NCBI GenBank assembly: GCA_036390755.1
Contig: DASWBH010000389.1
Span: forward strand, 7,269-71,268
Origin: Thermoanaerobaculia bacterium
GTDB lineage: Bacteria; Acidobacteriota; Thermoanaerobaculia; Gp7-AA8
Direction of reading: 5' to 3'
DNA length: 64,000 nt
Shown: positions 1 to 64,000 of the stretch, piece after piece
Position numbering within the stretch: position 1 is the first letter of the stretch
Layout: each line of letters opens with the position of its first letter
Notes under the pieces: model-generated
Seen by the model: the letters and a program-made list of their open reading frames with translations, nothing else
Told to the model about the DNA's origin: nothing
The model's database searches: none
Made by a program: the position numbers and the translations under genes

Positions 1-388
1 CGTCATCGCCGTCCCGGGCGACACCGTGTCGATGATCGACAACCAGCTCCTCGTCAACGGCAAAGCCGCCAAGTGGTCCGGCATGATGCCGGCCGAGGAT
101 GAGGAGCAGGGGCTGACGCTGATCACGAACGAGACGCTGTTCGGCCGCACGCATCCGATGATGCTCACGCCGCACGTCGCCGCGGTCCGCTCCTTCGGTC
201 CCATCACCGTTCCCATCGGTCAATACTTCGTCCTCGGCGACAACCGGGACAACAGCAACGACAGCCGCTTCATCGGATTCATCTCGCGGAAGAGCATCAT
301 CGGGCGGGCCATGGCCGTTGCCTTCTCGCTCGACCGCGAGCATCATTTCGCCCCGCGTTTAGACCGTTTTTTCAAGAAGCTGCAGTAG
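1..388 (+). CDS. lepB: Signal peptidase I, C-terminal fragment (5' end lies outside the window)
   Basis: The translation contains the canonical SPase I box GDNRDNSNDSRFIGF. The ORF runs off the window start. Confidence 0.8.
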   Translation, partial: VIAVPGDTVSMIDNQLLVNGKAAKWSGMMPAEDEEQGLTLITNETLFGRTHPMMLTPHVAAVRSFGPITVPIGQYFVLGDNRDNSNDSRFIGFISRKSIIGRAMAVAFSLDREHHFAPRLDRFFKKLQ

Positions 389-401
389 ACCAGGAGGCTC
401 A

Positions 402-899
402 ATGCGCAGACTCGCAGTTCTAGGGATCTTCGCTGCGTTCGCTCTCACCGCGAGCGCGCAGAAGGTCATGATCCCGTCGCAGACGTCGAACCCGAACGTG
501 GTGCTGACGCCGGCGCAACCCCAGCAGAACGTCGACATGAACCTCGACAAAGCGCGCCGCATCTCGCGCGACGAGGCCATGAAGCTGGTCAAGGAGCACA
601 AGGCCGTCCTCGTCGACGTCCGCGGCAAAGAGGCGTACGACGCCGGCCACATCAAGGGAGCCGTCAGCATGCCGTGGAACGAGATCGTCTCCCGCGTGAA
701 GGAGCTCCCGCCGAGGAAGATGATCGTCACGTACTGTGCTTGACAGAACGAGCACACAAGCGCCCGTGCGGTGCTGGAACTCAATGCTCACGGAATCAAG
801 AACACGGCCGCGCTCCTCGGCGGCTGGAACCAGTGGACGGCTCTCGGACTGCCGACCGAAACGTCCTGGGACAAACAGGCCAAAGAGAAGAAGAAGTAG
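402..899 (+). CDS. Periplasmic single-domain rhodanese-like sulfurtransferase with an in-frame TGA at 741-743; candidate selenoprotein or pseudogene
   Basis: Signal peptide MRRLAVLGIFAAFALTASA, followed by a rhodanese fold (KAVLVDVR...GHIKGA..). The frame reaches IVTYCA-TGA and continues in the same frame as QNEHTSARAVLELNAHGIKNTAALLGGWNQWTALGLP up to TAG at 897-899. The TGA aligns with the catalytic Cys of the CX5(S/T) active-site loop (GlpE: C-YHGNS-S). Confidence 0.55.
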
Positions 900-956
900 A
901 TCGACGCGTCTCAAACGGTCCGAAAGGCAGGTCGCAAGGCCTGCCTTTTTTGTTAA

Positions 957-2243
<1,287 letters not shown>

Positions 2244-2306
2244 GGAACCCTAGTCCTCGCCCTTCTGCCTTTTGACTTCTGCCCTCTGCCTTTATCTGTC
2301 AACATA

Positions 2307-2735
2307 TTGACCATGGCCGAGGAGCGCGATGTCGTTGCCGGAGTGATCCAGCTCGGCAATCTGCTCGTGCGCCGGCTCGCTCCGCTGTTCGAGCACGCGA
2401 ACGTCACGCCGCAGCAGTGGGCGGTGCTCTCGGCGATCGGCGATCAGCCGACCAATCTGGCCGCTCTGGCGCGCAAGCTCGCGGTGTCGAAACAGAACAT
2501 GACCGGCATGATGGCGCGGCTCGAGCAGCTCGGGTTCATCGAGCGCTCCGAAAATCCGCAGGACCTCCGCGCATCGCGCGTTCAGCTCACGCGCCGCGGC
2601 CGCGCGCTGATCGAGAAGCTCCGCCCTGCGTACGAGGAGTGGAGGAAGACGCTCGGCCGCGCGTTGCCGGAGCGCGACCTGCAAACGCTCACGCGCGCGG
2701 TCAACCGCCTGATTGCGCAGCTCGAGGAACGATAG
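2307..2735 (+). CDS. MarR family transcriptional regulator
   Basis: 142-aa winged-helix MarR-like protein (..VTPQQWAVLSAIGDQP..LARKLAVSKQNMTGMMARLEQLGFIER..). Confidence 0.8.
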   Translation: MTMAEERDVVAGVIQLGNLLVRRLAPLFEHANVTPQQWAVLSAIGDQPTNLAALARKLAVSKQNMTGMMARLEQLGFIERSENPQDLRASRVQLTRRGRALIEKLRPAYEEWRKTLGRALPERDLQTLTRAVNRLIAQLEER

Positions 2736-3909
2736 GGCCGACGACCACACGGTTGCGTCCGAGACGCTTGGCTTCGTAGAGACGTTCGTCGGCGGTATGG
2801 AACAGCACGTCGGCGAGCTCGCCGTCGTCGGGGAAGATCGCCGCACCGATGCTGATCGTGACCTGCGTTCCGTCGGCCGCTGCGGGAAGCCCGGCGACGT
2901 TCGCGCGAATGCGTTCGGCGACGCGCGCGAGCGCTTCCGCGTCGGCGAGCGGGACGATCACCGCGAACTCCTCGCCGCCGTAACGCGCCGGGAAGTCGAC
3001 CGCGCGCACCGTCTCGCGGATCACCTGCGCGACGCGCTGAAGCGCCGCGTTCCCGGCGAGGTGCCCGAAGCGGTCGTTGTACATCTTGAATCGATCGAGA
3101 TCGAGGATGAGGACGCCGAAGCGCTCGGCGTATCGCATGGCGCGGGCGATCTCGACATCGCTCCGTTCGCGAAATGCCCGGAAGTTCGGGAGTCCGGTGA
3201 GGTCGTCGGTCCGGGCGCGTGCGTTGAGCTCGTCGGCCATGTGGTTGAAGGCAACGCCAAGCTTCGCGACGTCGAGGTCACCGCCCACCGGCGCACGCGC
3301 GGTCACGTCTCCGGCGGCGATCCTGTCCGCGGCTTCAGCAAGCTTCTCGATCGGACGGACCACGCGGTGGTGCGTGAGCGTGGCCAGCGCAAAGCTGAGG
3401 ATGACGATGATCCAGGCGACGCCGATGCCGGTCAGCATCATGCCGTTCGCGTCGTGCTCGAGGGTCGGGAGTTGCCGGGCGATCACGCTCTTGTGCGCCT
3501 CGATGAGGCGCTGAGCCTCGACCACGATGCGAACCGACTCGGCGTTGAGCTCGCCCTGCGGCGCGCGCGTAAGCAGCAGCATGCGATACGCGCGGACCCG
3601 CACGCGCAGGGCCGAAGTGTCGATGGATTGGACGGCGCGGGAGTCGAGGAGTTGCTCGACGGCGTCATAGCGGTCGACGGCGCTGGCGTCAGTTCCCTGC
3701 AGCTTTCCGCGAAATGCGTTCTGAGCGCGAATGAGCTCGTCGAGACGCCCGATCGCTTCGGTCTCGACCGAGATCAGGCGCGACCACCGCTCCTGCGACT
3801 GCCTGGCCCGCCAGCTCAGACCGAACGTGATCAGAAGGAGAGCGCACGCGAATGCGGCCGTCAGCCACGTCACCCGCGTTCGCAACCGGATCCTGGACAC
3901 TTGAAACAA
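2701..3909 (-). CDS. Membrane-anchored diguanylate cyclase (GGDEF domain)
   Basis: N-terminal TM helices and a C-terminal GGDEF domain with RYGGEEF and DRFKMYNDRFGHLAGN. Confidence 0.85.
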   Translation of the reverse strand: MFQVSRIRLRTRVTWLTAAFACALLLITFGLSWRARQSQERWSRLISVETEAIGRLDELIRAQNAFRGKLQGTDASAVDRYDAVEQLLDSRAVQSIDTSALRVRVRAYRMLLLTRAPQGELNAESVRIVVEAQRLIEAHKSVIARQLPTLEHDANGMMLTGIGVAWIIVILSFALATLTHHRVVRPIEKLAEAADRIAAGDVTARAPVGGDLDVAKLGVAFNHMADELNARARTDDLTGLPNFRAFRERSDVEIARAMRYAERFGVLILDLDRFKMYNDRFGHLAGNAALQRVAQVIRETVRAVDFPARYGGEEFAVIVPLADAEALARVAERIRANVAGLPAAADGTQVTISIGAAIFPDDGELADVLFHTADERLYEAKRLGRNRVVVGPIVPRAAQSGG

Positions 3910-5177
3910 GGATAATCCGCCGCGTGATCGATTTGGAATCGATCTACCTGCAGGCGCTCGGGCAGTGCTCGCCCGAAAGACTGATCGCAGTGCGCAGAGC
4001 GCGGAGCGCAGGCTTCAAGACGGTCGTTGCCATCGGCAAGTGCGCCGGGCGGCTGGTGGACGGCCTCGGCGACTTCGAGCGAGCGTTTGTGGCGATTCCG
4101 AAGGGGTATCCGCCACCCGTCATTCTGAGCGCCGAAGAGCGCGAAGAATCTGGGCGGGGGCAAGCGAGCCACCACCCGGATTCTTCGCCGTCTTCGCGGC
4201 TCAGGATGACACGCGGCGGCCACCCCGACATCGACGACGACAGCTTTCGCGCAGGCGACCAGCTCCTTCGTTTCATCGATGAAAGCGACGATGTTCTCTT
4301 CCTCATCTCCGGTGGTGGCTCGGCATGCGTCGAGGTTCCGCTCGATCCTTTCACGCGCGACGAGATCGTCACGACGAACCGGCAGCTCGTCGCATCCGCG
4401 CTGCCGATCGGCGACATCAACATCGTGCGGAAGCATCTCTCCGCCATCAAAGGAGGCCGCCTCGCCGCGCGCGTACGCGGACGCTCGCTGACGCTCGTCT
4501 ACTCCGATGTGTCGACCGGCGCGATCGGCGACGTCGCGTCCGGCCCGACCGTCGCCGACTCATCCACCAACGAGCACGCCGCGCAGCTCCTCGAACGGAT
4601 CGGCGGTTCCGCGCGCGTCGTCGAAAAACTTCGCGATCCGAAGTTGCCTGAGACGATCCGCGACGTCGCGAGCTCGCGTGCGGAGATCATCGCGGACAAC
4701 ATGACGCTGACCGCCACCGCGGCGCGTCTCGTCCGCGGCGCCGGATTCGAGCCGGTCCTCTGGCCGGATCAGATCGAGACACCGGTCGACGAGGCCGCGC
4801 AGTTTCTTGCGGATCGCTGCAGGTCGCTTCGGCGACGCGAAGTGCTCGTCGCCGGGGGCGAGCCGACCGTCGCGCGGCGCGGCAGCGGACGGGGCGGCCG
4901 CTGTTGTGAGCTCGCCGTCCGTTTCGCGCTGGGCAGTGACAATCCTGCACTTTTCGGCAGCTCCGACGGCCTCGACGGAAGCAGCGGCATCGCCGGCGTC
5001 GTCGTTCATGGCGGGGCGGGGCGGATCGCCGGCACACTTCGCAAACTTCTCGACACCTCTGATTCACTCGAGGCCGCGCACTTGATCGGGCGAGCCGTTA
5101 TCATTCCCCCGACGGGGAACAATCTCCGCGATCTCTTTCTCGTAGCGGCAGATAACGGCGTAATGGCTCAACCTTAG
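3852..5177 (+). CDS. Glycerate 2-kinase (MOFRL family) carrying an in-frame palindromic-repeat insertion
   Basis: Motifs VVAIGKCAGR, GGHP, VLFLISGGGSACVEVP and the MOFRL C-terminus are present. A loop insertion VILSAEEREESGRGQASHHPDSSPSSRLRMT is encoded by the repeat at 4119-4210. The start is uncertain: the first 58 nt overlap the GGDEF gene, and an alternative GTG lies near 3925. Confidence 0.75.
   Translation: MRPSATSPAFATGSWTLETRIIRRVIDLESIYLQALGQCSPERLIAVRRARSAGFKTVVAIGKCAGRLVDGLGDFERAFVAIPKGYPPPVILSAEEREESGRGQASHHPDSSPSSRLRMTRGGHPDIDDDSFRAGDQLLRFIDESDDVLFLISGGGSACVEVPLDPFTRDEIVTTNRQLVASALPIGDINIVRKHLSAIKGGRLAARVRGRSLTLVYSDVSTGAIGDVASGPTVADSSTNEHAAQLLERIGGSARVVEKLRDPKLPETIRDVASSRAEIIADNMTLTATAARLVRGAGFEPVLWPDQIETPVDEAAQFLADRCRSLRRREVLVAGGEPTVARRGSGRGGRCCELAVRFALGSDNPALFGSSDGLDGSSGIAGVVVHGGAGRIAGTLRKLLDTSDSLEAAHLIGRAVIIPPTGNNLRDLFLVAADNGVMAQP
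4119..4210. repeat. Imperfect palindromic repeat of about 92 bp, family 1 copy 1, in-frame inside the glycerate kinase CDS
   Basis: gtcattctgagcgccgaagagcgcgaagaatctggg ... cccggattcttcgccgtcttcgcggctcaggatgac. The two arms are reverse complements of each other. It is about 90 percent identical to the copy at 30223-30310. Confidence 0.8.
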
Positions 5178-5204
5178 CAAGCGCCGCCGTCGTCACCGGC
5201 AGCA

Positions 5205-8200
5205 ATGGACGAGAGCACACAGAACAGCCACACGCTGTTTCCGCACGAGACGGGTCCTGGACACCACCGCTCGGCACGCGAACGCCAGCGCCAGGGACCG
5301 ATGTGGGGCTGTCTCAAGGCGATCGTCATCGTCGGCGTCGTCGGCTTCGTCCTCCTCTTCCTCATCATCGGCGGCGGCTGGTGGTATCTCGGCTCGCGCA
5401 GTTTCGCGGACCTTGTCTCGCGACGGATCGCCGAGACGCTCAAGGCGCGCCTCGGCCGCGACGTCTCGATTGGACTCGTCACCATCGATCGCGAGCATCT
5501 GCGCCAGGTCGTTCTGAACGACGTCCGCATCGCCAACGCACCCGGCGCCCTGAATCCGTACTTCGCCACCGTCAAACAGGTCGTCATCACCGGCGGCGTC
5601 GATTCGTTCTGGGGACGGAAGATCAAAGTCGGCCGCATCGATGTGGTCGAGCCAAAACTCTGGTTCGAGATCTATCCGGCCGGCTCGACGCTCGTCCACA
5701 ACTTCCCGCGCTGGAACTCGGGGCCGCCCAGCCGTTACGAGATCGTCCACATCGAGATGGGCATGCTCTACGCGCGGAACGGCATGTTCACATTCCTCGA
5801 CCGCCGCCATCAGATCACCGCCGTCGCGACGAATCTCACCGCGCAGATGAAAGTCACCAGAGCCCAGGATTTGTATGCGGGGGTGGTGGTGAGCCCGCTG
5901 ATGACGGTGAGCATTCAGGACTACCTGCCCGTCAATGTCGATCTTCGCGGCGGATTCCGCTTCACGCCCGGCCGGCTCGAGCTGCAGTCGATCGCGATGA
6001 AAGGTCAGGGCATCCAGGCGTTCGTCTCCGGGAGCGTCGCGCCGCTGAGTGAAGCCGCATACAACCTGCGAGTGACTGCGCAGACGGATCTCGATCGCAT
6101 CCGCCAGATTTTCCGGGTCAACAAAACACTCCAGGGCGTCGTTGCCATCGACTCGCGTCTCGCCGGCAAAGCGGGCACGTTCACGCTCGACGGCGGCTGG
6201 GTGTCGGCCGACATCATCGCCGACGCGTACGAGCTGACGAAGGCAAAGGGACACCTGAACGTCACCGGCGACCGGACGATCGTCGACGTCGAATCGGCCC
6301 GCTACGGCGGCGGAACGATCGCTGCGCACTACATCCTCACCAAGTACGCGGAGCCGTATCCGATGAACGTCGAGCTACGCTACAAGGGCGTCTCGGTCGA
6401 GCAGCTCTTCAACGACTGGACAATTCGCGACACCGGATTGCGTGCGGGCGCCAGCGGAACGCTGACGTACCACTGGAACAAGGACAAGATCCTCGAAGGC
6501 GCCGGCAGCGGAACAGCGACGCTCGCGAAGAACGCCGTCGCGTTCTCCGGCGCGACGTATCCGATTCCCGTCGGCGGCTCGACCGACTTCGAGCTCGACA
6601 ACGGCGTCGTCACGTTCCGCCGCGCGGAGCTCGATACCGACGCGTCGCACATCAGCCTGACCGGCACGCTGCGCATCGCCGATGTCTACACGAACCTGCA
6701 GGCGAAGATTCACAGCTCGGATTTCAGCGAGCTCGATCGCGCCGGCTTCAACTTCGCCCACTCCGCTGGCAAGAAGACGTACACGCTCCTCGGCCTCGGC
6801 GGCGCCGGCGACATCACCGGCAGCGTGCGCGGAACGCTGAAGACGCCCGAAGTCGTCGCCCATGTCAGCGGCACCGGCACGAAGTACAACAACGTGCTCC
6901 TCGGCGCAGCGGACATCGATCTGCACTACGACGGAACGAAAAGCCTGCTGACGTTCGATCGCGCGATCTTCAGCGAAGCAGGCGGACGGCTCTCGCTCAC
7001 CGGCACGCTCGTGTTCCCCGATCGCGGACCGTCGCCGCAGTTCGACATCGCCGTCGACGCGACGAACTACCCGATCGACCGCGCGATGGCCGCGGTGAAT
7101 CTGAAGCTGAACGTCGGCGGCGGAGTGGGCACCGGGAAACTCATCGTGACCGGGACACCGGACGAGGGCAAAGTGACGTTCGTCAACATGACCGTCCAGC
7201 AGGGCGCATCGCAGCTGCGGCTCGCCGGCGACGTGAACTGGCTGCCGGGCAAAGGCAACGTCCGATTCAATCTCGACATCGCCGCGCGCGAGTTCCCGGT
7301 CAAGAGCATCCTCACGTTCCTCGACCTCGGCACGTTCCCTGTGACCGGCAATCTCACCGGCACGCTGCACCTCGAGGGGCCGAAGAGCGCGCTCCAGGGT
7401 GCCGGTGCGGTCACCGTTCGCAACGGCACGATCTACGGCGAGCCGGTGAACGCCGCCACCGCGGACATCAACTTCACGCAAGGCAAGCTGCGCGCAACGA
7501 ACATCAACGTCACCGCGCCGGCCGGGAACATCAAAGGCGAGGCGGAGCTGAACCTGACCACGAATCAGTTCAGCTACAACATCACGTCGAGCTCGATCGA
7601 CCTGTCGCGCATCACGCTGCTGCAATCGCTCAAGGGACTCCTCGGCGGCAACGTCGTGCTGACGTCGAGCGGCGGAGGCACGTTCGAGAATCCGGAGCTG
7701 GTCGTCGAGGCGACGCTCAACCAGACCACGCTGCGGGGGCTCAACTATCCCGCCGACGCGCCGCCGCCGTCGCTCTACATCGCCATCCGCGGCGGACGCC
7801 TCATCGTGCGCGGATCCGCCGCGAACGTGCTGACGATCGAAGGCGAGGGCGCAGTCGGTCAGGACATGACCGTCGACGGCACGGTGCGCGTGACGATCAC
7901 CGATATCGCGAAGGTCCTGGCGATGTCGCCGAACACCGCGACGATTCCCGCGGCGGGAAACGCCATCGTCGACCTGCACCTCGGCGGGAAGCTCACCTCA
8001 ATCGAGGCGCTGCGAATCGACGCGACCGTTCCTACGCTGAGCCTGCGCGTCTCCGAGCACGAGTTCACGCCGCGCGCGCCGCTGCGCATCGGCCTGCGCG
8101 ACGGCCGGGTCGTCTTCGACTCGTTCGATCTGCAGCGGACCGATTCCGTCTTCGCCGTCACCGGCTTCGCGGAAATTACGGGAGCGAAACGCCTCGGCGT

Positions 8201-11200
8201 CGATGTTCACGGCGACCTCGAAGCGGCGCTGCTGCAGCTGTTCATGAAAGACGTTCGCGCAGACGGCCACGTGGCGCTCGCGCTGTCGATCCGTGGAACG
8301 CTCGCGGCGCCCGCACTGCACGGCACCGCCGAGCTGCAGAACGCGCAGGTGAAGTTCGCCGGCTTCCCGCAGCTGATCGACAACATCAACGGCACGCTCG
8401 TCTTCAACGGCGAGCGCGTCGACATCGACTCGCTCCGCGCGATGGTCGGCGGCGGCACAGTCGTCGCGGGCGGTTTCGTCACCCTCGCCGGAATGACGCC
8501 GAGCCAGTTCGGAGTGACGCTGCAGGGAACGAACGTCTCGATCCGCTACTACGAAGGGCTGACGGTCGAAGGGACGTTCAACCTGCGCGTCGGCGGCGAT
8601 CTCGAGCGCATGACCGTGACCGGCGACGCGAACGTGACGCGCGCGCTCTACTTCAAGGACTTCAACTTCCAGCAGTCGCTGCTCAACGTCGTGCTGTCGC
8701 GCCGGGGAGTGACGCCGATCGTGGCGGCGTCGTGGCAGGATCGTGTGGGCCTTCGGCTTCACGTCGTCGCGCCGAACACGCTCGCGGTCCGGAACAACGT
8801 CGCGAACGTCACCGGCAGCGCTGAGGTCGATGTCACAGGCACCCTGGCGAATCCGGTCATCATCGGCGACGTCACGCTCAACGAAGGCGGCACGGTCACA
8901 TTCCAGAGTGTCGATTACCGTGTCATGCGCGGCACGATCAACTTCCAGAATCCGTTTCGCATCGATCCCTACTTCGACGTCACGCTCGAAGGCCGGGTCT
9001 CCGGCGGCATCTCGGAGATTGAGACGGGCCCGCTCGACGTCACCGTCAACATCACCGGCACGCTCGACCGCATTTCGCCGACGATCACGAGCGACCCCCC
9101 CGCCAGCGACATCACGTTGTTCTCCATCCTTGGCTTCGGCTCGCTGTCGCGCCAGGGCACCGGAACGGCCGGAGCGCAAAACATTCCGGGCGTCGGTCAG
9201 TCGCTGCTGATCCAGAGCCTCGCGTCCGCGCTCGGATCGCGCATCTTCCCGTTCGCTGACTCGTTCACCTACGACCCCGGCCAGCTCGACACGTCGCTCG
9301 GCGCGGGCCGCAAAGTCTCGTTCGAGAAACGTGTCTCGAACGCCGTGCGGCTGTTCGTCGTCTACAACCTCGATAACGCGAAGGCGCGCGAAGTTGTGGA
9401 GTGGGCGGCGAACCGCGACTGGACGATGCAGCTGACGAACGATCAGTCGGCGAACCAGTACCGCGTCGACGCCCGTTTCCGCAGGCTCTACGAAGGCCGC
9501 TGGTCCCTCGGCGGTCACGGACGCGGCGCCGAGATCTTTCCGCTCGCCTCGATCACGGCCGTGCTTTCGCCGACGACGATGACTCCGGCGGCACCCCCGC
9601 TTCCGACGACCGCAGTCGCCGGCGTTCCCACGGGTTCTCCCGTGACGAGCGTGCAGTTCCGGTTCGATAAGCCGCTGGCGACGACGACGCTCGCGCAGTA
9701 CGTCACGGTGAAAACCGGTCAGCCGCTTTCGCTGCGCGACGTGCAGAACACGATCAAGGCGCTGTTCGCCACCGGCAATTTCCGCGACGTTCGCGTCGAT
9801 GCGACACCCGCAGCGAACGGAGTTCAGGTCACCGTTTCGCTGTATCTCAACTATCGCGTCGGGAAGATCGTGTACGACGGGATCAGCGGCTCCGGGCGAA
9901 CCCGGGCGACGCGCGATCTTCGCGTCCACTCCGGCGACGTGCTCTCGCTCAACGCCCTCGACAACGGCGCGGCGTCGATTCAGGAAGAGCTGAACCGCGA
10001 CGGCTACCTCGAAGCTGCGGTCGATCCGGAGACGACATTCCTTCAGGACCGCAATATCGCCGACATCACGTTCCACGTGACGACCGGACCGCGTGCAAAG
10101 GTCGGCAGCGTGACCGTTGCCGGAAATCTCGCGCCGTTCTCGGAGCAGGAGCTGATCGGACGGATGAAGGAGAAGCCGGGTGCGATGTTCCGGCTGCTCG
10201 ACGCGCGATCCGACGCCGACCGGATGAAGAACTACGTCGTCCGGCGCGATTACCGGCGCGCAGACGTCGCCTTCGACTCCGATACGTACGACGCGGCGTC
10301 GAAGACCGTCGCGCTGCGCTATCACGCCACGATCGGACCGGTCGTGAAAGTCGAAGTCACCGGCGTGCCGCGCAGTGCGGTCCGCAAAGTCCTGCCGTTC
10401 GCGAGAAACCAGGAGTACAGCGAAGACGCCATCGACCGCGCCGCCGACAACATCGTCCAGCTCTATCAGGAGCGCGGCTACATCAACGCCGCGGTCGACA
10501 CGGAGAACCACCAGACCGACAACACGTGGGTGACCACGTTCAACGTGCGGCCGGGCCAGCGCTTTCACCTGACCGGGGTCACGTTCACGGGCAACATCAA
10601 AGTGTCGGACAAGAGCCTCGCGGCGCAGATTCAGACCGCGCCGAGCGGCGGGATCCGGAGCCTGCTTTCAACCATCTTCCGCCGCTCGACCGGCGTCACC
10701 CGGGCACAACTCAGCGCCGATCGGGACGCGATCGAGTCGTACTACCGAATGCAGGGATTCTCGATCGCGACGGTCGCCACTCCGGTCGCGAACACGCATC
10801 CGGACGGCACGTTGACGATCGACTTCCCCATCGACGAGGGGCCGCAGACGGTCGTGGCGGGGGTGATGATCGAAGGCACCGCGCAGGTCGATGCTGCGAA
10901 ACTGCCGCATCTGCAGGTCAAGCCCGGCGCACCGCTCAATCCGCAGCTCGTCCGCACCGACGTGCTCACGCTGCAATCGTTCTACGCCGATCGCGGCAAC
11001 GCCGAAGTGCAGATCACGCCGCGCATCGACGTGAGCGCCGACAAGACCGCGGCGCATGTGTCGTACGTGATCGCCGAAGGACCGCGCATCAAAGTCGACG
11101 AAGTGATCGTCCGCGGGAACACGTACACGGATTCGGATGTGATCCTGCGTCAGTCCGAGCTCGATAAGGGCGATCCGTTCAGCTACACGAACATCCTCGA

Positions 11201-12434
11201 GGCGCAGCGCAATCTCTATCGCCTCGGCATATTCAACCGCGTCGACATTCAGCCCGAGCAGGCCGGGACGTCGCTGGCTGAACGCAACATCCTCATTTCG
11301 GTCGAGGAGGGGAAGGACGTCACCGCGAGCGGATCGCTCGGTCTGCTGGCCGAAAGCGGCAGCCAGAATGGACATCGGATCGTCTCGCCGCGACTGGCCG
11401 GCGCTCTCGCCCATCGCAATCTCTTCGGCACGGGCCGGTATCTCGGGTTCGAGGGTGTCTACGCGCCCGGGACGGATCGCGAGGCATACCTGACTTATCG
11501 CGAGCCGTTCGTCGGGCGGCTGGACATCCCGGTGCAGGTCACCATCTTCCAGACCGACGACTTCACGCGGAAGGAGGCGCGCATCCAGCAGCGAGGAACG
11601 GCGATCGAAGCGTCGCGAGTGGTCTTCCTGCGCACGCGCTGGTCCGTGCAGTACCAGTACAAGATCTCCGACTGTAAAGAAGGGCTGATCTGCGCGTCGA
11701 TCAACAAGGATCCGAACGCGCCGGTCCTCGACCTGCCGCGCACGCTGCTGAACATCCAGATTTCGAGCGTCACGCCTACGTTCTTCTGGGATACGCGCGA
11801 CGACATCGTCGACCCGCACCATGGCTTCTTCACCAGCGCCTCAGCGACCTACGCGTTCCCGCTGTTCGCGGCGAAGAGCAACTTCACGAAGGAATTCGCG
11901 CAGGGCGCGTGGTATGTGCCGTTCACCACGCGAACGGTGCTCGCGCTGTCGGGGCGCCTCGGTCTCATTCAGCCGCGTGGCTTCGGCGACCAGCGAATCA
12001 TTCCGCTGTCGGAGCGTTTCCTCGGCGGCGGCGAGACTTCGCATCGCGCGTTCCCGCTCGATCTTCTCGGCGATCTCTGCACGGACCCGGATGAGACGCG
12101 CCGCGGCCGCACGTGCGTTCCGACGCTGGCCGATGTCGATCCCGATCCGAGGAAGGTTCGCCTTGCGCCGCTCGGCGGAAACGGACTGCTGATCGTCAAT
12201 GCCGAATACCGCTTCCCGATCTTCGGACCTGTCGGCGCAGCGGTGTTCACCGATGTCGGCAACGTGTTCGGCACGTCGACGATCCACTTCGACGACTTGC
12301 GCTACGGACTCGGTGTCGGTATGCGCTACATCTCGCCGGTCGGGCCGCTGCGCTTCGACGTCGGCTTCCCGATCATGCGCCGCACGTACGAGCGGCCGTT
12401 CTCGTTCTCGCTGTCGCTCGGCTACGCGTTCTAG
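5205..12434 (+). CDS. TamB/AsmA-like translocation-and-assembly-module protein fused in one ORF to a BamA/TamA-like Omp85 outer-membrane protein (POTRA repeats plus beta-barrel)
   Basis: N-terminal signal-anchor (LKAIVIVGVVGFVLLFLIIGGGWW). Then about 1400 aa of G/T/V/N-rich repeats typical of TamB, ending with a DUF490-like C-terminal motif (..VSFEKRVSNAVRLFVVYNL..VEWAANRDWTMQLTNDQSANQYRVDARFRRLYE). A Pro/Thr-rich linker follows, then POTRA-like repeats (VQFRFDKPLATTTLAQYVTVKTGQPLSLRDVQNTIKALFATGNFRDVRVD..). The C-terminus is an Omp85 barrel (..GNGLLIVNAEYRFPIFGPVGAAVFTDVGNVF.. and last residues LGYAF). No stop codon interrupts the frame. An alternative start lies at the internal Met (MWGCL..) near 5301. 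Confidence 0.85.
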   Translation: MDESTQNSHTLFPHETGPGHHRSARERQRQGPMWGCLKAIVIVGVVGFVLLFLIIGGGWWYLGSRSFADLVSRRIAETLKARLGRDVSIGLVTIDREHLRQVVLNDVRIANAPGALNPYFATVKQVVITGGVDSFWGRKIKVGRIDVVEPKLWFEIYPAGSTLVHNFPRWNSGPPSRYEIVHIEMGMLYARNGMFTFLDRRHQITAVATNLTAQMKVTRAQDLYAGVVVSPLMTVSIQDYLPVNVDLRGGFRFTPGRLELQSIAMKGQGIQAFVSGSVAPLSEAAYNLRVTAQTDLDRIRQIFRVNKTLQGVVAIDSRLAGKAGTFTLDGGWVSADIIADAYELTKAKGHLNVTGDRTIVDVESARYGGGTIAAHYILTKYAEPYPMNVELRYKGVSVEQLFNDWTIRDTGLRAGASGTLTYHWNKDKILEGAGSGTATLAKNAVAFSGATYPIPVGGSTDFELDNGVVTFRRAELDTDASHISLTGTLRIADVYTNLQAKIHSSDFSELDRAGFNFAHSAGKKTYTLLGLGGAGDITGSVRGTLKTPEVVAHVSGTGTKYNNVLLGAADIDLHYDGTKSLLTFDRAIFSEAGGRLSLTGTLVFPDRGPSPQFDIAVDATNYPIDRAMAAVNLKLNVGGGVGTGKLIVTGTPDEGKVTFVNMTVQQGASQLRLAGDVNWLPGKGNVRFNLDIAAREFPVKSILTFLDLGTFPVTGNLTGTLHLEGPKSALQGAGAVTVRNGTIYGEPVNAATADINFTQGKLRATNINVTAPAGNIKGEAELNLTTNQFSYNITSSSIDLSRITLLQSLKGLLGGNVVLTSSGGGTFENPELVVEATLNQTTLRGLNYPADAPPPSLYIAIRGGRLIVRGSAANVLTIEGEGAVGQDMTVDGTVRVTITDIAKVLAMSPNTATIPAAGNAIVDLHLGGKLTSIEALRIDATVPTLSLRVSEHEFTPRAPLRIGLRDGRVVFDSFDLQRTDSVFAVTGFAEITGAKRLGVDVHGDLEAALLQLFMKDVRADGHVALALSIRGTLAAPALHGTAELQNAQVKFAGFPQLIDNINGTLVFNGERVDIDSLRAMVGGGTVVAGGFVTLAGMTPSQFGVTLQGTNVSIRYYEGLTVEGTFNLRVGGDLERMTVTGDANVTRALYFKDFNFQQSLLNVVLSRRGVTPIVAASWQDRVGLRLHVVAPNTLAVRNNVANVTGSAEVDVTGTLANPVIIGDVTLNEGGTVTFQSVDYRVMRGTINFQNPFRIDPYFDVTLEGRVSGGISEIETGPLDVTVNITGTLDRISPTITSDPPASDITLFSILGFGSLSRQGTGTAGAQNIPGVGQSLLIQSLASALGSRIFPFADSFTYDPGQLDTSLGAGRKVSFEKRVSNAVRLFVVYNLDNAKAREVVEWAANRDWTMQLTNDQSANQYRVDARFRRLYEGRWSLGGHGRGAEIFPLASITAVLSPTTMTPAAPPLPTTAVAGVPTGSPVTSVQFRFDKPLATTTLAQYVTVKTGQPLSLRDVQNTIKALFATGNFRDVRVDATPAANGVQVTVSLYLNYRVGKIVYDGISGSGRTRATRDLRVHSGDVLSLNALDNGAASIQEELNRDGYLEAAVDPETTFLQDRNIADITFHVTTGPRAKVGSVTVAGNLAPFSEQELIGRMKEKPGAMFRLLDARSDADRMKNYVVRRDYRRADVAFDSDTYDAASKTVALRYHATIGPVVKVEVTGVPRSAVRKVLPFARNQEYSEDAIDRAADNIVQLYQERGYINAAVDTENHQTDNTWVTTFNVRPGQRFHLTGVTFTGNIKVSDKSLAAQIQTAPSGGIRSLLSTIFRRSTGVTRAQLSADRDAIESYYRMQGFSIATVATPVANTHPDGTLTIDFPIDEGPQTVVAGVMIEGTAQVDAAKLPHLQVKPGAPLNPQLVRTDVLTLQSFYADRGNAEVQITPRIDVSADKTAAHVSYVIAEGPRIKVDEVIVRGNTYTDSDVILRQSELDKGDPFSYTNILEAQRNLYRLGIFNRVDIQPEQAGTSLAERNILISVEEGKDVTASGSLGLLAESGSQNGHRIVSPRLAGALAHRNLFGTGRYLGFEGVYAPGTDREAYLTYREPFVGRLDIPVQVTIFQTDDFTRKEARIQQRGTAIEASRVVFLRTRWSVQYQYKISDCKEGLICASINKDPNAPVLDLPRTLLNIQISSVTPTFFWDTRDDIVDPHHGFFTSASATYAFPLFAAKSNFTKEFAQGAWYVPFTTRTVLALSGRLGLIQPRGFGDQRIIPLSERFLGGGETSHRAFPLDLLGDLCTDPDETRRGRTCVPTLADVDPDPRKVRLAPLGGNGLLIVNAEYRFPIFGPVGAAVFTDVGNVFGTSTIHFDDLRYGLGVGMRYISPVGPLRFDVGFPIMRRTYERPFSFSLSLGYAF

Positions 12435-12673
12435 AACGACGGCTGCACGCTGTCGGCCGCGGCCTGTGCGCGCTCGCTCTCGAGCCGGGCCACGCGAGCG
12501 CGCAGTTCACCGATCTCGTTGTGCAGCTTCGTGAGCTCGTCTTTGACCGCTTCGCGCGCCATCTCCTGCAGCTTCGCGTTGAGGCGCTGCATCTGCTCAG
12601 ACGAAAAAGTCGTCAGCCGGTTGAACGGCTCGCCAAAGATCTCGCGGAGGAACTGCTCGAAGTCCTGAGCCAT
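12431..12673 (-). CDS. Small coiled-coil hypothetical protein (80 aa)
   Basis: MAQDFEQFLREIFGEPF...LQEMAREAVKDELTKLHNEIGELRARVARLESERAQAA. Its stop codon overlaps the stop codon of the giant + strand gene (cTAg). There is no homology anchor. Confidence 0.35.
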   Translation of the reverse strand: MAQDFEQFLREIFGEPFNRLTTFSSEQMQRLNAKLQEMAREAVKDELTKLHNEIGELRARVARLESERAQAAADSVQPSF

Positions 12674-12710
12674 GATGCCGAACACGGCAGCAAGCAGAAT
12701 GCCTGAACGA

Positions 12711-14861
12711 CTAACCGTGTGGTTTCTGATCCGGCTTCCCTTGCGGATTCTCCGGCGCCTTTGCCTCTTCGTCGACGCGCTTGCCGGTCGAAGTGTCGAA
12801 TACGGCATTGCGCAGGAACGATTCGGTCGTCCACGGCGCCCCTCCACCACCCACGTACTTGTGGAACCACTCCAGATGCGCCGTGTAGTACAGCGCCATC
12901 TCGTACCAGTTCGGCCAGTGTCCCGACTCGGAGAAGACGATCAGGCGCGACGGCACGCCCATCTTCTGCAGCGACGTGAACATCTGCAGCCCCTGCGTGT
13001 ATGGAACGCGGAAGTCGAGCTCGCCCGTCAGCACCATGCACGGCGTCTTGAAGTTCTGTACGTAATTCGACGGCGACCACTTCTGGTACAGCTCCGAATT
13101 CCAGGGCTGTCCCTTCAGGTCCCACTCCGGAAACCACAGCTCCTCGGTCGCGCCATAGAACGACCGCAGATCGAAGAGGCCCATCATCGACGCGATCGCC
13201 TTGAATCGCGTGGTGTGTCCTTCGAACCAGTTCATCATGTAGCCGCCGTACGACCATCCCATCGCGGCCATCCGGTCGCGATCGACATACGGAAGCTTCT
13301 CCAGAGCGTCGGTGACGAGCATGAGGTCGTCGAACGGCTTCCCGCCCCAGTCGCCGGAGATCTCGGCCGTGAACTCCTGGCCGAAGCCGGTCGAGCCGTG
13401 CGGATTCGGGAACGCGACTACGTAACCGGCGCCCGGATAGACCTGCCAGTCGCCGCGGAACGAATCGGCCCATAGCGACTGCGGTCCGCCGTGCACGTTC
13501 AGAATCAACGGGTACTTCCTGTTCGGATCGAAGTCGTGCGGCTTGACGATGAAGACCTGGATCCGCGCGCCGTCCGTTCCGGTCACCCACATCACCTCGG
13601 CGGGCCGGATGTCGACTTCGTTCACGATCGCGTCGTTCAGATGCGAGATGCGGCTGCGCGCCGGCGTCGTCGTGAAATCGGAGCGGTAGACCTCGCTCGG
13701 CTCGCCGACCGAGCGGCCGATGTAGTAGATCGTTCGGCCGCCGCCGGCGATCCGGAATGCGTCGACGGTGCGATCGGAGAACACGCGCGTGCTCGTGCCG
13801 GTCGCGACGTCGACCCTGAAGAATGGATTGATGCCTTCGACCGCTCCGGTGAAGTAGATCGTTCGCGAGTCGTCGCTCCAGTCGAAGTCGTCGATCCAGT
13901 TGTTGAAGCCGGGCGTGACGATGCGCGACGTGCCCGCGCGCCGGTCGTACACGGCCAGCTGAAAGAGGCTCGACTCGTATCCGGGATCGCGCTGCCGCCG
14001 GTAGGCGATGTAGCGCCCGTCCGGCGAGTATTTCGGACTGCCGTCGAATGCCTTGTTGTCGGCCGTGATATCGCGCGGGGTGCCGGGATTGGTTACCGAG
14101 ATCAGATACAGATCGTTGTTGGTCGACGCCGCCGGGACCGGATCGGGATTTCCCGCGACCGCCAGCTCGGATCCATCAGGTGAAAAGTCGTATTGCAGAG
14201 GTCCTCCGAGCTGGAACGGCGGGAAGTCTTTCGATCCGGGAGTGAGATCGCGCGTCCTGCCGCTGTCGACTTCGACGATCCAGGTGTGCGTCACGGTCCC
14301 GTCTTTCCATGACTTCCAGTGACGATAGAGGAGCTGATCGGCTGTGTGCGCCTTCAGCTTCCCGTTGTTCCAGCGATCGGCAACGCGCTTGTTGCACGCG
14401 TCGTCGCCGTTGCACTCCGGATAGACGTCGGTCGAGAACGCGATCCGCTTTCCGTCGGGCGACCAGACCGGATCGGAGACACCGGTCGAGATGTTCGTCA
14501 GCTCGCGCGGCTCGCCGCCGCCGAGGGGCAGCAGATACAGATTTCCGAGGCCGTCCTTCGTGCGGACGAACGAGAGATACCGGTTGTCGGGCGAAAAGCC
14601 GGGCGATGAATCGAGATCGCCCGACGTGACCTGATGCGGATCGCTGCCGTCGGCTCCGGCCATCCAGATGCGCGTCGTGCGTTTGCCGTGCGGCAGATCG
14701 GTCGTGGCGACGGTGAACGCGACGCGGCGCTCGTCGTGCGAAAGCGCGAGCTCGGTCACTGAGCGGAGGCGGTAGAGGTCCTCGATCGTGAACGCGCGTT
14801 TCTGCGCGAACAGCGGCAGCGCGACGAGGAGAAGGGCGGCAGACAGAGCGAGTTTTCTCAT
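12711..14861 (-). CDS. S9 family serine peptidase (prolyl oligopeptidase / acylaminoacyl-peptidase type) with N-terminal beta-propeller; secreted
   Basis: Signal peptide MRKLALSAALLLVALPLFAQ. TolB/WD40-like propeller repeats (SPDG.., SPDGK..). C-terminal alpha/beta hydrolase with GWSYGGY (catalytic Ser) and ESGHW. Confidence 0.85.
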   Translation of the reverse strand: MRKLALSAALLLVALPLFAQKRAFTIEDLYRLRSVTELALSHDERRVAFTVATTDLPHGKRTTRIWMAGADGSDPHQVTSGDLDSSPGFSPDNRYLSFVRTKDGLGNLYLLPLGGGEPRELTNISTGVSDPVWSPDGKRIAFSTDVYPECNGDDACNKRVADRWNNGKLKAHTADQLLYRHWKSWKDGTVTHTWIVEVDSGRTRDLTPGSKDFPPFQLGGPLQYDFSPDGSELAVAGNPDPVPAASTNNDLYLISVTNPGTPRDITADNKAFDGSPKYSPDGRYIAYRRQRDPGYESSLFQLAVYDRRAGTSRIVTPGFNNWIDDFDWSDDSRTIYFTGAVEGINPFFRVDVATGTSTRVFSDRTVDAFRIAGGGRTIYYIGRSVGEPSEVYRSDFTTTPARSRISHLNDAIVNEVDIRPAEVMWVTGTDGARIQVFIVKPHDFDPNRKYPLILNVHGGPQSLWADSFRGDWQVYPGAGYVVAFPNPHGSTGFGQEFTAEISGDWGGKPFDDLMLVTDALEKLPYVDRDRMAAMGWSYGGYMMNWFEGHTTRFKAIASMMGLFDLRSFYGATEELWFPEWDLKGQPWNSELYQKWSPSNYVQNFKTPCMVLTGELDFRVPYTQGLQMFTSLQKMGVPSRLIVFSESGHWPNWYEMALYYTAHLEWFHKYVGGGGAPWTTESFLRNAVFDTSTGKRVDEEAKAPENPQGKPDQKPHG

Positions 14862-14919
14862 CGCGCGACGCCGCAGCAATTCGCAGGCCGTCAGGCAAGC
14901 TGGGCTATCATCCGCGCTC

Positions 14920-15693
14920 ATGCCGCTGCTGGAAGGCAAGACGGGCCTGATCTTCGGCGTCGCCAATAAGCGGTCCATCGCGTGGGCGATCGCCCAGGCG
15001 CTCTCGCGCGAAGGGATGCGGCTGGCATTCACGTATCAGGGCGAACGGCTGAAGGAAGGCGTCGAGAGTCTCACCACGACCCTGGATGGCTCCGTGCTTC
15101 TGCCGTGCGACGTCACGAACGATCAGGAGATCGAGACGGTTTACCGCGAAGTGGACGCGAAGTTCGGCCGTCTGGACGCGCTCGTCCACTCGGTTGCGTT
15201 CGCGCCGCGCGAGGATCTCGAGAATGAATTCGTGCGGACGTCGCGCGACGGCTTCAAGACCGCGCACGATATCTCCGCGTATTCACTCGTGGCGTTGACG
15301 CGCGCGGCGGTGCCGCTGATGGAGAAGAACGGCGGCGGCGCAGTGCTGGCGATGACGTACTACGGCGCCGAAAAAGCGGTGGAAGGCTACAACCTCATGG
15401 GCGTCGCCAAGGCGTCGCTCGAAGCATCCGTCCGCTACCTCGCCGCGAACCTCGGACCGAAGAACATCCGCGTCAACGCGATCTCCGCCGGGCCCGTGAA
15501 CACGCTCGCCGCGCGCGGCATCAAAGGATTCACGGGCATGCTCCATCATCACGCCGAGAGAGCGCCGCTGCGCCGCAACGTCGAGCTCGAAGAGATCGGC
15601 AACGCGGCGCTGTTCCTGGCTTCTCCGATGTCCTCCGGCATCACCGGCGAAGTGATGTTCGTCGACGCCGGCTACAACATCATCGGACTTTAG
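14920..15693 (+). CDS. fabI: Enoyl-[acyl-carrier-protein] reductase (NADH)
   Basis: MPLLEGKTGLIFGVANKRSIAWAIAQAL.., a full FabI signature including YYGAEKAV and MGVAKASLEASVRYLA. Confidence 0.93.
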   Translation: MPLLEGKTGLIFGVANKRSIAWAIAQALSREGMRLAFTYQGERLKEGVESLTTTLDGSVLLPCDVTNDQEIETVYREVDAKFGRLDALVHSVAFAPREDLENEFVRTSRDGFKTAHDISAYSLVALTRAAVPLMEKNGGGAVLAMTYYGAEKAVEGYNLMGVAKASLEASVRYLAANLGPKNIRVNAISAGPVNTLAARGIKGFTGMLHHHAERAPLRRNVELEEIGNAALFLASPMSSGITGEVMFVDAGYNIIGL

Positions 15694-15702
15694 GGAGAAG
15701 AG

Positions 15703-15900
15703 ATGGCCGTCAATCCGCGCGAGAATGTCAAAAGCAAAGGTTTCTGGGATGGCGGAGGCTCCGGCCACGGCACGAACAAAGAATCCTCAGGCCGGCCGAG
15801 CGGTCTGCCCGGCACGCGCAAACCAAAAGTCGCGGGCGTGAACACCGACGTTGAATTTCCGCCGGACGACCAGAGCAAACCTCAGGAACCGAAGAGCTAG
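15703..15900 (+). CDS. Small hydrophilic hypothetical protein (65 aa)
   Basis: Good SD (GGGAGAAGAG) 4 nt upstream of the ATG. Gly/Lys/Pro-rich with no recognisable domain. Confidence 0.35.
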   Translation: MAVNPRENVKSKGFWDGGGSGHGTNKESSGRPSGLPGTRKPKVAGVNTDVEFPPDDQSKPQEPKS

Positions 15901-16027
15901 TCGTCTTGCTCGTGGCACCTCGGCGACACTCTCAAGAAGGCAGGAATGGAGCGAGCAATCCGGGCGACGGATGACTCGATCGTGCCGCCCGCCTCCCAGA
16001 TCCCTCGCTCACGCTCGGGATGACAGA

Positions 16028-16453
16028 TCACTGCTCGTGGATCGTGTAGTCGATCTTCACCGACCCGCTCGCGTCGATTCTCCCCTGGACCTTCACGGTC
16101 GACTTCTGCTTCATCACGCCGATGGCCAGACCCTCGCCTTCGAGCAGGAAGTCGTTGCTGTTGCGTCTGAGCGTGCCGGTCATCGTTCCCTGGAAGTCGT
16201 TCGCGTTCACCGTCGCGTTGTTGCGGACGACGATCTGGAACGCGGCGAGCTCGGCGCCATTTTCCGCGAGCGCCTGCGCCACGACGTGAGCGCGGAACCG
16301 CTGCGCTTCCCCCAGCGCGCGCGACGAATCCATCAGCAGCAGCTCCATCAGCGCGAAGTAGAGCATCGCGAGAACGAGCGCTGTGATGAGCACGTAACCG
16401 CGCTCGCGGCGGTCAGTCGTGGGCGCGCGGCTGAAGATATTGATCGATCGCAA
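16028..16453 (-). CDS. Pseudopilin-like protein with N-terminal hydrophobic segment (third gene of a prepilin-type cluster)
   Basis: ..RERG|YVLITALVLAMLYFALMELLL.. resembles a GspK/minor-pilin N-terminus without Glu5. The start is uncertain: TTG at 16453, or GTG at 16393. Confidence 0.4.
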   Translation of the reverse strand: MRSINIFSRAPTTDRRERGYVLITALVLAMLYFALMELLLMDSSRALGEAQRFRAHVVAQALAENGAELAAFQIVVRNNATVNANDFQGTMTGTLRRNSNDFLLEGEGLAIGVMKQKSTVKVQGRIDASGSVKIDYTIHEQ

Positions 16454-16931
16454 GTTTTCCGTTGCCGTCCTTCGCTGTGAAGCGAACACCGAAAGGATGC
16501 CCCGGCGTCTCCACCGCATCGATGTTCGCGGCGAAGTCGGGAGGCAATCCGCGCGCGACCCACTCGGTCGCGACGCCCACGTTGTACGAGATTCGATGCA
16601 CTTCGCGCGGCGTGTTGAAATCCCACACCACCGTCTGCACGCCATTGCTGACGATCGTGTCGATGATCAGCGTCTTCGGCGATTGCGTGTACTTCCCGTT
16701 CCCGGCATTGTCGCGATAAGGGTTGCTGCCGAATGCGTCGAGCACATCGCGACGCATGCGCGACAGCACCGCGATCACCTGCGGGTGCTGCATGAAATTC
16801 ACGGGATACCTCCGCTCCTGCCTGCGCATCTCCAGCGACAGGACGCCGAGGATCATGAGGAACGTGCCGAAAATGGCGAGGGTGACGACGAGCTCCAGCA
16901 GTGTGAACCCGCGGCTTCGCCTTCTCACCAC
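16413..16931 (-). CDS. Prepilin-type N-terminal cleavage/methylation domain protein (type IV minor pilin / T2SS pseudopilin)
   Basis: A GTG start preceded by a GGAGGA SD. The leader MVRRRSRG|FTLLELVVTLAIFGTFLMILG has Phe1 and Glu5. Confidence 0.65.
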   Translation of the reverse strand: MVRRRSRGFTLLELVVTLAIFGTFLMILGVLSLEMRRQERRYPVNFMQHPQVIAVLSRMRRDVLDAFGSNPYRDNAGNGKYTQSPKTLIIDTIVSNGVQTVVWDFNTPREVHRISYNVGVATEWVARGLPPDFAANIDAVETPGHPFGVRFTAKDGNGKLAIDQYLQPRAHD

Positions 16932-17308
16932 AGGTTTCCTCCGCCGGTGTCGACGCGCATGATCGCGAGCTTCGCCTGCTTCTTGCCGTTGCGCCACTTG
17001 ATCATCATCGTGACCGTCTTCACGCCGGGACTCGTCGCGGTCACGTCGATGCTCGTGCTGTAGGGCTGCAGCGGCCGCAGCAGATCCGTCGACGTCGTGA
17101 ACGATCCCATCGGCAGGACGTCGGCGAACGGCACGCGCCGCTGCAACTCCACCTCGTTCGCCAACACCTGATACGCGAGAATCAGCTCCGAGGCCTGCTG
17201 CAGGCGGCGGTTGCGCTCGATGAAGACAGCCAGCGTGGTCGTGATGACGAGCGTGAGAATCAGCAGAGCAAACAACAGCTCGACGAGGGAAAAACCGCGC
17301 TGGCGCAT
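16925..17308 (-). CDS. Prepilin-type N-terminal cleavage/methylation domain protein (pseudopilin, GspG/I-like size)
   Basis: MRQRG|FSLVELLFALLILTLVITTTLAVF is a classic class III signal with Glu5. The stop overlaps the start of the next pseudopilin (GTGGTGA). Confidence 0.7.
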   Translation of the reverse strand: MRQRGFSLVELLFALLILTLVITTTLAVFIERNRRLQQASELILAYQVLANEVELQRRVPFADVLPMGSFTTSTDLLRPLQPYSTSIDVTATSPGVKTVTMMIKWRNGKKQAKLAIMRVDTGGGNLW

Positions 17309-17383
17309 GGGACCGTCTTCGATTGTACGCAATCGACCGCCCCGGCCACTGTTCAGCAGTCACTTTGTTAGACTGCGCGGCCG

Positions 17384-18793
17384 ATGAAGCTCCGCTTCGC
17401 CCCTTCGCCGACCGGCTTACTGCACGTCGGCGGCGCCCGCACGGCGATCTTCAATCTGCTGCACGCGCGGCGATATGGCGGCAACATGCTGCTGCGCATC
17501 GAAGACACGGACGTCGAGCGCTCGCGGCAGCATCACGCCGAGCAGATCGTCAGCTCGCTGCGGTGGCTCGGCATCGACTGGGACGAAGGTCCGGTCTACC
17601 AGAGCGATCGGCTGGCGCGATACCGCGAGCGCGCCGAAGAGCTCGTGCAGACGCGCAAGGCCTACCGCTGCTACTGCACGATCGAAGAGCTCGAGGCCGA
17701 GCGCGTCGCTGCGGAAAAAGCCGGCAAGGCGTATCGATACTCCGGGAAGTGCCGCGCGATCGCCGAAGCGGGCGAGGCGCCGCGCGAGATCCCGCACGTG
17801 ATCCGGTACAAAGTCGGCCACGGCTCGATCGATTTTCACGATCTCATTCGCGGCGACGTCCACTTCGACGCCGATCTGATCGACGACTTCGTGCTGCTTC
17901 GCTCGGATGAGAATCCCACGTACCACCTGTCGGTCGTGGTCGACGACATCGATATGGAGATCACGCACGTCGCGCGCGGCGACGACCACCTGTCGAACAC
18001 GCCGAAGCACATCCTGTTGTTCCGCGCGTTCGGCGCCGAGCCGCCTGCGTTCGCGCACCTCCCGCTGATCCTCGGACCCGACCGCAAGCGTCTCAGCAAG
18101 CGCACCGGCGCGACCTCGGCCGAGGAGTATCGGGAGATGGGGATTCTGCCGGCGGCGCTGTTCAACTTTCTCCTGCTCCTCGGCTGGGCGCCCGGCGACA
18201 ACCGCGAGATCCTCAGCCGCGACGAAGCGGCGGCGATGTTCGATCTGTCCGACGTCAATAAAGCGCCGGCGGTCTTCGATCAGGAGAAGCTGCTCTGGAT
18301 GAACGGACAGTACATGATGCGGACGAGCACCGAGGATCTTTATCTGTATGTCGCGCCGTTCCTCGGCTTCGATGCGCCGCCGCTGGAGAGCGTGCGCAAC
18401 GTGCTCGAGTTGAACAAGACGAGAGCGCGGACGTTGAAGGATCTCGCCGCGCTGATGAAACCGTATCTCGCGACCGATGACGCGGTGACGTACGACGAAG
18501 AGGCTGTGAAGAAGCACCTCAAGGGCGAGGATCTCGCGAGCAGGCTCGCGGAGTTGCGCGACGCGCTCTCGCGCACCGAGCCGTTCGACGTCACGACCAG
18601 CGAGCAGGCGCTGCGCGCGCTCGCGGAGTCGCGCGGCATCAGCGCCGGCAAATACATCCATCCGCTTCGCGTCGCCCTTCTCGGCGTCGCGGCATCGCCG
18701 CCGATTTTCGATGTCGCGGTCACGCTGGGAAAGGAGCGCTCGCTGCGCCGCCTTCAGCGCCTGATCGACCGTCTGCCGGAGCTGGCCGCCTGA
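17384..18793 (+). CDS. gltX: Glutamate--tRNA ligase
   Basis: MKLRFAPSPTGLLHVGGARTAIFN.. (HVGG variant of HIGH). A KLSKR-type motif (RLSKRTG) is present. Full length is 469 aa. Confidence 0.95.
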   Translation: MKLRFAPSPTGLLHVGGARTAIFNLLHARRYGGNMLLRIEDTDVERSRQHHAEQIVSSLRWLGIDWDEGPVYQSDRLARYRERAEELVQTRKAYRCYCTIEELEAERVAAEKAGKAYRYSGKCRAIAEAGEAPREIPHVIRYKVGHGSIDFHDLIRGDVHFDADLIDDFVLLRSDENPTYHLSVVVDDIDMEITHVARGDDHLSNTPKHILLFRAFGAEPPAFAHLPLILGPDRKRLSKRTGATSAEEYREMGILPAALFNFLLLLGWAPGDNREILSRDEAAAMFDLSDVNKAPAVFDQEKLLWMNGQYMMRTSTEDLYLYVAPFLGFDAPPLESVRNVLELNKTRARTLKDLAALMKPYLATDDAVTYDEEAVKKHLKGEDLASRLAELRDALSRTEPFDVTTSEQALRALAESRGISAGKYIHPLRVALLGVAASPPIFDVAVTLGKERSLRRLQRLIDRLPELAA

Positions 18794-19193
18794 TCAGGTG
18801 GACGACGTAGACGATCACGAACAGTGCTGACGTGATCCAGTGCGCGGCGGCCATCGTTTTGCGCGTTGCGTCGTTCGTCGAGATCTGCAGCAGATATGCG
18901 GACAGCGTCATCGGCGCGAGCGCCGCGAGCGACCAGATTCCGCTCGCTCGATTGCGCGGCTCGCCGAACGCGAGCTTGGGCCTGACGTGATTTGCAAACA
19001 CCCATCCGAAGCCGAAGACGAGAAGCGGCGCGACGACCACGTGCGTCGACAGCATGTAGGGCTGCAGCGGGTGGTTGACGACCGAGAACTCGTCGACCGG
19101 TTTCATGAAGTACTTCATCACGGCGAAAACAATGCCGGTAAGCGCCGTCAGCGCGACGCAAAGGTGCAGGTAGACGACCTGCACGCGCGTCAT
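18720..19193 (-). CDS. Four-TM His-rich membrane protein (possible b-type cytochrome-like electron-transfer subunit)
   Basis: Four predicted TM helices with conserved His residues in and near the helices. It overlaps the FMN-binding gene upstream by 4 nt. Its 3' end overlaps gltX by about 74 nt (convergent). Confidence 0.5.
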   Translation of the reverse strand: MTRVQVVYLHLCVALTALTGIVFAVMKYFMKPVDEFSVVNHPLQPYMLSTHVVVAPLLVFGFGWVFANHVRPKLAFGEPRNRASGIWSLAALAPMTLSAYLLQISTNDATRKTMAAAHWITSALFVIVYVVHLIRRPAPADGRSGAEGGAASAPFPA

Positions 19194-19732
19194 TGCGGCG
19201 CCGCTCCTCCGATGACGTGGTGCAGCGCGAGGACCTTGCGCGACGCGTTGACGATCGCCTGACCGCTGAGGCTCGCGCCGGACAGCGGCCTGATCGCGCC
19301 ATTCAGGGCGAGATCTTTGTCGAGCTTGCGGCCGTTGAGCTGATCGATCCAGCGTCGCTTCGGGAGGTAATCGGTCGGCTCGTCGAACGAGAGGATCTCG
19401 ATGCGGTCGACGCGTCCGTCGGGCGTCACGACGATCATGACGCTCTCAGGAAGCGTGCGCACGCGATGCGCGTCGAAGTACGCGTACCCGGTGACCTTGT
19501 CGCCGGCCGTGGCGACGTAGCGGATCACGAGCTGGTCATCGAACGCGATGCCGCTCTCCCGGCGCGCGTCCTCGGCCTGCTGTTTCGTCAGAAACACCGT
19601 CTGCCGCGTCACCTTCGCACCGGGGAACGCGAACGCGAGCGCCTGCTGCTGCGTCATGAAGACGCGTGCGTCCGCCGATGCCGCGAACAGCAGGACGGCG
19701 ATCAGAAGATGTAGCCGACGCCGATGTTCCAC
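19190..19732 (-). CDS. Secreted FMN-binding domain protein (predicted ApbE flavinylation target)
   Basis: Signal peptide MEHRRRLHLLIAVLLFAASADA. The FMN_bind-like motif ..IRPLSGASLSGQAIVNASRKVL matches the (D/S)GA(S/T) flavinylation site. Confidence 0.65.
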   Translation of the reverse strand: MEHRRRLHLLIAVLLFAASADARVFMTQQQALAFAFPGAKVTRQTVFLTKQQAEDARRESGIAFDDQLVIRYVATAGDKVTGYAYFDAHRVRTLPESVMIVVTPDGRVDRIEILSFDEPTDYLPKRRWIDQLNGRKLDKDLALNGAIRPLSGASLSGQAIVNASRKVLALHHVIGGAAPQ

Positions 19733-20943
19733 TGCTTCGCTCCCGTGCGCGCTTTGTTCGTTACATTCTCGTGATCTATTTTTATAACCGTTTGTGAGAT
19801 TGGTTTAATAGCCACACCGACCGTGAAGATATTCTGTGCATTCGCAAGGTTGCGCGAGAAGCCTGCCGGCACGCTACGCTGCGTATCCAGCTGCTCGTAT
19901 CGCGCATACGGCGTCAGCGACCAGCTCTTCGAGATCAGCGCGGCGAGGTCGTAGCCCGCTTCGCCGTACCAGCCGCCGAAGCTCTTGCCGATCGACGCGT
20001 CACCCTCAAGGCCGTTCACCGCGTTGATCTGTGCGGCGTCGCCGATCGTCCCTCTCGCGTACAGCCCGCGCAGCGACAGTCCGCGGAACTTCGAGTCGAA
20101 GTGCGCTTCGCCGAGGGTCACGCGGCCGGCGAAATTCTGCGTCTGGCCCGAGTTGCCCGAGTAGAGCGACGCGCCGACGAGCGTCCCCTCGATCGGATGC
20201 CAGTCCGCCCTCCCGACCACCGCCCAATCCTCGGCCAGCGCTTCGCCGCCGGCCTGCCGTCCCTCGCGAATGCCTTCCTCGCTGCCGAAATGCGCGGAGT
20301 TGAGTCCCGTGACGAGGTACGCCCGGTACGTGACGTTCTTCACGTCGCCGAAGACGCCGGCGCCGATCTCGCCCCACGTCGCCGGAATGATGACCTGCTC
20401 GACCTGCGGCCGCCGCGCGCCGAGGTATGCGGTGGGCTCGTGCTGCTCGTTGATCAGGCCGACCGGAAGCAGCATCACGCCGGCGCGATAGTTCAGCCAC
20501 GGCTTCTGCAGGAAATCGAGGTAGGCAAACTCGAGCGACACGGTGCCGCCGCTTTCGGTCGACGCGTGCTCGACCTCGAGCTCGGAGTTGAAGAGAACGC
20601 GATCGTTGAACTTGTAGCCGGTGTAAAGCACACCGCGCAGCAGGTCGGCGCGATCGGGCTCCGAGCGGTCGTGGTTCTCGTACAGCATTTCGCCGTAGCC
20701 GCCGAACGACGCACCCTGCTGCGCGCGATAGACCTTCGACGCTGCCGCGCCCAGGCCGTACTGCTGCGTGTCGGCGGCCACACTCTTCTCCGCCTGCGGC
20801 GCTTTCAGCGCCTCGATTTCCTGTGTGAGGATGTCGATCTGCCGCTGCAGCTCCTTGAGCTTCTGATCGGTTGCTGCGTCCTGCGCGACGAGCGATGTCG
20901 CGAGACACAGTGAGATCACGATGATTCCGATTTGCTTGAGCAT
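19702..20943 (-). CDS. Outer-membrane beta-barrel (porin-like) protein with N-terminal coiled coil
   Basis: Signal peptide, a coiled-coil segment (KLKELQRQIDILTQEIEALK), alternating amphipathic beta-strands, and a C-terminal aromatic ..NIGVGYIF. Confidence 0.6.
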   Translation of the reverse strand: MLKQIGIIVISLCLATSLVAQDAATDQKLKELQRQIDILTQEIEALKAPQAEKSVAADTQQYGLGAAASKVYRAQQGASFGGYGEMLYENHDRSEPDRADLLRGVLYTGYKFNDRVLFNSELEVEHASTESGGTVSLEFAYLDFLQKPWLNYRAGVMLLPVGLINEQHEPTAYLGARRPQVEQVIIPATWGEIGAGVFGDVKNVTYRAYLVTGLNSAHFGSEEGIREGRQAGGEALAEDWAVVGRADWHPIEGTLVGASLYSGNSGQTQNFAGRVTLGEAHFDSKFRGLSLRGLYARGTIGDAAQINAVNGLEGDASIGKSFGGWYGEAGYDLAALISKSWSLTPYARYEQLDTQRSVPAGFSRNLANAQNIFTVGVAIKPISQTVIKIDHENVTNKARTGAKQWNIGVGYIF

Positions 20944-20946
20944 GGT

Positions 20947-21810
20947 TCAGTCCTTCGGAAAGTCGTTGGATCGGACAATCTGGTGCGAGCTCGTGATGAA
21001 CAGCGCGGCGACGCCGTGAGCGTTCGCCCATCGCAGCCCTTCATCCGGCCCCATCACATACAACGCAGTGGAGAGCACGTCGGCGGTCAGTGCGTCGCGC
21101 GCGATGACCGACACGGAGCCGCGCGGCGGCAGCGCCTCTCCGGTGCGCGGATCGATGATGTGCGTGAAGCGGCGGCCGTTCACGACGAACGACTTCTCGG
21201 AGCCGGAGCTCGTCGAAAGCGAGGCGTCGCGCAAAGTGACGTTCACCGTCGCGACGTCGCGCTGCTCCGGATCGGCAATTGCGACGCGGTAATCGCCGCG
21301 AACGGCAATCTGTCCGCCGAAGTTGATCATCGCTCGCGGCGCGTCGACGACCGAGAGCATCCGATCGAGCGCGTAGCCCTTGCCGAAACCGCCCTCTTCG
21401 AACGCAGCACGACCGGAGCGGATCGACGCGAGCGCGCCCTCGATTGCATCGTGCGACGGCAGCGCGCCGTCAGCGCGAGTGCGCCACGCGTCGATGAGCG
21501 GCCGCACCTGCGGCTCGAACGCGCCGCCGGTTCGCTCACGCCACGCGATGACGGAGTCGAGCAACCCGCGCAATTCCGGCGAAGCAGCTTGGCCGCGGTT
21601 CACGCGCACGAGCTCGCTATCGTCGCGCCACGTGCTCAGCATCCGCTCGATGCGGGCCGCTTCTGCAAACGCAGCGTCGATCTGCTTCGCGTCGCCGTCG
21701 ACAGCAATTTCGCACACCGTTCCCATCAGGTACCGCGCCCTGGCGATTTCTGCTGACGCTGCAGTGATGGGAACGAGTGTGAGCGCGATGAGTGCCGTTG
21801 CGGCTCTCAT
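20947..21810 (-). CDS. apbE: FAD:protein FMN transferase (ApbE family)
   Basis: Signal peptide MRAATALIALTLVPITAASA. ApbE-like core (..RYLMGTVCEIAV.., ..GGFGKGYALD.., ..FGGQIAV..). 4-nt overlap with the FTR1 gene upstream. Confidence 0.8.
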   Translation of the reverse strand: MRAATALIALTLVPITAASAEIARARYLMGTVCEIAVDGDAKQIDAAFAEAARIERMLSTWRDDSELVRVNRGQAASPELRGLLDSVIAWRERTGGAFEPQVRPLIDAWRTRADGALPSHDAIEGALASIRSGRAAFEEGGFGKGYALDRMLSVVDAPRAMINFGGQIAVRGDYRVAIADPEQRDVATVNVTLRDASLSTSSGSEKSFVVNGRRFTHIIDPRTGEALPPRGSVSVIARDALTADVLSTALYVMGPDEGLRWANAHGVAALFITSSHQIVRSNDFPKD

Positions 21811-22574
21811 CGCGCTCCTAACGCCGCGCGGTTGTGTGCGCGTGCGCGATCGAGAATCGACGCCGCCGCAAGCCACGCCGCGCAGACGCCGACCATCGCC
21901 ACCGAGAACCAACGGCCGTACACGCCGACCGGAGAGTAGGGCTCCGTCGCCACATGAATCGCTTCGCTATGCGGCAGCAGCCCCGCCTCGGAGAATTCGT
22001 GGATCGAGTAGAAGACGATCTGGATGGTGAACAACAGGAGAAACAGTCCGGTCACCTGGAAGAACCGCTTGATGTTCACGCGATGGCCGAAGTGCGCCCA
22101 CAGCCACGACATCGTCGCGGCGGCCGCGATGCCGAGCGCGCAGCCGAGCCAGAAGCCGGCCTGGCGCACCTGAATCAGCATCAACGCCGCCTCCATGCCT
22201 TCGCGGGTGACCATCAGAACCGTGAATCCGAAGACGGCCGCGGTGGCGATGAGCGGCGACTCATGAGCCGAGTGTTGATCGAGCCGCGCTTCCATCTGCC
22301 GCTTCATGCGCGGCGCGGTGCGCCAGACGTGAATCACGAACGACGCGACGAGGATCGCCGCGACGAGTCCGAGGACGCCTTCCCACATCGGCTGGTTGAC
22401 GCTCTGCAGCACGTATCCGAGAGCGAAGCTTGCGACGACGGATACGGCGATGCCCCAATAAACAGCGGGCCGCAGCCAGTCGCGTCCGGTCTTGCGGAGG
22501 TACGCGAAGATGATCGCGACGGTGAGGAAGGCCTCGAAGCCTTCGCGGAAAACGATGATCAGGGCGTTGAGCAT
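21807..22574 (-). CDS. High-affinity iron permease, FTR1/EfeU family
   Basis: Two REXXE motifs (REGFEAFL and REGMEAAL) in a polytopic membrane protein. Confidence 0.85.
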   Translation of the reverse strand: MLNALIIVFREGFEAFLTVAIIFAYLRKTGRDWLRPAVYWGIAVSVVASFALGYVLQSVNQPMWEGVLGLVAAILVASFVIHVWRTAPRMKRQMEARLDQHSAHESPLIATAAVFGFTVLMVTREGMEAALMLIQVRQAGFWLGCALGIAAAATMSWLWAHFGHRVNIKRFFQVTGLFLLLFTIQIVFYSIHEFSEAGLLPHSEAIHVATEPYSPVGVYGRWFSVAMVGVCAAWLAAASILDRARAHNRAALGAR

Positions 22575-22585
22575 GGGTCCTCGGG

Positions 22586-23092
22586 TTACTTCCTCAATTG
22601 CATCGCGCCGGCCTGGATCATCTTCACGCGGTCGGGTGCGTCGGGAGTTTCGCCTTTGCGTTTGCACGCGTCGCACACGCCGAGGATCTGCAGGTTGTGA
22701 AAGGTCGGCGTGAAACGCTTTCTCGCGCAGATCTCGTGCTGGCGCTTTTCGAGCTCCGGGTCGTTGAACTCGATGACCGAGCCGCAGGTCGTGCAGATCA
22801 GATGGTCGTGGTGCGAGTTTCCGGTGACGTGCTCGTAGTGGTAGTGGTCCTCGCCGAGGTGGACGCGGCGGACCATTCCGGATTTCACGAGCAGCTCGAG
22901 CGTGCGATAGACGGTGGCGCGCGAGATCTTGAGGCCCTTCTCCTTCATCTTGAAGAGGAGCTCGTCGGCCTCGAAGTGGTAGTGGGTGGAGAAGATCTCG
23001 CGGACGAGGGCGGAGCGCTCGCCGGTGAGCTTCAGGTTCTGCTGCTGGAGGAATCCGGCGAAGCGATCAATTTCCTTCTGGACGTGAGGCAT
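22586..23092 (-). CDS. fur: Ferric uptake regulator (Fur family)
   Basis: ..ISRATVYRTLELLVKSGMV..HHDHLICTTCGSVIEF..CDAC.. covers the Fur DNA-binding and metal-site motifs. It sits 11 nt upstream of the FTR1 gene. Confidence 0.88.
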   Translation of the reverse strand: MPHVQKEIDRFAGFLQQQNLKLTGERSALVREIFSTHYHFEADELLFKMKEKGLKISRATVYRTLELLVKSGMVRRVHLGEDHYHYEHVTGNSHHDHLICTTCGSVIEFNDPELEKRQHEICARKRFTPTFHNLQILGVCDACKRKGETPDAPDRVKMIQAGAMQLRK

Positions 23093-23107
23093 GGCGTCGT
23101 TGCATCT

Positions 23108-23125
23108 TGAGACTGAGTCTCAGTA
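23108..23125. promoter_or_regulatory. Overlapping inverted repeats about 20-35 nt upstream of the fur start; candidate autoregulatory operator
   Basis: The 13-bp palindrome ACTGAGtCTCAGT overlaps GAGAC-N3-GTCTC, in the arrangement TGAGAC TGAGTC TCAGTA. It lies in the fur 5' region. Confidence 0.3.
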
Positions 23126-23223
23126 GCAAGTGGGATTTTATGACCGCGGCGCGGGAGCGTCAAGTGACGCCGCTCACCGGCTCGTGTGCGGAGCCCTCCA
23201 CCCTCCGCCCTCCGCGCTCCGTC

Positions 23224-25638
23224 TTACAGCCGCGTCCGTGCCGCGTCCGCCGCCGCCCGGATCTGCGGCTGCCGCGGATCGATCGTCAGCGACCGGTTCC
23301 AGAAGTCCAGCGCCCGGCCGTAGTCATTCTTCTTCGCGTAGAAGATGCCCAGGTTGTTCAGCGCGAGGGTGGACGACGGTTGCAGTCCGAGCGCCCGCTC
23401 GAGCTCCGGCAGCCCTTCGGTGTAGCGATCCGCCTGCGACAGCGCGGAGCCGAGGTTCGCCGCGATCAGATAGGACTGCGGGAAGATCTCCTTCCCTTTC
23501 TCCAGAAGCGCGATCGCTCGCGAGGTCATGTTCCGCTGCCGGTAGAGCGCCGCGAAATCGCAGAACCATTGATCGCCGTTCGGCAGCCCGCGCTTGATCG
23601 CTTCGAGGAAGACTTCGTCCGCCGCCGTGTACTGCTGGCGGTCGAACAGCGTCATCGCGAGGTTGAGATACGGCGTCGGTCGCGACGGATTCAGATCGAT
23701 CGCCTTCTGGAACGCGTCTGCGGCGTCTTTGAACTTGTTCTGCTTCCGCAGCTCGACACCGAGATTGTTGTCATACGCGTACGAGCCCCACTGCTGCGGC
23801 GGAATGGGGGCCGCCGCCGCTGCCGGCTGAACATCCTGGTCTTCGAACCGGGCCTGCATTCCGATGTTCGGATCCATCAGATGCCCGATCGCCTGCAGGT
23901 CGCGCTGATACACCTTCGCGTTCGTGCGCGCCGTTGTGCTCACGGGCCGCTCGCCGAAAAACTCGCTGTAGCTGACGACGCGCACCGACAGCACGGGCGT
24001 GATGTCCTTGAACGCCCAGGACGCGACTTTGCCCGACATCTCGCCCGATTGCGGAAGGCCGAGGATCGCGAGAACGGTGGGAGTGATGTCGTACAGAGAG
24101 ATCGCATGCGGAGCGCGTGACGGCAGAACGTGGTTGCCGTACGCGATGAACACGCCGGGATTGCGGTGATCGGAGAGCGCGGCGCGGCCGTTCGGAGGTG
24201 AATGCGGACGGTCCGTGCCCCAGCGGAAGCCGTACGCGGAAACGATCATCACGGTCGTGTCCTCCGGCAGGACCTGCATCCACTCGCCGATCATCCGGTC
24301 GACCTCGGCGTAGTAGTTCGAGACCGTCGGCCAGTACTTGCGGTAGCCGTCCTGACTCACTCCATCGCGCATCGGCGGGTGATACGGCGCGAACAGGTGA
24401 TTGACCGCGTCGGTGCCGTCGTACGTCAACGCGAGGAACAGCGGCGCCTGTTCGCGATACAGATTCAGCGCGGCGCGATGGTCGCTCCACGTTTTCGCGA
24501 GCACGTCGCGGAAGATCGCCACGGGATCGGCCGGGTTCTGCATGGCCGCCTCGAACTCGCCGGGCGCGAGGTTGATGAACCGCCGCACTTGATCTGCGCC
24601 GACCGTCGAGGGCGGCACTTCGACGCTCCTGACACGCTCTACGTCGCTGCCGGGATAGATCGCGTTGTCGAGGAACTCCACGGGTGCATCGAAGACCGCC
24701 GTCGATGACGGTGCCGGCGGCCAGGCGGTCCACCAGTTCACGACAACGGCGTGACGGCCGAAGCCTTCGGCGATGTCCCACAGGGCAGGCGTGCGGCGCG
24801 AATACGAGTCGACCGGCGCTCGTGTCGAGCGATCGAAGAAATCGATGACGCCATGGCGGTCGGGAGTCACTCCCGTCGCAAGCGTCGTCCAGACCAGCGG
24901 CGACACCGTCGGCTGAATCGTCTGCAGCGAGCCGGTCGTTCCGCCTTTCGCCAGCGCCTGGATGTTCGGAATGCGGCCGTCGTCGGACAGCTCCTGGATC
25001 AGGTCCCAGTCGGCGCCGTCGATCGCGAAGATCGCCACGCGGCCGGCGACCCCGCGCGCGCTGCGGCGCAGCTCGGACCGCTTGTACTTGAGCAGCGCTT
25101 CGCGGTCGGGCTCGAGGCGCGCGATTTCGAACGCGGTGACATTCAGGCCGCTTTGCGCGAGATGCGCCGCGACGATGCGCTTCAGCGGATCGCGGCGCGT
25201 CGAGAATTGCGACGTCGGCGAGAGCAGATCCTCGATCGGCACCTGCGCCGTCACCGCCGAAACCGCCTCGGACACTCGCGCGCGGATCCACGCGCTCCAG
25301 CCGTCGTTGACGAGACGTCGCGCGTCGGCGAGTCGTTCGCCGGCGATCCCGAACCGCAGCCGGTACGTCATCGTCACCGGCACCCCCTCTTTCGAGGTGA
25401 TCCGGATGACGCCGTCGCGCTGCGCGGCGCCCTCGCGCTTCTCGAACGACAAGCGGTAATAGCGGTGCGGCGGCAGGAACGTGACGTGACTTCCGACCGT
25501 GCGGACGCTGCCGTCGCTCTTGTCGACGCCGAAGATCAGACGCCGCGACGACGGCAGGAAGAGGCTGATCAGCACGTAGACCGTGACCGCCATGCAGGCC
25601 AGCCAGAACAGCGAGCGGAGGAAACGCGAGCGGACCAC
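23224..25638 (-). CDS. Membrane-anchored alkaline-phosphatase-superfamily (type I phosphodiesterase/nucleotide pyrophosphatase-like) protein with C-terminal TPR repeats
   Basis: N-terminal TM (LFWLACMAVTVYVLISLFL). AlkP-core motifs (VAIFAIDGADWD, ..TYDGTDAVNH.., ..SAYGF..). The last 200 aa carry TPR-like repeats (..NLAMTLFDRQQYTAADEVF.. and ..NLGIFYAKKNDYGRALDFW..). Confidence 0.65.
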   Translation of the reverse strand: MVRSRFLRSLFWLACMAVTVYVLISLFLPSSRRLIFGVDKSDGSVRTVGSHVTFLPPHRYYRLSFEKREGAAQRDGVIRITSKEGVPVTMTYRLRFGIAGERLADARRLVNDGWSAWIRARVSEAVSAVTAQVPIEDLLSPTSQFSTRRDPLKRIVAAHLAQSGLNVTAFEIARLEPDREALLKYKRSELRRSARGVAGRVAIFAIDGADWDLIQELSDDGRIPNIQALAKGGTTGSLQTIQPTVSPLVWTTLATGVTPDRHGVIDFFDRSTRAPVDSYSRRTPALWDIAEGFGRHAVVVNWWTAWPPAPSSTAVFDAPVEFLDNAIYPGSDVERVRSVEVPPSTVGADQVRRFINLAPGEFEAAMQNPADPVAIFRDVLAKTWSDHRAALNLYREQAPLFLALTYDGTDAVNHLFAPYHPPMRDGVSQDGYRKYWPTVSNYYAEVDRMIGEWMQVLPEDTTVMIVSAYGFRWGTDRPHSPPNGRAALSDHRNPGVFIAYGNHVLPSRAPHAISLYDITPTVLAILGLPQSGEMSGKVASWAFKDITPVLSVRVVSYSEFFGERPVSTTARTNAKVYQRDLQAIGHLMDPNIGMQARFEDQDVQPAAAAAPIPPQQWGSYAYDNNLGVELRKQNKFKDAADAFQKAIDLNPSRPTPYLNLAMTLFDRQQYTAADEVFLEAIKRGLPNGDQWFCDFAALYRQRNMTSRAIALLEKGKEIFPQSYLIAANLGSALSQADRYTEGLPELERALGLQPSSTLALNNLGIFYAKKNDYGRALDFWNRSLTIDPRQPQIRAAADAARTRL

Positions 25639-25678
25639 GTGCGTGCGTTATGGAAGATGTTTGCCAGCCGCAGCAGAT

Positions 25679-26377
25679 CTATTTCTTCTTCTTGACCAGC
25701 TGCTTGACCTCGTCGTTTCCGATCGTGCTCTGCGCCGAAATGATCACGGCGGCCGTCCCCTCGCGGAACGCCGGAATCGTGCAGCGGATCAGAGCTGTGC
25801 CGTCCGATGCCGTTTTCCCGCGGAAGACGACGCGCGGCGGCTCGACGGTCGATATCACCTTCACTTCGATCGACGCCGCGGCGATCGGGTTCTGAGACAG
25901 GCTCCGCCGCGTCACAACGCGCAACTCGACCGGCGCGCCGGCGAAAAAGTCCGCCTGATTCAGCAGCGAAAGCTCGAGGTGCTCGCTCTCCGCCTCCGAC
26001 GCCAGGTAGTCGATGATTACCTGGTCGAGCGTCTTCTCCTCGGCTCCCGGCGCCGCGGCCTTCCCGGTCGCCGTTCCGGCCGGCACCGACGGCTTCGGTG
26101 TCAGCCCGGTATGCGTCTCCTCGGCCGGTTGATCGAAGCGCCCGCGCTTGACCGCCGCGATCATCGTGCGGTGCTGCTGCTCCATCATCCCGCCGATCCA
26201 CTTCTCGTCGACGCCGTCCTTGATCTGCTCCGCGTACGGCGTCTTTTTCGACGCGAGAATCTCGCCGCCCACGTACACAAGCGACTCGATATAAGGGTTC
26301 TGCAGACCCTTATCCTCGGTCTGAATGTGGTAGACCTTGTCGTTGTGTCTGATGTCGGTGTTGAACCCGGTGATCAC
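25679..26377 (-). CDS. Conserved hypothetical protein with N-terminal GFNTD..YH(I/V)QTED motif
   Basis: MITGFNTDIRHNDKVYHIQTEDKG looks like a conserved N-terminal module. The rest is a low-complexity linker plus a C-terminal domain, and the protein ends KKKK. Confidence 0.45.
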   Translation of the reverse strand: MITGFNTDIRHNDKVYHIQTEDKGLQNPYIESLVYVGGEILASKKTPYAEQIKDGVDEKWIGGMMEQQHRTMIAAVKRGRFDQPAEETHTGLTPKPSVPAGTATGKAAAPGAEEKTLDQVIIDYLASEAESEHLELSLLNQADFFAGAPVELRVVTRRSLSQNPIAAASIEVKVISTVEPPRVVFRGKTASDGTALIRCTIPAFREGTAAVIISAQSTIGNDEVKQLVKKKK

Positions 26378-26437
26378 GGGCTAAACCCTTCCGGATGCGG
26401 CAACTTGAGTGGCGGTCGAGTGTATCAGATGTTCGCG

Positions 26438-27292
26438 TCAGTTCTGATCGAGCCACGCGCGCAGCCACGCGATCTGCTCGCGGATGCGGGCGGTGTCGTC
26501 CGCGTGCGGCATCAGCTCGAGATAGCGTTCGAAAAAGTCGATCGCCTGCGTGTACGCGTGCATCTGCATGGCGATGGCGGCGCGGTCGCGGATCTCGTAC
26601 GGGTCGCGATCGTCGAGGATCAGCAGCCGGTCGACCGATGCGGCGGCATGCTGCAGATCGTGCTGCGCGAGGTACGCCGCTTTCAGCTGGGCGAGCTCGC
26701 GTGCGAGGATCTCGCGGCGCGAGAAGGAGCGGAGATGGTGCTCGCGGAGCTTCACGCCGCCGCCGTACATCTCGTCGAGGATCTTCTGCAGCTCGAGCTT
26801 CGTGAGCACGCGGCCGCCGTCGAACGGATCGACCACGACCTGGCCGAATGCGCCGCTCAATTTCACGAGAAAGCGCCCCGGGAGCGAAATGCCCGCAGCG
26901 TCGACGCCGGCGCGCCGCGACAGCTCGATGTAGAGGATCGAAAGAGTGATCGGAAGGCCGGCGTGGCGATCGAGCGCTTCGTTGAGCATCGCGCTGCGCG
27001 GGTCGTAGTAGTCGTTGTTCTCGCCGCGAAAACCTTCTTCGTCGAACAGAATGCAGTTGATCGTGTCGAGGATCCGCTCGATGTCCTGCGAGCCTTCCAG
27101 TCGATCGTGCACGGTGCCGCTCCAGATTCCCACTTGTCCGAGGTAGTGGCCGACGTCGATGCGCGGGTTGTCCTCGACGGCGATGAAGAGCGAGGCCTCC
27201 ACGAGATCGAGCAGGGGCTCGGGACGCGCGGCAATCTCCCGGAAGCGCTGGCGCGCCAGAGCGGGATGCGTCAGTACTCGGCCGGGCTGCAT
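26438..27292 (-). CDS. Transglutaminase-like/TPR protein, SirB1 (UPF0162) family
   Basis: ..NNDYYDPRSAMLNEALDRHAGLPITLSILYIELSRRAGVDAAGISLPGRFLV.. matches the Transglut_core2 pattern, with a C-terminal TPR-like region. Confidence 0.65.
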   Translation of the reverse strand: MQPGRVLTHPALARQRFREIAARPEPLLDLVEASLFIAVEDNPRIDVGHYLGQVGIWSGTVHDRLEGSQDIERILDTINCILFDEEGFRGENNDYYDPRSAMLNEALDRHAGLPITLSILYIELSRRAGVDAAGISLPGRFLVKLSGAFGQVVVDPFDGGRVLTKLELQKILDEMYGGGVKLREHHLRSFSRREILARELAQLKAAYLAQHDLQHAAASVDRLLILDDRDPYEIRDRAAIAMQMHAYTQAIDFFERYLELMPHADDTARIREQIAWLRAWLDQN

Positions 27293-27295
27293 CGA

Positions 27296-27739
27296 TCAGG
27301 TCTCAGAACGCTGCACCGACAGGACCTTGCGGCGTAATTCGTCGGTAATTGCTACTTTAGACTGCGTTTCCCAGTCGAAAAGAACAACGACCACTTTTCC
27401 TTCAGCAGCAATTTGCTGGCCATTGTCTTTGCGTATCTCGTACAGGAAATCCATCGAGGTCGCACGCATGTCGCCGATCCGTACGCGGATTTCGATCGGC
27501 TCCATGCCGACCTGCAACTTGAAGTCGCATTCCGCACGCGCGACGATGAAGCCGACGTCGCGCGGCTCGCGGCCGCCTGTGAGCTCGAACCAGAGGAGGG
27601 TGCGCCCCCACTCGAAGTAGCTGAAATAGACCGCGTTGTTGAGGTGGCCGAACGCGTCGATGTCGCGAAGCATCACCTGGTACGGAACCACGTACCACCC
27701 ACCCTTCCAGCCACTGACGCCGATTGTCGGATAGGTCAT
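27296..27739 (-). CDS. Acyl-CoA thioesterase, hotdog fold (YbgC/4HBT family)
   Basis: MTYPTIGVSGW...RDIDAFGHLNNAVYFSYFEWGR..ARAECDFK.. is typical of 4HBT. 4-nt overlap with the HMG-CoA lyase gene. Confidence 0.7.
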   Translation of the reverse strand: MTYPTIGVSGWKGGWYVVPYQVMLRDIDAFGHLNNAVYFSYFEWGRTLLWFELTGGREPRDVGFIVARAECDFKLQVGMEPIEIRVRIGDMRATSMDFLYEIRKDNGQQIAAEGKVVVVLFDWETQSKVAITDELRRKVLSVQRSET

Positions 27740-28674
27740 TGTACCGCGGTGCTTTGCGGGACGACCGGCGCCTTCTGTCGCGTGCAGGCCTGCAGATACC
27801 GGCCGGGCAGCGGATGGTCGAGGAACGGCGCGATGACCTGCGACGCGGCGACGAGCTTCTTTAAATCGACGCCCGTTTCGATCGCCATCCCGTCCAGCAG
27901 GTAAATCAGATCCTCGGTCGCCATGTTGCCGGAGGCACCCGGTGCATACGGACAACCTCCGAGTCCGCCGGACGACGCGTCGAACGTGGCGATGCCCATT
28001 TCGAGTGCGGCGAGCGTGTTCGCCAGCGCGGTGCCGCGCGTGTCGTGGAAGTGCATGGCCAGCTTCGTTCGCGGAATGACCTGCAGCAGGACGCCGATGA
28101 CACCCTGCACCTGCATCGGCGTTCCGACGCCGATTGTGTCGCCGACCGAGACCTCGTAGCAGCCGAGGTCCAGGAGGCGCGCGGAGACTTCGAGGACTTT
28201 CTCCGGCGGGACGTCCCCTTCGTAGGGGCAGCCGAATGCCGTGGAGACGTAGCCGCGGACGCGCATCCCGTGCTCGAGCGCGCGCATCGCGACGGGAGCG
28301 TAGTTGTCGAACGACTCGTCGATCGACATGTTGATGTTCCGTTTGTTGAACGTCTCGGATGCCGCGGTGAAGATCGCGATCGACTGCACGCCCGCTTCGA
28401 TGGCGCGGTCGAGTCCTCTCATGTTCGGCACGAGCACCGGATACTCGACGCCGGGATCTTTCGGGATGTTGCGATACACGTCCCCGGTGTCGGCCATCTG
28501 CGGCACCCACTTCGGACTGACGAACGCACCCGCTTCGATGACGCGCAGCCCGGCGTCGCTGAGGGCGGTGATGTAGTCGATCTTCGTCTGCGTCGGAATG
28601 GTGACCTTCTCGTTCTGAAGGCCGTCGCGCGGACCCACCTCTACGACTTTCACTTCGTCAACTTGGATCTTCAT
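27736..28674 (-). CDS. Hydroxymethylglutaryl-CoA lyase
   Basis: ..VKVVEVGPRDGLQNEK.. with the full HMGL-like TIM barrel and ..HFHDTRGTALANTLAALEMG.. Confidence 0.9.
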   Translation of the reverse strand: MKIQVDEVKVVEVGPRDGLQNEKVTIPTQTKIDYITALSDAGLRVIEAGAFVSPKWVPQMADTGDVYRNIPKDPGVEYPVLVPNMRGLDRAIEAGVQSIAIFTAASETFNKRNINMSIDESFDNYAPVAMRALEHGMRVRGYVSTAFGCPYEGDVPPEKVLEVSARLLDLGCYEVSVGDTIGVGTPMQVQGVIGVLLQVIPRTKLAMHFHDTRGTALANTLAALEMGIATFDASSGGLGGCPYAPGASGNMATEDLIYLLDGMAIETGVDLKKLVAASQVIAPFLDHPLPGRYLQACTRQKAPVVPQSTAVQ

Positions 28675-29159
28675 TGCCTTCCATCGTTAACCGTTAACGA
28701 AACAAGTTCCACGCCCGGCTGCACCATTTCTCCTTCCGTGCAGTTCACAGATTCCACCACCCCATCGTACGGCGCCACGATCTGGTGCTCCATCTTCATC
28801 GCCTCGAGCACAACAAGCGCCGCGTTCTTCTTTACAACGTCGCCCGCCTTCACGAGTATTTTCAGCACCACGCCGGGCATCGGCGCGGCGGTCGAGTGGT
28901 CGCGGTGGTGCGTGTGCGCGCGCGAGCCCTTGTCGGAGACATCGGCCGTGTAGATCTCGCCGTCGAACGCAAAGCTGACCGTCGTCCCACGTACGACGAA
29001 CGGCACGACGTAGGACTTCCCGGCGGCGCGGATCTCCGCCTCGCTGCCCTTCGTGGCGACGAGCTCGATTTCGGCGTCGCCGCTTCGAAAGACACGGCCC
29101 TGGTGATCGACGGCGAGCTCGGTCTGCTTGCCGCCGATCGTGACGATCTTGTCGCTCAT
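28671..29159 (-). CDS. Biotin-requiring (biotinyl/lipoyl attachment) domain protein, BCCP-like
   Basis: C-terminal ..VLEAMKMEHQIVAPYDGVVESV.. contains the EAMKM biotinylation motif. The N-terminal roughly 90 aa are unassigned. Confidence 0.65.
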   Translation of the reverse strand: MSDKIVTIGGKQTELAVDHQGRVFRSGDAEIELVATKGSEAEIRAAGKSYVVPFVVRGTTVSFAFDGEIYTADVSDKGSRAHTHHRDHSTAAPMPGVVLKILVKAGDVVKKNAALVVLEAMKMEHQIVAPYDGVVESVNCTEGEMVQPGVELVSLTVNDGRQ

Positions 29160-29734
29160 CGCGCTCCCGAGTAACGGCTGCCGGGCGAATCGATTCCGAC
29201 GCCCGACGCGCAGAGCGGGCAATTCTGTTCCGCGTGCGTCTCGAGATCGAGCGAGAGGAGCGATTCGTAGGGAGCATCGAACGGCTTCGATTTTCCGCTG
29301 CGATTGAGAATCGACGCGAAGCCGACGACAACGCCGCCGTGCTCCGCGACCACGCGCGCCGCTTCGCGCGTCGACCTGCCGGTCGTCACCACGTCCTCGA
29401 CGATGACCACGCGCTCGCCCGGTTTGATTCTGAAGCCGCGGCGCAGCGTCATCTCGCCCTCTTTCCGTTCCGTGAACATCATCGGCACGCCGAGCGCCTC
29501 CGCCACGGTGTAGCCGATGATGAGGCCTCCCATCGCCGGCGCGACGATCTTCTGCGCGCGCATGGGTCGTACTTTCGCGGCCAGTGCCTCGCCGAGCGCC
29601 TTTGCGTTCCGCGGGTCCTGCAGGAGCAGCGCGCACTGCACGTAGCTCGGACTGTGCAATCCCGATGAGAGGCGGAAATGACCCTGAAGAAGCGCGCCCG
29701 TTTCGTGAAGAAGTGCGAGCACGTCGAGAGGCAT
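29156..29734 (-). CDS. pyrE: Orotate phosphoribosyltransferase
   Basis: ..LLQGHFRLSSGLHSPSYVQC.. and the PRPP motif VVIVEDVVTTGRS. Confidence 0.85.
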   Translation of the reverse strand: MPLDVLALLHETGALLQGHFRLSSGLHSPSYVQCALLLQDPRNAKALGEALAAKVRPMRAQKIVAPAMGGLIIGYTVAEALGVPMMFTERKEGEMTLRRGFRIKPGERVVIVEDVVTTGRSTREAARVVAEHGGVVVGFASILNRSGKSKPFDAPYESLLSLDLETHAEQNCPLCASGVGIDSPGSRYSGAR

Positions 29735-29774
29735 GGGCCGCGAGAATAGAATGGCGTCCGGAGAGAAGCAACCG

Positions 29775-30221
29775 ATGCCGAAGTTGACGGAACAGATCCG
29801 CGCCGACCTCACTGAGTCGATGAAAGCGCGGACGGCCGTGCGCACCTCGACGCTGCGCATGTTGCAGTCGGCGATGAAGTACCAGCAGATCGAGGCCGGT
29901 CACGAGCTGTCGGATGAAGAGGTGCTCGCCGTCATCCGCAAAGCGGTGAAGCAGCGCCTCGACTCGATCGAGCAATACACGAAAGGCAACCGTCCCGAGC
30001 TCGCGGCGAAAGAGCAATCGGAGCTCGATCTGTTGAAGACGTATCTGCCGGCCGAGTTGACCGACGCGGAGCTCGAGTCGGGACTGCGCGACATCATCTC
30101 CTCGACCGGCGCGCAATCGAAAAAGGACCTTGGCAAAGTGATGAAGGAAGCGACGGCAAAGTACAAAGGGCGCGCGGACGGGAAGAAGATTCAGGAGATT
30201 GTGAGCAGACTGCTGACATAG
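29775..30221 (+). CDS. GatB/YqeY domain protein
   Basis: MPKLTEQIRADLTESMKARTAVRTSTLRMLQSAMKY.. A GGAGAGAAG SD lies 6 nt upstream of the start. Confidence 0.85.
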   Translation: MPKLTEQIRADLTESMKARTAVRTSTLRMLQSAMKYQQIEAGHELSDEEVLAVIRKAVKQRLDSIEQYTKGNRPELAAKEQSELDLLKTYLPAELTDAELESGLRDIISSTGAQSKKDLGKVMKEATAKYKGRADGKKIQEIVSRLLT

Positions 30222-30222
30222 T

Positions 30223-30310
30223 GTCATTCTGAGCGCCGTAGAGCGCGAAGAATCTGGGCGGTGGATTGCCACCTCCCAGATTCTTCGCCGTCTTCGCGGC
30301 TCAGAATGAC
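30223..30310. repeat. Imperfect palindromic repeat of about 88 bp, family 1 copy 2, filling the yqeY-moeB spacer and contributing the moeB ATG
   Basis: gtcattctgagcgccgtagagcgcgaagaatctggg...cccagattcttcgccgtcttcgcggctcagaATGac. It begins 1 nt after the yqeY TAG stop. Confidence 0.8.
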
Positions 30311-31424
30311 TCTCACCGACCACGAACGCACTCGCTACTCGCGCCACTTGCTCCTTCCCGAGATCGGCGAAGAAGGACAGGAGAAGCTCAAGCGCGCCTC
30401 AGCGCTCATCGTCGGCGTCGGAGGCCTCGGCAGTCCGGTGGCGATGTACCTGACCGCCGCCGGCGTCGGCAGGCTCGGTCTCGTCGACTTCGATACCGTC
30501 GATGAGACGAATCTGCAGCGCCAGATCCTGTTCGGCGAATCGGCCGTCGGCGAGCGCAAGCTCGACGCGGCCTGGAAGCGCCTGCGCGACATGAACCGCA
30601 ACCTGCGCATCGAGACGTTCAACGACCGACTCACATCGCGCAACGCCATGCCGCTGATGGAGCCATACGACATCATCCTCGACGGCACCGACAACTTCGC
30701 GACGCGGTATCTCGTGAACGACGCCTGCGTCATGCTGGGCAAGCCGAATGTTTACGCGTCGATTTATCGATTTGAAGGACAGGTATCGGTCTTCGATGCG
30801 ACGAAGGGACCCTGCTATCGCTGCCTGTATCCTGATCCGCCGCCGCCGAATCTCGTCCCTTCCTGCGCGGAGGGCGGAGTTCTCGGCGTGCTGCCGGGAG
30901 TCGTCGGCTGCTTACAGGCGACCGAAGCGATCAAGATGATCACCGGAGCGGGAGAACCGCTGATCGGAAGGATGCTGCTCTTCGACGCGCTGCGCATGAG
31001 CTTCCGCTCGCTGCGCGTGCCCAAGAATCCGAATTGCAAAGTGTGCGGACCGGATCCCGAGATCCGGCAACTGATCGACTATGAGGAGTACTGCGGACCC
31101 TTGAACAACATGGAAATTACGGCGCGGGAACTGGCCGATCGCATCGCGCGCGGGGAGCGGCTGTTCCTTCTCGACGTGCGCGAGCCGATCGAGTGGGACG
31201 CCGGCCATCTCGAACACGCGACGCATATCCCGCTGCAGCAGGTGCCGCGCAGTCTGGACTCGCTGCCGCACGACACCGAGATCGTCGTCTACTGCCGGAG
31301 CGGCGGACGGAGCGGCCGCGCCCAGCAGTACATGCTCAGCAACGGCTTCAAGAGCGTGAAGAATCTCGCCGGCGGACTTATCGCCTGGGCGCGCGAAGTC
31401 GATCCTTCGGTGAAGGTTCGCTAG
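30306..31424 (+). CDS. moeB: Molybdopterin/thiamine-biosynthesis adenylyltransferase with C-terminal rhodanese domain (MoeZ/MoeB-like)
   Basis: ..RYSRHLLLPEIGEEGQEKLKRASALIVGVGGLGSP.. ThiF/MoeB fold with CxxC pairs, and a C-terminal rhodanese (..VVYCRSGGRSGRA..). The ATG lies inside the repeat arm. A longer GTG-initiated ORF from 30261 also reads through the repeat. Confidence 0.85.
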   Translation: MTLTDHERTRYSRHLLLPEIGEEGQEKLKRASALIVGVGGLGSPVAMYLTAAGVGRLGLVDFDTVDETNLQRQILFGESAVGERKLDAAWKRLRDMNRNLRIETFNDRLTSRNAMPLMEPYDIILDGTDNFATRYLVNDACVMLGKPNVYASIYRFEGQVSVFDATKGPCYRCLYPDPPPPNLVPSCAEGGVLGVLPGVVGCLQATEAIKMITGAGEPLIGRMLLFDALRMSFRSLRVPKNPNCKVCGPDPEIRQLIDYEEYCGPLNNMEITARELADRIARGERLFLLDVREPIEWDAGHLEHATHIPLQQVPRSLDSLPHDTEIVVYCRSGGRSGRAQQYMLSNGFKSVKNLAGGLIAWAREVDPSVKVR

Positions 31425-31926
31425 CTGCGCGCTGCGGCGCGACGCTCACGTCATGCCGGTCGCGGCCGAACAGGACCACGATCGATTTGCCGATGGCACG
31501 GCCGGTCGTCGACCCCTCGACGATCGCGACGCCGCAGTCCCGGTACATCGGCGAGAGGATGTTCTCCCGGTGTCCGTTCGACTCCATCCACGCGTCGACG
31601 AGGACCTCAGTCGTCTCGAAGCCCGCGGCGAGGTTCTCGCCCGCGAACTGGTAGTCGTAGCCGCGCGGGCGGAGGTACTCGAACGGCTCGCGGCCCTGCG
31701 GCGACACGTGATTCCAGTAGCTCTGGTCCTCCATGTCCTCTACGCGGTCGTCCGCAGCCTCGTCGAGGCGGGCGTCTTCGTGCAGCGGCGGCAAGCCGAA
31801 CGCTGCGCGGCGCACATTCATCTCCGACACCACGGACGCACGCGTGATGTCGGACGCGAACGCGCCCGTCGCGACAAGCGCGACGGCGAGGACGAGGAAC
31901 TTCCGCATGTTGCGATGAAAACGCAT
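31378..31926 (-). CDS. Secreted CAP/SCP/PR1-like domain protein
   Basis: Signal peptide MRKFLVLAVALVATGAFA. CAP motifs (..HVSPQGREP.., ..GENLAAGFETTEVLVDAWMESNGHRENILSPMYRDCGVA..). The 3' end overlaps moeB by 47 nt (convergent). Confidence 0.6.
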   Translation of the reverse strand: MRFHRNMRKFLVLAVALVATGAFASDITRASVVSEMNVRRAAFGLPPLHEDARLDEAADDRVEDMEDQSYWNHVSPQGREPFEYLRPRGYDYQFAGENLAAGFETTEVLVDAWMESNGHRENILSPMYRDCGVAIVEGSTTGRAIGKSIVVLFGRDRHDVSVAPQRAASEPSPKDRLRAPRR

Positions 31927-31946
31927 GAAATAGGGGACGTGCTTCC

Positions 31947-33134
31947 CTACCGGCTGTTGTCGGGACGAACGCGCAGGAAAAACGTGCAAGCCTTCCCGGT
32001 CTTCGACTCGGCCCAAACCGCCCCGCCGTGGTTCACCGCGAATTCGCGGCAGCGGAACAGACCGCGTCCGGTTCGCTCCGGCGCCGCGGCATTCCAGACA
32101 AACGACGGCTCGAAGATGACATGGCGCAGGCTCTCCGGAACGAGCGGACCGTTGTCCATGACGAAGAACAGGAGGAGCGGCTTCTGCTTGTGCTCCATCC
32201 AGCGAACGCCGATGACGACCTGGCCGCCTGCCGGAACGTAGTGCAGCGCGTTGTCCATCAGAATCGCCAACGCCTCGCCGAGCTGATCGTGATCGGCGAG
32301 CCGCGCGTCGAGGTCCTGCACGTCGACCTGGAGCCGGATGGCTTTGAGGTCCGCGTGGGGGATGAAGCGATCGGCGACGCGGCGCACGACTTCGGTCACG
32401 GTCGGAACAGGCCGCGCGCTCGTCGAACGTTCCGAGATGCCCGGCGCGAGCTCGAGTGACGAGAGGATCTGCTCCAGTGTCCCCGCGGAGTCATCGAGCA
32501 GCGGATCCGATGGCCGCGTTTGTGAGGCTGCGAGCAGCGACTCGCGCATCGAGCGCAGCGGCCCGAACACCGTCTCGCGAACGTACGTGATGAACGACGC
32601 GTGCGACTCGTCGATCGGATCGGTGGGGCGAAAAACGAGCACCGCGCCACCCGCGCCGCCGGACATCGGGACGAGCGAGTAGAGGATGTTGCGATCGCGG
32701 ATCCGCATGCCGGCGGACGTCGGCACCGACAAGTCGCCGATGCGCAATCCCGTCTTCTCTTCGATGAACCGGACGCTCGCCAGATCCGCCAGCGAAGCTT
32801 CGAACAGCGCCTTCGCTTCGTCCGAAATGAACTTCACGCTTTTGTCAGGTCCGAGAAGGATCGACGGAACGCCCGCGGCGACGAGAACATTGACGACGCT
32901 CGTGATCGCGGGCGATGCCGCTTCGACCGGGAACGGAACGATGGGCGCTTTCGGGAACGGGTCGAGCGCGTGTGCGTTCTCTGTCCGGGCGACCGAGGGT
33001 TCAGAAGCAGCTGCGCGCGTTGCCGGCTGTGCTGCCGCGCCCCCGTCAGCCCTCGGCTTGCGCGGCTTGTCGCATTTTTCGCAGAGGATCCCCGAAGGGA
33101 TCTCAGTGCCGCACATGAAGCATTTCCGAGCCAT
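31947..33134 (-). CDS. Histidine-kinase-like ATPase (HATPase_c) domain protein with N-terminal zinc ribbon; no recognisable HisKA/H-box
   Basis: N-terminal CFMCGTEIPSGILCEKC. C-terminal N-, G1- and G2-box-like motifs (..MDNGPLVPE.., ..FEPSF.., ..TGRGLFRCREFAVNHGGAVWAES..). Confidence 0.55.
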   Translation of the reverse strand: MARKCFMCGTEIPSGILCEKCDKPRKPRADGGAAAQPATRAAASEPSVARTENAHALDPFPKAPIVPFPVEAASPAITSVVNVLVAAGVPSILLGPDKSVKFISDEAKALFEASLADLASVRFIEEKTGLRIGDLSVPTSAGMRIRDRNILYSLVPMSGGAGGAVLVFRPTDPIDESHASFITYVRETVFGPLRSMRESLLAASQTRPSDPLLDDSAGTLEQILSSLELAPGISERSTSARPVPTVTEVVRRVADRFIPHADLKAIRLQVDVQDLDARLADHDQLGEALAILMDNALHYVPAGGQVVIGVRWMEHKQKPLLLFFVMDNGPLVPESLRHVIFEPSFVWNAAAPERTGRGLFRCREFAVNHGGAVWAESKTGKACTFFLRVRPDNSR

Positions 33135-33194
33135 CTTTTGGAGCGAACCCAGGACCGTAAAGTTTACGCCCGAAGTGGGATAGAGTCACGGCCG

Positions 33195-34055
33195 ATGAAG
33201 CACATCGTTGTGATCGGCAGCGGCACGATGGGAAACGGAATCGCTCACACCGCCGCGGCCGCCGGTTTCGACGTGACGCTCGTCGATGTGGAGCAGGGCA
33301 TCCTCGACCGGGCCCTGTCGACGATTGCGGCCAATCTTCAGCGCGGAGTCGACAAAGGGCGCATGACGGCCGAGGAGAAACAGGCGGTGCTGGGGCGGAT
33401 CAAATCGACGACCGGGGACCGCGCGGTCGCCGGCGCAGACATCGTCATCGAGGCGATCATCGAGAACCTCGCCGCAAAGATCCAGATGTTCCAGAAGCTC
33501 GACAAGATCACCCCGCCGGACTGTATTCTCGCTTCGAATACGTCATCAATATCGATCACGAAAATGGCGGCTGTTACGAGCCGGCCGGACAAAGTCATCG
33601 GCATGCATTTCATGAATCCGGTGCCCGTCATGACGTTGGTCGAAGTGATCCGCGGCATCGCGACCTCGGACGAGACGTATCGCCAGGTCGAAGAGCTGGC
33701 CAGGCGGATGGGCAAGACGGCCATCGAGGTAAACGATTACCCCGGCTTCATATCCAATCGGGTATTGATGCCGATGATCAACGAGGCGATCTTCGCGCTG
33801 TACGAAGGCGTCGCTACAGCGGACAGCATCGACGGGGTGATGAAGCTGGGGATGAATCACCCCATGGGCCCGTTGACGCTCGCCGACTTCATCGGCCTCG
33901 ACGTCTGCCTCGCCATCCTGCGCGTGCTCGAAGACGGATTCGGCGATCCCAAATACCGTCCATGTCCTCTGCTCGTCAAAATGGTCGATGCCGGATGGCT
34001 CGGAAAGAAAAGCGGCAGAGGGTTTTACGACTACAGGAAGGCCGCGGCCGGATAA
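33195..34055 (+). CDS. hbd: 3-hydroxybutyryl-CoA dehydrogenase / 3-hydroxyacyl-CoA dehydrogenase
   Basis: MKHIVVIGSGTMGNGIAHTAAAAGFDVTLVDV.. The full-length match includes ..PGFISNRVLMPMINEA.. Confidence 0.9.
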   Translation: MKHIVVIGSGTMGNGIAHTAAAAGFDVTLVDVEQGILDRALSTIAANLQRGVDKGRMTAEEKQAVLGRIKSTTGDRAVAGADIVIEAIIENLAAKIQMFQKLDKITPPDCILASNTSSISITKMAAVTSRPDKVIGMHFMNPVPVMTLVEVIRGIATSDETYRQVEELARRMGKTAIEVNDYPGFISNRVLMPMINEAIFALYEGVATADSIDGVMKLGMNHPMGPLTLADFIGLDVCLAILRVLEDGFGDPKYRPCPLLVKMVDAGWLGKKSGRGFYDYRKAAAG

Positions 34056-34080
34056 CGTGTTTTAATCCGCGCACAAACCC

Positions 34081-35934
34081 ATGCTTTGTCAAACCTGCAG
34101 CGCCTACAACGAAGACGATCGCGAGTATTGCTACCGGTGCCAGAACAAGCTTCTCGTGCTTTCCGGCCCCGTTTCTTTCGAAGAAGACGAGGTTGAGGAT
34201 TACGAGGACGAAGGCGATCTTTCGCTCGATGAGCACCTGCTCGAGCGCGTCTCGGCCATCGAAGAAATCGTCAAGCGCTCCGCCGAGACGATCCGCACGC
34301 TCGTCGATGCCATCCAGAAGCACGAGCGCGCCATCTTCATCAACCAGACCGGTCTTCTCTCGGTCAAGGAAATCCTGGAGAAGAAGAACGTCCTCTCCAG
34401 CGACGAAGTCGTCGAGCTGTGGGAATCGAAGATGGGCGAGCAGATGCTCGCTCTGGAGAAGAAGCAGCGCTTCACCGAGCGGAAGGACCGGATCATGTCG
34501 CTCTTCCGCGGCGAGAAGCGCGACCGCTTCCTCCAGCTCCTCGCTGACGCCGAATCGGCGATCGATGCGTTCGATCCCGACCGCGGGATGAAGGCGCTGG
34601 AAGAAGCGTTCAAGCTCGACCGCGACAACTACGAGCTCTCCTTCTTCCTCGGCGAGATGTTCTTCAACGACGGCAATCTCGACCGCGCGAAGTCGTACCT
34701 CGAGCGAACGCTCGAAGTGCAGCCCGATCACTTCGACGCCGCCGTGTTCTACGGCGTGCTGCTTCACGAGCGTCAGGACCTCAAAGGCGCCGAGCGCTGG
34801 CTGCGCCGCGCCATCCAGATCTCACAGGAGTCGTTCCTCCCGTACTTCTCGCTCGGCGCGATCTACGCGCGCAAGGGAAAGCTGCTCCGCGCGCAGAAGT
34901 TCCTCGAGAAGGCGATTCAGCTCGAAGCGATCCCGCAGGCGTTCTTCCTTCTCGGCACGATCTTCTACGAGAAGGGGCAGCTCGAGCGCGCGATCCGCTC
35001 GTTCCAGGGTGCGCTGAAGCTCGACCCCGATTACGAGGAAGCGATTTACCACCTCGGCCTCTGCTATCTCGATCGCAACTGGAACCGCAAGGCGATCGAC
35101 TGCTTCCAGGAAGCGCTCGAGCTCAATCCCAACAAGATGGAGTACCAGCAGGCCGTCAAGATCTATGAGGGCATCTCCGGCCACGTTCCGCTGGAAGGTC
35201 CTGCCGCCGCGGAGTTCGGCGAGGCCGAGACGCTCGTCAACCAGGGGAACTACAACGAAGCGCTCGATCATTACCGCCGCGCGTCGCAGGAAGATCCCGA
35301 GAACGTCAACATCCTGATGCCGTACGCGCTTCTCTGCTCGCACCTCGACATGAACAGCGAGGCCATCGCCGTGGCGCGGCGCATTCTCAAGCAACAGCCG
35401 ACCGAGGTCGTCGCCGCCGCCGCATACACGACGCTCGTCGAAGCGTTGCGCGCGGAAGGGAACTTCAAGGACGCGAATCGCGCGCTGGAAGACATGCTGC
35501 GCGATTACAACTCGAATTACGCGAAGTCGATCGCGTACTACGAGAGGGCGTACAACCTCGCCGAGATGGAAGAGAACCTCGACGAAGCGCTCGAAAGCGC
35601 GCAACTCGCGCTCCGTTACTCGCCGAAGGAGCTCCGCCAGTTTCCGTTGGCCGCACTCGGCTGGGTGTACTTCAAACGGCGCGACTTCAAGAGCGCGGTC
35701 GACTTCCTCACCAAGTCTGCCGACATCGGCCCGACGTCGACGAACCTCATGCACCTCGGCATGGCACTGCTCGAGAGCGGCGACAAGGATCGCGCCCGCG
35801 CCGTCTTCCGCAAGGCCAAGACGTTCAAGACGAAGGGCGCGGGCCTCGAAGAGAAGATCCTCGAGCAGGTGCGCTCGACGACCAAGCTCATCGACCGCCT
35901 GCATCAGCGGCGGCGGCGGGCGACGTCGAAGTGA
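34081..35934 (+). CDS. Tetratricopeptide-repeat protein with N-terminal zinc ribbon
   Basis: N-terminal CQTCSAYNEDDREYCYRCQNK, followed by multiple TPR units (..AIYHLGLCYLDRNWNRKAIDCFQEALELNP..). Confidence 0.7.
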   Translation: MLCQTCSAYNEDDREYCYRCQNKLLVLSGPVSFEEDEVEDYEDEGDLSLDEHLLERVSAIEEIVKRSAETIRTLVDAIQKHERAIFINQTGLLSVKEILEKKNVLSSDEVVELWESKMGEQMLALEKKQRFTERKDRIMSLFRGEKRDRFLQLLADAESAIDAFDPDRGMKALEEAFKLDRDNYELSFFLGEMFFNDGNLDRAKSYLERTLEVQPDHFDAAVFYGVLLHERQDLKGAERWLRRAIQISQESFLPYFSLGAIYARKGKLLRAQKFLEKAIQLEAIPQAFFLLGTIFYEKGQLERAIRSFQGALKLDPDYEEAIYHLGLCYLDRNWNRKAIDCFQEALELNPNKMEYQQAVKIYEGISGHVPLEGPAAAEFGEAETLVNQGNYNEALDHYRRASQEDPENVNILMPYALLCSHLDMNSEAIAVARRILKQQPTEVVAAAAYTTLVEALRAEGNFKDANRALEDMLRDYNSNYAKSIAYYERAYNLAEMEENLDEALESAQLALRYSPKELRQFPLAALGWVYFKRRDFKSAVDFLTKSADIGPTSTNLMHLGMALLESGDKDRARAVFRKAKTFKTKGAGLEEKILEQVRSTTKLIDRLHQRRRRATSK

Positions 35935-35956
35935 CCGCGCGCGGAGACGCGCGTGA

Positions 35957-38206
<2,250 letters not shown>

Positions 38207-38302
38207 CTCGCGTCGCGCATCTTAGCAACGCCGGGAACGCTTATTTGATTCGGAGTGTTGTTCACGTTACTCTTTGCTCTTGCCGCAAGCTTGGGAGGCT
38301 TC

Positions 38303-38503
38303 ATGTTTGGTCTAGGTGTCCCGGAACTTCTTCTCATCCTCGTCATCATCATCGTCATTTTCGGCGCCGGGAAGCTGCCTCAGCTCGGCAAGGGTCTCGG
38401 CGAAGGGATCTCGAATTTCCGCGAAGGTCTGAGCAAGGGAAAGAACGAGCCGGCGCCGAAGAAGCCGGTCGACGACAACAACCGTCCGCCACTCGGTTCC
38501 TAA
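38303..38503 (+). CDS. tatA: Twin-arginine translocase subunit TatA/E
   Basis: [52 protein letters not shown] lies upstream. Confidence 0.85.
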
Positions 38504-38509
38504 CGGGGG

Positions 38510-39298
38510 ATGGCTGCGCCCGACGAGCCGTCCAAATCGTCTCGCCCCGTCTACCAGACGGATCTCGCCCAGACTCCGCTTCCTGAAATCCTCGCGACCG
38601 TTCACCGGTACAAGGCACCAGGCACGATCGAGTGCCGCCGTGGGAATGAGCTGAAGGAGATCTACCTCGATCAGGGGCAGATCATCTTCGCCACTTCCAA
38701 CCAGATCCGCGACTCCCTCGGCGACAAGCTTCTCCGCGACGGAAAGATCACACAGGAGCAGTACGACGAGAGCGTCCGCCGTCTCGTCAGCACGCGCAAA
38801 CGGCAGGGGACGATCCTCACGGAGATGAATGTCATCGCCGCCGGCGATCTGTTTGCCGCGCTGCGCGAGCAGATCCTCGAGATCGTCTGGTCCGTATTCG
38901 CCTGGGACGCCGGCACGGTCGCGTTCACGCCCGGCCGCCACAAGCAGCAGGAGTTCGTGAAGATCGACATTCCGATTCCGCAGGCGGTTCTGCAGGGCGC
39001 CCGGCGGATTCCTGACGCCAAGCCGCTCATGGGCCGCCTCGGCTCGAAGTCGACGCTGCTGACGCGCACGGACAAGCCGGCTGACGGACTGACGCTCGAC
39101 CTCGACGAGCAACGCCTGCTCGACGCCGCGAACGGGAAGACCGCGCTGTACGACATCGTCAACCTGCCGCCGCTCGGGGCCGGCATGAACGCGCGAATCC
39201 TCTACGCGTTTGTGGTGATGCAGCTGCTGACGGCGAAGGCGACCGAACGGGTCACGGTCAAGGTTGGCACGGACGGCGACTCCTACACCGGCGGATGA
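38510..39298 (+). CDS. DUF4388 domain-containing protein
   Basis: ..LAQTPLPEILATVHRYKAPGTIECRRGNELKEIYLDQGQIIFATSNQIRDSLGDKLLRDGKITQEQYDESV.. matches the DUF4388 pattern. Confidence 0.55.
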   Translation: MAAPDEPSKSSRPVYQTDLAQTPLPEILATVHRYKAPGTIECRRGNELKEIYLDQGQIIFATSNQIRDSLGDKLLRDGKITQEQYDESVRRLVSTRKRQGTILTEMNVIAAGDLFAALREQILEIVWSVFAWDAGTVAFTPGRHKQQEFVKIDIPIPQAVLQGARRIPDAKPLMGRLGSKSTLLTRTDKPADGLTLDLDEQRLLDAANGKTALYDIVNLPPLGAGMNARILYAFVVMQLLTAKATERVTVKVGTDGDSYTGG

Positions 39299-40143
39299 CG
39301 CGCTGGCTGATCACTGGCGGGTCCGGGATGGTTGCCACCGACCTTCGCGCCGAACTCGAGTCGCGCGACATCGACGTCGTCAGCGTCTCGAGGAATGACC
39401 TCGATCTGACCGACGCGCACGCGGTGTCGGCGGTCGTAGCGGATGTGAAGCCGTCAGTCATCGCGAACTGCGCCGCGTATACGAAGGTCGACGAATCCGA
39501 GGCGAATGAGGGGCTCGCAACGGCGGTGAACGGATCGGCTGTCGAAGCGCTCGTCGGCGCCGCGAATGAAGCGGACGCCGTGCTGATCCAGCTGTCGACG
39601 GATTTCGTGTTCGACGGCAGGAAGCGCGAGCCGTACGAGGTGAACGACGCGACCGCACCGCTGTCGGCGTACGGCCGGTCGAAGCTGGCGGGCGAGCACG
39701 CAGCCGGACGCGCGAAGCATCACCTCATCCTGCGAACGGCATGGCTGTTCGGCGTGCACGGCTACAACTTCGTCGAAGCGATCCGGAACCAGATCAGGAA
39801 GGGCACGAATCCGCTGCGCGTCGTCAACGATCAGCGCGGACGGCCGACGTACACGCCACATCTCGCGCGCGCGATCATCCGCCTCGCGCAAAACGAGCAG
39901 GCACGCGGCATCGTTCACTACGCCGACGAAGGCGAATGCACGTGGTACGAGTTCGCCTGCGCGATCGTCGCGGAGCTCGGCGCGCCGGCCCGCGTCGTTC
40001 CGGTGTCGACATCCAAATTTCCCCGTCCCGCTACGCGGCCGGCGTATTCGGTGCTGTCAACAGAGCGCTACGAGCGGCTCACGGGCGTGCGTCCGGAGTT
40101 GTGGCGCGACGGTCTGCGCGAGTATTTGTCGCTGCGTGCATGA
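39295..40143 (+). CDS. rfbD: dTDP-4-dehydrorhamnose reductase
   Basis: MTRWLITGGSGMVATDL.. with a YxxxK (YGRSK) Rossmann-fold reductase. 4-nt overlap with the upstream gene. Confidence 0.85.
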   Translation: MTRWLITGGSGMVATDLRAELESRDIDVVSVSRNDLDLTDAHAVSAVVADVKPSVIANCAAYTKVDESEANEGLATAVNGSAVEALVGAANEADAVLIQLSTDFVFDGRKREPYEVNDATAPLSAYGRSKLAGEHAAGRAKHHLILRTAWLFGVHGYNFVEAIRNQIRKGTNPLRVVNDQRGRPTYTPHLARAIIRLAQNEQARGIVHYADEGECTWYEFACAIVAELGAPARVVPVSTSKFPRPATRPAYSVLSTERYERLTGVRPELWRDGLREYLSLRA

Positions 40144-40885
40144 GGTACTCGATGTTTCCCTCGGCGCCTTTCACCGGGCTTTCGATGACGCCGCGAACGT
40201 CGAACCCGTTCTGGCGTGCAAAGTGAACGACTCCGTCGACCGCCTCTGCTCTCTTCGCCTCGTCGCGAACGATGCCGCCCTTGCCGACGTCCCCTTTGCC
40301 GACCTCGAACTGAGGTTTGATGAGCGCGACGAGCTCGCCCTCGAGAAACGTCGCCACCGCTGGCAGGATCAGCCTGAGCGGGATGAATGAGACGTCGATC
40401 GAGACGAAGTCGATCGGCTCATCGAAATCCGCAGCGCTGAGAAATCGCGCGTTCACTTTCTCGCGATTCACCACGCGCGGATCGTTGCGCAGCGACTGAT
40501 CGAGCTGCCCGTAACCGACGTCGATCGCGTAAACCTTCCTCGCGCCGTTCTTCAGCATCACGTCGGTGAAGCCGCCGGTCGAGGCGCCGATGTCGGCGCA
40601 GGTCTTCCCCGTGACGTCGATTGCAAACTCGCGGAGCGCGTGCGCGAGCTTCATCCCGCCGCGGCCGACCCAGGGATGTTCGAGCTCGACGACGCGCAGG
40701 TCATCGTCAGCGGAGACGGAAGCACCGGGCTTGTCGACGTACTGGTCGTTGACCATGACGCGGCGCGCCATGATCAGTGATTGCGCTTTGGAGCGGGTCT
40801 CGACGAGGCCGCGCTCGACGAGCGCGACATCGAGCCGTTGTTTAGGCGCGGAACGAGACGGCACGCGGCATCTGCTCGCCTTCAT
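40079..40885 (-). CDS. tlyA: TlyA family rRNA (cytidine-2'-O)-methyltransferase
   Basis: ..KQRLDVALVERGLVETRSKAQSLI.. (S4 domain) plus an FtsJ-like methyltransferase (..DIGASTGGFTDVML..). The true start is probably an internal GTG near 40864. The gene overlaps the dxs 3' end. Confidence 0.82.
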   Translation of the reverse strand: MKASRCRVPSRSAPKQRLDVALVERGLVETRSKAQSLIMARRVMVNDQYVDKPGASVSADDDLRVVELEHPWVGRGGMKLAHALREFAIDVTGKTCADIGASTGGFTDVMLKNGARKVYAIDVGYGQLDQSLRNDPRVVNREKVNARFLSAADFDEPIDFVSIDVSFIPLRLILPAVATFLEGELVALIKPQFEVGKGDVGKGGIVRDEAKRAEAVDGVVHFARQNGFDVRGVIESPVKGAEGNIEYLMHAATNTRADRRATTPDARP

Positions 40886-42767
40886 GCTCGCCGGCCAGGA
40901 ACTCGCGCACGCGCCGCGCGATGCCTTCGCCGTGAAGGTCGTACTGCGCCCGCAGAACGTCCTGCGAGCCGTGGTGCACGTATTCGTCGGGGATGCCGAT
41001 GCGATGGAACTTCACGGCTTCGATGCCGAGGTGCTGCACGCGCTCCATCACCGCCGATCCGAATCCACCAGCCAGCGCGCCTTCCTCGACCGTGATGACT
41101 TTCGCGCCCGCTTTGCAGAAACGCGCGACCAGTTGGTCGTCGATCGGCTTGATGAAGCGGGCGTTGATCACGGCGATGTTCACGCCTTCCTTCGCAAGGA
41201 TCTCCGCCGCGTTCACCGCGGGCCACACTTCGTTGCCGATCGCGAAGATCACCGCGTCGCTGCCCTCGCGCATCACTTCGCCTTTGCCGACCGGCAGCGA
41301 CTTCAGCTCCGGCTCGAGCACAACTCCGAACCCGTTGCCGCGCGGATAGCGCAGCGACGTCGGATGTCCGGTCTCGAACGCGGTCTTCAGCATGTGCCGA
41401 AGCTCGTTCTCGTCCTTCGGCGCCATGCAGATCATGTTCGGGAAGAGCCGCAGGTAGGCCATGTCGTAGATACCGTGATGCGTCGGGCCGTCCTGGCCGG
41501 CGATGCCGGCACGGTCCAGCGCGAACACGACCGGCAGATCCATGATCGCGACGTCGTGGAAAACCTGATCGAACGCGCGCTGCAGGAACGTCGAGTAGAT
41601 CGCGGCGATCGGCTTCATGCCCTGCGTCGTCATGCCGCCGCTGAACGTGACCGCGTGCTCCTCGGCGATGCCGACGTCGAACATGCGGTCCGGGAAGACT
41701 TTCGCAAATTTATCGAGGCCCGTTCCTTCCGGCATCGCCGCGGTGATCGCGACGATCTTCGGCTCATGCCTGGCGAGCTCGATCAGCGCGTCTGAAAAAA
41801 TCGAGGTGTAAGACGGTGGCGCCGGCTTGTCCGACTTCTTCACGACGCCGGACGCGATATCGAACGGCGTCACTCCGTGCGACCAGATCGGCTTGTCCTC
41901 GGCCGGAACGTAGCCTTTCCCCTTCTTCGTGATGACGTGGATGAGGACCGGGCCGTCGTAATCCTTGTTCTCTTCGAAGATGTCGATGAGCGACAGCAGG
42001 TCGTGCCCGTCGTACGGTCCGAGGTACTTGAAGCCGAGCTCCTCGAAGAGCGTGCCCGGAACGATCATCTGCTTGAACAGCTGCTCCATGTCGGACGCGA
42101 GACCGTGCAGTTTGCCGCCGATCAGCGGGATGCGATCCATCACGCCCTTCGCGAGATCCTTCGCCTGGTTGTAGCGCTGGCCCTTGATGATCGAGTTGAG
42201 ATAGCCCGACATCGCGCCGACGTTCGTCGAGATCGACATGTCGTTGTCGTTCAGGACGATCATCAGCTTCCGTTTGAGGTGTCCGGCCTGATTGAGTCCT
42301 TCGAGAGCCAGTCCGCCGGACAGCGCGCCATCGCCGATGACGGCGACCACGTTGTAGTCCTCTTTGCGGAAGTCGCGCGCGACGGCGATGCCGAGCGCGG
42401 CGGAGATCGACGTCGACGCATGCCCGGCGTTGAAGACGTCGTACTCCGACTCTTCGCGCTTGCAGAATCCGGAAATGCCGTCGTGCTGGCGGATCGTCGG
42501 GAACGTCTCGCGACGTCCGGTGATCAACTTGTGCGGATAGCTCTGATGGCCGGTGTCAAAGACGATCTGATCGCGCGGCGTGTTGAAGACGTAGTGCAGC
42601 GCGAGGGTCAGCTCGACGATGCCGAGGTTGCCGCCAAAGTGCCCGCCGACGCGGGAGACGACGTCGATGATCGTGTCGCGGATCTCCTGCGCCACCTGCG
42701 GCAACTGCTTGCGATCGAGCTTCCGGAGGTCGGCTGGAGTGTTGATGCTGTCGAGAAGTCGGCCCAT
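40842..42767 (-). CDS. dxs: 1-deoxy-D-xylulose-5-phosphate synthase
   Basis: MGRLLDSINTPADLRKL.., a TPP-binding GDGALSGG motif, and full length of 641 aa. Confidence 0.95.
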   Translation of the reverse strand: MGRLLDSINTPADLRKLDRKQLPQVAQEIRDTIIDVVSRVGGHFGGNLGIVELTLALHYVFNTPRDQIVFDTGHQSYPHKLITGRRETFPTIRQHDGISGFCKREESEYDVFNAGHASTSISAALGIAVARDFRKEDYNVVAVIGDGALSGGLALEGLNQAGHLKRKLMIVLNDNDMSISTNVGAMSGYLNSIIKGQRYNQAKDLAKGVMDRIPLIGGKLHGLASDMEQLFKQMIVPGTLFEELGFKYLGPYDGHDLLSLIDIFEENKDYDGPVLIHVITKKGKGYVPAEDKPIWSHGVTPFDIASGVVKKSDKPAPPSYTSIFSDALIELARHEPKIVAITAAMPEGTGLDKFAKVFPDRMFDVGIAEEHAVTFSGGMTTQGMKPIAAIYSTFLQRAFDQVFHDVAIMDLPVVFALDRAGIAGQDGPTHHGIYDMAYLRLFPNMICMAPKDENELRHMLKTAFETGHPTSLRYPRGNGFGVVLEPELKSLPVGKGEVMREGSDAVIFAIGNEVWPAVNAAEILAKEGVNIAVINARFIKPIDDQLVARFCKAGAKVITVEEGALAGGFGSAVMERVQHLGIEAVKFHRIGIPDEYVHHGSQDVLRAQYDLHGEGIARRVREFLAGEHEGEQMPRAVSFRA

Positions 42768-42769
42768 GG

Positions 42770-43690
42770 CTATGAACGGCGGTCGCAGATAAAACGCGCG
42801 ATGTCCGCCAGATAGTTCACAGGGCCGGCGATCATATCAGCGTTCTCTACGGCCGTCCGGAGGAGGGCCGCGACCTCGGCCCGTGCCGCTTCCGCACCAA
42901 CGACGGCCGGATACGTCAGCTTCCCCTGCGCCGCGTCCTTCCCGGCAGTCTTGCCGAGCGTGGCGGAGGACTGCTCCCGATCGAGGAGATCGTCGACGAT
43001 CTGGAAGGCGAGACCGAGCGAGCTGCCGTAGTGGGCGAGGCGTACGAGCTGGTCATCGCTGCCCCCGCCGAGGATCCCGCCGAGCAGGACGGACGCGGTG
43101 ATGAGCTTGCCGGTCTTGTTGCGGTGGATGAACCGGACGCGCCGCAGTCCTCCCTCTCCCGCGTACGGGAGAGGGTGGCGCGAAGCGCCGAGTGAGGGCG
43201 TTTCCTCCAGATCCGCGACCTGCCCACCGATCATCCCGGTCGAGTCGACCGCCTGAGCGATGGTCGTGATCGCGCGCAGCTGCCGCTCCGCGGGGATGCC
43301 CGCAACCGGCCGCGCAAGCCACGAGAACGCCTCGGTCAGCAGCGCATCGCCCGTGAGGATGCCGATCGCCTCGCCGTAGACCACGTGCGTCGTCTTGCGC
43401 CCGCGGCGGAGATCGTCGTTGTCGAGCGCCGGCAGGTCGTCATGGACGAGCGAGTACGTGTGGATCAGCTCGAGCGCGGCGAACGGAACGAGCAGCGGCT
43501 GCACGGCGGCGCCAACCGACTCGGCCGCCGCAATCGCGAGGATCGGCCGGATCCTCTTGCCGCCGCCGAGGACGGCGTAACGCATCGCCTCGTGAATGAC
43601 GGCAGGCTCGGTGTCCGGCTCTGGCAGGTTCCCGGTCAGCGTCTGTTCGACCAGCGCGCGACGATCCTGGAGAAAGGATTCGAGTCGCAT
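42770..43690 (-). CDS. ispA: Farnesyl/geranyl diphosphate synthase, with an in-frame family-2 repeat insertion
   Basis: LIHTYSLVHDDLP and FQIVDDLLD. The repeat at 43145-43198 inserts ..TPSLGASRHPLPYAGEGG.. between the DLEE and IHRNKTG motifs. Confidence 0.9.
   Translation of the reverse strand: MRLESFLQDRRALVEQTLTGNLPEPDTEPAVIHEAMRYAVLGGGKRIRPILAIAAAESVGAAVQPLLVPFAALELIHTYSLVHDDLPALDNDDLRRGRKTTHVVYGEAIGILTGDALLTEAFSWLARPVAGIPAERQLRAITTIAQAVDSTGMIGGQVADLEETPSLGASRHPLPYAGEGGLRRVRFIHRNKTGKLITASVLLGGILGGGSDDQLVRLAHYGSSLGLAFQIVDDLLDREQSSATLGKTAGKDAAQGKLTYPAVVGAEAARAEVAALLRTAVENADMIAGPVNYLADIARFICDRRS
43145..43198. repeat. Short repeat with internal palindrome, family 2 copy B, in-frame inside ispA
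   Basis: cagtcctCCCTCTCCCGCGTACGGGAGAGGGtggcgcgaagcgccgagtgaggg. It is inverted relative to copy A, although both host genes are on the minus strand. Confidence 0.75.
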
Positions 43691-43951
43691 CTAGCGGTCG
43701 TCATCGTCGTCGTCAAGATCCGCTACGGGCTCGAACGGCTCGATCTGCGGCTGCCCCTTGGCGTCGGCGAGGATCAGCTCGATGCGTTTCTCGACCTCTT
43801 CGAGCCGCTGATGACAGAAGCGGGAGAGGTTGATGCCCTGCTCGAACAAACGGAGCGACTCATCGAGCGGCAGCTCCTCGGTCTCGAGCCGCTGCACGAT
43901 CGTCTCGAGCTCCTTGAACGCCTTCTCGAAATCGTTGCGACGGACCGCCAC
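43691..43951 (-). CDS. xseB: Exodeoxyribonuclease VII small subunit
   Basis: ..FEKAFKELETIVQRLETEELPLDESLRLFEQGINLSRFCHQRLEEVE.. Conserved position between xseA and ispA. Confidence 0.85.
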   Translation of the reverse strand: MAVRRNDFEKAFKELETIVQRLETEELPLDESLRLFEQGINLSRFCHQRLEEVEKRIELILADAKGQPQIEPFEPVADLDDDDDDR

Positions 43952-43970
43952 GGGCGCAGGTTATAGCACG

Positions 43971-45281
43971 CTACTGTCGCTCGGACTTCACTTCGGGCCA
44001 GACGCTCTCGATGCCCAGGGTCTTCGCGTCGACGGTGCAGTTGAGCGCACCTTTCTTCAGCTGGACTTCGATCGCGTCGCCGGCCTGCACGGCGGCCGAG
44101 TCGAGGATCGGTTTGCGTCGATTGCGCACGCGCGAGAACGCGATCGCGTAGCCGCGCGAGAGCACCGAGAGCGGCGACACTGCAGCGAGTTTTCCGGCGA
44201 TCGCTTCGAGGCGATGCCGTTCCGTCTCGATCAGCCGCGGATAACGCGCGAGCGGCTGGTCCGCACTCTCGAGGCGTCGCCGCAGCAGGCGCGCGCGCGC
44301 CTCGAGCAATCGATAGAGGCCGAGACGGCAACGCTGCAGCTTCTCGCGCTGCATCGCGATCCGCCGCGGCACGATGCCCAGCCGATCGGAGGACGCGAGG
44401 TGGCGCAACTCGTGCCGGTAGTTCCGCACGCGCGACTCGATGATCTGGCGGACGCGGCGCACCGACGTCTCGATCTGGCTGCAGATCTCGCTCTTCGCGC
44501 GCACGACGATCTCCGCGGCCGCTGACGGCGTCGGCGCGCGCAAGTCGGCGACGAGATCTGCGATCGTGAAGTCGGTCTCGTGGCCGATGCCGGAGATCGT
44601 CGGGATCGTGCACGCCGCGATCGCGCGCGCGACGACTTCTTCGTTGAACGGCCACAGGTCCTCGAGTGATCCTCCACCGCGGCAGATCAGCACCACGTCG
44701 TGCAGCTGCCAACGCGAAAGATGCCGGATCGCTGTCGCGATCTCGCGTGCGGCCGCGGTGCCCTGCACGCGCACCGGGTAGATCTGCAGCGACAGGCCTT
44801 CGAACCGGCGGCCGAGGACGTTGAGGATGTCGCGGATCGCGGCGCCGGTCGGACTGGTGACGACGGCGAGCCGCTGCGGGAGCATCGGAATCGCTTTCTT
44901 CCGGGCGGCGTCGAACAAGCCTTCTTCGGCGAGCCGTTTCTTCAACTGCTCGAACGCGAGCTGCAGCGCGCCGAGGCCCGCCGGCTCAACAGCGACGGCG
45001 TTGAGCTGGAACTCGCCGCGCTGTTCGTACACAGACAATCGGCCGCGCACCACGAGCTGCAGTCCGTTCTCGATCCGGAACTTCAGGAAACGTGCATTCG
45101 TAGCGAATAAAACGATTCGTAATTGTGCGCGATTATCCTTGAGCGAAAAGTAGTGATGACCGGCGGTCGACTTCGTATAGTTGGAGACTTCCCCTTCGAC
45201 GGCCACGTCGTTGTAGCGAAACAGATCCAAATTGATCTGACGGATCAGCTCGGATGGCGAGTAAACGTCCTTATCGGCCAT
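43971..45281 (-). CDS. xseA: Exodeoxyribonuclease VII large subunit
   Basis: N-terminal OB fold (..YSPSELIRQINLDLFRYNDVAVEGEVSNY..) and a catalytic core (..RGGGSLEDLW..). Confidence 0.9.
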   Translation of the reverse strand: MADKDVYSPSELIRQINLDLFRYNDVAVEGEVSNYTKSTAGHHYFSLKDNRAQLRIVLFATNARFLKFRIENGLQLVVRGRLSVYEQRGEFQLNAVAVEPAGLGALQLAFEQLKKRLAEEGLFDAARKKAIPMLPQRLAVVTSPTGAAIRDILNVLGRRFEGLSLQIYPVRVQGTAAAREIATAIRHLSRWQLHDVVLICRGGGSLEDLWPFNEEVVARAIAACTIPTISGIGHETDFTIADLVADLRAPTPSAAAEIVVRAKSEICSQIETSVRRVRQIIESRVRNYRHELRHLASSDRLGIVPRRIAMQREKLQRCRLGLYRLLEARARLLRRRLESADQPLARYPRLIETERHRLEAIAGKLAAVSPLSVLSRGYAIAFSRVRNRRKPILDSAAVQAGDAIEVQLKKGALNCTVDAKTLGIESVWPEVKSERQ

Positions 45282-45363
45282 TTCCGGAGTGTAAGTCAGG
45301 CAAGCGCATTGCTCTAGTCATTGCCAGCCGGCGCGAGCCGGTATGAAAGACAGAGGAACGGAT

Positions 45364-45948
45364 ATGAAGAATCTGAAAGCGACCTGTGCCTTGATCGCAC
45401 TCACAATGGTCCCCTTTCTCGGCGCTTGCGCGCACCACAATGCCGCGACGAACGACAACGATATCGTCCAGGTGACGAACTCGAACAATAGCGGCGGCAC
45501 CGCCGTCGTCCCGGGCCCGGCGAAAGTCGACAGCAAGGGCGGCGTTTATACGAGCAGCTCCGCTCCCGGCACCGGTAACTCGGACAACGTCGGCACGAAC
45601 ACGAACGTCAACCTCGTTCCGAAGCAGTCGACCTCGACCGTGACGGTCACGCAGAGCCCGATGGAAACGCCGGCTCCTACGGCGATCATCCAGACGCCGG
45701 TTACGTCCGGCAGCGAGACCACGATCACCACCACGACCGAGACGGTCACCACGCCGCTTCCGGCCCCGGTGGTCGCAGAAGTTCCGCCTGCTCCGGCTCC
45801 CGCGCCGATCGTCGAGACGCCCGCGCCTGCGCCCGAGCCGACGATGACCAGCTCTTCAACGACTGAGGAGACAGTGACCACTCCGGCCCCGGAGGAGAAG
45901 ACGACGAAGACGACCCATCGTCATCACCGCAGAATGGCCAAAGAGTAA
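45364..45948 (+). CDS. Thr/Pro-rich lipoprotein
   Basis: Signal peptide with lipobox (..LTMVPFLGAC). A long T/P/V low-complexity region and a basic C-terminus (HRHHRRMAKE). Confidence 0.5.
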   Translation: MKNLKATCALIALTMVPFLGACAHHNAATNDNDIVQVTNSNNSGGTAVVPGPAKVDSKGGVYTSSSAPGTGNSDNVGTNTNVNLVPKQSTSTVTVTQSPMETPAPTAIIQTPVTSGSETTITTTTETVTTPLPAPVVAEVPPAPAPAPIVETPAPAPEPTMTSSSTTEETVTTPAPEEKTTKTTHRHHRRMAKE

Positions 45949-45978
45949 GCTCGACCCGATCGCAACAACTGTGAGACA

Positions 45979-46010
45979 AGGGCCTCCACAGCGAGGCCCT
46001 TTTTCTTTTT
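45979..46010. terminator. Rho-independent terminator, bidirectional (lipoprotein gene on + and mlaF on -)
   Basis: The stem AGGGCCTC...GAGGCCCT is followed by TTTTCTTTTT. On the other strand an A-run precedes it. Confidence 0.6.
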
Positions 46011-46821
46011 ATTCGCTCCGCTCGAATTCCTCGGCGTCGTACGGCAGCGGCGCCACCGGCTCCATTTCCGTCAACGGACCTGACGCGCGTCCCTCGATGA
46101 ACTGCTGCACGATCGGGTTCTTCGACTCCTGGAACTGCTCCGGCGAGCCCTGTTCGATGATGTGCCCGCGATGCAGCATCGCCACGCGATCGGCGATCTT
46201 GAACGCGACCTTCATGTCGTGAGTGATCGTGACCGTGGTCGTGTTCAGGTTCGTATCCATCTCCAGAATCAGATCGGCGATGACGTCGCTGATGACGGGA
46301 TCGAGGCCCGTGGTCGGCTCATCGAACAGCAGAATCGCCGGCTGCAGCGAGATCGCACGCGCGAATCCGACGCGCCGGCGCATGCCACCTGACAACTCGG
46401 AAGGTCGCTTGGTCTCCACGGCGACGAGGTGAACCTGATCGAGGCACTCCTGCACCCGGCGGCGAACCTGCTCCTCGGTCATCTGCGTGTGGCGGCGCAG
46501 CGGAAAAGCGATGTTCTCGAAGACCGACATGGAGTCGAACAGCGCGCCTTCCTGAAACGCCATTCCGAAGCGCTGGCGGAATCGATTCAGCTCGACCGGG
46601 CGCATGCAACAGAGGTCCTGGCCGTCGACGTACACGTGACCTTTGTCCGGCTGCAGCAGGCCGATGATGTGCTTGAGCGTGACGCTCTTCCCGGTGCCCG
46701 ATCCGCCGACGATGACGAACGACTCGCCTTTCTCGACGTCGATCGACATGTCGCGCAGCACTTCTTTTCCCGCGAAGGATTTGTAGATGTGCTGCAGGGA
46801 GATGGTCGGGTCTTCGCGCAT
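46009..46821 (-). CDS. mlaF: ABC transporter ATP-binding protein (MlaF/Ttg2A family)
   Basis: Walker A GGSGTGKS, signature LSGGMRRRVGFARA, and Walker B LLFDEPTTGLD. Confidence 0.85.
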   Translation of the reverse strand: MREDPTISLQHIYKSFAGKEVLRDMSIDVEKGESFVIVGGSGTGKSVTLKHIIGLLQPDKGHVYVDGQDLCCMRPVELNRFRQRFGMAFQEGALFDSMSVFENIAFPLRRHTQMTEEQVRRRVQECLDQVHLVAVETKRPSELSGGMRRRVGFARAISLQPAILLFDEPTTGLDPVISDVIADLILEMDTNLNTTTVTITHDMKVAFKIADRVAMLHRGHIIEQGSPEQFQESKNPIVQQFIEGRASGPLTEMEPVAPLPYDAEEFERSE

Positions 46822-46822
46822 G

Positions 46823-47593
46823 TCAGAAGAGGATCTTCGTGAGAAAGAAATCGCTGAGCAGGATGATGAGCGACGCGCTGACTACCGCATTGGTCGTGGC
46901 CCGCCCGACCCCTTCAGCTCCACCGCTCGTGTAGTAGCCGCGCACGCAGCCAGTGTGGGTCAGGATCAATCCGAAGACGGCTGCTTTGATCGCGCCGCTC
47001 CAGACGTCTTTCATTTGCAGATATTGAAACGTGTTCTGCTCGTAGAGGATCGGATTCGCGTGCATCAGTTTCACACCGACGAGATAGCCGCCGCCGATGC
47101 CGAGCGCATCGCCCAGGATCACGAGGAACGGCAGCATGATGATGCCGGCGATGACGCGCGGCACGAAGAGATAATGCACGGGCTCGGTTGCCAGCGCCTT
47201 CAGCGCATCGATCTGCTCGGTCACGCGCATCGTGCCGATCTCCGCAGCCATCGAGGATCCGACGCGGCCCGTCACCATGAGGCCGACGAGAACCGGTGAC
47301 AGCTCGCGCAGCATCGCCAGTGCGACAACACTGCCGACGAAGTTCTCGGCGTGTACGCGCTGGAAGCCGTTGTACGTCTGCAGCGCGAGCACCATTCCGG
47401 TGAACATCGCCGTCAGGAAGACGACCGGGATCGACTCGACGCCGAGGCGGACCATCTGCCGGAGCCACTCATGAACCTCGAACGGCGGGCGGACGGACCA
47501 CGTCATCGTCCGCCACAACATGCGGAACCACAGTCCGGTCTGCTCGAACAGACGGATGAAAACGTGTCCGACGCGATCGAACAGACGATTCAT
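46823..47593 (-). CDS. mlaE: ABC transporter permease (MlaE family)
   Basis: Polytopic permease with MlaE-like conserved segments (..ELSPVLVGLMVTGRVGSSMAAEIGTMRVTEQIDAL..). Confidence 0.85.
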   Translation of the reverse strand: MNRLFDRVGHVFIRLFEQTGLWFRMLWRTMTWSVRPPFEVHEWLRQMVRLGVESIPVVFLTAMFTGMVLALQTYNGFQRVHAENFVGSVVALAMLRELSPVLVGLMVTGRVGSSMAAEIGTMRVTEQIDALKALATEPVHYLFVPRVIAGIIMLPFLVILGDALGIGGGYLVGVKLMHANPILYEQNTFQYLQMKDVWSGAIKAAVFGLILTHTGCVRGYYTSGGAEGVGRATTNAVVSASLIILLSDFFLTKILF

Positions 47594-48750
47594 GCGAAGC
47601 GAGAACGGATGGTCACGCGGCTGCCATCGCGATAGATGCGCGGCACGCGCGCGCTGACGCTGCAGAAGACTTCGTACGCGATTGTACCGAGCTTCCTCGC
47701 GATCTCCTCGACGGGAATCGTCTCGCCATCCTGACTGCCCAGAAGAACCACCTCGTCGCCGAGCGATGCTCCGGGAATCGCGGTGACGTCGATCGTGATC
47801 AGGTCCATCGACACTCGGCCGACGATGGGCGCGCGGCGTCCGCGCACGATGACGTCGGCTCGATTCGAGAGCAGCCGGTTGTAACCGTCCGCATAGCCGA
47901 CCGGCAGCGTCGCGATCCGGCTCGGCACGATCGTGTGGAACGTCTCGCCGTAGCCGACCGGATGACCTTGCGGCAACGTCTTCAGCCGCGCGATCTCGGT
48001 GCGCCAGCGCATCACCGGCTCGAGGCGCGTGCCGCCGGTGTCGACCGCGTCCGCTCCGTAGAGCGCGATGCCGACGCGCGCGTACTCGCCGGGGCGGACG
48101 AGACCGCGCATCGTCGCGCCGCTGTTCGCGCGATGCTGCAGTGGCGCGCTGATGCCTGCGTCGCGGAGCACGTGAACGAGCCGGTCGAAATTGGCCGTTT
48201 GCACATCGGTGTAAGGATCGTCCGGATCGCTCGAATTCGCGAAGTGCGTGTAGATCGCGTCGAGCTTCAGCCGCGGCGCCGAGCGCAGGAGCTCGATCAC
48301 GCGCGGCAGCTCCGGCTCGGTCGAGCCCATGCGGCCCATCCCTGAGTCGATCTTCAGGTGAATGTGCACGTCGCGATCGCGCGCGACCTTCGCCGCGGCC
48401 TCGAGCTCCTCCGGGCCGGGAATCCCGACGGTCATGTCGTTCCCGGCCGCAACGGCGATCTGCCTCTCGTTCAGCGGGCCGAGGATGAGGATGGGCAGAG
48501 TGACGCCGGCGCGCCGGAGCTCGAGCGCTTCCTCGAGCATGATGATCGCGATCATCGCCACATGTTTCGCTGTGAGGCGCCTGGCGAGATCCGCGGCGCC
48601 GTGACCGTACGCGTTCGCCTTCATCACCGCCACGAGGCGGGCGCCTTCCGGCAGGCGGCGGCCGGCCGCTTCGACGTTGCGCACGAATGCGGCAGCGTCG
48701 ATGTCGACCCAGGTCGGCCGCATGGCCGTGAGATCAAGCGCTGTAGACAT
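47590..48750 (-). CDS. alr: Alanine racemase
   Basis: ..LVAVMKANAYGHGA.. (PLP lysine) and the C-terminal beta-domain. Confidence 0.9.
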   Translation of the reverse strand: MSTALDLTAMRPTWVDIDAAAFVRNVEAAGRRLPEGARLVAVMKANAYGHGAADLARRLTAKHVAMIAIIMLEEALELRRAGVTLPILILGPLNERQIAVAAGNDMTVGIPGPEELEAAAKVARDRDVHIHLKIDSGMGRMGSTEPELPRVIELLRSAPRLKLDAIYTHFANSSDPDDPYTDVQTANFDRLVHVLRDAGISAPLQHRANSGATMRGLVRPGEYARVGIALYGADAVDTGGTRLEPVMRWRTEIARLKTLPQGHPVGYGETFHTIVPSRIATLPVGYADGYNRLLSNRADVIVRGRRAPIVGRVSMDLITIDVTAIPGASLGDEVVLLGSQDGETIPVEEIARKLGTIAYEVFCSVSARVPRIYRDGSRVTIRSRFA

Positions 48751-49426
48751 TCAGGTTCTGCCCGTTCATCGGTCGCGACTCGTCCGAAGCGAGAAAGCGA
48801 ATCGTCCGCGCGATCTCCTCAGGGGTCATGTCGGCGGGCGCTCCGCCGCTCGCCTTCGCCCACATCGCGGTGTCGACCGATCCCGGGCTGACGCAGTTCA
48901 CGCGAATCCCATGCTCTTTCACTTCAACTGCCAACGCCTCGGTCAAGCCGATCACGGCGGCCTTGCTGGCGCAGTAGGAAACGAAGCCGGGGAACTTTTC
49001 CGGGCCGATGACGCCGGAGATCGAGGCCACGTTCACGATCACGCCACCGCGGCGCTCGATCATCGACGGCAGCGCACGGCGGCAGGTCAGAAACATCGAC
49101 CGGACGTTGACGGCGAACATACGATCCCAGCGGTCGGGAGTCGTCTTGACGAGCCGCTCGGGGTCGATCATGCCCGCGCAATTGACGAGAATGTCGCAGA
49201 CGCCGAGTCTGGTCGTCGCGTCGGCGAAGAGGCGCTCGACGTCCCGCTCGTCCGCGGCGTCGCCGCCGATCGCGACGACGCCGGCGATCGATTCGAGCTT
49301 CTCGCGCCTGCGCGCGAACGCCGCCACGCGGGCGCCGCTCGCCGCAAACAACTCTGCAGAGGCGCGTCCGATGCCGCTCGATGCGCCGGTCACGATCACG
49401 ACTCTGCCTTTGAACTCCGCGCTCAT
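48734..49426 (-). CDS. SDR family NAD(P)-dependent oxidoreductase
   Basis: VTGASSGIGRA, NCAG, and a YxxxK (YCASK) triad. Confidence 0.85.
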   Translation of the reverse strand: MSAEFKGRVVIVTGASSGIGRASAELFAASGARVAAFARRREKLESIAGVVAIGGDAADERDVERLFADATTRLGVCDILVNCAGMIDPERLVKTTPDRWDRMFAVNVRSMFLTCRRALPSMIERRGGVIVNVASISGVIGPEKFPGFVSYCASKAAVIGLTEALAVEVKEHGIRVNCVSPGSVDTAMWAKASGGAPADMTPEEIARTIRFLASDESRPMNGQNLNVYSA

Positions 49427-49489
49427 CGCGTGGACTTATAATCCGCCGCTGGTTACCCGACAAATGAAATCCGAGGGGAGCAACAGCCG

Positions 49490-50275
49490 ATGAATCAGGA
49501 TTTGAATACGTTGATCCAGGTCTTCCTGCGATGGGCTCACGTCGTCGCCGGCATCGCGTGGATCGGTCATCTCTACTTCTTCAACTGGGTCAACGGGCCG
49601 TTCCAGGCGAAGATCGACGGACCGACGAAGCGCGCCGTGAACCCCGAGCTGATGCCGCGCGCGCTCTACTGGTTCCGCTGGGGGGCCGCGTGGACGTGGA
49701 TCACCGGCATTCTCCTGGCGGGGCTCATCTACTATTCGGCGAAGACGGTGCTGTTCGAGCAGGATCTCGTCGGCAATCCGTGGCTCTGGCTGGCCATCGT
49801 GCTGATCACGCTGGCCGTGGGCTTCGTCGTCTACAACGCGATCATGAAAGCGGTCGCGAACAAAGTAGCCGGCGCCGCGATCTGCATCGTGCTCTTTGCG
49901 GGCGTGTGGCTGTTCCTCGAGTACGTCGGACACTTCAGCGGCCGCGCGCTCTACATTCACGGCGGTGCAATTTTCGGCACGATGATGGCGCTCAACGTCT
50001 GGATGGTCATCTGGCCGATGCAGCAAAAGATCATCTCTGCGACGAAAGCGGGCTCGCCGCTGCCGGCCGACTCGCCCGAAGTGAAGATCGCCGGACTGCG
50101 ATCGCGGCACAACACGTACATGTCCGTTCCGCTGATCTTCTTCATGATCAGCAATCACTATCCGACGATGTACGGCCAGCCGTTCCGCGACTGGTGCGCC
50201 GGCGGCGTCATCGTCATCGGTTTCTTCGTCACGTGGCTTCTGTACAAGCAGGCCGGAAAGGTTCAGGGGTTCTAG
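49490..50275 (+). CDS. Polytopic membrane protein with conserved His/Trp-rich helices (DUF989/PuuD N-terminal-like)
   Basis: ..FLRWAHVVAGIAWIGHLYFFNWVN.. and ..HFSGRALYIHGGAIFGTMMALNVWMVIWP.. The assignment is by remembered pattern only. Confidence 0.45.
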   Translation: MNQDLNTLIQVFLRWAHVVAGIAWIGHLYFFNWVNGPFQAKIDGPTKRAVNPELMPRALYWFRWGAAWTWITGILLAGLIYYSAKTVLFEQDLVGNPWLWLAIVLITLAVGFVVYNAIMKAVANKVAGAAICIVLFAGVWLFLEYVGHFSGRALYIHGGAIFGTMMALNVWMVIWPMQQKIISATKAGSPLPADSPEVKIAGLRSRHNTYMSVPLIFFMISNHYPTMYGQPFRDWCAGGVIVIGFFVTWLLYKQAGKVQGF

Positions 50276-50281
50276 AAAGCG

Positions 50282-51070
50282 GTGCGGCTCCTTCAGATCG
50301 ACGCGTTCACCGACCAGCCGTTTCGCGGCAATCCGGCAGCGGTCTGTCTGCTCGAGCGCGAGCGGGACGCAACCTGGATGCAGCAGGTGGGAGCGGAGAT
50401 GAATCTCTCCGAGACCGCATTCCTGCTGCCGCGCGCGGACGGCTGGTCGCTGCGATGGTTCACGCCGACCGTGGAGGTCGACCTCTGCGGCCACGCGACG
50501 CTCGCCAGCGCGCACGCGCTCTGGTCCGAACAGTTGCTCAATCCGGATGAGACGGCGCACTTCCATACGCGCAGCGGCCTTTTGACGGCATCGCTGAACG
50601 GCGACTGGATCGAGCTCGACTTCCCGGTGACGCGCGAATCGAAATCCGACGCGCCGCCTGGACTGCTCGAAGCGCTCGGCGTCCCCAAGCCGCTCTACGT
50701 CGGGAAGAACAAGTTCGACTACCTCGTCGAAGTCGAATCGGAAGAGGCCGTACGCGCGATCAATCCGGATTACGCGCGTCTCCGCCAGATCCCCGTGCGA
50801 GGCGTCATCGTGACGAGCCGGGCCGCGAACGGCCAGCACGACTTCGTCTCCCGCTTCTTCGCTCCGGCATCAGGCGTCAACGAGGATCCGGTAACCGGAT
50901 CGGCCCACTGCTGCCTGACGCCGTACTGGGCGGCGAAGCTCGGGAAGGCTGAGATGGTCGCGTATCAGGCGTCCAAACGCGGCGGCATTCTTCGCGTGCG
51001 ACTCAACGGCGATCGCGTCCGCCTCGGCGGGCGAGCCGTCACCATCTTCCGCGGCCGGCTGAACGTGTAG
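50282..51070 (+). CDS. PhzF family phenazine-biosynthesis-like isomerase
   Basis: MRLLQIDAFTDQPFRGNPAAVC.. and ..PVTGSAHCCLTPYWA.. Confidence 0.85.
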   Translation: MRLLQIDAFTDQPFRGNPAAVCLLERERDATWMQQVGAEMNLSETAFLLPRADGWSLRWFTPTVEVDLCGHATLASAHALWSEQLLNPDETAHFHTRSGLLTASLNGDWIELDFPVTRESKSDAPPGLLEALGVPKPLYVGKNKFDYLVEVESEEAVRAINPDYARLRQIPVRGVIVTSRAANGQHDFVSRFFAPASGVNEDPVTGSAHCCLTPYWAAKLGKAEMVAYQASKRGGILRVRLNGDRVRLGGRAVTIFRGRLNV

Positions 51071-51072
51071 CG

Positions 51073-51525
51073 ATGCTCCGCATCGAGCGTGCGACCGATA
51101 TGTCGCTCGTACGCGAACTGCTCGAGGAGTACGGCCGCTCGACGCACGTCGATCTCTCGTTTCAGAACTTCGACCACGAGCTGCGCACGCTGCCTCACGA
51201 ATACGATCCGATTCTCGTCGCCTGGCTTGACGACGCGCTCGCGGGATGTGTCGCGTTGCGGCGGATCGATGGCGAGACGTGCGAGATGAAGCGCCTGTAC
51301 GTGCGGCCGGCCTTTCGCGGAAGAGCCCTCGGGCGGACGCTCGCTGACGCAATCATCGCGGAGGCCAGACAGCGCGGCTTCGCGCGCATGCGTCTCGATA
51401 CGCTACCGTCGATGCGCGAAGCGATGTCGCTCTACGAGTCGCTCGGCTTCGTCGACATCGACGCCTATCGCTTCAACCCGATCGCTGGATCGCGCTACAT
51501 GGAGCTCGATCTCCACCGCGCGTAG
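51073..51525 (+). CDS. GNAT family N-acetyltransferase
   Basis: ..CEMKRLYVRPAFRGRALGRTLADAIIAEARQRGFARMRLDT.. (motif A). Confidence 0.8.
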   Translation: MLRIERATDMSLVRELLEEYGRSTHVDLSFQNFDHELRTLPHEYDPILVAWLDDALAGCVALRRIDGETCEMKRLYVRPAFRGRALGRTLADAIIAEARQRGFARMRLDTLPSMREAMSLYESLGFVDIDAYRFNPIAGSRYMELDLHRA

Positions 51526-51610
51526 ACGAATTTGACGGCGCGCCACAAGTCGTGGTGCACGCCGGACGCGCGCACCACAAGCGCCGGATCCGTGTCGCTA
51601 GAATGCCCGC

Positions 51611-52636
51611 ATGAATATCCGGGAGACGCTTGAACGCATCGAGCACGACACCCTCGTGCCTCAGGCCGCACTGAGCGCGAACACGCGCGGCCGCGATCGC
51701 GAAGAGCCGGAAGACGACATCCGCCCGTCGTATCAGCGCGACCGCGACCGCATCGTGCACTGCAAGGCGTTCCGCCGGCTCAAGCACAAAACGCAGGTGT
51801 TCCTGGCACCGGAAGGCGATCACTACCGAACGCGGCTGACGCACGTGCTCGAAGTGACGCAGATCGCGCGCACGATCGCGAAGTCCCTCCTCCTCAACGA
51901 AATCCTCACCGAAGCCATCGGCCTCGGCCACGACCTCGGTCACTCCGCATTCGGCCACGCCGGCGAAGCCGCGCTCAACAAGCTCGTCAAAGGCGGCTTC
52001 GATCACTACCGCCAGTCCGTGCGCGTCGTCGAGAAACTCGAGAATGACGGCCGCGGACTCAACCTCACGATCGAAGTTCGCGACGGAATCCTGAAGCACT
52101 CGAAAGGTCAGAAAGGCGAGCTGCTGCGGTCACGGCCGAAATCGCGGGCCATGACGCTCGAAGGAGACATCGTCCGCATCTCCGACATCATCGCGTACGT
52201 CAACCACGACATCGACGACGGCATCCGCGCCGGCATCATCAGCGCGGCCGACATACCCGCCGACATCCGCCGGACCCTCGGCGACACCGCGGGTGAGCGC
52301 ATCGATCGCATGGTGCGCAACGTCATCAACGCCACGCTTGCGTGCGACTACGAAGCGATTTCGATGTCTCCCGAAATCTACGAAGCGCTCGAAGCGCTGC
52401 GCACGTACATGTTCGAGAACATGTACCTCACACCCGCAGTGCGCGGCGAATTCGAGAAAGCGCAGAAGATCCTGATCGCACTCTTCGAATACGTCACGTC
52501 ACATCCAGATGAGTTTCTGGGTCCGGTGCTCGACGAGCCCGTTGAACGGCTGGCCATCGACTTCGTCGCCGGAATGACCGACCGCTACGCCATGAATCTC
52601 TACGCCAGACTCTTCCTTCCACGGCCGTGGAACTGA
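51611..52636 (+). CDS. dGTP triphosphohydrolase-like HD-domain phosphohydrolase
   Basis: ..DRDRIVHCKAFRRLKHKTQVF..RTRLTHVLEVTQIARTIA..GHDLGHSAFGHAGE.. (HD motif). Confidence 0.82.
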   Translation: MNIRETLERIEHDTLVPQAALSANTRGRDREEPEDDIRPSYQRDRDRIVHCKAFRRLKHKTQVFLAPEGDHYRTRLTHVLEVTQIARTIAKSLLLNEILTEAIGLGHDLGHSAFGHAGEAALNKLVKGGFDHYRQSVRVVEKLENDGRGLNLTIEVRDGILKHSKGQKGELLRSRPKSRAMTLEGDIVRISDIIAYVNHDIDDGIRAGIISAADIPADIRRTLGDTAGERIDRMVRNVINATLACDYEAISMSPEIYEALEALRTYMFENMYLTPAVRGEFEKAQKILIALFEYVTSHPDEFLGPVLDEPVERLAIDFVAGMTDRYAMNLYARLFLPRPWN

Positions 52637-52644
52637 CAGAAAAC

Positions 52645-52677
52645 AAAAAGCGTCCGACGTACACCGGACGCTTTTTC
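52645..52677. terminator. Rho-independent terminator, bidirectional (dgt-like gene on + and hup on -)
   Basis: AAAAAGCGTCCG-acgtacac-CGGACGCTTTTT: a perfect 11-bp stem flanked by an A-run and a T-run. Confidence 0.65.
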
Positions 52678-52700
52678 AGCAGCTCCGAACTGTGATTGGA

Positions 52701-53012
52701 TCAGCGCCGCGCGCGCGACGCACCGCCGCGCCGGGCCGCGTTCAGGGAGTCACGAAGATCTTTCCCGGCTTTGAATCGAACGTTCTTCGACGCCGGGATG
52801 TTGATCTTCTCCTTCGTCCGCGGATTGCGACCCTCACGCGCTTTCCGCTGGCTCACCGAGAAGCTTCCGAGACCAGGGATCGCGCAGCGCTCACCACGCT
52901 GGCACGAGTCGGAGATGTAACCGACGAACGCATCAAACGCAGCCGAGGCCTCCTTTTTGGATATGCCGGCCTGCTCGGCGATGGCGGTGATGACGTCACC
53001 CTTACCTGCCAT
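52701..53012 (-). CDS. hup: HU family DNA-binding protein with basic C-terminal tail
   Basis: MAGKGDVITAIAEQAGISKKEASAAFDAFVGYISDS..GLGSFSVSQRKAREGRNPRT.., with an Arg-rich tail. Confidence 0.85.
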   Translation of the reverse strand: MAGKGDVITAIAEQAGISKKEASAAFDAFVGYISDSCQRGERCAIPGLGSFSVSQRKAREGRNPRTKEKINIPASKNVRFKAGKDLRDSLNAARRGGASRARR

Positions 53013-53087
53013 GTTGTTCCTCCTGTTGTGTTGCGGGGAAAAAGAGATTTGATTGCTGCGAGGTCGCTCGACAATCTAGGAAAAGAG

Positions 53088-55115
53088 TCAGGGATTGTCA
53101 ACGGGATTCTCCCGCTGAATTTCTGCTTCATTTCGCGCACGTTGATCTGCATCACTGCGCCGCACGCGTCGAAGTGCATCAAGGTAACCGCGTAACACAG
53201 AAATCACCTGCGCGTGACTCCATGTGAGCGGCGCAACCGAGAGGGGCTGACCGTCATACGGGTCGATCTGCTCCGGTAAGACGAGAGATGGGAGCGCTTT
53301 CGATTGCGCCCAGCGGACGAGGTCGAGGGCCGATTGCAGCTCGGCCACCGTCGTCGCGCGGGAAATCGTGTGTTCAGCCAGCCACAACGTGCAAATCAGC
53401 CAGGGATTGCCGGGAACGCGGGTCACCTCCTCGGAGATGCGGTGGTAAGAGTCGCCTTCGTAACGTGCGACGCCGCCGACTTCCGTCTGCACCCACAGAT
53501 GCTCGCGAATTGCTTCCATCGTTCCGCCTACAACCGCGCTCGTCGGAGGAAACACGTCGAGATACGCGACTGCGAACGTCGACGCATCGACCGTTTTGTC
53601 GAGATCGAGCTCGTCGCCGCGGACGATGAGTCCGCGGGCGAAGCGCCTCTCATCCTCGAGCCACAGGTGACGCATCATCGCTTCGCGCACCTCGGTCGCA
53701 GCGGACGAGTACGTGTGCCGCCGCTCCTGATCGTTGAAGATGTTCGCGATCTCCGCCGCAGCCGTGAGTCCGGCGCAGACAGCGGCGCACGTGAACGTGA
53801 AGACGCCCTGTCGCTCCTCCCACATGTCGAAACTCGGCAGCGGCAGATGCGTCTCCGGATCGCGGTATCGCATCATGAACTCCGCCGGCTGAACGACGAG
53901 CCGCCGGTACACGGACCGAAGCAGCTCGAGGTCGCGCGTGCGCTCATAGTGGCGGCGGACGAGTCGGACCACGAGCGCCGTCTCGTCCTCCTGAATCGGC
54001 AGCTGCGGCTTGCCGTTACGCACCCACGGATGCCATAGCGAGGCGAGCGAGCCGTCAGGGTTGTACTTGTGCAGCAGGTAACCGTCTTCCTTGATGATGC
54101 TGTGCACGAACTGCAGAAAGCGGCGCGTGATCTCGGGAAACCCGGCGCGATCCAGAGCGTCGCAGATGAACGCGCCGTCCCGGGCCCACATGTAGGAGTA
54201 GTGGTCGTTGTGACCCCACTGGATGTCGGAGTCGTTCGCCGCTAGAACCGCGCCGCCGTTGTCGCATTGCGTTCGGATGATCAGCAGCGAACGGCGATAG
54301 AAGTTGATGACCTCGTCGGGAAGGTCGCTGAGGTCGTCGTCGGGCTTGTGAACCCAGGTATACCAGTACGAGGCGGTGCGGGCGAGCACGCGCGAGGCGC
54401 CCTCGTCGCGGACGGCGCGATCGAGTTTCCTCACGTCGTCGTAGCGTTTGCCTGCGCAGATCCAGTACATCACCGTCGAGCTCCCGAACGGCTCCAGGTG
54501 CACGGGAATCGCCACGGTCGAATCGACCGAGCCCTGCGCGATCGGCGTCATGGACAGCTCGCCGTCCTCGGCATCGCGCCATGTGCCTTCCGTTCCACCG
54601 ATGCCGCTGCGGCCGCAGGCGTATTCGGGGATGCCGACCTGGCCGTCCGTCGACGCGTTGATCAGGAAATAGCGTCGCGCTTTGTAGTGAATGATGCTGC
54701 GCGAGTCCGGATCGAACATCGCCGTGTCGCCGATCGCGGTGCCGTAGAGGTTCAGGTCCTGATGGAGGAAGAGCTTGACGTCGCGCTTCTCGTTCCGGGT
54801 GTTGCGCACGACGATCTTGCGCACGTAGACGTTCGCGTCAGCATCGACGGCGTCGTAGCAATTGAGGCGCAGCCCGAGCTCTTCGTTTTCGCAGACGACG
54901 TCGGTCACCAGCGTGTCGCGCAGGTAGCCGAGGGTCCTGCGCCATTGCGGCTGCTCGATCCAGCGGAGCGCGTCGTCGGCCCAGACACCGAACCGGAACC
55001 GCGCCGCCGCGTGGTTCTCCATCCCGACGTGCGGGAAGTAGAAGTCGGCAAGACGGTACTGCGAATCGAACGCGATCAGGAGTGAGCCGTTGCCGATTGG
55101 TAAGTCGCGGGGCAT
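53088..55115 (-). CDS. Glycoside hydrolase family 15 protein (glucoamylase/trehalase-like)
   Basis: N-terminal beta-sandwich plus an (alpha/alpha)6 catalytic domain (..WVRNGKPQLPIQEDETALVV.., ..GHNDHYSYMWARDGAF..). Confidence 0.78.
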   Translation of the reverse strand: MPRDLPIGNGSLLIAFDSQYRLADFYFPHVGMENHAAARFRFGVWADDALRWIEQPQWRRTLGYLRDTLVTDVVCENEELGLRLNCYDAVDADANVYVRKIVVRNTRNEKRDVKLFLHQDLNLYGTAIGDTAMFDPDSRSIIHYKARRYFLINASTDGQVGIPEYACGRSGIGGTEGTWRDAEDGELSMTPIAQGSVDSTVAIPVHLEPFGSSTVMYWICAGKRYDDVRKLDRAVRDEGASRVLARTASYWYTWVHKPDDDLSDLPDEVINFYRRSLLIIRTQCDNGGAVLAANDSDIQWGHNDHYSYMWARDGAFICDALDRAGFPEITRRFLQFVHSIIKEDGYLLHKYNPDGSLASLWHPWVRNGKPQLPIQEDETALVVRLVRRHYERTRDLELLRSVYRRLVVQPAEFMMRYRDPETHLPLPSFDMWEERQGVFTFTCAAVCAGLTAAAEIANIFNDQERRHTYSSAATEVREAMMRHLWLEDERRFARGLIVRGDELDLDKTVDASTFAVAYLDVFPPTSAVVGGTMEAIREHLWVQTEVGGVARYEGDSYHRISEEVTRVPGNPWLICTLWLAEHTISRATTVAELQSALDLVRWAQSKALPSLVLPEQIDPYDGQPLSVAPLTWSHAQVISVLRGYLDALRRVRRSDADQRARNEAEIQRENPVDNP

Positions 55116-55138
55116 CGTCAGGTTGCGGGTGCGTCAGT

Positions 55139-56311
55139 TTATCGCGATCGCCGCAGCGCGAATGCCGTAAAGCCGTCCGCGCCGCTCTCCGGCGTGAGGC
55201 GTAATACACCGTTTTCTACCCATCGCAGCGCGGCTCCGTCGACAAAACGCGCAACGTCATCGCGGACGAAATCCGACCGCTCGCGCAGGACGAAGTCGAT
55301 GACCTCATCGTTCTCTTCCGGCTCGAGCGAGCAGGTCGAGTAGACGACCTCGTTCTCCGCGAGCTCGAGCGCCGATGCCAGCAACGATTTCTGCAGCTCC
55401 GCGAACGCGGGGAGATCGGATTCGCGCAGGCGCCACTTGATCTCGGGATTCTTGCGGATCGTACCGGTCGCGCTGCACGGAGCGTCGAGCAGCACGACCG
55501 AAAACCGCCTGCGAAACGGAGGCTGCCGCCCGTCCGCGACAAGCAGGCGTGCTTGACGTCCGACGAGCGGTTGAAGGCGCCTCATCGACACGTCGCTGCT
55601 CGTCACCTTCAGTCCGCGGCTCTGCATGAACAGCGTCTTGCCGCCCGGCGCGGCCGCCATGTCGAGCACTTCGTTGCCGGCGTGCGACGCGATCGAGGCG
55701 ATCAGCGCGCTGCCTTCATCCATCGGATAGAACTGCTCGCGATCCAGATCCGCCGACGATCCGCGAAGTTTGAAGACATCCGGGGCAAGCGCCGAACGCT
55801 CCGCATCCGCCGGCACGGCGCCTTCGAGCGCCAGAACGTCCGGATACGACAACTGCTGGTTTGCCTCGGCGATCGCCGCCGCGCGAGCCTCGCCGTACAT
55901 TTTCGACCAGCGATCGAGCAGCCACTGCGGATGCGCGACTCGCGTGGCGAGGTCCGGCGGATCGGGCAGGCCTCTCGTCGCGCGGCGAAGGACGGCGTTG
56001 ACGAACCCGCGGGCGCGCTTCGGCGCGAGCTCCACGCTTTCCGACACCGCGGCGTACGAAGCGACTTCCATGAAGTGAAGCTGATACAGGCCGACACGGA
56101 GGACGTCGACGACCAGCGCGTCGAGCTTGTTGATGCGCCGGTCCGCGAACGTCTCGATCGCGTGGTCGAGCATCGATCGCCAACGAAGGACGCCGAGCAC
56201 AAGCGAACGGACAAAACCGGGCTCGCCGATCAGCGCGATCGTCGCGTAGAGGTTCTCGTTCTGGATCCGGCGCAGCACCTCGAGCGCACGCTGCCGCTCC
56301 GTCACGGCCAC
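55139..56311 (-). CDS. rsmB: 16S rRNA (cytosine-C5)-methyltransferase RsmB/Sun family
   Basis: N-terminal NusB-like domain and a methyltransferase core (..DMAAAPGGKT.., ..LLDAPCSATGTIRKNPE..). Confidence 0.85.
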   Translation of the reverse strand: MAVTERQRALEVLRRIQNENLYATIALIGEPGFVRSLVLGVLRWRSMLDHAIETFADRRINKLDALVVDVLRVGLYQLHFMEVASYAAVSESVELAPKRARGFVNAVLRRATRGLPDPPDLATRVAHPQWLLDRWSKMYGEARAAAIAEANQQLSYPDVLALEGAVPADAERSALAPDVFKLRGSSADLDREQFYPMDEGSALIASIASHAGNEVLDMAAAPGGKTLFMQSRGLKVTSSDVSMRRLQPLVGRQARLLVADGRQPPFRRRFSVVLLDAPCSATGTIRKNPEIKWRLRESDLPAFAELQKSLLASALELAENEVVYSTCSLEPEENDEVIDFVLRERSDFVRDDVARFVDGAALRWVENGVLRLTPESGADGFTAFALRRSR

Positions 56312-57159
56312 CCGATTCCTCTCGCCACATCCTCGGCGGGTGCCTTCGGTTTGCCGGGACGCTGAAGCGTAATGAGTCGAAGTCCGTTGACGACCAGAGT
56401 GCCGTGCGCCGGCGCGTTGCGATCGGCGGGCAGCAGGTCGATGATCTTGATGCTCTCGCCGTTCACGTCGAAGCAGACTCCGGGCCAGGGATCAAATGCG
56501 CGGAACTTGTTGTAGATCGTCTGGGGAGGCTCGGAAAACGTGATCAGCCCTTCGTGCTTTTCGATTTTCGGCGCGAGCGTCGCCCGAGAGTGATCCTGCG
56601 GCGTGCCGGGCGAGAGCTCGCGCAGCGTTCGCACGAGCAGATCACCGCCGAGCTTCGACAGGCGCGCGAAGAGCGACGGCGCGCGCTCGTCCGGACCGAT
56701 CTGCGCCGGCTCGATCGCCAGGATCGGGCCGTGGTCGAGCTCCTCGTCGACGCGCATGATGGTGACGCCAGTGGTCGTCTCGCCTGCTTCGATCGCGCGC
56801 TGGACCGGCGCGGCGCCGCGGTACTCCGGAAGAACGGATGCGTGGACGTTGAAGAAACCTTCGCGCGGGATGTCCAGCAAGTGCTTCGGCAGGATCTTGC
56901 CGTACGCGATGACGACCGCAGCGTCAGGTGCGATCGCCTCGACGCGCCGCAGGAACTCGGGATCGCGGATCTTCGGCGGTTGCGCGACGTCGAGTCCAAG
57001 CTGGCGCGCTCTCGAGACGAGTGGCGGCTCGTGCATCTTCATGCCACGGCCGGCCGGCCGGTCCGGCTGCGCGACGACGAGCGCGATCTCGTGCTCGCGC
57101 GCAACCGCCTCGAGCGTTGGGATCGCAAACTCCGGAGTGCCGAAGAAGACCACGCGCAC
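56302..57159 (-). CDS. fmt: Methionyl-tRNA formyltransferase
   Basis: MRVVFFGTPEFAIPTLEAV.. and ..NVHASVLPEYRGAAPVQRAIEAG.. Confidence 0.9.
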   Translation of the reverse strand: MRVVFFGTPEFAIPTLEAVAREHEIALVVAQPDRPAGRGMKMHEPPLVSRARQLGLDVAQPPKIRDPEFLRRVEAIAPDAAVVIAYGKILPKHLLDIPREGFFNVHASVLPEYRGAAPVQRAIEAGETTTGVTIMRVDEELDHGPILAIEPAQIGPDERAPSLFARLSKLGGDLLVRTLRELSPGTPQDHSRATLAPKIEKHEGLITFSEPPQTIYNKFRAFDPWPGVCFDVNGESIKIIDLLPADRNAPAHGTLVVNGLRLITLQRPGKPKAPAEDVARGIGWP

Positions 57160-57173
57160 GGCCGCGCATCATG

Positions 57174-57464
57174 TCACGTGGTCGTTTTCGTCGCCGGCGC
57201 CTGATCCTTCACCCCGGTCGTGGTCGGCAGTGGCGGCGTCACTTCCTTCCGCGTGATGTTATTCCCCTCGGCTCCCGTGCTCGGCTCCGGCGCAGCGGCC
57301 GGCATGCCGTGCGCTGACGGCGTCTGAGACTTCTTCTGCGGGGGGTGCATCATCGCCGGCGGGGCGTTCTGGTAGTCGCGCGGCACGGGCTCGCCGCGGC
57401 ACGCGGCAATTGCGAGGAGAAACAGGATCAGCGATGCGCGTCGCACGGCTGGGGATGAGTTCAA
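57174..57464 (-). CDS. Small Pro/Thr-rich lipoprotein (hypothetical)
   Basis: Lipobox LLAIAAC, followed by a low-complexity P/A/T-rich tail. Confidence 0.4.
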   Translation of the reverse strand: MNSSPAVRRASLILFLLAIAACRGEPVPRDYQNAPPAMMHPPQKKSQTPSAHGMPAAAPEPSTGAEGNNITRKEVTPPLPTTTGVKDQAPATKTTT

Positions 57465-57490
57465 ATAGAATGCCGGGCACAGGAGGCCTC

Positions 57491-58345
57491 ATGAAACGCG
57501 TGTTCGCAACGATCCTCGTGCTCCTGACCGCGACGGCCGCGCTGGCGCAGATTGCCGACGGTGATCAGCATTGGAACGCGAGAGCGGAGGGAAGCCAGAA
57601 CGGGCACGCGAAAGCCGACCACATCAACGCGGCGATTGCGGCGTACCAGCGAGCGATCGCGTCGGATCCGACGGATCTCGAAGCCCGATGGAAACTCCTG
57701 CGCGCCATGCGCTTCAAAGGCGCGTATGTCGCCTTTTCGAACGACGAGAAGCGCCAGATCTACGGCGAGGGGAAGAAGGCCGGCGAGGAGACGCTCTCGG
57801 TTCTCGACAAGCGGCTCGCGGCAAAGGGCATCAACTCCGTGTCCAAAGCCACCGAGACGCAGGTCGCCGACGTGGCGAAAACGATCCCGGGAGCGGCGGA
57901 GATCTTTCTGTGGGACGCGATCAACTGGGGCGAGTGGGCGCTGGCGTACGGTAAGTTCGCCGCGGCGCGCGAAGGCGCGGCCGATCGCATCCGGCGCGAG
58001 GCCACGATCGCGAACATCATCGATCCCAAACTCGAAGGCGGCGCCCCCTCCCGCGTCCTGGGGCGCCTGCACGATCAGACGCCGCGAATTCCGTTCCTCA
58101 CCGGCTGGGCATCGAGCCGTCAGGCGGTGAAGTTCCTCAACGACTCGCTGAAGATCGATCCGAACAACAAGATCACGATCGTTTTCCTGGCCGAGGCGAT
58201 GGTGAACAATGACGCGGACACGAGGCCGCAGGCGGTTCAGATGCTGAAGAGCGCGGTGACCGCGCCGGTCGACACGAGCTTCGTCGTCGAGCAGAGCGCC
58301 GCGCTAAACGACGCGAAGACGCTGCTCAGGAAGTGGGGCGCGTAA
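57491..58345 (+). CDS. Secreted hypothetical protein
   Basis: An AGGAGG SD 4 nt upstream of the ATG. Signal peptide MKRVFATILVLLTATAALA. Helical repeat-like body. Confidence 0.5.
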   Translation: MKRVFATILVLLTATAALAQIADGDQHWNARAEGSQNGHAKADHINAAIAAYQRAIASDPTDLEARWKLLRAMRFKGAYVAFSNDEKRQIYGEGKKAGEETLSVLDKRLAAKGINSVSKATETQVADVAKTIPGAAEIFLWDAINWGEWALAYGKFAAAREGAADRIRREATIANIIDPKLEGGAPSRVLGRLHDQTPRIPFLTGWASSRQAVKFLNDSLKIDPNNKITIVFLAEAMVNNDADTRPQAVQMLKSAVTAPVDTSFVVEQSAALNDAKTLLRKWGA

Positions 58346-58928
58346 GCGCGACGACGATCTCGCCGGTCGCGAACGTCTCCACTTCCGCGAAGCGAAGGCC
58401 GCTGGCGGTTTCCGCTTCGAAATGAAGCGGCACGCGCTTGAGCGTCTCGATCGCGCCGCCGTGCTGCTTCCACACAGCTTCTTTCGCGGACCAGAAGTGA
58501 AGCATCGGGTCGGCGATCCTGTGTTCGCGCATCACCGCCGCTTCGTCATCAGTCAGAAACAGATGCGCGGCCGTTTCGCGCACGTGCCGGCGTCGCTCGA
58601 CATCGATTCCGACCGGCGCGGCGTCGATGGCCGCGGCCGCAAATCCGCCGGAGTGTGCGATCGACACAAATCTTTTCGCATCGACTCCGCCGACCATCAG
58701 CCGCTGTCGATCGGACACGCAGTCGCGCGCCGACCGGCAGAGACCGAGCTCGATCGCCAACAGCTTGACCGCCAGCCGGCCGTGCCTCCACTCGGTCCGG
58801 CGCTTTTGCAGCCGGAAGGACTGGCTCATCGCCAGCTCGTCCGGGGTAAACCAGCCGTCGGAGAACAGCGCGTCGCCGATCACGAGCGCGCGGCCACGCC
58901 ACGACTCCGGCAGTGCGATGCGCGTCAT
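58326..58928 (-). CDS. 4'-phosphopantetheinyl transferase (Sfp/EntD type)
   Basis: ..VGIDVERRRHV.. and ..FWSAKEAVWK.. motifs. Confidence 0.75.
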   Translation of the reverse strand: MTRIALPESWRGRALVIGDALFSDGWFTPDELAMSQSFRLQKRRTEWRHGRLAVKLLAIELGLCRSARDCVSDRQRLMVGGVDAKRFVSIAHSGGFAAAAIDAAPVGIDVERRRHVRETAAHLFLTDDEAAVMREHRIADPMLHFWSAKEAVWKQHGGAIETLKRVPLHFEAETASGLRFAEVETFATGEIVVALTRPTS

Positions 58929-61900
58929 GGCTTCGGCGACGGCACCGCGGCGACGAACTGGCTCGAGCCGTCGCCGCCGACGACGGTCGCGTAACCGATG
59001 CAGGTTCCGGCGATCATCGTGATGTCGACGATATCGTTCTCGTCGATCACGACGCCAAGGCGTTGCTCCGCGTCGGTCAAATGAAACGACTCATCTTCGG
59101 CGAGGCCTTCGGAGTAAGGCCGCCCGATCTCGCGGCCGCTCGGCGTTCGCACGGAGATCCGAAACGTTGCCGGGATCTCGCCGACATTCACGAGTCCGAC
59201 GTTGATGCGCCGGACGGACGGACCGCCGCCAGGCAGGCCGACGATGGTGAGGTCGTTCGATTCCGATCCGGCGCGCGCGGCGTCGCGCGTCGACAGCGGG
59301 CTCTCGAGCGAGCCGCTCGAGCGCCGGTTCGCGTCGTACGTGTCGATCCGCGCGACCGGGCCCTGCCCGCGGCGATACTCGATCAACAGGATGCCGAGGC
59401 TGTCGGGAGCGGCGAAGAGGGTCTTGACGACGTCGCGCCAGCGCAGCGTCTGCTGCGGCGCGAGCGTGACCCGCCGGTCGATGCGCGTGTCGCCGGCGAC
59501 GTAGCGCATGCGAAGGGCGAGCTCGCCGCTCAGCGGATTTCGCAGCGTCAGATCGGAGCGCCAGAAGGCGCCGTTCGCGCCGGGTGTGCTTCCCACCGAC
59601 GGAAAGATCAGCCGCGACGGTGCGCCGCTCTCCCCGAGCTCTTTCATCGACGGCACGCGAATCAGCCGCAGATAGCTGCTGATCGACGGCGTTCGTACAG
59701 CCGCCTTGCGCGTCCACAACTCCACGCCGCGAACCGAGCGCGCGTACGCGTAGTGATCATCGATGTATGCCGCGACAGCCTGCGCACGTACCGAGTTCTC
59801 CACGCCGTCGAACACGTCGAAGCCCTGAGGCGAGCGGCGGATGACGACTTGAGGCCGGCTGCGCTCGAGCGCTTCGATCGTCTCTCGCTGGTACGCAGCC
59901 GGCGAGAGGATCGGCACCTGGTAGAACCGCGTGGGGTTCGGCCGGTTCAGGAAAAAGTAGAACGCCGGCTGATTCGAAAAGTCGAAGATCGGACTTCCCT
60001 TCGGACTGAGGGCGAACACGTGAAAGCGAACCGCCTCGATGCGGCTGTTCACCTCGCCGGCGAGCGCCTCATGAATGACTCCGTTCGCGCGCGGCTGGTA
60101 GTGCACGAGATCGTCGAGCCGCATGTTCATCACGTCAGGAACCCACAGCGCCGTGGCGACGAGTGGCGCGATCGCGACGGCGGCGAGCACGAGAAACGCC
60201 GGACCGTTCGCTTCCCGCTCACGCCAGAGCGCCGCTGCGCTGCGAACCGCGAGGACGAGGAGCGCGAGGATCAGCGGGCCGATCAGAAACGCCGAGAAGT
60301 ACTGATGCGCGAAGTCGGCGCGGCCGAGCGCGCTCCGTTGCGTCAGCACTGCGAAGCACGTCAGCGCAAGGGCCGCGACGTCGATCCACTCGCTCTTCCG
60401 CCGGATCGCGCGCTGGGCGAGGCAGGCGATCGCCATACCGATGACCAGCGGGTTGAGCACGTAGCGGAAGTTCTCAGTGATCAGGAAATCGGTGACCGTC
60501 CGCAGGCTGAGATTGTTGCGGAACGTCGCCGCCAGGTCGGGAAACGGCAGCGACCAGATCGCATCGATGATGCTGGGCACCGCAACGAACGACGTGTCAG
60601 CAAACGCGCCGAGGGCACCGCGTGAGCCGAGGTAGACGAGAAACGGCACCGCACCGGCGATGACGCCGGCGATGAACGACGCGATGCCGCGCAACCGGCC
60701 GGCGAAGGCCAGAAAGATCAGCGCTCCGCCGACGGAGTAAAGGCCGATGTCGAAGCTGAAGAACAGCGCGACGCCGGCGAACACGCCGCCGAGAAAAATC
60801 AGCAGCGGGCGTACCCGGCCGCGAACGCCGGCGATCACGAACGCAAGCACCGCGATCTCGAAGAAGATGCGCTCGTTGTCGAGCGTCGTCACGGCGCCGA
60901 GAAACATGGTGGCGATCGCGAGCGGAATCGAGTCGAAGATCGCCATGCCGACGTACCAGAGCGCCGGCGAGGCGAATGCGCCGAGGACGACGGGACGGGC
61001 CAGGCAGACTTCGAGCTTGCGTCCGAAGATCTGCATCAGCCACGCGTCGAGCTGACCGTCGTGCATCAGTCCGTGCAGCACGAAGACATCGCGGTACGGA
61101 ACTTTGCCGCGCAGGTAGTCGGAGGCGGGCCCGAGCGACTCGCCGCGATGAAAGAGGTCGAGCCACTGCGTCACGTTCGCGCTCGACGCGTAGCTGAAGC
61201 AGTAGAGGAGCAGCGGAATCGCGGCGTACGCGACGATGCTGCGCACTCGATGCGCGGGCTCGATCGCGCCGCCGTTGAGCGCAACGACCACTCCAATGAG
61301 CAGCTCGACGAGCACGATCGAGATGGCGATCCACGAGGGCACGAACATGAGGCCGAACAGCGGAAGAACCGTCAGCGGCAGAGTTGCCACGGCGAGCCGC
61401 TTCAGCGCCGTCTCGAAGTCGATGTCGATCAGCAGCGACGCGACGCGCGCAATGAACGCGAAGACGATCCAGAACAGCAGAAGGAAGAACAGGACGAAGA
61501 CGACTTCGAGGAAGAGCGTCGGCACATGCGCGATGCGCTTCGCGGCGGCGATGTAGCGGAAGAGAATCCAGGCGAACGCGCTCGTCAGGATCATCGCGTG
61601 ATACGCCGCGAAGTCGGCGCGGAACAGCTCGCGCAGCCAGCGCGTCCGCTGCACGACGATGATTGCAGCAGGAAGTGCCAGGCCGGCTGCGATCGGGATC
61701 AACAGCGGCCATCCCCACTTCGATGTCGTCAGGTACAGAAACGGCGCGATGAAGAAAGGCGTGAGAAAAAGCAGCGAAATCAGATTGTGTTGCCCGGCGG
61801 CACGCCGCCGTAACGCTGCATCGGCGCGAACGCCGTACCGGTGCAGAAGAAGCGTGAGCGCCGGCACCAGCACGAAGAACAATCCTTCCGTCGCGTAGTC

Positions 61901-62077
61901 GCGGAGCTTCGATACGTTCTCGATCGTGACGATGCCGACGGCAATGTGTGCGGTCGGCGGCAGGGCGCGCAACAGGAGCGTCGACGCCAGGAAAATGCCG
62001 CACGCGTAGCAGAAAGCCGCGACCCAGATCAGAGCGGCGATGACCCGCTGCGGCAGATCACGCCCGGCGTCAAGCAC
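58925..62077 (-). CDS. Very large polytopic membrane protein (about 20 TM helices) with a roughly 330-aa C-terminal extracytoplasmic domain; possible GT-C-like glycosyl/arabinosyltransferase
   Basis: 1050 aa. The first two thirds are dominated by hydrophobic helices. The C-terminal third is soluble and beta-rich (..TLRNPLSGELALRMRYVAGDTRIDRRVTLAPQQTLRW..). 4-nt overlap with the PPTase gene. Confidence 0.55.
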   Translation of the reverse strand: MLDAGRDLPQRVIAALIWVAAFCYACGIFLASTLLLRALPPTAHIAVGIVTIENVSKLRDYATEGLFFVLVPALTLLLHRYGVRADAALRRRAAGQHNLISLLFLTPFFIAPFLYLTTSKWGWPLLIPIAAGLALPAAIIVVQRTRWLRELFRADFAAYHAMILTSAFAWILFRYIAAAKRIAHVPTLFLEVVFVLFFLLLFWIVFAFIARVASLLIDIDFETALKRLAVATLPLTVLPLFGLMFVPSWIAISIVLVELLIGVVVALNGGAIEPAHRVRSIVAYAAIPLLLYCFSYASSANVTQWLDLFHRGESLGPASDYLRGKVPYRDVFVLHGLMHDGQLDAWLMQIFGRKLEVCLARPVVLGAFASPALWYVGMAIFDSIPLAIATMFLGAVTTLDNERIFFEIAVLAFVIAGVRGRVRPLLIFLGGVFAGVALFFSFDIGLYSVGGALIFLAFAGRLRGIASFIAGVIAGAVPFLVYLGSRGALGAFADTSFVAVPSIIDAIWSLPFPDLAATFRNNLSLRTVTDFLITENFRYVLNPLVIGMAIACLAQRAIRRKSEWIDVAALALTCFAVLTQRSALGRADFAHQYFSAFLIGPLILALLVLAVRSAAALWREREANGPAFLVLAAVAIAPLVATALWVPDVMNMRLDDLVHYQPRANGVIHEALAGEVNSRIEAVRFHVFALSPKGSPIFDFSNQPAFYFFLNRPNPTRFYQVPILSPAAYQRETIEALERSRPQVVIRRSPQGFDVFDGVENSVRAQAVAAYIDDHYAYARSVRGVELWTRKAAVRTPSISSYLRLIRVPSMKELGESGAPSRLIFPSVGSTPGANGAFWRSDLTLRNPLSGELALRMRYVAGDTRIDRRVTLAPQQTLRWRDVVKTLFAAPDSLGILLIEYRRGQGPVARIDTYDANRRSSGSLESPLSTRDAARAGSESNDLTIVGLPGGGPSVRRINVGLVNVGEIPATFRISVRTPSGREIGRPYSEGLAEDESFHLTDAEQRLGVVIDENDIVDITMIAGTCIGYATVVGGDGSSQFVAAVPSPKP

Positions 62078-62089
62078 GGGCCGAGTGTA

Positions 62090-63631
62090 CTAGACGGTTG
62101 CAGTCTGCTTGTTGACGGCCAGCGAAATCACCGCGTCGCACAAGGCCTGGATGCTGGCGCTCTTCGACTCCGCATCCGGGCCGCGGCCGTAGCGGCGAAT
62201 CGCTTCGCTCGTCACGGGACCGATCGACGCGACCAGCGCTCGGTTCAGGAGGCGCTTCCGCTCGTCGGGTGTGAGCATGTCGAAGAAGTTCGATACGGTC
62301 GAACCGCTCGTGAACGTGACGATGTCGATGGCGTCGTTGGCGATCAGCTCGCGCACCGATGCGAGGTCCTCGTCGACGGCCACCGTGCGATACGCGACGC
62401 CGAGGTCAACTTCGCCGCCGCGGCGGCGAAGCTCGTCGATGAGGTCGTCGCTTCCTTCGGCGGCGCGAATCACCGCTGTCCGGACGCCGCGCTGGTCGTT
62501 CCCGAGAAGAGGAAGCAGCGCGATCGACTGGAACTTGTCAGGAACGAGATCGGGGACGATGCCGCGCACGCGGAGGTCAGCGGCCGTCGTATCGCCGACC
62601 GCCGCGATCCGCGTTCCGGCGAGAGAGCGCGCGTCCTTCCCCTTCTCCATCAGACGGTCGAAGTACGAACGTACGCCGTTGACGGAAGTGAAGACGATCA
62701 GGTCGTACTTGCCGCCGATCACTCGATCGAGCGAGTCGAACGACTCCGGAGCGGCTGTCTGAATGGTCGGGAACTGCAGCACGTTCGCGCCCGCGTCGGT
62801 CAGAAGCTGCACGAGCTGCGATGCCTGCTCGCGCGCTCGTGTAACGACAACTCGCTTGCCGAAGAGCGGCTTTGATTCGAACCAGTCGATCACGTCGTGG
62901 AGCTTCACGACTTCGCCCACGACGATCAGCGCCGGCGTCGGCAGCTTCGCCTCGGCCACACGCTGCTCGATCGTCCGCAGCGTGCCCGTTACGGTGCGCT
63001 GTTCCGGCCGCGTGCCGTTCGAGATCACCGCGACCGGGCGATCGGCCGACATGCCGTTCTCGATCAACTTCTGCGAGATCACCGGCAGGTTCGCGAAACC
63101 CATCATGAAGACGATCGTTCCGTCGAGCTGCGCGAGCGCACCCCACTTGATGCCGGTCGAGCCGTCATCGGCTTCATGGCCTGTCACGAGCGTCACCGAC
63201 GTCGCGTGCGAGCGATGCGTGACCGGAATGCCGGCGTACGCCGGTCCGGCAATCGCCGACGAGATTCCCGGCACGATCTCGACCGGCACACCTGCTGCGA
63301 TCAACTCTTCCGCTTCCTCGCCGCCGCGGCCGAACACGAACGGATCGCCGCCCTTGAGCCGCACGACCTTGCGGCCCTTCTTCGCTTCGTCGACGAGCAG
63401 CTGGTTGATCTTGTCCTGCGGGAGCGTGTGCGCGCTCGATCGTTTGCCGACATAGACGATTTGCGCCGTCGGCGGAATCCGCGCGGCAATGTCCTTCGAG
63501 ACAAGGGCGTCGAGCGCGACGAGATCTGCCGACGCGATCAGCTCGGCGGCGCGCAGCGTCAGCAACCGCGCGTCTCCGGGACCGGCGCCGACGAGGTAGA
63601 CGGTTCCGAGTTTTTCACCTGGTCGTTGCAC
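62090..63631 (-). CDS. cobA: Uroporphyrinogen-III C-methyltransferase fused to uroporphyrinogen-III synthase (CobA/HemD)
   Basis: N-terminal ..VYLVGAGPGDARLLTLRA..VVRLKGGDPFVFGRGGEE.. (SUMT). C-terminal HemD-like repeats (..GKRVVVTRAREQAS..). Confidence 0.88.
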   Translation of the reverse strand: MQRPGEKLGTVYLVGAGPGDARLLTLRAAELIASADLVALDALVSKDIAARIPPTAQIVYVGKRSSAHTLPQDKINQLLVDEAKKGRKVVRLKGGDPFVFGRGGEEAEELIAAGVPVEIVPGISSAIAGPAYAGIPVTHRSHATSVTLVTGHEADDGSTGIKWGALAQLDGTIVFMMGFANLPVISQKLIENGMSADRPVAVISNGTRPEQRTVTGTLRTIEQRVAEAKLPTPALIVVGEVVKLHDVIDWFESKPLFGKRVVVTRAREQASQLVQLLTDAGANVLQFPTIQTAAPESFDSLDRVIGGKYDLIVFTSVNGVRSYFDRLMEKGKDARSLAGTRIAAVGDTTAADLRVRGIVPDLVPDKFQSIALLPLLGNDQRGVRTAVIRAAEGSDDLIDELRRRGGEVDLGVAYRTVAVDEDLASVRELIANDAIDIVTFTSGSTVSNFFDMLTPDERKRLLNRALVASIGPVTSEAIRRYGRGPDAESKSASIQALCDAVISLAVNKQTATV

Positions 63632-64000
63632 AGAGCAGCTCCATCGCGCCGTTTGCGATCAATTCGTCGTAAACCGCGCCGATCACTTCCTGAGGGTCGC
63701 GTCCGCTGCGGCGCACGCGCACCGTTCGTTTGCCGTCGTAGTCGGCGGCGAAGGCGCGGATCGTCAGTCCGTTGTTCTCGCTCGTCGTGTGAACGGCGAC
63801 GGCCGAGTAGCAGTCGAGCCGTTCGCCGAAGCGCTGCAGGACGCCGCGTTCGGACAGCGCCGCCAGTTCGCTGGCCTTCACGTTGATCGCAGCCGCCGCC
63901 TCGCGGCCGAGCGCGTTGTTCGCGAGCGTCTCGATCGCAACGATGCCCTGCCCGGCGGCCGGGATCATGTCGTCGACGGAGAAGTAGCTCGTGATCTCGG
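63615..64000 (-). CDS. hemC: Hydroxymethylbilane synthase (porphobilinogen deaminase), 3' portion; the gene continues beyond the window end
   Basis: ..PAAGQGIVAIE.. and the C-terminal domain ..LDCYSAVAVHTTSENNGLTIRAFAADYDGKR.. The stop overlaps the cobA start. Confidence 0.8.
   Translation of the reverse strand, partial: EITSYFSVDDMIPAAGQGIVAIETLANNALGREAAAAINVKASELAALSERGVLQRFGERLDCYSAVAVHTTSENNGLTIRAFAADYDGKRTVRVRRSGRDPQEVIGAVYDELIANGAMELLCATTR

Follow-up and report, generated by a model that had tools for sequence, protein, structure and literature searches.

A 57-nt segment of ispA, the FPP/GGPP synthase gene of a Thermoanaerobaculia bacterium, is best explained (at a probability of roughly 0.8) as a singlet of a REP-type palindromic repeat, referred to here as family 2, that has been fixed in frame in a tolerant loop of the enzyme, where it is a probable neutral passenger; the loop is at the same time a hotspot for the insertion of such elements. 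To our knowledge, bacteria have few ways of gaining new loop sequence in a single step; the in-frame insertion of selfish palindromes in essential genes is among them, and outside Rickettsia we know of only sporadic documentation of it. In the Thermoanaerobaculia, an uncultured lineage of soil and sediment, the IspA loop provides a natural series at one position: it is empty or holds a doublet, one or other half of the doublet, a remnant, or an element from one of four further families. To this is added a near-identical pair of strains that differ in their loop element. The series makes testable the arrival and decay of elements, targeting of structure as against selective filtering, and the amount of disordered sequence that a prenyl synthase loop near the active site tolerates. 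Repeat-derived peptides also inflate the apparent diversity of proteins in metagenomic catalogues.

The two copies in the window and their host proteins

Two copies of the repeat lie in the window, the whole 64-kb stretch of DNA that was analysed, as an inverted pair: 43145-43201 on the plus strand and 36204-36260 are complementary at 54 of 57 positions (95%). The initial annotation had correctly seen a dispersed repeat here, in frame and in opposite orientations within two minus-strand genes; it located the ispA copy rightly but ended it at 43198 rather than 43201 and put the identity of the pair at about 90 percent. A 50-nt core is matched twice in the window at up to 3 mismatches, with 0 matches expected (100 shuffles). 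The covariance model (R1) is founded on an alignment (A3) of 9 gap-free units of equal geometry, all of them from other organisms; MAFFT alignments A1 and A2 were not used for it because they misplaced the variable lengths of the hairpin 1 loop and of hairpin 2. The model recovers the ispA copy at 43152-43198 (plus strand, 57.9 bits, E=3.4e-13) and the pcrA copy at 36207-36253 (minus strand, 61.4 bits, E=4.2e-14) and, run with filters off, finds no third family-2 copy in the window. Chance similarity of the two copies is ruled out by the shuffles and by these E values. The features concerned are:

35957..38206, minus strand: pcrA/uvrD, a superfamily-1 helicase of 749 aa (Pfam UvrD-helicase, UvrD_C and PcrA_UvrD_tudor)
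36204..36260, minus strand: second family-2 unit, from hairpin 1 to tail (inverted pair; covariance model at 36207-36253)
42770..43690, minus strand: ispA, FPP/GGPP synthase (short-chain trans-prenyl diphosphate synthase), 306 aa (Pfam PF00348, PDB homologs, synteny)
43145..43201, plus strand: family-2 unit (singlet), from hairpin 1 to tail (inverted pair, covariance model, 19 in-frame codons)
43152..43175, plus strand: hairpin 1, CCCTCTCCC-GCGTAC-GGGAGAGGG, 9-bp stem (pattern match, covariance-model alignment)
43177..43189, plus strand: hairpin 2, GGCGC-GAA-GCGCC, 5-bp stem with a GAA triloop (covariance-model alignment)
43190..43198, plus strand: conserved 3' tail GAGTGAGGG, family consensus GGRTGAGGG

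The ispA gene belongs to a conserved xseA-xseB-ispA-dxs cluster, and its product matches Pfam PF00348 at 1.6e-52 and PDB homologs at 1e-70. It has what defines a prenyl synthase: two Asp-rich motifs (the FARM, DDLPALDNDD, at 84-93, and the SARM, DDLLD, at 233-237), GQxxD (in GGQVAD, 155-160), KT (192-193) and a predicted all-helical fold. The open reading frame runs ...GGQVADLEE-TPSLGASRHPLPYAGEGGL-RRVRFIHRNKTG..., the 57-nt repeat making up exactly 19 codons, T164-L182 (TPSLGASRHPLPYAGEGGL), read on the minus strand and in frame. In the AlphaFold2 model (pTM 0.86) residues 164-178 of the insert are coil, and pLDDT drops below 50 at 169-173; this coil joins the helix 153-163 that carries GGQVAD to the helix 179-207 that carries FIHRNKTG; comparison with solved FPPS and GGPPS structures gives Foldseek TM scores of 0.75-0.85, and the fold is intact. 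The claim that neither the frame nor the flanking motifs are disrupted is thus borne out (all four motifs present, PF00348 at 1.6e-52, TM about 0.8). The insert had also been assigned to an interhelical loop, and it does lie in one, although the assignment was off by one: the helix that follows is the one bearing FIHRNKTG, not the one bearing the second Asp-rich motif. We take this loop to lie towards the side of the enzyme that bears the active site, only a few positions ahead of the diphosphate-binding KT motif and presumably close in sequence to the diphosphate-binding lysine (K192). The gain in length is smaller than the 18-19 residues first proposed: relatives with a plain loop have 13 residues there, against which the net gain is ~12; in solved homologs the loop is 10-11 residues shorter.

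The pcrA copy is likewise in frame on the minus strand (...WREKPL-SPPSPARGRGWREAPGEG-VQNV...). Since both host genes are transcribed from the minus strand, the unit is oppositely oriented in the two. Its peptide, SPPSPARGRGWREAPGEG, falls in a disordered linker, UvrD_C ending at aa 602 and the C-terminal tudor domain starting at aa 702. The unit is missing from three pcrA orthologs (L084, L086 and L088) and present in the closest one (L212, at 3504-3550), where 46 of the 47 positions of the unit core are identical to the window copy, against 82.8% identity for the genes as a whole (p ~0.0015). Something therefore conserves the sequence of the element, whether gene conversion, structural constraint or re-insertion, and its history in pcrA is not one of strictly neutral decay. 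In the PcrA linker of P0162 an insertion is seen that arose independently and is oriented the other way.

Fixation within ispA would have been possible because the unit is a multiple of three in length (57 nt, 19 codons), leaves a stop-free frame and entered a tolerant surface loop. With the catalytic motifs and the fold retained, we infer that the insert is carried as a passenger, most likely neutral for selection or close to it; it would have been tolerated rather than recruited, the encoded peptide being a by-product. The proposed course of events would begin with a normally extragenic element of two hairpins and a conserved G-rich tail, distributed over many phyla and often arranged in REPIN-like doublets, of which one copy would have become fixed within ispA in the Thermoanaerobaculia lineage. 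By analogy with REPIN/RAYT or IS200/IS605 systems, its spread may have depended on a transposase-mediated mechanism requiring hairpins or single-stranded DNA.

A widespread two-hairpin repeat

The family-2 unit consists of CCYTCTCCC-loop-GGGAGARGG, TG, a covarying second hairpin and then CGGRTGAGGG. It was found at no fewer than 120 genome loci (at least 120 also in the viral scan), and the same architecture and conserved blocks recur in at least 7 phyla or classes as well as in viral contigs; among the matches listed, its range takes in Alpha-, Gamma- and Deltaproteobacteria, Planctomycetes, Verrucomicrobia, Terriglobia and Thermoanaerobaculia, with others. The exact 5' arm of hairpin 1 is present in 115 of 154 of the matches listed. 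Hairpin 2 covaries: 79% of units pair perfectly over 4 bp or more, where only 1.5% of shuffles do, and 71 distinct sequences occur there. Several loci among the matches listed in the genome and viral scans hold 2-7 copies, and inverted REPIN-like doublets are common, both in the IspA loops of L081-L083 and at genome loci that include L096, L101, L102, L106, L164, L165 and L184.

Elsewhere the family is predominantly extragenic: none of 154 sampled copies proved intragenic in a test combining spanning open reading frames and GC3, and relatives carry intergenic copies (for example L086, 5471-5516). That both window copies are intragenic is odd for an otherwise extragenic family, in a comparison in which the sample is small and the window has little intergenic space. 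At least three reading frames and both orientations are in use across different hosts, so that there is no constraint at the level of the peptide. The initial annotation had taken the absence of stops on both strands for a property shared with the Rickettsia palindromic elements (RPEs). The window copies are indeed open in 5 of 6 frames (the TGA within the tail, GAGTGAGGG, closes the remaining one), but the family mean of 4.7 open frames compares with 4.3 in length- and composition-matched shuffles; openness on both strands is mostly a by-product of high GC content and short length, not an adaptation.

For so widespread a two-hairpin repeat there is no entry in Rfam 15. At gathering thresholds nothing in the window is matched, and over the repeat itself neither permissive thresholds nor 14 loci from other phyla bring up a family; the hits that appear, at E up to 10, are at chance level. 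A text search of the literature with the conserved blocks GGGAGAAGGTG, GGATGAGGG and others returned unrelated papers only. The element-encoded peptides, a query that is probably too low in complexity, retrieved 3 candidates from a collection of 5.8 billion proteins, with one weak match. A look at the loci L106 and L142 found no transposase, RAYT or other, beside the copies, which there bracket genes for a small membrane protein and an enoyl-CoA-hydratase-like protein. Comparison of filled with empty IspA loops defined neither a target-site duplication nor a clean junction, and mobility is for that reason deduced from distribution rather than observed.

Turnover of palindromes at one loop of IspA

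The loop that holds the insert varies from 10 to 48 aa across 120 orthologs. It has been colonised repeatedly, not by family 2 alone: no fewer than four other palindromes have entered it as well, which makes it an insertion hotspot. A metagenome scan with IspA gave few close relatives, and exact-protein look-ups took its place. In L081-L083 it contains a family-2 doublet; in L084, the left unit and 14 nt of the right unit, following a 39-nt in-frame deletion; in L087, a remnant of hairpin 1 only. L085 has a doublet of a different family (family 1), L209 and L210 have two palindromes of the GGACAGGC type, and L211 has one of a GCGGCGG type. The loop elements fold at -41 to -81 kcal/mol, compared with -7.5 for the empty site. 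Turnover is seen at near-strain-level divergence: outside the loop L082, from JGI 3300078045, and L209, from GCA_036382495.1, agree at 811 of 819 nt (99.0%), and inside it they have unrelated palindromes, the 1% divergence being spread evenly over ~3 kb, with the nearest substitutions at -42 and +179 nt from the loop. The hotspot for several families and its turnover between almost identical alleles are both shown by these comparisons.

How the window singlet came to occupy this site can be read in more than one way. The reading to which we give a chance only somewhat below even is that it is the right half of an ancestral REPIN-like doublet, inserted once in the IspA clade, of which the left half was lost by in-frame deletion. 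The doublets of L081-L083 occupy the same site, and their right unit shares orientation and frame (GA[SA]RHPLP.AGEG) with the window copy; L084 would then represent the reciprocal half and L087 a hairpin 1 remnant. The right junctions are loosely alike (GGGAGAGGG-CAGTGCG in L081, GGGAGAGGG-AGGACTGCG in the window), and the REPIN model makes singlets the decaying remnants of doublets (PMC3337134). Descent from a single doublet sits less comfortably with the scatter of the carriers on an NJ tree (one that bears no support values), on which the nearest neighbour of the window protein, P0027, has a plain 13-residue loop. The ispA copy is, moreover, nearer to the pcrA copy of its own genome (54/57) than to the same-site copies of orthologs (81-86% of the 57 nt matched), and the two window copies have in common a 7-nt flank, CAGTCCT, that recurs in part in an intergenic Thermoanaerobaculia copy (L180).

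The same observations lend themselves to a different history, a substantial contender at odds below even, in which the singlet does not derive from the doublet seen in the orthologs and either entered the hotspot on its own at a later date or was produced by gene conversion from another copy in the same genome. The identity with the pcrA copy, flanks included, and the plain loops of sister lineages point this way; so does a hotspot open to independent events of several families, in which turnover is seen at 1% divergence, and so does the independent, oppositely oriented insertion in the PcrA linker of P0162. It leaves to coincidence that the singlet has the position, orientation and frame of the right unit of the doublets, agreement in orientation and frame having a likelihood of ~1 in 6 by chance; with two copies, gene conversion and new insertion are also indistinguishable from one another.

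A more far-reaching proposal, which we hold tentatively and think rather doubtful, is that the IspA loop, the PcrA linker and the spacer between yqeY and thiF are actively targeted landing pads, where a hairpin-recognising mechanism would insert and swap unrelated palindromes; family 2 would then be an undescribed two-hairpin repeat shared across phyla, its conserved blocks and second stem being read by a widespread transposase or host factor. If true, this would explain both the unrelated palindromes in alleles that are 99% identical and the unit core that outlasts the divergence of its host gene.

Movement of loop alleles, palindromes included, between lineages by homologous recombination rather than transposition is unlikely. 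The family-2 carriers are scattered on the tree, as such transfer would have them, and doublet alleles that resemble one another closely are found in host proteins that are only 75-80% identical. The L082/L209 pair, however, has no imported tract of divergent flanking sequence (the nearest substitutions again being those at -42 and +179 nt), and recombination leaves the origin of five unrelated palindromes at one site unexplained.

It is less probable again that the hairpin has been kept in ispA for a role in RNA, be it mRNA stabilisation, a barrier to RNase, ribosome pausing or the tuning of ispA against dxs, with the peptide incidental. The repeat does fold strongly, at -43.2 kcal/mol (z=-3.65) as mRNA-sense RNA and at -26 kcal/mol (z=-4.2) as DNA; all elements found in the loop are strong hairpins; the pcrA unit core is better conserved than its gene (46/47 as against 82.8%); and REPs downstream of genes are thought to be RNA elements (PMC3733652). 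Yet many orthologs have plain, unstructured loops (-7.5 kcal/mol), so that the hairpin is dispensable, and a role in RNA does not account for the use of both orientations and of unrelated families, for elements that differ between strains 99% identical, or for the lack of any matching Rfam family.

That repeat-derived DNA here encodes an adaptive feature of the protein, for instance a lid with a regulatory role or a surface for interactions, is very improbable. In its favour, the loop presumably lies near the active-site side and just before the KT motif. It has also been proposed that inserts of the RPE type supply protein evolution with raw material (PMC10969869). The IspA insert is a coil modelled at low confidence, however, and the peptide is not conserved: frames, orientations and families vary, and many orthologs have no insert. 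Misassembly or a chimeric join at the repeat, which the initial annotation had named as the finding that would overturn it, is effectively excluded, even though the sequence comes from a short-read MAG and repeats of 57 nt can mislead assemblers, because frame and ortholog-like sequence continue on both sides, the xseA-xseB-ispA-dxs synteny is kept and independent JGI, ENA and NCBI assemblies have elements in the same loop; an identical IspA protein is, besides, on record from a 96.8-kb contig.

Family 2 among known palindromic elements

REP elements are short GC-rich palindromes, mostly extragenic and often arranged as inverted dimers (Di Nocera, De Gregorio and Rocco 2013, PMC3733652). A minority lie wholly inside open reading frames, where they encode 20-30 residues in hosts that include UvrD/REP helicase and replication and repair genes, and these have been argued to occupy flexible linkers or loops (PMC3733652). 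In the broad sense, which takes in GC-rich imperfect palindromes of about 20-60 nt, the family-2 unit is of the REP type, being a short GC-rich palindrome with stem-loops (9-bp and 5-bp stems) and predominantly extragenic (0/154), with the window copies as exceptions. It does not belong to the GTAG/CGTC superfamilies, whose tag is absent: the window flanks are CAGTCCT...GGGCGT, and those elsewhere are varied. The members of those superfamilies are also single stem-loops, whereas the family-2 unit has two hairpins and a conserved tail and extends over many phyla. In-frame insertions of REPs and RPEs, UvrD helicases among their hosts, are already known; the novelty here is the hotspot, inside an enzyme loop and shared by several families, which is seen in IspA and not described in PMC3733652.

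REPINs are inverted REP doublets that form a long hairpin and are mobilised by RAYT (Bertels and Rainey 2011; PMC3116915, PMC3337134). Family 2 resembles them in its inverted doublets, in coexisting singlets that look like remnants (the window copy is itself a singlet) and in its extragenic habit. It differs in that REPIN/RAYT systems are described as lineage-specific and vertically inherited, whereas family 2 spans phyla and enters viral or prophage contigs. REPINs go with a cognate single-copy RAYT gene (an HUH/Y1 transposase) flanked by the repeats; none was found next to the family-2 copies at the L106 and L142 loci.

RPEs, according to the summary in PMC10969869, are palindromes inserted in frame in unrelated housekeeping genes at positions compatible with fold and function (Ogata et al. 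2000); they are given there as ~100-150 bp long and Rickettsia-specific, with nearly half of them in open reading frames. The likeness to RPEs drawn in the initial annotation survives as far as the mode of insertion goes, which is in frame and compatible with the fold in ispA and pcrA alike. It does not extend to the family, which by the size and habit described in that source stands apart, at 57 nt (~100 nt for the doublet) and with 0/154 sampled copies elsewhere in open reading frames, and which is presumably unrelated to RPEs in sequence; on the strength of this last count its habit is not that of an RPE but of the extragenic REP/REPIN type. MITEs with intragenic copies (ERIC/RU, Correia elements, Coxiella QMITEs; PMC2759123, PMC5896051, PMC10969869) are similar in being small, non-autonomous repeats of inverted symmetry, occasionally fused in frame with host open reading frames. 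They are defined by IS-derived terminal inverted repeats and a target-site duplication. The family-2 doublets are inverted overall, and no flanking duplication was seen on comparing filled with empty sites. Separately, one family-1 copy in the window starts with CGTC.

Inverted copies in ispA and pcrA

The window holds two family-2 units inverted with respect to each other, in two genes on the minus strand:

42770-43690, minus strand: ispA, a 306-aa polyprenyl synthase (Pfam PF00348, E=1.6e-52)
43145-43201: family-2 unit in ispA, a 57-nt inverted pair with 36204-36260 (95%, 54/57)
35957-38206, minus strand: pcrA/uvrD

The initial annotation's claim of one repeat lying in opposite orientations in these genes is thus confirmed, with its identity of ~90% corrected to 95%. 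The 50-nt core occurs twice in the window at ≤3 mismatches, as against 0 occurrences in 100 shuffles. A covariance model (R1), built from a gap-free alignment (A3) of nine units that share the same geometry and all come from outside the window, gives the two copies scores of 57.9 and 61.4 bits (E about 1e-13) and, with filters off, finds no third family-2 copy in the 64 kb. A protein identical to the window's IspA has been recorded from a Thermoanaerobaculia MAG (Acidobacteriota), on a contig of 96.8 kb.

The 57 nt in ispA are exactly 19 codons (T164-L182; ...GGQVADLEE TPSLGASRHPLPYAGEGGL RRVRFIHRNKTG...), so that the insert is in frame and spares the two flanking motifs, as had been proposed; all catalytic motifs are intact. 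In the AlphaFold2 model (pTM 0.86; superposition on FPP/GGPP synthases at TM 0.75-0.85), helix 153-163 carries GGQVADLEE, residues 164-178 are coil (pLDDT <50 at 169-173), helix 179-207 bears FIHRNKTG and the next helix, 212-239, the second Asp-rich motif. The earlier placement in the loop before helix H does not hold: the insert precedes the FIHRNKTG helix, not directly that of the second Asp-rich motif, in what is the F-G loop in the usual lettering of prenyl synthases. This stretch is 10-11 residues shorter in the nearest homologs of known structure (5xn5, 7my6). The pcrA copy, translated as SPPSPARGRGWREAPGEG, lies in the linker between UvrD_C (ending at aa 602) and the tudor domain (starting at aa 702).

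Five of the six frames of the window copies are open, the blocked frame holding the TGA of the tail. Translatability of both strands, put forward as an RPE-like property, is mostly a result of the units being short and GC-rich, since family-2 units average 4.7 open frames and composition-matched shuffles 4.3. Different hosts read the unit in at least three frames and in both orientations, a variety that argues against any selected peptide.

Architecture and distribution of family 2

The pattern GGGAGARGGTGSC-N(5-22)-GNRTGAGGG, scanned against one genome per bacterial species, matches at least 120 loci; hosts among the matches listed include Rhizobium, Bradyrhizobium, Mesorhizobium, Caulobacter, Xanthomonas, Dyella and Geobacteraceae, as well as Planctomycetes, Verrucomicrobia, Terriglobia, Thermoanaerobaculia, Binatia and others. 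Nearly all of these matches share a single architecture:

Elements of the family-2 unit, in order
Hairpin 1: CCYTCTCCC-loop-GGGAGARGG
Linker: TG, between the hairpins
Hairpin 2: variable sequence, self-complementarity kept
Tail: CGGRTGAGGG

Among 110 units from the matches listed, hairpin 2 takes 71 distinct sequences, yet 79% of the units, as against 1.5% of shuffles, form a perfectly paired stem of 4 bp or longer there. Its commonest loop is a GAA triloop; DNA hairpins of the C-GAA-G kind have unusual stability. Units fall into two subtypes that carry either A or G at three linked positions (CCTTCTCCC / GGGAGAAGG / GGATGAGGG and CCCTCTCCC / GGGAGAGGG / GGGTGAGGG, respectively) and stand at 77:30, with 3 mixed units, among the matches listed (loci L089-L208). 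Many doublets in this set combine one unit of each type; long-range pairing in them would leave one strand with G-U wobbles and the other with A-C mismatches.

Inverted pairs of units occur at many of the loci listed and none of 154 copies listed is intragenic (spanning-ORF and codon-position GC test): family 2 is therefore an extragenic repeat of REP type whose doublets resemble REPINs. No Rfam 15 family matches it, and a literature text search on its conserved blocks returned nothing relevant. The pattern is also abundant among the matches listed from predicted viral/prophage contigs in IMG/VR (loci L213-L292; e.g., L246 4066-4785, L242 5639-8117), some of which bear dense clusters of seven copies.

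Rickettsia RPEs are an established case of in-frame palindromic insertion (PMC10969869). So are REPs of several species, whose host genes include UvrD/REP helicase and others with repair functions (PMC3733652). Family 2 differs from these in lacking a GTAG or CGTC tag, in its unit of two hairpins and a conserved tail, in spanning phyla and extending to viral/prophage contigs, and in sharing one enzyme loop, that of IspA, as a hotspot with other families. The loop hotspot and the cross-phylum family are the parts that deserve follow-up.

Repeats in the IspA loop and the PcrA linker

The stretch from GGQVADLE to FIH varies from 10 to 48 residues in 120 IspA orthologs (69-81% identity). Its DNA was compared at twelve orthologous loci:

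Content of the ispA loop
L081, L082, L083: full inverted family-2 doublet
L084: left unit and 14 nt of the right unit
Window: right unit only
L087: hairpin 1 remnant
L085: family-1 doublet
L209, L210: two GGACAGGC-type palindromes
L211: GCGGCGG-type palindrome
L086: plain
L088: no family-2 element

The loops of L085, L209, L210 and L211 fold at -41 to -81 kcal/mol, as against -7.5 for the empty L086. Judged from these loci, the IspA loop is a hotspot used by several repeat families. L082 carries a family-2 doublet and L209 an unrelated 54-nt palindrome, but outside the loop their ispA genes are 99.0% identical (811/819 nt), and xseB matches at 265/269. Their ~1% divergence is even along 3 kb, with the substitutions closest to the loop at -42 and +179 nt. 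The difference is thus restricted to the loop, which speaks for insertion or replacement in situ rather than for an imported divergent allele. In a further loop variant, NVGPTLSRPRPTGESALR, found in orthologs P0003, P0005, P0010 and P0013 (up to 46 residues in P0013), PTGESALREPR units are duplicated in tandem, and the L088 loop (P0007, L088 10001-10918; RLSPTGEPALR) folds at -38.5 kcal/mol; loops of this type may represent either another repeat family or a tandem expansion that arose locally.

The window's ispA singlet may be the remnant of an ancestral doublet: its position, orientation and frame are those of the right unit of ortholog doublets, L084 has the reciprocal half-deletion, and REPIN singlets have been described as decaying doublets (PMC3337134). 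It may instead record a separate event or gene conversion, in keeping with the scatter of family-2 carriers on a rough NJ tree of IspA, where the window's nearest neighbour has a plain loop. The copy is also nearer its own genome's pcrA copy (54/57) than same-site ortholog copies (81-86% of 57 nt matched), and the two share a CAGTCCT flank that is partly present at an intergenic copy in L180.

Three pcrA orthologs at 85-88% identity lack the unit; the closest ortholog (P0122, 89%; L212 3504-3550, 62.2 bits) has it in the same frame. The unit core is identical at 46/47 positions (window 36207-36253) in genes that are 82.8% identical (p about 0.0015), which implies that something other than protein-level selection keeps its sequence and suggests gene conversion, structural constraint or re-insertion. 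The linker (window about 36150-36350) spans 34-91 residues in the 53 of 120 orthologs (P0122-P0241) that could be parsed; that of P0162 has one family-2 unit in opposite orientation. Linkers of P0152, P0177 and P0182 have family-2-like units in other frames, the L084 linker has a (GCCTCGG)n tandem repeat, and repeat-like peptides (GPRTEDRG, GGLKPAA, GGQAPRLSGSAPD) occur in ortholog linkers.

Spread and persistence, and other palindromes of the window

The element is most likely a selfish or neutral REP-type repeat. Inside genes, its copies would survive only if their length is divisible by three, they bring no stop into the frame used and they sit in a permissive, disordered loop or linker. 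Hairpins, doublets and scarless-looking swaps suggest a mechanism dependent on single-stranded DNA hairpins, by which the repeat would move as in the REPIN/RAYT model. No transposase was seen adjoining any copy at the loci surveyed, and no target-site duplication could be defined. A role of the hairpin in ispA mRNA (-43.2 kcal/mol, z=-3.65) is possible but improbable, and many IspA orthologs have no structure at the loop site at all.

An isolated 17-nt-arm inverted repeat with 94% complementarity and a 3-nt loop (GAGCGCGATGAGTGCCG...CGGCTCTCATCGCGCTC; 21781-21817) is a member of neither repeat family. A family-1 doublet at 4119-4212 (GTCATTCTGAGCGCC...GGCTCAGGATGAC) lies inside the DUF4147 domain match of a DUF4147/MOFRL glycerate-kinase-like ORF (3852-5177, plus strand), the third intragenic palindromic insertion in 64 kb. 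Another occupies the yqeY|thiF-moeB intergenic spacer (30220-30313), where the relative L212 (8348-8431) has a completely different, AT-rich palindrome (GGGGTCAGGTCTTCAATTTTCAG...CTGAAAATTGAAGACCTGACCCC), so that turnover of palindromes extends to one intergenic site as well.
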